Below, in pieces: positions 1 through 42,582 of a DNA stretch of 42,582 bases. The notes beneath the pieces were generated by a model. That model worked only from the letters and a program-made list of their open reading frames with translations. It was not told the origin of the DNA and did no database searches. Within the stretch, counting starts at the first letter, position 1; every line of letters starts with the position of its first letter. Position numbers and translations under genes: made by a program. Source of the DNA: Catajapyx aquilonaris (taxonomy: Eukaryota); assembly GCA_000934665.2 (NCBI GenBank), contig JYFJ02003385.1, forward strand, positions 1 to 42,582. Direction: 5' to 3'.

Positions 1-128
1 TCCGACTTTCGTCTCTTCCCCTGACATTACCGTTCGTCTCAGAGATAAACGGATGGTATCACCGGAATCAGGATTTTTTGCCTGATTTTTACAGATCGAC
101 TTGTATTTTGAGTGGAGTGTCCCTTTAA
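1..128. mobile_element. Probable end of a Kolobok-like non-autonomous DNA transposon
   Basis: Terminates ...GAGTGGAGTGTCCCT followed by TTAA (125-128), matching the CT-end/TTAA target pattern. The other end is outside the window. Confidence 0.35.
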
Positions 129-979
129 AGGTAATCTACAAAATCGCGAAGCTCTCAAAAGGTACATGAATTATCGACGGAGGTTTATTTTTACCCACGA
201 AACTTCCACTTCAGATACCTTTCCTTACTTTACATATACTGACATAGTGACTCAACTACTGTAGATCAAAAACATATTGAAAGCAAAGTGCAATACCAAA
301 ATACATATCGTATTACCACCCTTTCTCATCTTCCTAAACATCGATTTCTCGCAAAAAGTCATGTCTATAGGATATATGACGATTTTGCTATAAAGTGGTG
401 CATAAATAATTTATTGCATTGGGCGATTTCCGAAAAACTAAACTTATAGCATATCGGAAAAACTACAGGGCAACCGAATAAACCCACTTCAGTTATGCCA
501 TTATGTCAGCAATGATATCATAAAATATTTGCTCGCGTGTAACAATCGCCTCTGCATGCACCCTGTCTGTTGCATACGCCTATACCCTAATATTTAGCGT
601 ATAACAGGATATGCTCCGCAAGAACTTATCGAGTTTTTCTTCTCATAAAAGTTGATGAGCAAAAATATGAAAAGAAATGCCAACACTTTTCCAACAGTTA
701 AAAGCTCGGTCAGTGAACTTGCATCTTATGGAAAAGCATGCATGATAAAATACCTCCGCTGAAGATATATCGTCACGGCTGATATTTGCATAGGAATGAG
801 AAGAGACGGCACTAGAATAAAATTCAAGTGGCAATGCAATTTACTCCGAGAGGAGAGAAGAACTCTCCCATATCTCACGATCCCAAGTGCTTGAACAGGC
901 TTCTCGTCTGTGACGGTCCAGTAAAACGGGTTTTAAAAAGACGACGGAGGTTGAAAAAAAAAGCATATTGAATCAATCA

Positions 980-1209
<230 letters not shown>

Positions 1210-4200
1210 GTCGTCAATCTGCGTGGGGGGCGGGAAATGATAGGTCAGATTAGAGGCCGGAACTGACCACGATAAGTTCGCTTTATAATTACAGGATTAT
1301 TTGGGTCAACCATCACGCGTCTGTACAATGGTTAGAATCATCAAACCGTATCGAATATCGAGATTTTGGCTACTTTTACACACAGTGATTTTTTTCATCC
1401 AGCTTTTTAAATTTTCAGGACACACATTACCATAAGTCATATTAGTGAAGCTGTAAGTTTATCATCATCTACCGGTACCCATTTACTTTTAAAATGATGT
1501 GCAGTAATACGTAATTATCCTGAACCTTCACTAATAACGCAATAAATGAGCCGCACAGGGATGCACTATTTCTAACTTACGAAGGATCATTAAACACAAG
1601 GGCAGCTAATTATTGGTCCGGAAACGTGCAACAGCAACTATACACAAGGTTTATATTTTGCCATTTGACTGCACAGGCCATGGTGACAATGCCACGTGAA
1701 TATCAAAGGTCGTGCGTCATTTGACTTTGTACTTCGTACCGCTTTTTTGTTTACAACAATGGCGGGTTTTTAATTTTCTTCTGAGTGGAACTTGATGCAT
1801 GAGATCTACATAAAAGACAGAGATCTTGCAGCTCTACCATATGACCCAAAAATATGGCTGACCTTCGTTTGAAGAAAGTGGGCCCTTGGAGCAGAGCAGT
1901 CACAGCAGATCCTATAGATTGCTGCCGATTTTCCTCGGTCAGTGCAAAGGGAAGTGAAAAAGCTATCTTGAGAGAAGTAGACAGGTCTGGAAGGTGTGGC
2001 TTTCAGGTCATGACAGGAGACAATTTGGGGAGAAGTCCCTGGATGCTGGCGGTGACGCCAATCTGAAAGAACAACGCAATAATACAGTGCTGCTGCAAGG
2101 CGCTGGCACATACAACAAAAAAAAGAATAATGCTGCTGCAGCCATATGTTAACTTTGATATTAACGAAGAACCCGTTTAAAATTATTTGCTATAGTACAA
2201 AAATATATTGAACTTTACAACCTGACGAAGACACTAGTCAAATTACACTGTAATTATTCTGCGTTCTATAGATAAGATTAATTCACAGTTTACATTGGTC
2301 AATAATATGACATTAATTTTAACATTATTTTAATATGATCATCATTTTAAAAGGCTGATGAACTACACATGACACTATCTTCATGGCCAATAGTTTGTCT
2401 CTATTGTTAGTAAAATTTTAGTCGGTTGATTGGCCGTAATCCTATATGCAATCACTTGCTTTTCAAAATCCGACTGCAGCAAAATTGGTTTGATGCATCC
2501 TAATGCAGCAATAGCAATCAAATTCATTGGCTATCATGTGGATTGCAGGCTAATGCTCATCACCATTTTAAATAACAAAAATCACCTGCAGGCAGATCAT
2601 ACACCGGTACCGACATGAAACTTTGCTTTATCACAACTTTACGGCTCAATATACTCGTTCTAGTCAACATTGCCAATTAATCATTCTCATATTGACCAGA
2701 TAGAAGTCAGGAGCGGAAAATATTTGACGATTCAGCCTGAATAGCCCATCATTAATACCTGACGTTTCAATTGCATTCGGTAGGGTCTCGTCATCGGAAA
2801 TCTACACCATTGGGCCCAGACCTCGCTTGTCACACCACATGTCTCCAATAGATCTTCATCACTTGACTTTTTCCACGACGAGCAAGGTTACCTCCCGAGT
2901 GGAAGGAATTCCGGTTCACTTTCCTCTTTGAACCGAGATCTTCCACCATCGATGCCATTACCCAAGCCTATCGGCGACGCAAGAAAACGACCATTTTTTT
3001 CAGACGGTAAAGGAAAAATGCTGAGGGAAACCTTGGACAAGTGCTACTGCATTTTTTTTTTGTCGTCTTTCACAAGTGCCCCCAGGAATTTTGTTGGAAG
3101 ATAAAACCCAGGACAGGGATGAAATTTCCATTGGGGAATCAAACTTTTTTTCCTCCAAAACTGACTTTTCTCACCCGGGGCCAGTGGAGGTAGTCCCAAT
3201 CCACAACTGATCGACATTGTTTGATTTAATGACGCCCTCTCCCGCAGGTTTGAAAGAATCTCGTCAAAATATTTTCACAAAAAATGTAGTACGTAACTTT
3301 AGAGGAGTAACGGAGTTAAAATGTAGCTGCTGTTTTAAGAGCCGGTAATGGTGTAATTATGGCAATATTGATTGGATCCAGGAAATGACTTGCCAACCGA
3401 TAATGTCTGCCTTCTAATTACTCGCAGTAGGAAGTTACACCCATTGGGTTTGCTTGTAACCAAATTGAGGCTAAAAATAGCTTCAGGGATCCCAACCGCT
3501 GCCCCTGTATATTTTATGAAGTTAACGTTTAATTCGTAATACTTCGCACCCACTTTTGGCTCAACATGGAGACGGTGTACAGTACATATGCCTTTGCACA
3601 GAGTAATTATTTCAACATAAGGCTACTGAGTCATGACCTGCCTGTTGCCAACTGAGCAAAATAGTTGTTCGACATCCTGGTTGGCTTTCTCACTTACAGT
3701 ATCTGTGCAAGTGTAAGCAAAATAAAAATGTCGTGTGTTTCAGCATTTACAACTCTTAATCTGAACAATAAAGCGTAATTTGATGCTGTCCTCGGTGCAG
3801 GCTAAATATACTGTGCAGCTATGGATATAGACAGGTCTATCTCAGGAGAGTAGTTGTTACAGTTTACAGGGCGAATGATTGATTTTTTCTCGGAATTGAG
3901 TGACGTAATGCGGCCTTTATCTGGTTTTTCCCTGGGTCGTATTTCACGTCATTGTTATTATTCACTTTGATAGTGTATTAAATTGAGCTCACTAGGTGAG
4001 CCAAAAACATCTTTCACGACGGATTCTTCCCGTCACATAATATATATTATGGTGCCCTTAATATTGTAGATCGAACGGGTTTTTTATTGCCCCGCATTTT
4101 TCAATATTTCTGAGAATCACGTAAACTTGCATGATTTGATGGAAACAGGCAGTCGTGATCTTTCCGGATTTGCCGGAGCCAATAAAGTTGATTTTTCCTT

Positions 4201-4525
4201 GAAAATATGCCACAGTGTCCATTTCTGAAGTGTAATATAACACTGCCGGCATGGTTTTCAAATAGCTGCTAAATACACGTTCATAAAGTTGCTTCCCTTA
4301 AATTCAATATACATGTAAAGTGTAAACTATTGTCATTGCAGGGAATAACACACTGTACAAGATGTTTTCACTCCAAAATCAGCCACGTTTGGCAAAAATA
4401 CCATACCAGCCAGAAAGACCCAATCGATTTTATACGTAAAAAATATCACTAAACCAAATCCCCATTTGCATAACGTCACGGTCCACTACATAATTACTTT
4501 CGAACTAGGCTGAACGAGTTTGAAA

Positions 4526-5168
4526 AGGGCATCCCTGCGAATTAAAAGTTTAAAAAATGCATAATCCTATTTTTACCTATGCCATTTAAAGCCTCCAACC
4601 ATTCGCCAAAAATAGCAAATAGGTTAAGTTTTAATCATCAATTTCGACTGATTCCAAGTGCAAATGGAAAAGCGTCATTTAAGCAATTTTAGGGAAGGTC
4701 GGTCGACGTTAGGAAGAGCTGGCAAACAGTGTGAGTCTGGGATCCGCAATCACGGCATGTTTGGCTCTGAAAAACGCACTGCGCTATTTTGGGCAGCAAA
4801 CTCTTCCTCCCCACTAAACCCACAGGCCGGATACTTGTCAAGCAAAAGGCGCCTTCTACTGCTGCCTGCTTGGATCCCAAAAGTACTTCCTTATTCCAGG
4901 GAAACGTCCCGATCATTACGCCGCCTCCTACCACATGACCTGAATTTTCAATGCAAGACCTGGGGAAAATCTATGCTCTTTTTAGCGTTTTCTTCTTGCT
5001 TCGTGAATATAAATGGCGTGATCGTGGACTACCCCCCTCCCCTCCCTTTACGAAATATGGGAATTGCATAGCCATATTTTACAGTGCCAGGCTACCGGTC
5101 TAGGTTTGTGGGATGCTTTTTTTTCAGAGTGTGACAGTTTCAATTGCGGGGAAGTCAGCCGATGCCCT
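4526..5168. mobile_element. Possible old Kolobok-like non-autonomous element
   Basis: 8-bp terminal inverted repeat AGGGCATC...GATGCCCT with TTAA on the right. The left flank (GAAA) is degenerate. Confidence 0.3.
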
Positions 5169-6952
5169 TTAATCGTCTGAAGCTTACTAAAAAATTTATC
5201 AATGATGGTTCTCCAATGTTAACTATAATTTTCAAAATTTATCGGGGCAAATTGTGAGAAACTTGGTGCCTTACATATGCCTAAAGTACAAGTGTAAAAG
5301 CAGTAACGTTTCCGCATCGCACTTTCATACAAATTGCAGGCAGGGAACGTGGCAAAAAGTAAAAGGCCTCGAGGGCAGAGTTGGTGGTCACATAGCTCTG
5401 AAGTGGCTGAGGCAGAAAACGCAGAAAGTGTCAAAAGCATCCAGTACGGCACAAAAGAGGTGTAACTCAATTACTCTCATAACTGTTTTGTAGATATTTC
5501 CCGCCGAGAGAGGACTGGGGAAAATCCAAACATTTTCTGGGCAAATTTTCCTCCAAGTTTAGACATAAAAAAACACACACAGCTTTTCTCTCCCAGCGAT
5601 TTAAATGTCGGGCAAGGATTGAAAAACGACATCTGCAAAAAAAAAACTCTTGCTATTCCAACAACAACGCAGGTCGTATGCAAATTTATTCAAAAGCCGG
5701 TGCCACAATTTTCATCCCAAGCGGAGCGATGTTTGTGACTCTGCTTTTGATTTGTTACTCCTCAGACTCGAAATTTTGCAAAAATATGTAACGTCAGACA
5801 TGAAACGGAAGGCGGTCCAAAAAAAAACACCCAGTAGAACTAGTAGACAATAAAATACGATGTGGGGGTTCTAGAGGGGGGTCTGATCCACAAATGGATA
5901 GCTCAGATGAAAGGAAACAGAGTCGGGGAGGGTAGCAATAGAGGCGTGAAATGTGTACGAGGTCTAGATGGGGTCTTCCGATGCAGCCTAACGACACTTG
6001 GAAACAGCTTCCCTCAATCGATGTCCCATATCGATTTCATCCCCGACTTGCGAGCAATCTTCCGGGAGGTTGGATGCTGCATTTTTGAGTACCTGCGAGC
6101 GACTCAAATCCACGCCCTGCTTGCCAAATATTCACTCGCGGCTTAATTCTCTAGTGGGATTGGAAACACGCGCTACGTTGGCCTCTTCGTCGAGGTCAAA
6201 AATCTCGTATCTGATTGACTATCCTAGAGCGTCGCTTTTTTTTCTGACCTCTTTCTCTTTTCAATGGTTTTGATGTACTGTATTGACTTGTAATGCCTAC
6301 TGAAACTTTTATAAGTGGCATCAGCTGTCCGCTTGTTTTCGCCATATCTGGGGCCTTTTTTCTTCTTCGATCTGATGGAATCGGGGCTTACTACAGGTTG
6401 TCAGGCCCATCATGCCGGGATGTGTTCCTTTAATTGACCTGTTGTGCTGTAGTTCATGTAAGTAGTCAATAAAATGAATACATATCTCGTAGTACAGTAC
6501 TATAGACAAATGCACTTATTTGCGTGTTCATTTTATAGCCTCTAATCTCTGTATGGTACTTGCTGCTGTCTACCGTATAATATTATGTTAATGCCAACTC
6601 GCCCATACATATGAAGGTATGATTATATTATTACTCAACGCAATCAGATGTGATGCAGTGCCCGATAGCGCCGGTGTTGTGTAAATAAACTGATTAATGT
6701 TTAATTTGGAATGAACACATAATCTCATATATAATTTATTAGCCCACGCAACCAAAAGAACTTTCCACATGCATGCGGATGATAGTGACTCCTAGTCGAC
6801 ATACTCGTAACTTGTTTGTGGCTGCCCACAAAATGGGATATGCCTAACTGTTCACAGTGAAATAATAATGATTATTCACCACTCAGAGAGGAAGGAATTG
6901 GTGGCGATAGTGAAAGAAAGGCTTTAAAACCTAGTACCATAATTCGAGAAAT

Positions 6953-7240
6953 AATAATAATAATTAATACCCCGTTATCAGCCATCATCGGCTCTTTAGG
7001 GAGGAAGTTTGTTTTACCAGGAACTCTTTGCTTTTCATTTTACTGTGCTCTTTGGGATAGGATAGGGACAGAAGGAAGCGGCTGTGGCCTATTAATTACG
7101 GAAGCAACTCCGGAATTTTCCTGGAAGGACCGTGGGAAACCACAGAAAACCACGGTCAGAGTTGCCGGCCCCGGGATTTGATCCCAGGACCTCCCGATTA
7201 GCAGTCGGACACCATATCCCCTACTCCAAACTGCTTCGGT
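6953..7240 (-). mobile_element. tRNA-derived SINE, family A copy 1
   Basis: Highly similar to 25119-25402 and 28790-29075. The - strand has a tRNA-like head (A box, GACTGCTAATC anticodon-like arm, degenerate B box) and an (ATT)n tail. TSD ATAATTCGAGAAAT (6939-6952) / ATAATTCGAAAAAT (7241-7254). Confidence 0.9.
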
Positions 7241-9184
7241 ATAATTCGAAAAATGGGTAGATCATCATGAGATTTGTGCTTTGTTGTAGGTATATGATAA
7301 TAATTGCGTCGCATTATGGAGCTATGTTGAATTTTGTGAAATTAAAAAAAAAAAACGGCCAAGGGGCATACTTAGTTGGATTATGGAAATATTTTCAAAT
7401 GAGCACTTCAGGGTAGGAAAGTTACAAGGCGCAGGCCTGATATCGGAATCACCCTGATGCTATTTTATCGGAATCTATACTACATCATACAGTATAGGTA
7501 TGCAGTAAAGTACACTGTCTTCCAATCTTGTTTCCATCAAACTACGCGTATAGTTATATTAAGTTAATTAAACGCGCGTCCTTTACAGGTGAGTCTGTGA
7601 ACTCCAGGTTAAACTTCCTCCAGTCGCCCAATGAAAGTCTAAAATGTAGGGGTAATAAATGTAGAAATCCCAACATTAACGATGTAGTCGATGAAAACCG
7701 AAAATCACGGCACGAACCACGCACGACCATGCTCCACTGTATGTCCTTTGGAATATGGAAGTCCAGACTCTCATCCGTAAATATCCCTTTATGAAAACTG
7801 AATCGAGTATAACCAGAAGTACGTTAGTCCGCTTGCTTCCTGCAAGGTTTATGGGCAGCAGCTGTCTTCGACAACAGGATTTTGAGTGCATCTAACCACA
7901 AAGGAAACCATTGAAACCAACTGGACTTGCGTTCTCTCGCTAGCTTCTACTAGCTATGAACGCTTCAGCTGCTCCATTTCTTCACATAAAGCTATGGCAT
8001 CAAGTCTCTCGTGCCAAGTGAGCGAAACAAATTGGCAGTAAGTGAACATGTGTATGCATAATTATGCGTCGGAAATGCAGCAATAACCTCTATTGCTTTT
8101 ACAATCTTCCTTTCAGGCCGTATTAAAAAGTCCTGTGCCAGTGCAATGCCCCAAGCTGCGAAGGCTGTTCCACCATTGGAAGCGCCATCCAGTATGGCGT
8201 CACGTGTGTCCAGGCAAGTGTCCGAGTAATGTAGAGAACGACACGTGCCGACGATAGCAGCGAAAGTGACATCCTTGTATTGGCATCGTTGGTTGTGATG
8301 GAGCCTATGAAGAGAGCTTGAGCGTCCCTGAAACCTGTCCCTCCGGAGCCATTCCCCCTGGCCGTGAAAAAGTATGGGGGCAAAGGGAGCTCAAGATGCG
8401 CTCGAATGGACCTGCAAAGCCCAGTTAATAGCTGCCAATCTCCCGGATAAACGGTCTCCAGGATTAGCCTCAATGAGTTATGTAGTTATTCAGTCCATGC
8501 GTGCCAACCCTGCTGTCCACTTCCTTCTCTCCACGCCCAATTAATTATTTTGCAAGTAGCTTAGACTCAAACACCCTAATCCTCTTACATTACTCGGGAA
8601 CGACTCTTCCGGACCTCACGAGACTAATCTGCAGGCAATAAAACTACCTGTGGAGAGCTCCTATTGACATGCAATAGGACCATTAAGGCATATTCCATCG
8701 CCCTCTTCAAAACGTCACATATTAATTAATGTTTAAAAAAAAGTGTAATCTCTCTGGCAGCAGGTACTACAGCCTAATAAATCCTCTCATTTGATTATAA
8801 CGGATGAGGCAGTTCCATTATCGTGAAGTAAACGTTTCATTATTCACTGTAAAATGCGACCTATTTCGCTTCATTATATGCGGTTCATTTGTTATCCGAC
8901 AGCAAAAGAGGACACAATACGAAACTGTACCTTGCTCGCAATATTAATTAACAATGAATAAAGGACATCAATTTTAGCAGCGCAAAATATTTAAATCATA
9001 TTCATCCGCGTCCTTCGCAGGCACGCTCATTAAATTGCAGCACACGGGGATGACGTACTACGTGTGATCGCAACAGTATACAGATTCCAACAAAATGCCA
9101 TTTAGATGCCATACGGTAATTAACTTCTACATTTGGCCCCCTCTAGTGAAGCTAGGTGTCATTTTGTTCATCAATATTTTCAGC

Positions 9185-9259
<75 letters not shown>
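9185..9259. repeat. (AAT)n microsatellite, about 25 units
   Basis: Perfect trinucleotide run; explains the poly-I and poly-N ORFs. Confidence 0.98.
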
Positions 9260-12200
9260 GTTTCAGTACCCCCAGAACTGTAATTCATATTTTCATTCTT
9301 CGTTACTTACACATTTGTATCACGCGCTTACAGCAAATTGGCATAACTGTAATAGGCCTACCTGCGAACTCACTCTTGACGTTCCCGTCACGTCCTACTC
9401 GGCACGATTGAAACAGGGCCGAAAACGGACCGGATCTAGTAAGCTAGGTGGAATATTGTTTTATTTTATTTTTGCGGAGGGAGCAAAGAGTGAAGCAACG
9501 GTACACGACTAGAGAAAATCTTGTTAATCTGACAGCTCATCCTGGCACTTGTAAAAGGCTTTCGCGATGGAGAAGTTAGCTCGTATATAGAAGTAAAAGA
9601 GAAGGAAGGATGAGTCTTCATTTCCCAAGTCTGCTGCTACGATGGCTCGCGGGCCTGATTAGGAAATATCGCCTCGTTATTCCCGGAATTACGCCCATAA
9701 TTCACTTTATATTTCCATGAGAAGCGCCACTATTTCGTCTTATAATAGGAAAAAGTGAGAGGCCAGGCTTCCTTCTTCCTTGAACTATTTATACATGCAG
9801 AAGGAAGAAACGGTCGCTTCTTTGGTCATCTGTATGTGACATTGACTAATAGATGCACCCAAAGACTCTTTTTTTTATTGCAAATGAACAACTCTTCTGC
9901 GAATTTATTTCCTCCCTTCCCGATGAAATATTGGAATTACGTGTTTGTGGGGGGAAATGACCCCTTTTATCCTCTCTCTCATTTATGAAATTGATTTTTC
10001 CACAGTTCTTCCATCTACCCCTCACATCTGGGAAGCGGCTGAATCGGGCCAAATAATGTCCGTTCCCAATTACAGAAGCGTGAAAAATGAATGAAGCGAG
10101 AGAATCCCCCAAGCAAACTGTACATCAGGCATGTGATCCTATTTTATGCATGCCGATATTCGACGGAAGTAGCGATATTATTATTTTTGCATTTGCAGTT
10201 GCATAATGTAAGTTGCAGAAGTCGTTGCTTGTGAAATCTTCAGGCTGTACAGTAGCGTGCTTAAAAAATTCAGAAGTATGCACAGTATTTGAATCGGAAA
10301 TAATATTTCAATATTGCGCTACTTTCACGATTATTTTAAATATTTTTGTAGCCTGCATAGCTGTACATATTATGCGTATTTTTGAAATCATATCTGCCAA
10401 CAATATAATCGGGTTACCTATTGTAACAACAACGGATTCCCTTCCTTCTCTGTACCGTTTAACTTGTGCTGTGCATGATAGCACTTTTATCTCCACATAT
10501 AGTATACCATTACAGTCTAGTTTAAAATCATCAAACGCCACATGTCGGTCCAACTGAAGTTAGAGTAATTTTTTTTCACATCATGGTTGCTGCTCACGAA
10601 TATATAGGTTTGTGACTAACAAGTACTGTACCTCTGGTGGGTCTCACAGAGGCCTCGTTGAATGTAATGACTGCATGTCGTCTCCCCACCTGCAGTGGTG
10701 TACATTAAAATCTTTTTTGGCAGAGCACTGATTTGATCATGCTACTCAACTGTAAAACTCACCACACTAAAAAAGGTGATATACCCCTAACCATTTTGAT
10801 TGCTGCTTCTCTGTAGTATTTAAGTCCTTAACTCTTGAACTGCTTTGGCAGCTCACTACCCTGTCCATATGAATGCCTTTTGTCAGCGTTACATATAGGT
10901 TCACAAGCTCCATAGCCCTTCTAGCATAAATCTTTAAAGGCGAGATGTGGTGTGAAGAGGCCACAACATGTTATTTCTGGTTCCCCGAAATGACTAGTGC
11001 CCACAGCCCAGGTGAAGATAAATAAACGGTCTGGTATTCTCCAACGAGGCGAAGAAAGGAAACCACTATAACAGAGGGTGTGCGTGTGTCCCAGAAAAGA
11101 GACAAAGCGTCTCCAGATATTTCTGTGCCTCTGGAGGAAACACGATGACATTCTTGCCAGCCGCTCGTCCATTAGCGTCTCCGCCTCTTGGGAGTGCAAG
11201 CCAGCAGCTAAGGGGACCCCCATCTCGCCGACTTGTTTTATTTCAACTAGTGCCATTTGGAACACTCGTTTCATCTTTTCCCAGCACGTCCTGCCCGACT
11301 GCCTGCCACATTTGCCTAACTAACTCGGGACTCCGGCATATTTCCATTAATAGCTACGGACTTGCACGACTTACATAAATGGGGATTCGGCTGTATCGGC
11401 GGGTGAGGACTCAACGTCGACCTGAGAACTCTGATGCAATGAAAGTTTTCCCACATTGGAGGGCATGCTGAATATATTCAGGCATCAGGTGACAAAATGG
11501 GACAAAAAAAATCTAATTAAAAATGTCGCTTATTAATTTCAAAAATACTTCATTCGCTGTAACGAAAACACGTAATAATCAAAAACAGGATCGCAGCTAC
11601 CAGCGACTGTAAACCATCTAAAAATAATCCTGCTCATTCCTAAGCAACGCCCACGATCGAGATTATCCTTTCTGTGCAAATGAACAGCCATGTGCAAATA
11701 CCTTTTCTTAACTACACCTCTCCCCCAGCATGCAAGTGGGCGTCTAACCTTGACCTTCCAATTTGTCACAATGGCTAGTCCTTGATGAAATAAGCGCCGT
11801 TGTCGTAAAATAAAACTCATCCTTCCCCTAAAATCACCCCTTGACCTTTAATATATCATCCTACGCCCCATCCTATCCGGCCTAAATTGGTCAAGCAAAA
11901 TGGTACCGACACACCTTGCGTGCAAATCCTAATCAGGCGAATCCCTCGGGTGGCTTATGCAAATCTCCCTTCCCAATAGGCAGAAAGGTAGAGAGTGACG
12001 TTGTCAGTGAGTGAGTCGAAATAAGTGCCATCTGTCAGCATCCAATATCTGGGGCAGTGCAGACTTGTCATGGTGGCCCCTTGTCGTGGGCGCCAGCTGA
12101 GTCAACACAGGCCAGGCACAGCCCTATGGCACTTGTTTGAGGACAACTTTAGAATCTGGAGAGGCTAGAGATGGCCTTGGGATCTGGCTATAGGGATACC

Positions 12201-15200
12201 TTTAACCCGATTTTTAAACCCCCCCAGCACCAACACTACCTGCGTCAATGGGTCGACAGATATCGCCTTCCTGAGACAATGACAATAGGGGCTGGCTCTT
12301 GTCGCCAAACAACTATCTCTCAGGCCATTTTGCACATGTGGCAGCACAACTGAGCTGGGGAGTGGAGCCCTTGTTGCGAAAGTCTCCCTTTTGGTACGGT
12401 ATATCATTATGGAATAGTGCACTAATGTGGAATATAAAAGCTCTGCGGTCAAAATTAAGTTGCGGGAACGTCCAATAGCGGGGGTTTCTCATCTGCTATA
12501 AACTTCATTTGGTTAGGGTTGGGCCGAGCGATACACTGGATGTTATGCTTTCCGCATGTGCGGAATGAGGCGCATGAATATTGGGATCCAAATAAATTCG
12601 CCAAAAGGTGTGACATTGACTTTAAATCAGTAGTTACATACTAAAGGCCATTTCCCATAACATCGAATTCGCAACGGCCGTAAAATTTATACGAATCAAT
12701 TATACAAATTCCGCCGCCTGAATTCGTCGGCATTATTTATTACTAAAATTTGTTTTACGATGTGGGACAGAATTGTGTTGGACCACATCTGGTAGGCTGA
12801 CACTGAGCAGAAATAATTACAATCTTTTAAAATAATGACAGAGGTTTCTTATTCTAGGAGGGGGATTAGGTTATAGAGCAATAAATTGATCCAACGGTTA
12901 TGCAGATGGAAGTGGAAGAAAATGAGGTAATTTGCCATCGGGATTTTAAAACCTTGCTGTTGAACGCCTTTAGTCTGCGGGAGTTCGAAAGAGTGGCTAA
13001 TTTTACATATAACGGTACAGGTTTTAGTTATTCAAATATGTATGAGGCTTGAGAAGGATTGGATGTTGCATGATCGTATTAGTGTGGGAGGGTGTACTGT
13101 CGTTGAGAAGCACCTTAATTTCAGCTTAGCATAATAATTTGATCGCGTTGCTTGTAGTTTGAAAGCTATAAGCACACATATACTCTGTAGTTATATATAC
13201 ACACAGCATTCACCTTGGTCAAAATTTCATAGTGTTGCCTAAAACTCTATTTACGTGCAAGTATTGTCTTACTCCGATAATGTGTTTCTCACCACAAAGA
13301 TGTTACGAGTGCATACTCATAACAAAAACACCGGATTAAATTACTTATGCACGCTTGCAGCACCAGCAGCATCGTTGCTTTTGTATTCACCAGCAGCACA
13401 GGCATATAAAAACTCTGAATCAACAAGTGCTCCTTCTTCAAGGTGCTCTGTGCATATTCGCTTCTATTACGCAACTCTAACTCAGGAAAGGTAGGAGTAA
13501 ATTTATTCAATTTTTATCCAGCCCTCCCTCCCTCCCACCCCATCTCCCCACTCACTCGCAACATTGTAGGCGAAATATACGCGAAACCGTTCTTCGCCAG
13601 AAGCCTAACAGTCCGACATGTGTCTACATATTAATGCGTATAATGTTAGTGGTTCACCTGAATTTTGAAAACCCGCTCTACAAACTTTTGGTCTGAATTT
13701 CATTATACACAGGTTGAACACAAGAAGCAGAGTAATGGCTGAATGTACGAGGTAAAACAAACCAAGCAAGCTGGAAACAAGCTGGTCTTGAGAATTTGAG
13801 CATTTGGCAGAGGAAGCCAGTAAGGCTTCAATACTTATGCAGCACAAATAGAGAAGAAAAATAATTCTGACCCGGACGTTGANGGGGGGGGGGGGGGGTT
13901 CTCCCAGATTCGTTTCTTCAACTATAAAGGTAAAGGTGCGCCCCCAATTTGTTCGGGCAGCACAAGAAGCAACTAACTCTAATGAACGAAGATGGGAATC
14001 TCCTATAGAGTTAGAAGGGGCTTACATGGTTAGACCATCATCCGGGGTTTTCTGCGACTTTTTAAAGGGGGAACTGTTCTTTCGTGCGGCCGGGTAAGTT
14101 CAAGATCATAACCATGGCCTTAGAATACTTGGTCTGGTCACTCCCTCTTATCGCCTGACGGGGCGTTTTGCGGGAGGTGTTCACTTGAGAGCGCCTCCTG
14201 CAAAAGGCGATAAGAACTGATTATAGGGGGAGTGTCCGGGGACTGATCATAACATTTTGAAGAAAAAAAAACGTATTAACTTAACCATTCCAATGGCATT
14301 CTACCTGCTGATTATTTAAGCCCAATGTGATTGCCATAAAAAAATCAATATGCAAATCAAAGAATATTATGTGAATATGAAGCAGAAAATTTCGATTTGC
14401 ATTTCCAAAGCAATGCTGTTATTTTTAGTGAACTATACTCAGATGTTATTCGAAATGATTCCAGTGTATGATGCACCAATGCATTTTAACCAATATATTG
14501 TTTTATTTTTCTGCCCTACTTTGCTAGGATAGTTAATGCGCAGCAATTAGGCCCTATACGTCTGCTATTGATGAGAAAATACGGGCATTTAAACTGCTGT
14601 ATAATGATAATTTTATGCCACAAAACAGTAATATACGCATTTCAATTTGTTTTAGTTTTGCTACTGCATGATATGTTTATTAGGTATGCAACTGTTACGT
14701 CGTTTCCCTTCTAGGGAACATAGGCTAGTAACATGCATGGAAGTCACATGTACTGTACCTAATAGTTTATTTAAAAGACCTGGTAGTGAAAAATGTGCGC
14801 AGTCCCCTCTCCGTCCAAGAGACATTTCGAATTTTTGAGACAAAACAGCTCGAGTTGAATAATCATTTAGCCCTTTTTGATCAGTCAATTGACGTTCATT
14901 TCTAGATATACGTAACACCGACTTCGGCGACTTGTGATTAGAATAATTTGGCAGCCACACACAATCGACACTCTTAAACTATTGACTTCATAGGGTCATG
15001 AAGAACAGGGCCTATGCTATAAATGCAGTGTTCTAAAATGACACGTTAAACGTAGGTGTCAGTAATTTCAAAAAAAACAAAACACTATACGTATATGCAT
15101 AGGTCTAAACATGCGAAGATTTTAAATGCATGATCAGAGTTGAATATTGGTCAAAATTGAGCTTGACATTGTGTAACGCAGTCATACAAGAATGCTTCTG

Positions 15201-16983
15201 CCGGTCAAGCCAGTTTTCTGTTGGAGAAATTTAAGACCCCTTTAGAAAAATGTTTGAAGACGGAAATACCAAACTTGCTTCAAACTTCAAACACCCATAT
15301 GTATAAAAATCATTCGTTTTTCATTTCAGGTCTTCCTATGCTTAGGTCCACTTAAGACTTAATGCTTTTGTTATAGGGTTTCGACAGCATGATAATTATG
15401 TTAGCATGCTCCTGGACCATTCCTAGTGCAAATACAAGGTTAATTGCCAGACTTACTTTGTCATCATTTTGCTACTATCCGAGTCGACACGGCCTGAAGC
15501 GATATTACCCCCAACGCGCTGTTTCAACCCCCCTGTCCCCCTCCAAAAAAGAGGTCACATTCCCAATTTCCGCCATATGAATATATCTCTCTCCGTTGGC
15601 CATTCCATGATATCACCTACCAGCGCTGAGTGACAAACCGCTGCCGAGATGAATAGACAAACCTCTTGAGTGTCATCCACAACATCAGCGCCATATTTAT
15701 CTTCCCAGCCCTACCCCCCATTCCCACCTCCCTCCCTTTCCCACCACCCCCCATTTTCCAAACACACACCCCCCTTTTCCATCCCGATAATCGATGTTGC
15801 AGCTAAGCGCACAAAGTTAACTGTCTGCGCCTTCCAAACTTTCTTCTGGATATATCCAGACGCATCACAAAACTCCATTCACTTGGGTCAAGAACTTCGC
15901 AAAAAAAAAGGGTACGAGGTAAAGTTGGTCTGACCATACCTGTCACGTTCAGATGGTCACTTTGAGGCCCAGACTGGATCAACTCAGACCACCCATTTTG
16001 GATACCCCCTACCACCACTATACCACATCGCATCAATCCCTCCCACAAAGTTCTTATGGTTCCAGACCCTCCAGGGAAGGATATGTTCACGGCTCTCGAT
16101 ATCGTGATGGAGGAAGTCGATCAATCTTTTTGTCCCGTTTCGCGTCGACATGAACCAAATGGATTTATTCGGGCATTCCTGGAATCATTGTAGTCCAATC
16201 TAAATAACCCTTGCCTAGGAATAAAAAAAAATATCGGGAGATGATTTTAGAGCGAGTGGAATCGATCAGGTTCTTCCGGGCGGATGGGGGCTCCCAGTCT
16301 CCCACCGCACTATTTACCCGACATCTTTTAATTATAGCTCTGCTTTCAATTATCGCCAGGCAAATACAGTGGTGTTTCGGTGATGGAGAACTGGGGGGTT
16401 AGAAATGCCATAGATTCACATGTAAGATATCAGCACTTATTGGAGTAGCGAAAACAATAATTTTTAATCGCGATAATAAAATTAGGCATGAATTAAAACC
16501 TTCAACTGTGATTTTGATTTAATGCATTGAATATGGCTTGGTTTTGGTAATCAACTCTTCAGTGTAACTGGTTCTTGTAGTTAGCACGCAATGACCAATT
16601 AATAATAATATTTTGACGTGCAGTGTAATGGGGTGGATAGATTGCAGGTTGCATGTAACGCTGACTTCCAGATTCAACAAATGATCACTTACAGTCCAGA
16701 CCACATCACAGTCTAACAGTAAGCTCGAAACGTGCAAAATATCAAAATTGAATCGCTTTGTGTTGGTATTATTATTTTGTAGTCTCAAGGTGACCGTTTC
16801 GACCTCTGGCGCGGTTTGCTCTTGCTTTATTCATACTGTTTACCGTAAAATATGCAGTTTTTGCTGCCGAAAGAATTTAGTTAACATAAATAATGACAAT
16901 GCTTCTTATTAACACTTAAGTATAATTATATCCGCATCTCTAGACTATCCTGTTGTTACCTACTCGTGATCTCATTATTACTA

Positions 16984-17198
16984 AGGTGAAGTGGGGTAAG
17001 TGCATACACGGGGCAAGTGCATACACGGGCCGCCATATTGGAATGAAAATGGCTGACGACACCAAAACGCGTCAGGCACTCTTTGTGTAGCTGCACATAA
17101 CATCCCCGGACGCGTTTTGGTGTCGTCAGCCATTTTCATTCCAATATGGCGGCCCATGTATGCACTTACCCCGTGTATGCACTCACCCCATTTCACCT
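16984..17198. mobile_element. Palindromic MITE with TA target duplication (Tc1/mariner-pogo type)
   Basis: About 90-bp near-perfect inverted arms (AGGTGAAGTGGGGTAAGTGCATACACGGGG... / ...CCCCGTGTATGCACTCACCCCATTTCACCT), a short spacer, TA on both sides, and a subterminal direct repeat AAGTGCATACACGGG x2 per arm. Confidence 0.9.
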
Positions 17199-17607
17199 TA
17201 TAAAAAAATGTTAATAACAAAAAATTAGAGTCAAATTCAAAACTGTACCTATACACAAGTTCGTCGACATCATACCGGATTCTGTACAACAGCAAAAAAT
17301 TCGGCTTGATGTGACAAGTATCCTGATGCCAGCTTGAAGTGTAAGGTTATTGTCCGTCACCCACAAAGAGCTACAAAAAACACCGATCTCCTCTTCGCGA
17401 ATACCTACATCTGCACTGAAGGAAGTGCTGTATTCCTTCAAGTTTGTTACGCACTTATCCTACCAGAATGGACAGCCTGACAAAAAAATTTGCCATTCCT
17501 CAGACTCGGTACAGAGATCCGTCAGTTTACCATGTTGTGGTGTGCAAGTTACATTTAATACCGCGTCGATTTAATTTACAAGTACGACTCTACATGGGCA
17601 AAATATT

Positions 17608-17893
17608 TATCCTGTTCCCAACCGCTGGGTCACCAGCATGTTTTTAGGAGTCATGAGGAAAGCCCGGAAAATGCAATTAAAACCCAGAAAAAACAGGAAA
17701 AAAACAAGGCAAAGTAAGAAAATTTAAGGGGCGGGGATTCATCTCAAATCTACATAAGCATTGTACGTACCAGGTTGAACATTTTGGTAATAAAACGTTT
17801 CGGAAAAAGTCGGTATGGGGTCATACTGGTCGCCAGAGGTCGAGGAAAGGTTGTCCATAGGGTCGCGACGAAATCAGGTTAGGAATAATGCTG
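17608..17893. mobile_element. Degenerate hAT-like MITE
   Basis: CCTGTTCCCAACC...GGGTC at the left and GGGTCGCGAC...GGTTAGGAATAATGCTG at the right resemble hAT (Charlie-type) ends and the element at 25449-25709. Boundaries are approximate. Confidence 0.3.
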
Positions 17894-20772
17894 GATAGTC
17901 AGGATAAACACGTCGTCCCATTCGTTATGAGCGGGACTTGTACTGTACATCTCTATACGGTATGTTCGCAATTTGAAAGTTATTCATGCATGAATAGGGC
18001 TAATGGCGTACAGTACACTACGAATTACTCCTCAAATTCTGTCTTTGCCACAGAACCTTATAGACACATGCAACGGAAATGGAAAGTCGCACGAGTGTGA
18101 ATAGTAAAGGAAAGCAAAAAAAATCAAGCGAAAACAAAGCGAGAAAGAACAGGGTCCCACAAGAGACGTAGCAAGTCCACAAAAGGTCTTTCTTGGGAAA
18201 TCTCTCCTATTTGATCGGCTTGGATTTACGGCTTTTCCCCTCAATTTGCTCCGCTTATTCCTTCTAAGAAACTGATAAGCCTCGATGCAATACTGAATAT
18301 AAAAAAATCTAAGTCTACCTCGGATTTTTTCCCTTCTATTTTTACGTGCAGAAAATGGATTTTCAAGCATCCATTTGCAGAGGAAAGAGCTAGATGATTT
18401 TTCAGGCTTCTCCTTCAGCTTGGGAAGCAACTAATTAAGCAAGCGGTTTTAGGCGAGAAGCGATTTCTGTTTTCAAGCCACATAACACAGGTACGGAACC
18501 CAGTTCGTTCAATGCGGATTTTTTTTTTAATTGTCACCCTGACAGGTGCAAGGCCCGGTTGTTACCCGTGACTTATAGGCAACCGGTCACACGTGGCCGG
18601 TCCTTTTCAAACCCACACTACCGGGTGAGCTTTTTCACCTGTTGAATAGGGTAGTACTTTCTACCACCAAGTAGTGTCTCCGCGGTGGTGGCTAATAAGG
18701 CAAACGGTGCATGCGCAGACAGGCGTGTAATTGTGCATAGCATGATCACATGTCGCATGCTGCTCATCTTATCAGCCGTAAACGCTTTAATAGCTTGCTC
18801 TAAAGTGGTAGATTGCCTTGATACAGTATAAGAGGATGCATGTTATTTTTCAGCGTGTAGGACGCCCTTGGAATAATTGACGTTTGCCTCAATTTTTGAA
18901 GCTGTAGCAACATGATGAAGCACAGTATCAATTTGTAGATTAACGGAGGCAAAATAATGTAGTAGGCCTACTTCAAGGCTGATGGGATGGATGTTGCTGA
19001 ATTATTCACGGACTAAAAACTTCAGGATGTGTCAGACTATTTGCATAACTTAAAAACGTGCGTGCAAACTGTACACAAAGGTTACAACATTTCCATTTGG
19101 TCGGCCATTTTAACAGCCTTTGACGTCCTCCATTGTCCTGTATGAATACACAATGATGTTATTGGTTTTATTCGGCCCAAAACTGATGTGCCCTGGTTAC
19201 CCGTATTATGAATACATTGCAAAATATTATTTACAGGCGTCCCGGCAAACCTGCAAGCTCTCTCTGGTGCCTTGCTGCTGCTGCAGCAGCAGAAAATTCA
19301 TATATTTAAGCCTTAACTTACACATGCGTAAAGGACTCGGATCGATGCTTTCTTTAAGTGGACGAGGTAGACAAAAAATGTGTCTATACATATTCCTAAC
19401 AAGGTTACTTGGTACTGTACAGCATACAAGTGCGTGTGCAACCCTTGTTAATATCATAACTTATTAAAGGTACGCATTAACCAAATGTCTCATTTTTTTG
19501 GTGCTGTGCATGCAGTACGCTTATAATTTGTCTTTCAACGAGTAACAAATTAATGAGTTTTTGCTTTTAGCCTTTGTCATTAATATTTGCCTTGCAGCTT
19601 TTCATAAGTATTATCTACGTCAGCGGCCTCCAATAATACTCTTTCCTAATTGACCCTAATTTTTCGTGCAGTATTTTCTTGACATGATCCTGTCATAAAA
19701 GGTCCAGGTCATGACCCTACTTTAATCCACATAATATTGTAACCTTACATTGCCAATGGATAATGACAAATATGTGTCCCTTGTTATTAAGCTCCTGTAG
19801 ATTTAAAAATATAAGACATGTTGGTACTGTACTTGTAGTGAAAGGCAAATTAAAACTTCTGCAGGGGCCTTTTACGTGAAGCACTTTTGAGTTTAAATAC
19901 TTATAGGCTATAGTGCATAAGGTAATCAAGTCGTTATTTAACACGTGGCTATTTGAAAAGACAATATTATTGTTTCTGTTCTTATTTCACAGAAATTATG
20001 TTGCGACCATCACAACTTTACGCTTTTCGTCCTAAACTTCTTTAGTAAATATACCTACTGTTTAAAACCTAGCAGGGAATCCATTAAATGTGCATAAATT
20101 GATGAACAATGGGCTAGCACTTTTAACTGCAGAATGGGATTACGTGTAGATATACGTATAACATAAATAGTAGTAGTTTTTAGTAATGTTGTATTGTTTC
20201 GTACGCAAGCCTAGTCATGGGATCCAAATAGGCCAATTACAATGGAAAATACTGCTACTCATTATCTGATTTAGTCTATTTATATGAGTAGAAGGGAGTT
20301 CAATGTCACATGTCAAATTAGAAAGCCTTCGACTGGATTGCTTGTAAACCTACTAAACAACTAAATTATAAATCCCAAGTGGCATTTAACTAGATATGGC
20401 AATTAAATGTACCACGTGATACACATAAGCCACGCATTACTTTTCACTCTGTACCCATAATATTTACAGCATTCCTCCAGTGCCATCAACTGCACTTTCA
20501 AAATGTAGCCACTGCACTGTACCATATTCAGTCGTCAACACACATTCTCTGCAGAGAAGCACTTGAGTGCATGCACACCTTACAACAACCACAGTCCCAT
20601 TAAATTACAGCAACAGCTTTCCGTCGACGCACTGTACGCTTCACACGGTTGCAAGTCGAGATTTGAGAAGCGGTTCCCAGCCAGCTAACAAAACACGCAG
20701 GCCAGCACGACCCCACGTCTAACAAAATAAGTACACCATTGCAGGCATCAAGGACCCGCATCCCTCTCTCAC

Positions 20773-21391
20773 CTGATGCAGAAGACAAAGTTGAGGTGCA
20801 TGGATGGAGCGAGGTCGCGCTATAGTAAAGACCGTGTAGTAAAGTCAATATGTGGGGGAGAGTGAGCTGCGAGTAAAAGGGGCGGCGACCCCTCCAGTCT
20901 CGGCGCCCACAGACTCTCCCACTCCAGCAGCACCAGAGGTCATTTTCCCCCCAAAAAATGGTCCACTCGAGAAACAGTCGACCCCCCCAGCGCCCCCTCC
21001 CCGGTCACTGGTCACACATCCAAAGCACTGGTTATTCCATTGCTGATGTGGAGGAAGATGATGAGGATGCCGGCGGAAGAAGGCAACCTGGCGGCGGGTG
21101 GTGGTGGTGGTGGTGATACGGAGTCGGCGCCATTGGGAGGACGGGGCGCTAGTGTCCGGGTGGCGACATCTCCCAGCAGCAGGTGACGCCGGCCGATCCT
21201 CTCTCAGGCATTGTTGCAGACTAGGCACCTGCTCCAGACTGTTTGGCCGGATGATACATTCTCCCGACGCCACCCATGGGTTACTAGCACGAGCTCTCTT
21301 CACCCCCCACCCCCCTCCTCCCCAACCAGACACACACACACACACAGCCCCCTCTCCCCCCTCTCCAGGTCTCCCTCCAATAACCCCCCCT
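20773..21391 (-). other. Putative non-coding (5' UTR) exon in a GC/CpG-rich island, possibly of the TASK gene
   Basis: Long pyrimidine tract plus TTTAATCAG| acceptor (exon starts 21391) and CAG|GTGAG donor (exon ends 20773) on the - strand. No recognisable protein. A further AAG|GTGAG donor lies at 22279/22278. Confidence 0.35.
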
Positions 21392-22650
21392 CTGATTAAA
21401 TGAGGTAGGGAGGAGGGGGGTAAAAACAGGGAGGGTCGTCTCTTTTGCCCACACTTGGTCTGTGCGCATGTGCTTCTGCTGCATGGGTCTTATGCGGTTG
21501 CGCTCGTTACATCCGCAGGGTTCAGGCAGCCTCCGGATACGGATCATTTTGGATCCACCTGAAGCCGGGATACAAATTGGGATGCATGGAGAGGGACAAA
21601 AATAGGGAGGAGATCAATTCCTGGAGCCAAGCCATGCCATGTTTGTGTACTGCTCTTTCAAGCGTTTGAGCCCGGTTGCTAAATAATTAATGTTTTACAA
21701 ATATCACTCACAGTGCTGAATCAATGGTGCGCTAAATGACTCGCACTGTGCTCCTGAAAGGTCTCATTATTTAATGTCAGAGATTCAATTTGCGTCGGGA
21801 AATTAATGAAACAAAACAGAACCTGCAACCATTGCCAATCACAATGCAGGCATTAGTGCAACAAATGTCTTTTCCAATCACAATGGTTCTTTTTTTCCCC
21901 CCTTTTGTGTTTACAAGGAGTGCTTTCCTCCCGTGGTAACTCCATAATAAGAGTGCCGTCATGGGCGTAATTTTGCAGTTTCAATAACTGCATTGCGGTG
22001 AGCCCAGGATCCAAAATGGAGGTGCGGCACACCGGAAGGCGCAAGTGCAGCACATGGGATCCCCCTCTCCCCCCGCACCCTGCGACGGTCTCCATGGAAA
22101 CTCTGCCTCCCATCCCTCCTCTCTCTGTGTGCTAGAGTCTGCCGCCTCCCCCCATTTAACGCGGCTCCTCTCTCATCCCAGAAGACCCACTTTCCCCATC
22201 TTGTTTACCCTGGAATTTGGACAAGACCCTTCCGGACACCGCAGCCGATTCGGCCCACCTTGGCCCCTCTGGGCTCACCTTTTGCCCTGCCCTGCGCTCT
22301 TCCTGCTCACCACTTTCATTGCCCGTAATTCCTCATCCCCCCCTTTTTCCCGCCATTCTCCGGATTGATTGCAGAGAACGGTGGAAAGCGGGCCAATCGA
22401 TATATGTACCCCCCAGCTCTGCACCCACCACCACTGTGACAGTCCAAAGACACCCAATTCCAGCATCACCCACTCTGGCTCACGCATCTCTACTTCTTGG
22501 CGCAAACACTGCCGCATGTTGCAATTTGCACGGACATCGATCAAGTCCACAGGTTGGGACACTCCGGAGAAACGATGGTCCAAATGGACAATTCAAGGAC
22601 AATGGTCATCCTGGAAGGTGGATGACTTTTGTGTCTCGCTTGTTCAGCAA

Positions 22651-22819
22651 GAGGTCTACTAGCCAGGGGCGAAGAGTTTCGCGGGAGATCGACTAGCCAG
22701 GGGCGAAGAGTTTCGCGGGAGATCGACTAGCCAGGGGCGAAGAGTTTCGCGGGAGGTCGACTAGCCAGGGGCGAAGAGTTTCGCGGGAGGTTGACTAGCC
22801 AGGGGCGAAGAGTTCCGCG
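22651..22819. repeat. 34-bp minisatellite, 5 copies
   Basis: Unit GACTAGCCAGGGGCGAAGAGTTTCGCGGGAG(A/G)TC repeated head to tail with 1-2 substitutions per copy. A hAT-like end (GTTTGACAACCACTA) lies about 60 bp downstream. Confidence 0.95.
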
Positions 22820-24849
22820 ATTGTAAAACAGGGATCTGAAAACACAAATCATTGTGGGTCTAACAGAAAAAAATAGTTTGACAACCACTACTGTAACCGC
22901 TTCAGTGCAAAAGCGTGATTTATACCTGGTTCTACAAATCAGAATGTGAAGGCCTCTTGGCCAGAGTCGAGTGCAAACTCGGCTGAAAGAAGGGGAAAGG
23001 ACATCCGACCCGAAGAAAGGGGTTTTTTTGTGCTCTCCAAGTCTGCTGACACGGTCTGGACAAGCGCAACTGTCTCTGGAAGACAGAGGTCATGGTTCCC
23101 GCCGGATCGATCCAAAGTAAACAGATGACTGCAAATCCCTTTTCCGCCCAATTTTCATTTTCACCTCCCACCTGCTGGGGTCACAAACGCGAACCATGGT
23201 CTGTTTGTTCTCGACCTCAGGCTAGAGATACGTCAGGGAGAAACACACAAAAAAATGCCGATGTATGACCGGAGAACAGATGACTGGAGGCTATATCCAA
23301 TTTCGCAGTCACCTTCACTCTAATGTTTATTCCTCCTGGCACCTTTTCACCCCGTTGGCTCTTTTGACATTCATTGTGACTGGCATAGCCTCATTCATAT
23401 TGCTGCACTCAATTTGAATGCAATTGCTTCACTTCCTATCCATCCAGTGTCCTGCACTGATTGCATCTGAAGTATTGTCTTGCGAGTTACTCGGTTCTTG
23501 GTCCTACTTTATGCCTAATTAACAAGGACGGCATGTAAATTAATTGTTTCTCATGCAAGGGGTCAAAATAATTGACAAACTCGGCCTGATAAAATTCACT
23601 ATTCACAACTCTCGTGCACGGGTTGACAAAATGAATTAACTAGGCCGCTGGTACAGGCATTCTTTAGAGCTTTAAACGGAGCGTAAATTGCCCTGCATTC
23701 ATCGACTAACAGCACAACAATATTGACGTCAACAAGCACGGGAAAGCTAATTATGTTCACTTGATTACAACTTCACACTCGGGATTCTTTTACCACTCCC
23801 GACATCGGCGACATGATATTCATGGATCCAAAGGCTAATCCGGGTCAATAATTGGATCTGGCGATTAAATTCCACAGATCATGCGCTTCCATCGATTTCG
23901 TTGTTCAAGCAGTTATAGATAGCACACAGGCTAATTATAGAATTAACGTGCCTTGTAGATTACACCACGGTACAGTATCAGAAACAAATACCAAACGCAA
24001 GCGTGGAATGGTCATGTATGACGCACGTATTAATTCAGAGATTCACGCTTCTGCGAAAGTTTGCAACATATAACATGGGAATGCTTTCAGCGTGACACTA
24101 TTTACAATGCATGACCTTTTGGTAAACCAACTCTGCTCTCACAATGTCAGCCACGACTTGGGAGGTAGTCTGCGTATTGACATTTCAAGTGGTCAGTTTG
24201 GTCAGTTGGAGACATCTGGATGTTCCCACAACAGAAAACACAATGATGGGTAACATCCAAGTGGGATGGAGTACTCACCCACATCCACACCAGTCTTCAT
24301 GAAACCAGAACCATGCTATACAGTGAAACATGTCTAGGATCCAAGCCACGCCGAATATTTCCCTGCTGTTGAATGTCATGCTTGCAAATTATTTCACTGC
24401 AACAAATTGTCAGAAAAATGTAAACTTTGTACTGACAATACCACGAAACTACTGATCAAAACTCGTGCCACATTAATTTTGTGCACGGAATAATATTACC
24501 ACCGCATCTAAAATTCATCCCTTTGTAAGTACACAATGACGGCACAAACTAAAAATTTTCCTTCAACCAAAAATAAGAGAGGGAACTTCACACCAATTCT
24601 TCTCTTCTTCATTCCCCGTCCTGCCCCCATCCTGCACGTTTCACCAAAAGGGGACCCATGTCAATAGACATAATTATCACTGCCTTTTCCCCGATCTTAT
24701 TATACCAGCTTGGGAACTGATTCTTTGCTTCTCATTTTACTCGCATAATGCAACATAATTTTGCCACAGTCATAAGCCAAATGGGTTAATAGTGGAAGCG
24801 GTACACAGAAAAATTCCCTTGGTGGAGTTGTTCATTGGACCAATTAAAG

Positions 24850-25118
24850 CGGTTTGGCCCGTTGTTCCGAAAATTTCACCCCTGAGGAGTCGAATGGGCG
24901 GCCATTTTCCAAAATGGCGGCCGAGTTTGTTTTTTTTTCATTTCTTTCACTTTTTTTTGTTGTCGTAAACTTAAAAGCCAGGGGTCTTCTTAGACTAAAT
25001 CGGGGTCGGAGATTACAAATCTCAAGTCAAAACACTGATTATGCGATTATTAGAATGTTTTCAGGACGATTTTTACCAAGTGTTTTGGCAGACGAATTCG
25101 TGACCATCCTGAATGTAA
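24850..25118. mobile_element. Remnant of a Tc1/mariner-like non-autonomous element
   Basis: Ends in GTGACCA(T/C)CCTG(A/T)A (reverse complement TACAGGGTGGTCAC, a mariner-like terminus) and has an internal palindrome GCCATTTTCCAAAATGGC. The left end was not found; start is approximate. Confidence 0.35.
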
Positions 25119-25402
25119 ATATTCATATCTATCAGCCGGCGGTTCTTTAGGGGGGGGGGGGGTTCCAATTTTGTTTTGACTGGAACTCTTTGCTTTCATT
25201 TTTACTTTGCTTCTTGGGATAGGATAGGGACAGAAAGAAGTGGCTGTGGCCTAATTATTTAGGAAGCAATCCCGGAATTCTCCTGGGGGGACCGTGGGAA
25301 ACCACAGAAAACCACGGTTAGAATTGCCGGCCCCGGGACTCGAACCCAGGACCTCCCGATTAGCAGTCGGACGCCTTATCCACTCCACCAAACTGCTTCG
25401 GT
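25119..25402 (-). mobile_element. tRNA-derived SINE, family A copy 2
   Basis: Same body as copies 1 and 3; B box GGTTCGAGTCC on the - strand. TSD GTGACCATCCTGAATGTAA (25100-25118) / GTGACCACCCTGTATGTAA (25401-25419). Confidence 0.9.
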
Positions 25403-25448
25403 GACCACCCTGTATGTAATCATCTGTCAGCCACACTATAGCTATAAT

Positions 25449-25709
25449 CAGTGCTTCCCATTTGTTTTCGTTGGCGACCCCAAATAATCGTCTCGTAAAA
25501 TTCGCGACCACCCCAGATGTGCACATTTTGATCCCCCAAAACATGAAGACAGGTAAAGCGTGAAATGGAAATCATTGATAATAACTATTGTCGAGTATCT
25601 GAATTGTTATGTAACCTACCCCCTATGGGCATAATTTCTAAGAGACATAATTATTTTGTGAAAATAATTTGTTACTCTTTGGTCGCGACCCACAGTTTGG
25701 AAAACACTG
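25449..25709. mobile_element. hAT-type MITE
   Basis: Terminal inverted repeats CAGTGCTTCCCA... / ...TGGAAAACACTG and subterminal GCGACC motifs. The 8-bp TSD is not well preserved. Confidence 0.65.
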
Positions 25710-25722
25710 TATAGAACTTGGT

Positions 25723-26810
25723 CAGTGATGGGGAAGATACTTTCAAAAAGTATCTACATAAAGATACTATAGATACTTGGAAATATTTCCATCTAGATCA
25801 GTGCTTCCCAATTTCTTTATATTATTTGTGCAAATTAAAGTCCAAACAAGTATCACTTGCTCTGGACTCTACCGCTTACAGCCAGTTTCCACTTGCACAA
25901 TATGCTGCCAAAAACTTTTCGAAATTTTCCTCTGCTTGGAACAATCAGAGGAAAACTTAGAAAATATTTGGCATACGCGTAACGGAAACGTGATTCGCAG
26001 TATTACTTCTGAACGATTTTGGTCCTTTCAGGAGCACAAAAAATACTCCGCAAAAAACAAACATGTCTCTGAAGGAATAGGTCCGGCGGAATAGGCCCAA
26101 AAAGTTCCGAAATTGCTTCAAAAAGTTCAAAAACTACCCCCCAAAAATGCCGAATAGTAGGCATGAATAGTTTAAAAAAGCCAGAATATGCAAAATAGTT
26201 CCCAAAACCACGAGATAGGCAATTTTAGGCACTATAAAACCTACATTTTCCACATCCTGAACTTATGAAACGGATTAATCTCTTCACAAAACCATCCCAA
26301 CTGCAAAATAACTATAGGCATTTGCCTAAAAATCTGGACTCGAATAATTAAGCTACTCTACAGTCTACTGCTATGAGTGCTGCTATCAATTTCGCTATGT
26401 TTTATTATTCTGTTTGGTAACGAAAAATTAAACCATTGTACAGTAATTTTGTCTGTGAGCACTGAGCAGTGCTCACAGACCTCAGCGCTCATGCACTGCT
26501 GGTGGAATCGGCTCTTAGCTTCTGGCACTGAAGCACAGCTGACAGGCACACTAACTTTTGGCATTACCCGTTTACCACCAAGCCACCAGCACCACTATGC
26601 AATATCAATATGCATGCAACACTTCATTATTATCTCTGTGTAGGGGGATCATGTTTTCAGCAGGAAAATCACCTAAAAAGTATCTGGTGATGCCACGCAG
26701 ATACTCTATGTAAAGTAGCTAGATACAAGTATAGATACGCAAACTTCAAATTAATTATCTAGATGAGATAAAAGATACTCATTTTGGTATCTAGATATTC
26801 CCCATCACTG
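25723..26810. mobile_element. hAT-type non-autonomous element with AGATAC subterminal repeats, probably containing nested insertions
   Basis: TIR CAGTGATGGGGAA / TTCCCCATCACTG; 8-bp TSD AACTTGGT / AACTTGAA; multiple AGATAC/GTATCT motifs at both ends; a second hAT-like end CAGTGCTTCCCAA at 25799. Confidence 0.8.
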
Positions 26811-27970
26811 AACTTGAAGGCAACATTAATCATTATACAGTAAATATCACATTGAAATAGGAATTTAGTTAATTTTTCATAAATAATGTATTTTACAAGT
26901 TCATTATTGCTTACATGGTAAGGGAAGGACTACCAGTAACATGTAAACTTATTTCCGAGCTTATTTCAGTCATGAATAATACAAGGCAACACCTTAGATT
27001 TGTACAGATTAGTAATAATCATACTCAGTAACATGTCCAAGTGTTTAGACCCCAACAATATATTAGTGATGTATTTGCGTAAATCTGACATAATTCAGGA
27101 TCTTCAGTTTCAATCCTGGGTCATGCATGGCTCGCGAAAAAATAATAGATATGTTTTGCTGAATTACCATTAATTTTAATGGAGCCAAATTCTTGGACAT
27201 GTGACTGTGACTGATGAAATGCCACACGTTTTTTTGGGTGCATTATCGAGAAAAACAAATTCCAGCATATACACATTCCACTAGCGTTTCTCTTTCATTT
27301 GATGTATACGTTGATTGGGTTTTGACCACTTCCAATTACCGAAAAAATTATCCAAAAAACGTCCCACATCCAAAATTTCGCGATTTTTTCCCTCCCCAGA
27401 GTATTTCTCAATTTGGCTGAAACTGCAGTGTTACGGCATAGGCATGTTCAGCTGTGATTATTTTCAGAAAAATCCGAGATGGTCTAGCAACATTTAGGCC
27501 CACTTGATTGGGAAAAACTGCTATTTATGAGGATTTTGGTTTTTTGACTGCCCCGAGGTCAAAAACAAATCGAAGACAAAATTAATGGTCATTGTGAGTT
27601 ACTTGTGACCTGGCGGATGGAAATAGCGATGAATTTCCATGGACAAATATCGTGTTGCATAGTGTAATGATTGATGGTCCAGTTGCTGGTTGAGTCAAAT
27701 TGCTTCCAAATTTTTAGTTTGAAGGATCAACAAAATGGAGTTAGTTTATTTCTGTGACAAGTGCACGCTGTGAGGGCAAAATTAATGGTGAACCTTGCAC
27801 CCCACATGAAAGAGAGCCAAAAAAAATTGCCCCCTTTGCAAAAATGCGCGACCCCCCTAGCTACGCCACTGCATCAATAGCAGAATACATCTGCTTCTGA
27901 AAGAAAAATCGGACTTCAGTCTGCTTTAAGGACTTTAAGAATGTTATAACTTATCATTTGGGTGCCTTCT

Positions 27971-28330
27971 GGGGAGGTGTGGTGGCCGAGATGGTAGGTC
28001 TCGGCTTGCTGAGTGAAAGGCCCCAGGTTCCATCCCCGCCTGGGGAACTTTCCTTTCACGTGTGTCAGGAGGTACTCTCACCTGCACCAAGGAGGTGTCT
28101 GGCAACCTAACCTCCTGGGGAACAGCACATAACCCATAGATACGACTTTGCACCTTGCACCCATGTTCCCTCCCCAAAAATCCCTATCCTTTCCCATTGT
28201 CCCTGTTTCTTTGCACCAGAGTATGAAGTAGAAAAATATATAGAAAACTGATGGTGGTATGCCACCCCCCTATAGCTCCCATCAAGGGACATCACGGGGT
28301 AAAATAAAATAAATAAATAAATAAATAAAT
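27971..28330 (+). mobile_element. tRNA-derived SINE, family B
   Basis: A box TGGCCGAGATGG, degenerate B box GGTTCCATCCC, (AAAT)n tail, perfect 17-bp flanking repeat ATTTGGGTGCCTTCTGG (27956-27972 / 28329-28345). Confidence 0.88.
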
Positions 28331-28789
28331 TTGGGTGCCTTCTGGAGCAGGCTGTCATCTCGTTGTATTCCAATGAGTTCAGGTTGGAGCTACTGTACCA
28401 AAAGACCAACTCCACATGAGCTCCTAATGAAAGGTCTCAGAACAACTGTAAATGTATAACAAGGCAAAGTCCTTGAGAAAATTAATACAATCATAGCCGT
28501 CACTTGAGCTTTCAAAAAGAATTTGAAACAGTGCAGAAAGAATTCATATTAACCTTCTGGAAGCCCTTATCACAACCCTTTGTACTACAACTGTAGTCTG
28601 AGTTGGGCCTGGTAAGCTGCTATAGATGGTATTCAAATATTGGGCACCTGAAAAAGTATCTTGCCTCAGCAAGAACCAGCAATTCTGTGGAGAGGGTCTA
28701 TGCCACAACATAGTAGTAGACCCAGGTCATTCAGAATGACATTACTCCATTACGATCCGTTAGGTGAACCCTCTGATGTAACACAGTTG

Positions 28790-29075
28790 TTTTTTGTTTT
28801 TTTTTACCCCGTTATCAGCCATCGGCTCTTTAGGGGGGACGTTTGTTTTGCCTGGAACGCTTTGCTTTTCATTTTACTGCGCTCTTTGGGATAGGATAGG
28901 GACGGAAGGAAGCGACTGTGGCCTATTAATTACGGAAGCATCTCCGGAATTTCCCTGGAAGGACCGTGGGAAACCACAGAAAACCACGGTCAGAGTTGCC
29001 GGCCCCGGGATTCGAACCCAGGACCTCCCGATTAGCAGTCGGACGCCTTATCCACTATGCCAACCTGCTTCGGTT
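28790..29075 (-). mobile_element. tRNA-derived SINE, family A copy 3 (best preserved)
   Basis: The - strand has A box TGGCATAGTGG, B box GGTTCGAATCC and a poly(A) tail. Perfect 16-bp TSD TGATGTAACACAGTTG (28774-28789 / 29076-29091). Confidence 0.93.
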
Positions 29076-29258
29076 TGATGTAACACAGTTGAGGAGAGTC
29101 TCTCAGAGTCTGGCAATGTTTTTCTTGTTACATTTAGTGACAGTATTTATGGCAAACCAGGGATGTACCATCATGAGCTAAAGGTAAGCATATGGGAACA
29201 AAAAGGCCACTGTCAGCTTGTCAATTTCAACCTAAATAGACAAAATACCGTACATATC

Positions 29259-29591
29259 GGAGAGGCGGAGTGGTACTGCGGTAACGTATGCGCCCACGGA
29301 TGTTAAAGTCCCGGGTTCGAATCCAACCCGGGGACACCCCCTTCATCTCGTGCAGAGTTATGAGTCGTCTCTGACTTCGTCTCGGGTGGAATTTCCTTAG
29401 ACTAATCCACCCGGGGAAGCTCACAAAACGATCACATTTCAGACAAGGCACTGCGCCTGCACATCCCCTCCTGTCATCCCATCCTGCCCGTGAGCCCGGG
29501 CGTCGTAAAAATAGGATTCCAAGTTGTAAAAACACCTCAAAAATAAATAAAGGTCTGGCAGAAAACCCCTAGGGGTACGCCTATCACCATT
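29259..29591 (+). mobile_element. tRNA-derived SINE, family C
   Basis: A-box-like TGGTACTGCGG, B box GGTTCGAATCC. 14-bp TSD ATACCGTACATATC (29245-29258) / ATACTGTACATATC (29592-29605). Confidence 0.85.
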
Positions 29592-29646
29592 ATACTGTAC
29601 ATATCAGACAGCCTACATTGTACTTTGGATTGCTTTCATTACTGGC

Positions 29647-29912
29647 CTGCCCCCCGATGGTATCTCCACCTTATCGTGGTGGTGGGGTTTGCGTTTCTCC
29701 CGTGACCCCAAGAGTTATGCCAGCGGTAGCTTCGTCTACTGGCAGGGCCACCCAAGCCGGACAGGTCTTTGGGATAGGAGACAGACTAAGAGAGATACCA
29801 GTCTTTCCTCTCTTCTTTTTCCTCTTCGTTTCTCTCTCCATCTGTGCCACTTTGCGTCTTCTTATAGCCAGATAGCCATAGTTGCTTCTTCCGAATAAAC
29901 CAAACTAAACCA
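29647..29912 (+). mobile_element. Short non-autonomous retroposon with an RTE/Ingi-like 5' end and (AAACY)n tail
   Basis: TSD ATTACTGGC (29638-29646 / 29913-29921) and tail AATAAACCAAACTAAACC. 5' motifs CACCTTATCGTGGTG...GGGG and AGGGCCACCCAAG.CGGACAGGTC resemble, from memory, the 5' ends of RTE-clade LINEs (Expander/BovB). No Pol III A/B boxes. Confidence 0.8.
29650..29799 (+). ncRNA. Putative HDV-like self-cleaving ribozyme
   Basis: Manual fold: P1 CCCCCC 29650-55 / GTGGGG 29682-87 (1 mismatch); P2 GGTATCTC 29659-66 / GAGATACC 29792-99 (perfect); P3 CAC/GTG around loop CTTATCGTG; extended P4 closed by TCTCC/GGAGA; J4/2 CTAA at 29786-89. Confidence 0.65.
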
Positions 29913-30343
29913 ATTACTGGCGTGTTTCAGGAGTTCTGTACAAAGTTACTGTTGAAATGTGCCTAGTGCCTACGTTTCCCTCTTAAAGATATGCTTCACA
30001 AGGACTTTTGAGTATGCTTTCGTGCTCAAAAGTCCCTATCAACTGCCTATACAAATTATGCGATATTTAGTTATATTCAATAATATTTTATGAATGATCT
30101 TAAAAAGTATACATTTACAATAATTACAGGAGAACATTTGCTTACACATGATGCACTTCCTGGCATGAATTATTTTCTGAATGAGTTTGTGTTAGCTTCT
30201 GTGCCTGAACTTTCAAGTCATTTTGATGCAGTCTTGTCCGGTCTTGTCTCTTTGTGAACAAAGCGGGTGGTGGGCGAGGGAGCAGCCAGGGGGCTCGAAA
30301 AAAGTCTTATAGAACACTGTGTGTGTCTGTCTAATACATGTCC

Positions 30344-30344
<1 letters not shown>

Positions 30345-30376
<32 letters not shown>
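30345..30376. repeat. (CAGA)n microsatellite, probably in the NUP42 3' UTR
   Basis: About 8 perfect tetranucleotide units roughly 200 bp past the NUP42 stop. Confidence 0.95.
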
Positions 30377-30579
30377 GCAGTTCTCTAAGAGTTTTCTTCT
30401 AAAAAGTCTAAAACTGAAACCATATAGGCATTTAACAAATAAAATCCAAAACCATGGTCATTTTTAACACAAAAACCGATGAATTAGCAATATAAGTCAC
30501 AGTCTCCAATTACAAATTTTAGCTTTAGAACACTCACGGTCATAACAGTTGAATAAAGCAACTCACAAGATGCCTCATA

Positions 30580-31242
30580 TTAGCACAATTCACGAGGAGG
30601 CGGCCTTAGTGGCACTTTTCCTGCAGTAAATGTGGGTGCCTCAAATGCTGCCCTCTCTTCTTCTGTGAGTTGATCAAGTGGGGTGTAACAATCATCGGTA
30701 TTAGACTGAGGCTCCTTCTGTGAGGCAAATCCACCCCCAAATCCAACTGAAGGTTGCCTTGAGGAATCAATCATAGGCTTCCCAAAGAGCATCCTTGGAC
30801 CATCACCAGTACCAATATGGGGCTGGGGCTGGGGCTGCAGCTGAGGCTGCATTATGACTGAGGATTGAAACCCATCACCAGATTGTTGGTCCATCATAGA
30901 TAGGGTACCTGAAAATGCATTGCCAAAACCAGAAGGCTCGCCTGAAGATGGAGTTGCTCCAAATGCACTGCCACGATCTTGATTTAAGTGTGTCAAGGTG
31001 AATGAAAAGTTGGAAGAGGGACTTTGGGGAGAAGTGGCCTGCTGGCCACTTGGTGCAAAGGTGTTGGACCCACCACCAAAGATGGGAGACTTGGCAGCGG
31101 TAACACTCCCAAATGGTGCCTGCACAGTAGCAGCACCACCCCCGAAAAGAGAGCCACTTGGCTGTTGGTCACTGGTCGTATGCAGGGAAAAGGTGAAAGT
31201 GCTTTTTCGGTCCAAGTCCTTACTGCCACAACACATTTCTTG
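30580..31242 (-). CDS. NUP42: Nucleoporin NUP42/NUPL2 (CG1), exon 6 (last): FG-repeat region and C-terminal Gle1-binding motif
   Basis: Acceptor CTTTCCAG|CAA GAA ATG (phase 0). FG repeats (LFGG, PFG, IFGG, AFG, GFG) and C-terminus YTPLDQLTEEERAAFEAPTFTAGKVPLRPPPRELC*. The joined CDS of 6 exons is 1311 nt, 436 aa. Confidence 0.93.
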   Translation of the reverse strand, partial: QEMCCGSKDLDRKSTFTFSLHTTSDQQPSGSLFGGGAATVQAPFGSVTAAKSPIFGGGSNTFAPSGQQATSPQSPSSNFSFTLTHLNQDRGSAFGATPSSGEPSGFGNAFSGTLSMMDQQSGDGFQSSVIMQPQLQPQPQPHIGTGDGPRMLFGKPMIDSSRQPSVGFGGGFASQKEPQSNTDDCYTPLDQLTEEERAAFEAPTFTAGKVPLRPPPRELC

Positions 31243-32425
31243 CTGGAAAGTGAAACAGGATTAATAAACAACAACAATACTAGTCATCATAATCACAACA
31301 AGATTTTAGAAACTACAGGAGCAGCAGCAGCAGCATCTGAAAGAACCCAGTGTCAATGAGCCTCTTATCCTTTAATAACTCAAAGATTAACTCCTCAGAT
31401 TCCCTTCTGTAATAGGTAAAATTCAGTGCAGCAGTAAAATTACGAAAGACATTAATTAGCATCAGTAAAATATCAAGGCTACCTTACGTATTCTACGTAG
31501 TGTTCTTCAACCCATTTCACCCCCCTCGTCCACCCTTTTCATTTCATTACGTACCACCAAGAAAGGAAGTGCAGTGCTAAGTGTTGGCATATTTGTCCAT
31601 TTACTTATTGTTTCATTATTTAGCAATGGGGTTGTTCAGAACAAAAAAATATAAATAGCTACAGCTGTTCAACCTCAGAAGGTATGTGTCAAATAATAAT
31701 TACTTATTCATGCAATATGATTTAAGTATGTACACAAACTAAATCTCCCTAGTTAAGTTACCCAACAACAAACTAATAAAAGCAACTTAATATTTCCTGC
31801 TCACTGAAAAACAGCCAAAGAAGCCGAACTTTTGTAAGCAATGTGTTGTCTTTGTTGAACCATTCCGCACATGCATTAGCATGAAGCACATTAATATTAT
31901 AAAACTTTCAAACACATGGATCATGCTCATTTTTGAAAAATGTGTACCATCTTACCTGAATCCCACCCACTGCAGACACCCCAATGCAATAGCTTCAGGT
32001 GATAAGCTTGACAAGATATATAATTGCCATGTGTTATGCATTTGACATAATGTAGCCTACCCAAGAATTATCACATGTAAGGCAGATCCTTGCAGATTTT
32101 TGTCCCTTATTTATCACATTCTGGTGGTCCAGAGTGGGTAGGTTTAAGGTAAAATGGAGAGTGGGAGGTGCCTTTTAAAACGCCACAAACATTAATGAAG
32201 AATCAGTTACTTCAGCCATATTGTCTCCTTTTACAATGCCAAACAAACCTTAGGGAACCTGATTGCGTAAGTTCAACTGAATGCAATGAAAATCCCAATT
32301 CCCCTCCCCTTTTCCCTTTCTCCACTGCATGGTGTTAGAAGAAAAATTCCGAAAAATTTACATGAAAAATGGTGGTATTCCACCCCCCTAAAGGAGCGCT
32401 GATATTCTCCCAATGGGCTAAGTAA

Positions 32426-32426
<1 letters not shown>

Positions 32427-32494
<68 letters not shown>
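32427..32494. repeat. (AAT)n microsatellite in NUP42 intron 5
   Basis: About 22 perfect units; explains the poly-L ORF. Confidence 0.98.
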
Positions 32495-32496
<2 letters not shown>

Positions 32497-32528
32497 AAAA
32501 AAACTGAATGCAATGAAAAGTAAATTAC

Positions 32529-32612
32529 CAGAAAACCAATCGCTTCCTTTGTCATCCTCTTGATGCTGTCCCTTTCCTTTGAATTTTGCAGCCGTACCTG
32601 CTGTATTGCATC
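32529..32612 (-). CDS. NUP42: NUP42 exon 5 (DAIQQVRLQNSKERDSIKRMTKEAIGFL)
   Basis: TTACAG| acceptor and |GTAATT donor; 84 nt, phase 0-0; keeps the frame between exons 4 and 6. Confidence 0.78.
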
Positions 32613-32689
32613 CTGTAACAGGGCAAAAGCACATGATAATCAACCCTCAAAAATAACTTTCCAAAGGTCAAATTTTAGCATCCACTTAC

Positions 32690-32858
32690 ATGTAATGGTG
32701 AACTCCCCTTGTGACTTAGTTCATAATGTGCTAATCGCACTTCTTCAGGACTGATATCTTCTAATCCTGGATAGCAGGACTTGACAAGAGGTGAAAAGAC
32801 TGAGAGAAGCCACTGGCCACTTTTTTCCCATAAATTAACTTCTTGTATCACAGGTTTT
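32690..32858 (-). CDS. NUP42: NUP42 exon 4 (conserved central domain)
   Basis: KPVIQEVNLWEKSGQWLLSVFSPLVKSCYPGLEDISPEEVRLAHYE matches the NUPL2 WE.SGQW..S..SP / DISPEE.RL motifs. TTGCAG| acceptor and |GTAAGT donor. Confidence 0.93.
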
Positions 32859-33939
32859 CTGCAACAGAATAGCACGTTCCAAGTGGCATCCATTATAAGA
32901 TTAAAGCGTATCTATTCCACAACTTGAATGTTTGTGTAGCTATCACTGTGATCAAGTTATTCTTTGAGCCAAATGGCCAATGGGGGTAGATTGAATGCAC
33001 TCTACTGAAGACTCCTGAAGCGAAATTAAGCCTTTAGACTTTAGCATGATGTCAGTAGAGAGAGAAACGACACTATGACAACAAAACTTTTACCATCCTG
33101 GCTCAGAAAATCATATGGCCGAAGACTTAATACAAACAAAGCAAGCAAATCAAGGCAGTTAGTGATGTATGTGACCCAAGTCAAATGATACATACTGTAC
33201 ATTCTAAGTAGTGCAAATAATTAGTAGTTCTTAATTTGCCAAAGTGACTGTTATGAAAGATGTGACAATTATGAGACTGAGGAGACTACTGCATCTTCTA
33301 GTAGCATTGAACATTAAAGCAGAAGGAATTCATTATGGTACATTATAAAGTCTTGGTGTATAAAATTCCACATCCATGATACTGTTATCAGATAGCTTGT
33401 CTGTTATTTGTACACTGTACTCAGGCCTGGACTTCCAAATAGGCAAAGTATGCAACTGCCTAGAGCAGCAAATTTTTAGGGGTGGCAAATTTGGGGGGCG
33501 AAATTGTCTCTGGTACTGTGGAAAAAATTGCAGCGGAGTTGTATTCCCGGTTGTCATTCCAGTTCACGTTCCAGTTCAATATCATCAAATAGGCCTACGT
33601 ACCCATTCAAATCTCCCAGTAGCTTGTGTGACCTTGAACCCAAAAGAATTTCGCCTGCGCCGGGCTCTCATCCCTCACATTGCGCTTTCCTTATTTGGCG
33701 CCCCCCTCCCGAAATTATTTCTGCCTATGCACCTGTATTACCTGCATGATCATTCTGCATATTCACGTTACAGAAGGAATTGGTGGGGGGAGGGGGGGCG
33801 GCAGATGACCAACTGCCTGCACACGACAAAAGTATAAGTACTGCCCAGACTGTACCCATAGTTGCAGCGTTATTTCATATCATGGTTTTTAATTGATCCA
33901 GAGCCAAATAATTGTCCGAAATTTATCAACTCCACTTAC

Positions 33940-34099
33940 ATTAAGTCTTTCAATTCAATCGGGACTACTGCTGGTTGGTGTTGTTGCTGTTGCTGCTGTT
34001 GCTGCTGCTGTGGAGCAACATGTTTTGTCTCCTTCTCCCCATAAAAATATCTGTTCTGGTAGTGTGAACCTCCTCTGTAGTCATCATAACTGCCTTTGG
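33940..34099 (-). CDS. NUP42: NUP42 exon 3 (Y/G-rich then poly-Q)
   Basis: TTTTAAAG| acceptor and |GTAAGT donor; encodes AKGSYDDYRGGSHYQNRYFYGEKETKHVAPQ10HQPAVVPIELKDLI; phases 1 and 2 fit the neighbours. Confidence 0.82.
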
Positions 34100-34356
34100 C
34101 TTTAAAATAATAATAATTAATTATTAATAATAATAAATCATGAAACTCATTTACAATGTAAATTGAATTTTGTCAGAATGTTACTCCTAACACAATCTTA
34201 AATAGTACCTGAAGCAACACTTAAATGCATACTGGCATTACATTACATGTACACATGTATAACATATATTACCAGAGCATGTGGAAAGTTGTCAACCTCT
34301 TGGCATAAGGCAGCCGTTCATCTCACACCATGATACAAGATCAACAGGGGGCTTAC

Positions 34357-34515
34357 CTTGGTATCCATAATCCTTTGCATATCCATAATCCTTCTCGTAC
34401 CCATAATCTTTATTGTACGCATCATTCCCCGAGTATCCATAACTTTGGTCATATCCGTAATCGTATTCCTCTCCCCTGCCACCCCGCTGGTACTGGGTAG
34501 CGTCATATCCAACCT
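34357..34515 (-). CDS. NUP42: NUP42 exon 2 (Tyr/Gly/Asp-rich low-complexity)
   Basis: TTTCCAG| acceptor and AAG|GTAAG donor; 159 nt, phase 1-1; EVGYDATQYQRGGRGEEYDYGYDQSYGYSGNDAYNKDYGYEKDYGYAKDYGYQ. Confidence 0.82.
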
Positions 34516-34583
34516 CTGGAAATGNCCCCCCCAAGCATGTCATCATCCTGCATCCGCACTCAGACGGAGCAATAATGCCTCAC

Positions 34584-34659
34584 CTGACCCCGGGTGTTCG
34601 TAGTAGCACCGGTTGCCGTACCGGCAATTCCCTTTCATGTAGAACTTGCAGATCGGCAT
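34584..34659 (-). CDS. NUP42: NUP42 exon 1 (C3H1 zinc finger)
   Basis: MPICKFYMKGNCRYGNRCYYEHPGS is a C-x7-C-x5-C-x3-H finger at the extreme N-terminus, as in NUPL2. CAG|GTGAG donor. Confidence 0.93.
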
Positions 34660-37600
34660 CTTGACCGATGCCTCGCCGCGTCGGACCAGAGGTCCAGAAC
34701 GGAGAAATTTCAGCAGATCAGAGTGAAAGGCGAGGGCGCCAAAATGTGCCAGGAGGAGGCGGCCATGTTGGATCACTGTTGCCAGGCACAGGCACTCCTG
34801 CAATGTTGCCAGTCTGAGAGTGCTTCGTGCGCCAGATTTGAATCATTCAGTGGTGGTCAACATGCAGGTACTGTATTATATTTATTGATCACCTTTATAT
34901 GTGGCGTAAGTGATGCTCCTATTAATATACTTCGCTTTCGGCTTAAAGGAATGTCCATTCACCCCCAGTTACTTGAATGCGACCCACTCTGAACAACTCA
35001 ACATGATAACTGAGGGCGATGAGAATTCGATGGGTTGTCATACTTTGCTCTGCATAATTTCCGAGAAATCTGGTGTCAAATGTGTGACATACTCAGAGTC
35101 GTGCGGAGTTTCTTATCGCCTTCAGCTATCGTGATTGTTTATTCGGGATGGGAGGCATTCAGATAAGGAAGTGGGTGGAATCTGCCTTTCAAGAGAAACA
35201 AAGAAAAAAAGACAGAATCGAGAGCGTATTTTTTATAATTGCCTACTTACTTATTTTTGTAATTTTGGCCATACTAGAAACACTTTTTAAAGTGAACAAT
35301 GCTGCTATAGAATTAAGTATCTTGGTAAATAATCTGACAGCAGGTCTGCTCTCCTTTCCTGTGGTTTTATTTTCCTAACGGCACCAAATGTATTTTACAA
35401 AAATTGCTTGGTAGAAAACGCTTCCGTTAACTGTCTCAAGTAAAATCAAACTTTGACTGTACTTAAATTCCCATTACGCCTGGTACATTATTGGTCATTT
35501 GAGAGAAAACGCACTGATGCTGCGATGGAGAAAGTTTCCACTCCTAAACCGAGAGTCTCACCCAGTTGAATATCCGTATAGGTTACATTCGCAGCATATC
35601 TTCCACTGGTGGTTTTCAACCCTCACAAAAATACAGTTAATAGGCATTAATAAAGGATAACGGGTAGGGGATATCAGGTAGATTAGGAAGGCGTTGTAGG
35701 CCTATTCTTTGCAGTATATCAATTTGGCTAAAAAAAGTGTTCTATGTGGGAACAAGTTATTTTTATTTTTATTTTTTATGCTACACCATACTGAGCCAAT
35801 GGCTCTTTCCTTGTGTAGTAAAATATATGCAGCTTTGTTCTGTAGAAGCATCTGCAACCGACCAAAGTAATCTCTCAGGTTGGGTCTTAAAAATCATGGT
35901 GAGTCAATAAGGTACTGTACTGTACACACACTGTACGGTCACACAAAACGTTTTAAACAACAAAATGTGTAATATTTCGTGGGTGGATATTTATTTGTAA
36001 GTTAGATATTGTGAGATCTGATCACTCCTGACCTCGAGATGTCACCTCATAGGGTCGTGATCGTGTTCCAATAAATACACAGATAGACAGATTGCCCAGC
36101 CATATAGGTAACCTATTTCTTAAAACCAACCTCATCCGAGCAGCAATGCCCTCACTTTATGATCCTTGAGATTGCCTTCCTCCAAGATAGGTTCACGACT
36201 TACTATAATAAAACTTCGCTAGTAAACTTAATCGCCCAGTGAAATCAATAAATAAAGAGTTCAGTACCGTACCGGTATAATCAAATACATGTAGATCCCT
36301 TCTCTCCCTTCTATTGTAATAATTTTATCGATTGAGTGGAATAAAGAACAGGGAAAGAATCAAAGTAACTAAGAATAATAGTAAGGTTCCCCGCACTTCT
36401 TCTTATGCTGATGCTTCTTATCGCGGTAAAATTATCCGCGCCGTATTAATCCAAACTCATCTGTGGACGCAGGACTGTTCCTATCACTAACCAGAAATAA
36501 CTATTATCAGTGGCTACTGTCAGTTTTAGAGAAGATAATACAGAGACATTGTGTTCCAGTAATACAATGCTGTATTTACTTGGGATTGAGAAGACCAAAA
36601 AATGTCACTTTATCAGTCAATACGATTTACTTTACTGCTTCAAAGTTTCAATGACGCAGAGGTTTGAAGAAGCACTGGTCAATCAATGCTACAGTATGTT
36701 TGACTTCCCTGTTAAATACTTGATTTAGTGATTCAGAAAATTAACAAGTCTGTGAATCGCTGAAAATGACGAAATGCACATAGCCATAATCGAGATCCAC
36801 AAGAAGAGATGATGTACTTTTACACTTGCATAAATCTGCTAATGCGAGTGCTTTATTAACATGGCCGGAAGATCGTAACCTCAAGCCTTAGTACGTTTCT
36901 TTTTAAATGCCTCACATTAGCTACTCTGTGCATGCAGTAATTATGATGAATTCTACCATATACAGAAGAATCAAATAGACTTCCTCCACGCATCACCATA
37001 TGCTGTGTACAAAACTGTACAATCATAATATGGCATCGTCAAAAGTCATTAATCCCACTTGTTTGTGTAGCATTACCATGCAGTAAGAGAACAATAGTTA
37101 CAGTAACACCCCCATGTGAAACCGTACGTTCACCACCAGAATCTTATCACCCGTCTTATCCCCGTAGCATGCACCCCATATTGTTCGAAACCTGACGATA
37201 ACCAACACGAAAGAAGGCAGGCAACCACACACACATCACATGCAATGTGTCGTATCACATAGTGCTCATTTGTGCGTGGTATTTCCCAGGTGAAGCTGGG
37301 TAGCCATGCGGGAAGTGTAAAGCTACCTTACGAAAAGAAGAAAAACGTTCGCAAAAAAAAGAGGAGTTTGCACAATGCCCAATGGCTGCTTGCCACGTAG
37401 CAGCCTGACGGATCGTGCAAACTCGGTGTCTGCAAAACTGGCGCACAGTTGCAGCTGTGACTTGCACACGAGAGGCCATACGGAACAATCATATTCACTA
37501 ACCATGTGAACACTTGGAGATTGTCACTTATTCCAGCAGGTGAGTGCCACGCAGATATTGCCAATGTCACGCTGGGTTATGTAACATTTTATTGACGAGG

Positions 37601-40600
37601 TCCGCACAATTAGAGTGGAAATATGGATATTGCTGACAGTTACGGGTTTCCGTGGTGAAATGTTCTAACCAAAAACTCTGCAGCCATATTTCTCTGGCCA
37701 GCCACGAAATGTCGCGGTGAATATATTACAGACAGTTCTAGGAACTCGACCATAAATTCACGGTAGGCCAGGATTTAATTTCATCCACCCCCGTCCACAA
37801 AAAATTTTTGGACACGGACGACCTCTTTTTTAAAATTACGTGCGTTGACCTTCCTCCAACCTTCCTCACAAAAGAAATTTGAGACGTCATCTAACCATGA
37901 TACGACTCAACTAATTCCAAATTACTTGTGGAAAACAACAAAAAATGCGAGAGAAAACTTCTAACCTGCAATTTCTTACGCAACACCCCGTTTCTATCGT
38001 AACAAATCTCTCTGAAGTATTTTCTTTATTAGAGTAATGGATGTGAGAGGTGGTACACATGATCTCTTTCTGTTGCGGCTCGGATGTGACGTAATCCATG
38101 GTCACGCCAGAGCAATTTGCTCTTATTGATTGAGTCGACCTTAATATGACTCTCTAGGGGAAGTCAGACTTACTCTCAACTAGAAATTTTCCGATAGTTC
38201 ATTTTTTGGGGGAAAATGGCATATGTCACGAACCGTGACATTTACAACGTTTACACTCATAAAACCTGTCCAAGGCCACAAGTTGATGCAAATATGAATT
38301 CACAGAACACTTGTTCCGTGCTCGACAACACCGCTACACCAATTATGCAAATTAGTGACCACGAGTCAGGTCATTTAGCGGTGGCAGGGTAGGTGAGCAT
38401 TCCATCCATTCATTTTGCACTAACACTGAGGATGTTTTCTGAATTTTTCTTCTGACCTTCATGAAAAAATTCTTTTCCACCATTATGTTTGCTCAGAGCG
38501 TGCTTGTAACACATCCTGCCCCAAAAACGTGCAGGCTTAGCTACATATCGCCGGTCACATGGCCAACGGGTTTTATAGCGGTTTCTCTTTCTCTGCTGGG
38601 CTTAATTGCCCGAGAAATGTAAGATTATTATGAAAGCCTAATTGTGAGCCTCTTAATTTGATGATGATGGATTATTGTCGTGAAGGAATTAGAGCACTCA
38701 AGATTTCTTGCAATGATCGATTAGGAGCTATAGGTCCCTTTACTACTTAATACCAAAAAATTCATATGCCGAATCGAGTTCTGGAAGCAATCTCTTCTAT
38801 GATTACAAGTACAAACAAAGGCCATATGACAAACTACGACAAACTACCTGCAGGAAAAAAGTAGACCTAATGCTCTATACGCATAGTTTCATGTTTGATC
38901 ACAAAACATGACAGGATAACACTTTCGGGAAGAATTATACTGAAATGATGATTTACAAGTGCTGATTGAATGACAAGATAGTGCAGGATAATCACCTTAC
39001 CGTATAATGTACAGTACAGTATTCATTTACAATTACAAGTATAACACTGTAAAATTGCAGCATTTCAGTCTAACTTGCAGATGTAACATGCCGGTATAAC
39101 GAGCCGACTTTTTTATGTGGGTGGAATGTCTTATTTACACTTTATAAGGCTTTATGATCATAAGCGATTTACATATGAAGCTTGACTTCAGATATTACTA
39201 CCCTATAAGCCAGAAGGGAAATATTAGTTTGTGGATTGTGACTTTATCACTTTTAAAACTCTTCAGCGTGAAGTTTTGCAATAAAATTTGAATTCAAAGA
39301 TTCTTTCAAAATGCTGCAGTCAAAGGCGCAAGCTGCGGCCTTCTACTAATCTTTCGTGCCAAGAAAGCCCAAATCGTAATTAGGCAGGCTTGCGACGCAA
39401 ATGAACTTTGGTCATGCTAGTGGGTTTTAAATTTGTGATGTAACGATTAGGAATGTCGCCGCAAGCAAAATACGTATTTTATTCAGTTGCGACTACAGAA
39501 GTTAATATAACTGGCTGAGTCTGAAATAAATACAATAGCACTTACACCATATTTCAAGGCCCCATTATTGATAGAGGAAAGGACCTGCATGTAATCATTA
39601 CACTTATTACAGCGTGCATTGGGAATTGTGGTGGCCAAATATTCCCAGAGGGTCTATTGATTGCTATACTAGGATCAGATGTTCACGCCAAGGTCGAGTG
39701 TTCAAGTAGGATACTGTCGCTGCCAATTTCTCCTTTCTATTATGAGCTGCAGCCAATCATGTTTGACTGCAACATGTTTTTCGAGACATATTTACTGCAC
39801 CCCGCTGTATATAATCGCTTCAGTGGAGTTCTTCCTCAAGGCCTGGTTTTACAACCCAGTTGCCAAGAGTAGCCCCACCCATTGGTTCTTCACTGGTCAA
39901 AGAGGTCATTCGTGATTTTTCCAGGAACTTCCAGTTTCTACCACACATTGTGAGCAGTAAACAGTTCAAATACAAGCGCATGTTAGGGCAGTAACTTTTT
40001 TACATTTTGAATGAATGCGATTATATTTTTATGCCCTCATATTTCCACTCCTGTGTCTAAACCATAAAACTGCCAACTGCCAAGAAGATGAGGCCGTCAT
40101 TATCGTACAACAGTTTATTGCAACAGGTTATATACTCAGTGCAATTACAGGAGCACATCGTGAGCCATCACGTTCCATGCATGCATATCAGTGTTGAGAT
40201 TTCGCTTCCCTTCCTCTCATTGTTTAGAACGATTTGAATGAGTGCATTATCAAGACTGTAGGAAAGTGAGCTTATGATGCACTCCAGAGAGGGACGAACA
40301 GGCCCACCCAAGGGGAAAAGAAAGTAAAGGCAAATGAAAATCGTATCAAATTCAGTTTTACCACTGCCGGAGAAAGCAGACTCTCCCTATATAAATCTGA
40401 CAGTAATATAAGCCGGTACTACATCCTGAAAACCGTGACCATATTTTTAAAAATCATCCTCGTACCCGCCTTACCTCAAAATGAGCTCACGACTTTGGGA
40501 ATTGTGCCGAATTTCCCTATACAAGTGCTGAAATTAAATAGTATTGAATCTTCCGAAAGCTGACCCAGAAAACTTGGAAATGGTGTGAGTTTTTGAGCGC

Positions 40601-40719
40601 GTCCATCATTGTAGCAACAATTAGGGCAGACAAGTCCTCGTGAATATAGGATATAAAAAAAAGGCGGAAGTAGACATCAGAGGTCGAGGTCTTCTTCACC
40701 TTCTTCTCTTATCATTACC

Positions 40720-40742
40720 CCTCCTCCTCCTCCTCCTCCTCC
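40720..40742. repeat. (CTC)n microsatellite in the GC-rich 5' region of the qtc-like gene
   Basis: About 7 units. Confidence 0.9.
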
Positions 40743-40944
40743 TTCCTGCCTTCTTTCCCCGGCGCCCTCGAAACGCCATCAGTATCATCGATCCAGAGGA
40801 CCGTATGTGCAGCGTATCTGCGCCAGCGCCCATCCCACGTCCGATTTTGCCATTTTCAGCACAGTCCATTCCGGATTCCTCTCCCGGGCTTTTTTTGCGT
40901 TCATCCATATCGTCCCGTTGAATTTTTCGGTAGTTTTGTGCACC

Positions 40945-40977
40945 ATGACGCAGCGACGATCCTTCCTGTACAGAAAG
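40945..40977 (+). CDS. qtc: quick-to-court-like gene, putative first coding exon (MTQRRSFLYRK)
   Basis: CACCATG start and AAG|GTACGT donor; phase 0 joins in frame to the acceptor before 41415. Confidence 0.5.
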
Positions 40978-41414
40978 GTACGTTCCGTGACAATACTTTT
41001 TTTCGTTTGGCGTGGGGTAGTCCACTTCCCGGTGCAGGACGTAGTTGGTAGATCTTATCTAGGATGACATCGATCGGGACACCCACCGGTTTTCTTCCGC
41101 CATATGGTGCTAAGGATCTTGTGATTGTTGGGAACGGGTGGTATTGCGCTAATATTAATGTAGTCGGTGAATTTCAAGGCTGGAGTGATAACATTGATGC
41201 CCCAGTGACGTCAAATTGAGGTCAAATGACTTACAGTTTGCATATAAAACACCTGTCCGACATACGGACAATATGCATTACGTATCCTCAAATGACAGTG
41301 CAGACCTCACCTGGAATACTGTAGTAAATGTTTAACTGCCAAGTTGCACAAGTCGAGTGATGTAAACGGTACATCAATCAATGCAAGAATACATCGATTC
41401 CTCTCATTATTTAG

Positions 41415-41687
41415 CCCACAGGTAGCATGATGATGGGCAGCCCAAAGGAATCAATTCTGGGCGAAGACATGGCCCATGGGGGTAGCAGCCGAATTCCCCG
41501 GCTGAGGAGGACCGGATCTCTCAGGGGCCCAAGGGACAAGTACCCCAGCCTGTGGGAGACCATCCCAGAGCGGAAGGAGCCATCGTCGGTCCCTGCCACA
41601 ACGCCTTCTGATCCTCGAAAGCATCCCTTGACATCCCCTGGACTGGCCCGCAGGCAGTTCTTCATGACTGACAGAAGTCGCAGCCTG
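41415..41687 (+). CDS. qtc: quick-to-court-like gene, exon (PTGSMMMGSPKE...SRIPRLRRTGSLR...RSRSL)
   Basis: TTTAG| acceptor and CTG|GTGAG donor, phase 0; in frame with the next exon. An alternative start is ATG 41427. Confidence 0.75.
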
Positions 41688-41895
41688 GTGAGATAATTGG
41701 CGATTGCCATCAGAAAAAAAACGGAAACCTTCTGCTTTTGAAAGTTGTTGGTGCGCGCACCCAGAGGAAGAGCTAATCACATTAATTAAGTATGTGAAGC
41801 GCACAACGACCTCGATGATTGCAGGAACGTGTCCGTCGTACTACATGGCAGTTAACACCATGGGAGAATTCACATCCGTTTCTCTTCTTCACCAG

Positions 41896-42210
41896 TCGTA
41901 CTCGGGCATCTCCGGTTCTCTGGCGGTATCACGTCGTCCCCAGCACCTTCCTCTGGGGGCAACTTCTGGTGGCTGTTCATACCCACACACCCCAACACCG
42001 TCTCCAGAGTCAGTCGACGACTGCGATTCCGTTCGCAGTTTCGGAAGCAATTACAGCTCCGCTTCCTGCGACTGTGTGTTTGCCAAGAATGGAACCACGT
42101 TCTCGGGACGGAAGATGAAGTACGTGGTGCATTGCGCTCGCAGGCCGGACAATGTCGAGGAGTATCTCACCCCTACTCAGAGAGCTCAAAGACAGATCAG
42201 GCATTTGAAG
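41896..42210 (+). CDS. qtc: quick-to-court-like coiled-coil protein, conserved exon; gene continues beyond the right edge
   Basis: CTTCACCAG| acceptor and AAG|GTAAAA donor. Encodes [32 protein letters not shown]...[17 protein letters not shown], recognised from memory as the arthropod quick-to-court motif preceding the coiled coil. Confidence 0.82.
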
Positions 42211-42582
42211 GTAAAAATTATTAAATTTCTTATTATATCAAAAACTTTCCTTCAGTAAAAAAAGAGAAGTAAGACCTCCGCGGCGGAATAAAAGTACTGA
42301 AGCAAGGCAGGCGCACGACCTTCACCAATTGATTTAAGCTGTACCATAGGTCTTACTCAAGCAATTCCCAATTCACTGCTCATGAAGTCTCCTTTCTGAA
42401 ACCAATTTGTGAAATTTTCGTCCTACTACTAATTACTTCTAACAGCAGTACCAGTGTACTGCAATTGTACTGCTAAGTTAGCAGCAACTACAGACCTATA
42501 GTTCATAGTAATAATAGTAGTACGACGAAAATTCCGCCCATTAATTTTCCATGAGCCACTCCATATTAGTGTTTTATGAAAT

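Follow-up and report, generated by a model that had tools for sequence, protein, structure and literature searches.

In ribozymes of the HDV type, including HDV, CPEB3 and the drz-type ribozymes, the strands run P1-P2-P3-P1'-P4-P2'; the cut falls at a G-U pair, L3 is 7 nt long, and a cytosine in a CNRA context stands just before P2'. P1.1 in these RNAs is a short pairing of L3 with the bases directly 3' of P1, and J4/2 is 4 nt long. According to the review PMC6765202, RTEs have no promoter of their own and carry HDV-like ribozymes, and ribozymes of this type serve some LINEs and SINEs. Ruminski 2011, as cited in PMC5786205 and PMC6765202, predicted ribozymes for the 5' ends of RTEs. The text of Kojima 2018 (PMC5786205) defines "bipartite ORF-absent nonautonomous LINEs" as elements reduced to the two ends of a LINE, 5' and 3', finds them nearly confined to RTE, Ingi/Vingi and R2, and ties their retained 5' end to a predicted self-cleaving ribozyme. 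The RTE members described there, RTESINE2, WALLSI3, MAR4_MD and RTE1-N1_LA, are the closest described relatives in kind of the element analyzed here. Like them, the present family is short, non-coding and multi-copy, has target duplications, and joins an RTE 5' end to a 3' tail, with no small-RNA head. It differs in being a separate family with a tail of its own, and the conserved domain is not folded in the part of PMC5786205 that describes it.

Two other groups of short elements keep an HDV-like ribozyme at the 5' end. In Drosophila, R2 SIDEs and R2/R1 hybrid SIDEs arose by internal deletion, which joined the ribozyme to a LINE 3' end, and the hybrids borrow the machinery of another LINE, as described by Eickbush and Eickbush 2012 (PMC3414825). 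These elements, hybrids included, are rare and site-specific in rRNA genes, whereas the present family is dispersed and very abundant, and in its RTE-type head P4 is much larger and conserved in sequence. In trypanosomatids, NARTc, RIME and SIDER are short non-autonomous derivatives that keep the Pr77/L1TcRz HDV-like ribozyme of their LINE, for which cleavage at +1 was shown experimentally (PMC3185411, PMC4035085, in the portions concerned with the ribozyme). These belong to a different clade (Ingi/L1Tc), and their ribozyme is compact, at 77 nt, and doubles as a promoter. The idea of a short element that frees itself by a 5' ribozyme is not new, since it is already set out in passages of PMC5786205, PMC3414825 and PMC6765202. 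The modest novelty of the present analysis is to read the 5' domain conserved among RTEs as a predicted HDV-like ribozyme with a large P4.

The element lies in a window of 42,582 nt, the whole stretch of DNA that was analyzed, and is likely to be a bipartite, non-autonomous RTE-type retroposon, high in copy number and without an ORF, whose head folds as an HDV-like ribozyme. The insert occupies 29647-29912 (266 bp; all features of the element are on the plus strand) and is flanked by exact 9-bp copies of ATTACTGGC, the left target-site duplication at 29638-29646 and the right one at 29913-29921. The first two bases, CT at 29647-29648, fall between the duplication and the predicted cut and are probably extra 5' junction bases. 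Behind the structured head, a pyrimidine-rich spacer at 29801-29850, with TTTTT at 29816-29820, leads to the 3' tail at 29851-29912. The tail contains TAAACCAA twice (29896-29903 and 29906-29913) and an AATAAA at 29894-29899, 13 nt from the end of the element, which is conserved in the family. No tRNA, 5S, 7SL or other Rfam family was matched within the insert. Two stop-free frames cross the element, one at 29551-29898, which starts in the upstream flank, and one of 100 codons at 29573-29875; the Pfam scan covered the former and gave no match. As in bipartite LINEs, there is neither an ORF, with the Pfam scan covering frame 29551-29898, nor a small-RNA (tRNA, 5S or 7SL) head.

Copies of the element were studied through Logan contigs aligned to 29450-30110; these came from one sample, through three DNA runs, and from a single run belonging to a second study. 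Each DNA run yielded 771-859 aligned contigs. In run X1, summed word depth was 47,000-109,000 between 29657 and 29840 and 39-50 in the unique flank that begins at 29933. The ratio is about a thousand to one, although summed word depth is not a copy number. The highest depth of the family lies in the spacer. In 12-13 contigs per run (runs X2 and X3), the likeness of other copies begins at 29650, with unlike flanks before it, and depth is back to flank level past 29912. The element belongs to a family of very high copy number that begins and ends where the duplication bounds the insert. In the head, the 3' half has about twice the depth of the 5' half, and this rise agrees with the presence of many 5'-truncated copies. 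Loose contig ends at 29850 and 29887 resemble the element's own tail (e.g., ...CCTAATAAACCAAAC...). Since a similar tail occurs in other copies, the tail is a feature of the family and is not peculiar to the present copy, with an alignment that small insertions and deletions interrupt. A second copy was not found elsewhere within the window.

Depth, loose ends, the 3' rise in depth and the 9-bp duplication together describe a dispersed multi-copy family with target duplications and 5' truncation. The family has reached a very large copy number with little beyond an RTE 5' domain and a tail, as the depth of about a thousand times that of the flank indicates without being itself a copy number. 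A previous reading of the window, made from sequence only, had proposed a 266-bp element of a SINE-like family, bounded by a duplication, with neither a tRNA head nor an ORF of note. The coordinates of insert and duplication proved exact, with ATTACTGGC on both sides, and the family limits seen in the contigs agree with the insert. The lack of a tRNA head and of a notable ORF is likewise borne out by the Rfam search and by the Pfam scan of frame 29551-29898. The check for copies and a consensus proposed in that reading returned a multi-copy element, with consensus differences in the aligned contigs.

Relatives of the head were sought with a pattern of three blocks, the P1 3' strand with J1/4, P4, and J4/2; the P1 5' strand and both P2 strands were left unspecified. 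Two contigs in the metagenome collection, L001 and L002, matched this pattern. An exact family 24-mer gave no matches in metagenome contigs, and two patterns gave none in viral contigs. The sole match in genome contigs lies inside a bacterial coding sequence and was rejected as chance. L001 is a short element of about 300 bp between TGTA and ATAC microsatellites, and its head is 73% identical to that in the window. L002 is the 5' end of a teleost LINE, with 64% identity to the window in the head and an apurinic-type endonuclease frame about 440 nt past it. The protein relatives of L002 are single endonuclease and reverse transcriptase (APE+RT) proteins of 1000-1063 aa from many teleosts, on contigs of which some are only 3.4 kb long. 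Some of these proteins were named "F52C9.6" or "craniofacial development protein 2" by their sources. We take the former to be the RTE-1 frame of C. elegans, and the latter presumably refers to the BovB-derived bucentaur domain. A single ORF starting so close to the 5' end is the RTE layout. L002 is accordingly placed, with some reserve, in the RTE clade on this layout and on the source-given names, rather than on a tree.

Sequence comparison identifies the head of the element with the 5'-UTR domain that LINEs of the RTE clade conserve. Kojima 2018 (PMC5786205), in its supplement, prints this domain for RTE-60_LMi and RTE-56_LMi (both locust), RTE-3_Crp, RTE-4_PM, RTE-7_PM, RTE-14_Lch, BovB_Plat and Afrotherian RTE1, so that locust, lamprey, crocodile and mammals are among the taxa covered. 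The 5' part of the element is thus homologous to the 5' ends of autonomous RTEs, both L002, with its 64% identity and shared helices, and those printed in the supplement. The sequence-only reading had likened the head to the L1Tc Pr77 core, a likeness for which no support was found. The motif was not found in the text of PMC3185411 or PMC4035085, and the true relatives are the RTE-clade 5' ends of L002 and of the Kojima supplement. In the literature, no paper was found on HDV-like together with Rex3 or on drz-Agam-2 together with RTE, and a search for HDV-like with BovB returned nothing related, as judged by title and the start of the abstract. These comparisons bear directly on annotation, where the repeat is better filed as an RTE-derived nonautonomous LINE than as an unknown SINE.

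The origin of the tail admits of a second reading. The element could be a true chimera, with an RTE ribozyme head and with a 3' end from a LINE of a different clade that also lends it machinery, in the manner of the R2/R1 hybrid SIDEs. This was the view taken from the sequence alone, and we consider it rather unlikely. The tail of the element is without likeness to the sequence behind the ribozyme in either L001 or L002, such hybrids are known in Drosophila from the account in PMC3414825, and Kojima 2018 (PMC5786205, main text) describes 5' and 3' parts uncoupled by tail exchange in SINEs. The same text has most described bipartite elements carrying both ends of one RTE, however, and nothing in the analysis ties the present tail to any clade, I/Nimb included. 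The motif of the tail was not found in the Kojima supplement (PMC5786205). That the tail is common to other copies of the family fits either reading. An RTE-type bipartite element, probably copied by an RTE, remains the preferred description.

The fold of the head was considered in the present copy and then in its relatives. Read from the single sequence, the first approximately 150 nt of the element follow the HDV strand order. P1 is formed by GCCCCCC at 29649-29655 and GTGGGGT at 29682-29688, with six of seven positions paired and a G-U pair at the base; its one irregularity is a C x U mismatch or else a bulged U, in which case G29681 is part of the helix. The predicted cut is 5' of G29649, which in turn is 2 nt from the duplication and forms the first pair of P1 with U29688. 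The family's 5' limit, at about 29650, agrees with the predicted cut by position alone. P2 pairs TGGTATCTC (29658-29666) with GAGATACCA (29792-29800) in nine Watson-Crick pairs. P3 (CACC/GGTG) and the 7-nt loop L3, TTATCGT, occupy 29667-29681; they are the same in L002, and the loop in L001 has 15 additional bases. The strands as assigned conform to a nested double pseudoknot, with P1 crossing P2, and with P3 and P4 nested inside P2.

The joining stretch TTGCGTT at 29689-29695 follows P1 and is a candidate partner for P1.1. Directly after P1, this region offers UU, with one A in L3; alternatively, the CG of L3 has a possible partner in the CG at 29692-93, which lies 3 nt farther along. Every candidate position of P1.1 is invariant, so there is no covariation by which to judge it. 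The branched P4, about 87 nt long at 29695-29781, comprises helices 29695-29700/29777-81, 29707-15/29764-73, 29720-24/29756-60, 29725-29/29736-40 and 29745-47/29751-53, the assignment being based on comparison. J4/2, CAGACTAAGA at 29782-29791, holds the candidate catalytic C29786, which lies in CTAA 6 nt ahead of P2'. Because J4/2 would be 6-10 nt and not 4, C29782 is a possible alternative. The predicted head resembles canonical HDV, CPEB3 and drz ribozymes in strand order, in the G-U at the cut, in the 7-nt L3 and in the CNRA C before P2'. It is unlike them in its P4 of about 87 nt, branched and sequence-conserved, in its J4/2 of 6-10 nt, in a P1.1 that is not in the canonical place, and in being scored by no Rfam model.

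Taken as a single sequence, this fold is suggestive only. An HDV-type descriptor of our own was scanned over the whole window on both strands. By unweighted pair count, the element site scored 19, and the other 15 of the 16 hits listed (8 per strand) scored 19-22. With weights of 3 for GC, 2 for AT and 1 for GU, picked after the unweighted result was seen, the element site was the best in the window at 49, and none of 20 dinucleotide-shuffled windows reached that score (best shuffle, 46). The next weighted hit, 48 at 21148, is a GC-rich stretch without likeness to the head and was rejected as chance. The minimum free energy of the whole element was ordinary against shuffles (z 0.18) in a pseudoknot-free calculation. 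A search of Rfam, HDV-like families included, matched neither the window head nor L001 nor L002 at E up to 10, for which the large P4 may be the reason. The top descriptor hit in L002 is the homologous site, with P1 7/7, P2 of 8, P3 of 4 and the C at 308. L001 fails the descriptor because of the 15 extra bases in its L3. Its TGCGTG block is at position 58 by our count, against 57 in the locust consensus, which fits a longer L3 as a subfamily trait rather than as decay.

The main support for the fold is provided by copies and relatives and not by the single sequence. Formal covariation was assessed on three sequences (window, L001 and L002), with further RTE sequences compared by eye. The tested structure was taken from the window and comprised P2, P3 and the five P4 helices, a total of 34 pairs. 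Over the three sequences, 93.9% of cells are paired and 14 of the 34 pairs are changed on both sides; neither figure is reached by any of 500 shuffles. When the 3' partners were slid by 1-3 columns, 35-50% of cells were paired and 0-2 pairs were compensated. The most telling helix is P2, which is GGTATCTC/GAGATACC in the window and TGAGCTAC/GTAGCTCA in L002, an exchange of six of eight pairs; the helix at the base of P4 occurs in three versions, TCTCC/GGAGA, GTCCC/GGGAT and GGTGC/GCACC. Given no structure to start from, RNAalifold recovered P2, P3 and the greater part of P4, and 17 of its 44 pairs are compensated. It placed 29720-24/29756-60, where three pairs are compensated, in place of TGCCA/TGGCA. 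RNAalifold also predicts an invariant helix of GUUUG (29687-91) with CAGAC (29782-86), whose formation would be in competition with P1 and would mask both of the candidate C residues. This helix may represent an inactive alternative to the proposed fold, or P4 may continue into its inner three pairs.

Conservation outside the helices follows a different course. The joining stretches TTTGCGT (29688-29694) and CAGAC-AAG, the latter in J4/2, are invariant in all three sequences, as are C29786 (CTAA) and C29782 (CAGA), and the helices vary. Invariant joints with varying helices are the usual pattern of a catalytic core. P1 was counted by script from its strands because MAFFT left it out of register. 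Over the three sequences, 19 of 21 cells of P1 are paired, with one exchange of U-A and C-G. Since the strands are C- and G-runs, slid registers still pair 9-16 of the 21 cells, and with so little covariation the support for P1 is mainly its conservation and position. P4 holds long invariant stretches, GGTAGGGYCACCC and ACAGGTC, and such conservation, unusual for a peripheral helix, hints at a second role.

The printed RTEs, compared by eye, have corresponding helices. Counterparts of the second P4 helix in three sequences of the PMC5786205 supplement are GTTGAGG/CCTCAAC, CCCTCAG/CTGGGGG and GCTTAG/CTAAGC, and those of 29720-24/29756-60 are TCGCC/GGCGA and CCATT/AATGG. In RTE1-N1_LA (Afrotherian RTE1), as printed in the same supplement, P1 would be CACCAC/GTGGTG and P2 TCTGTC/GACAGA, with P2' directly after CTAA.

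Among the variants listed for the copies in the contigs, those common at paired positions, 29797 A>G, 29757 C>T and 29758 C>T, preserve the pair as G-U; other common ones are at unpaired places (29702, 29743, 29748 and 29750), and the pair-breaking variants at 29759, 29737 and 29770 account for at most 4.5% of depth. Unlike the present copy, nearly all others have C at 29715, G at 29722 and C at 29846, and most have T at 29743. At 29715, the consensus base replaces a U-G by a C-G pair, and the G at 29722 restores a pair that is broken in the present copy by A29722 x C29758. With two P4 pairs off the family consensus and a mismatch or bulge in P1, the present copy may be impaired and may cut poorly.

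Much of the structure proposed from sequence alone is upheld by these comparisons. P1-P4 could be located in the HDV order and the relatives keep P2, P3 and most of P4; the CTAA before P2' is present with an invariant C29786. The cut that had been predicted within 3 nt of the duplication falls 2 nt away. P1 has the anticipated mismatch (6/7 pairs, C x U), and the suspicion of impairment gains from two P4 pairs that are weaker than in the consensus. The covariation that had been called for is found in P2, P3 and P4 (14 of 34 pairs), with only one compensated position in P1. Other points need amendment. The perfect P2 pairs as described but is 9 bp long (29658-66/29792-29800), not 8. For the branched P4, TCTCC/GGAGA and CCCAA/TTGGG are present and covary; TGCCA/TGGCA can pair, but the comparison favors 29720-24/29756-60. 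Use of an HDV-like descriptor, also suggested there, gave a mixed outcome, as the site was top of the window in the weighted scan but not distinctive in the unweighted one, and Rfam models were unmatched.

A reading in which the head is a conserved, structured RTE 5'-UTR domain that does not cut itself would make the HDV-like order a look-alike; the domain would instead be an internal polymerase II promoter, a site bound by the protein of the element or a translation-start structure. Several observations are in keeping with it. The invariance of GGTAGGGYCACCC and ACAGGTC makes P4 unusually sequence-conserved for a peripheral ribozyme helix, there is no Rfam HDV match, P1.1 is not placeable directly after P1, and the competing GUUUG/CAGAC helix is predicted. 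Kojima 2018 (PMC5786205), in discussing the domain, leaves its function open and suggests the binding of a regulator. It seems improbable, however, that a non-cutting domain would keep a long-range P2, crossing P1, with wholly different sequences, a G-U or A-U pair exactly at the 5' limit of the family, and an invariant C in CNRA context just before P2'. Ribozymes have, moreover, already been predicted at RTE 5' ends (Ruminski 2011, as the two papers PMC5786205 and PMC6765202 cite it), and a second role for P4 is compatible with catalysis. It is scarcely credible that the fold is a chance match within an ordinary repeat without structured RNA, for although the unweighted scan and the ordinary free energy would allow it, it is already contradicted by the 14 compensated pairs on three sequences, the independent recovery of helices by RNAalifold, the homologous top hit in L002 and the failure of all 20 shuffled windows to reach the weighted score.

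Under the preferred reading, an RTE-type bipartite retroposon with a ribozyme head, the element would be transcribed by RNA polymerase II, either from a neighboring promoter or within a longer transcript. Polymerase II fits better than polymerase III because TTTTT at 29816-20 would stop the latter and because AATAAA is conserved. The head would then fold and cut itself 5' of G29649, giving the RNA an exact 5' end, and a partner LINE, probably an RTE from the same genome, would recognize the 3' tail through its reverse transcriptase. Insertion would make the 9-bp duplication and often leave 5'-truncated copies. If cleavage occurs, it would explain how promoter-less RTE derivatives acquire a defined 5' end from any host transcript, and why the first approximately 20 bases are absent from SINE bodies that reuse the domain. 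It would also add a large-P4 type to the models used for annotating HDV-like ribozymes.

The analysis provides a concrete predicted fold for a domain that has been catalogued as "conserved RTE 5' UTR, function unknown". Tentatively, and with more doubt than confidence, the conserved RTE 5'-UTR domain can be viewed as the P3-P4-J4/2 core in HDV-like ribozymes of a separate, large-P4 subclass, which Rfam models do not detect. The branched, conserved P4 would have a second job in such a subclass, for example in recognition of the 5' end by the RTE protein or in the start of translation. Were this true, it would account for the readiness, greatest in the RTE clade, to give rise to short bipartite elements.

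The surroundings of the element are those of animal DNA, with a G+C content of about 41% in the window, and an exon in it marks the host as an insect. Two tRNA-derived SINEs lie just upstream, at approximately 28800-29068 on the minus strand and approximately 29260-29560 on the plus strand. Farther downstream, an exon at 41692-42258 corresponds to residues 80-174 of insect "quick-to-court" proteins, with the best matches, at 54-71% identity, in cockroach, termites, locusts and stick insects.

Within the head of the insert, the first ~150 nt of the 266-bp retroposon copy, for which an HDV-like fold is predicted, RNAalifold predicts a possible, invariant helix, GUUUG/CAGAC, that pairs 29687–29691 with 29782–29786. 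In such a folding model, this helix would compete with P1 and would mask both candidate catalytic cytosines, C29786 and C29782. It may extend P4, or it may belong to a second, inactive conformation.

L001 (contig Ga0123352_10018514) carries a related short element of ~300 bp in which L3 is enlarged (700–735, minus strand). The loop contains 15 extra bases, and a small hairpin could arise within them (GGCA...TGCC). In its spacing, L001 agrees with the locust RTE-56/60_LMi consensus, which suggests that it may be a member of a subfamily with an insertion in a core loop. The P3-L3 motif CCACCTTATCGTGGTG at 401–427 of L003, the single match of the pattern search in genome contigs, is a chance occurrence in bacterial coding sequence and is unrelated to the insert; the coding sequence reads ...SDHLIVVADL..., the C-terminal motif of an endonuclease/exonuclease/phosphatase protein.

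Immediately upstream of the insert are two tRNA-derived SINE copies, one on the minus strand (28800–29068), with a tRNA-like head at 28997–29068 called by both Rfam and ARAGORN, and one on the plus strand (29260–29560), with a tRNA-like head at ~29262–29335. The sequence at 29450–29600, also upstream of the insert, is likewise repeated among the contigs aligned to this region. A 14-mer of the head at ~29765–29778, in the CTTTGGGATAGG... region, is repeated exactly at 7049–7062 and 28883–28896 (E 0.11 each). One of these two outside repeats lies within the minus-strand SINE, and the repeats are probably chance or SINE-internal matches.

The stretch at 20000–24000 is GC-rich (48–50%, versus ~41% elsewhere) and contains several stop-free frames of 100–214 codons; the seven frames scanned there had no match in Pfam. 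The second-best match of the HDV-type descriptor, at 21148 in this stretch, was judged to be due to chance.

A protein match identifies an exon of a homologue of insect 'quick-to-court' on the plus strand at 41692–42258, which shares 63% identity with residues 80–174 of a cockroach protein of 568 aa. The insert lies on the same strand, 12 kb upstream of this exon. Should there be an upstream exon as well, the insert would be intronic, in the sense orientation, and would be co-transcribed with the gene.
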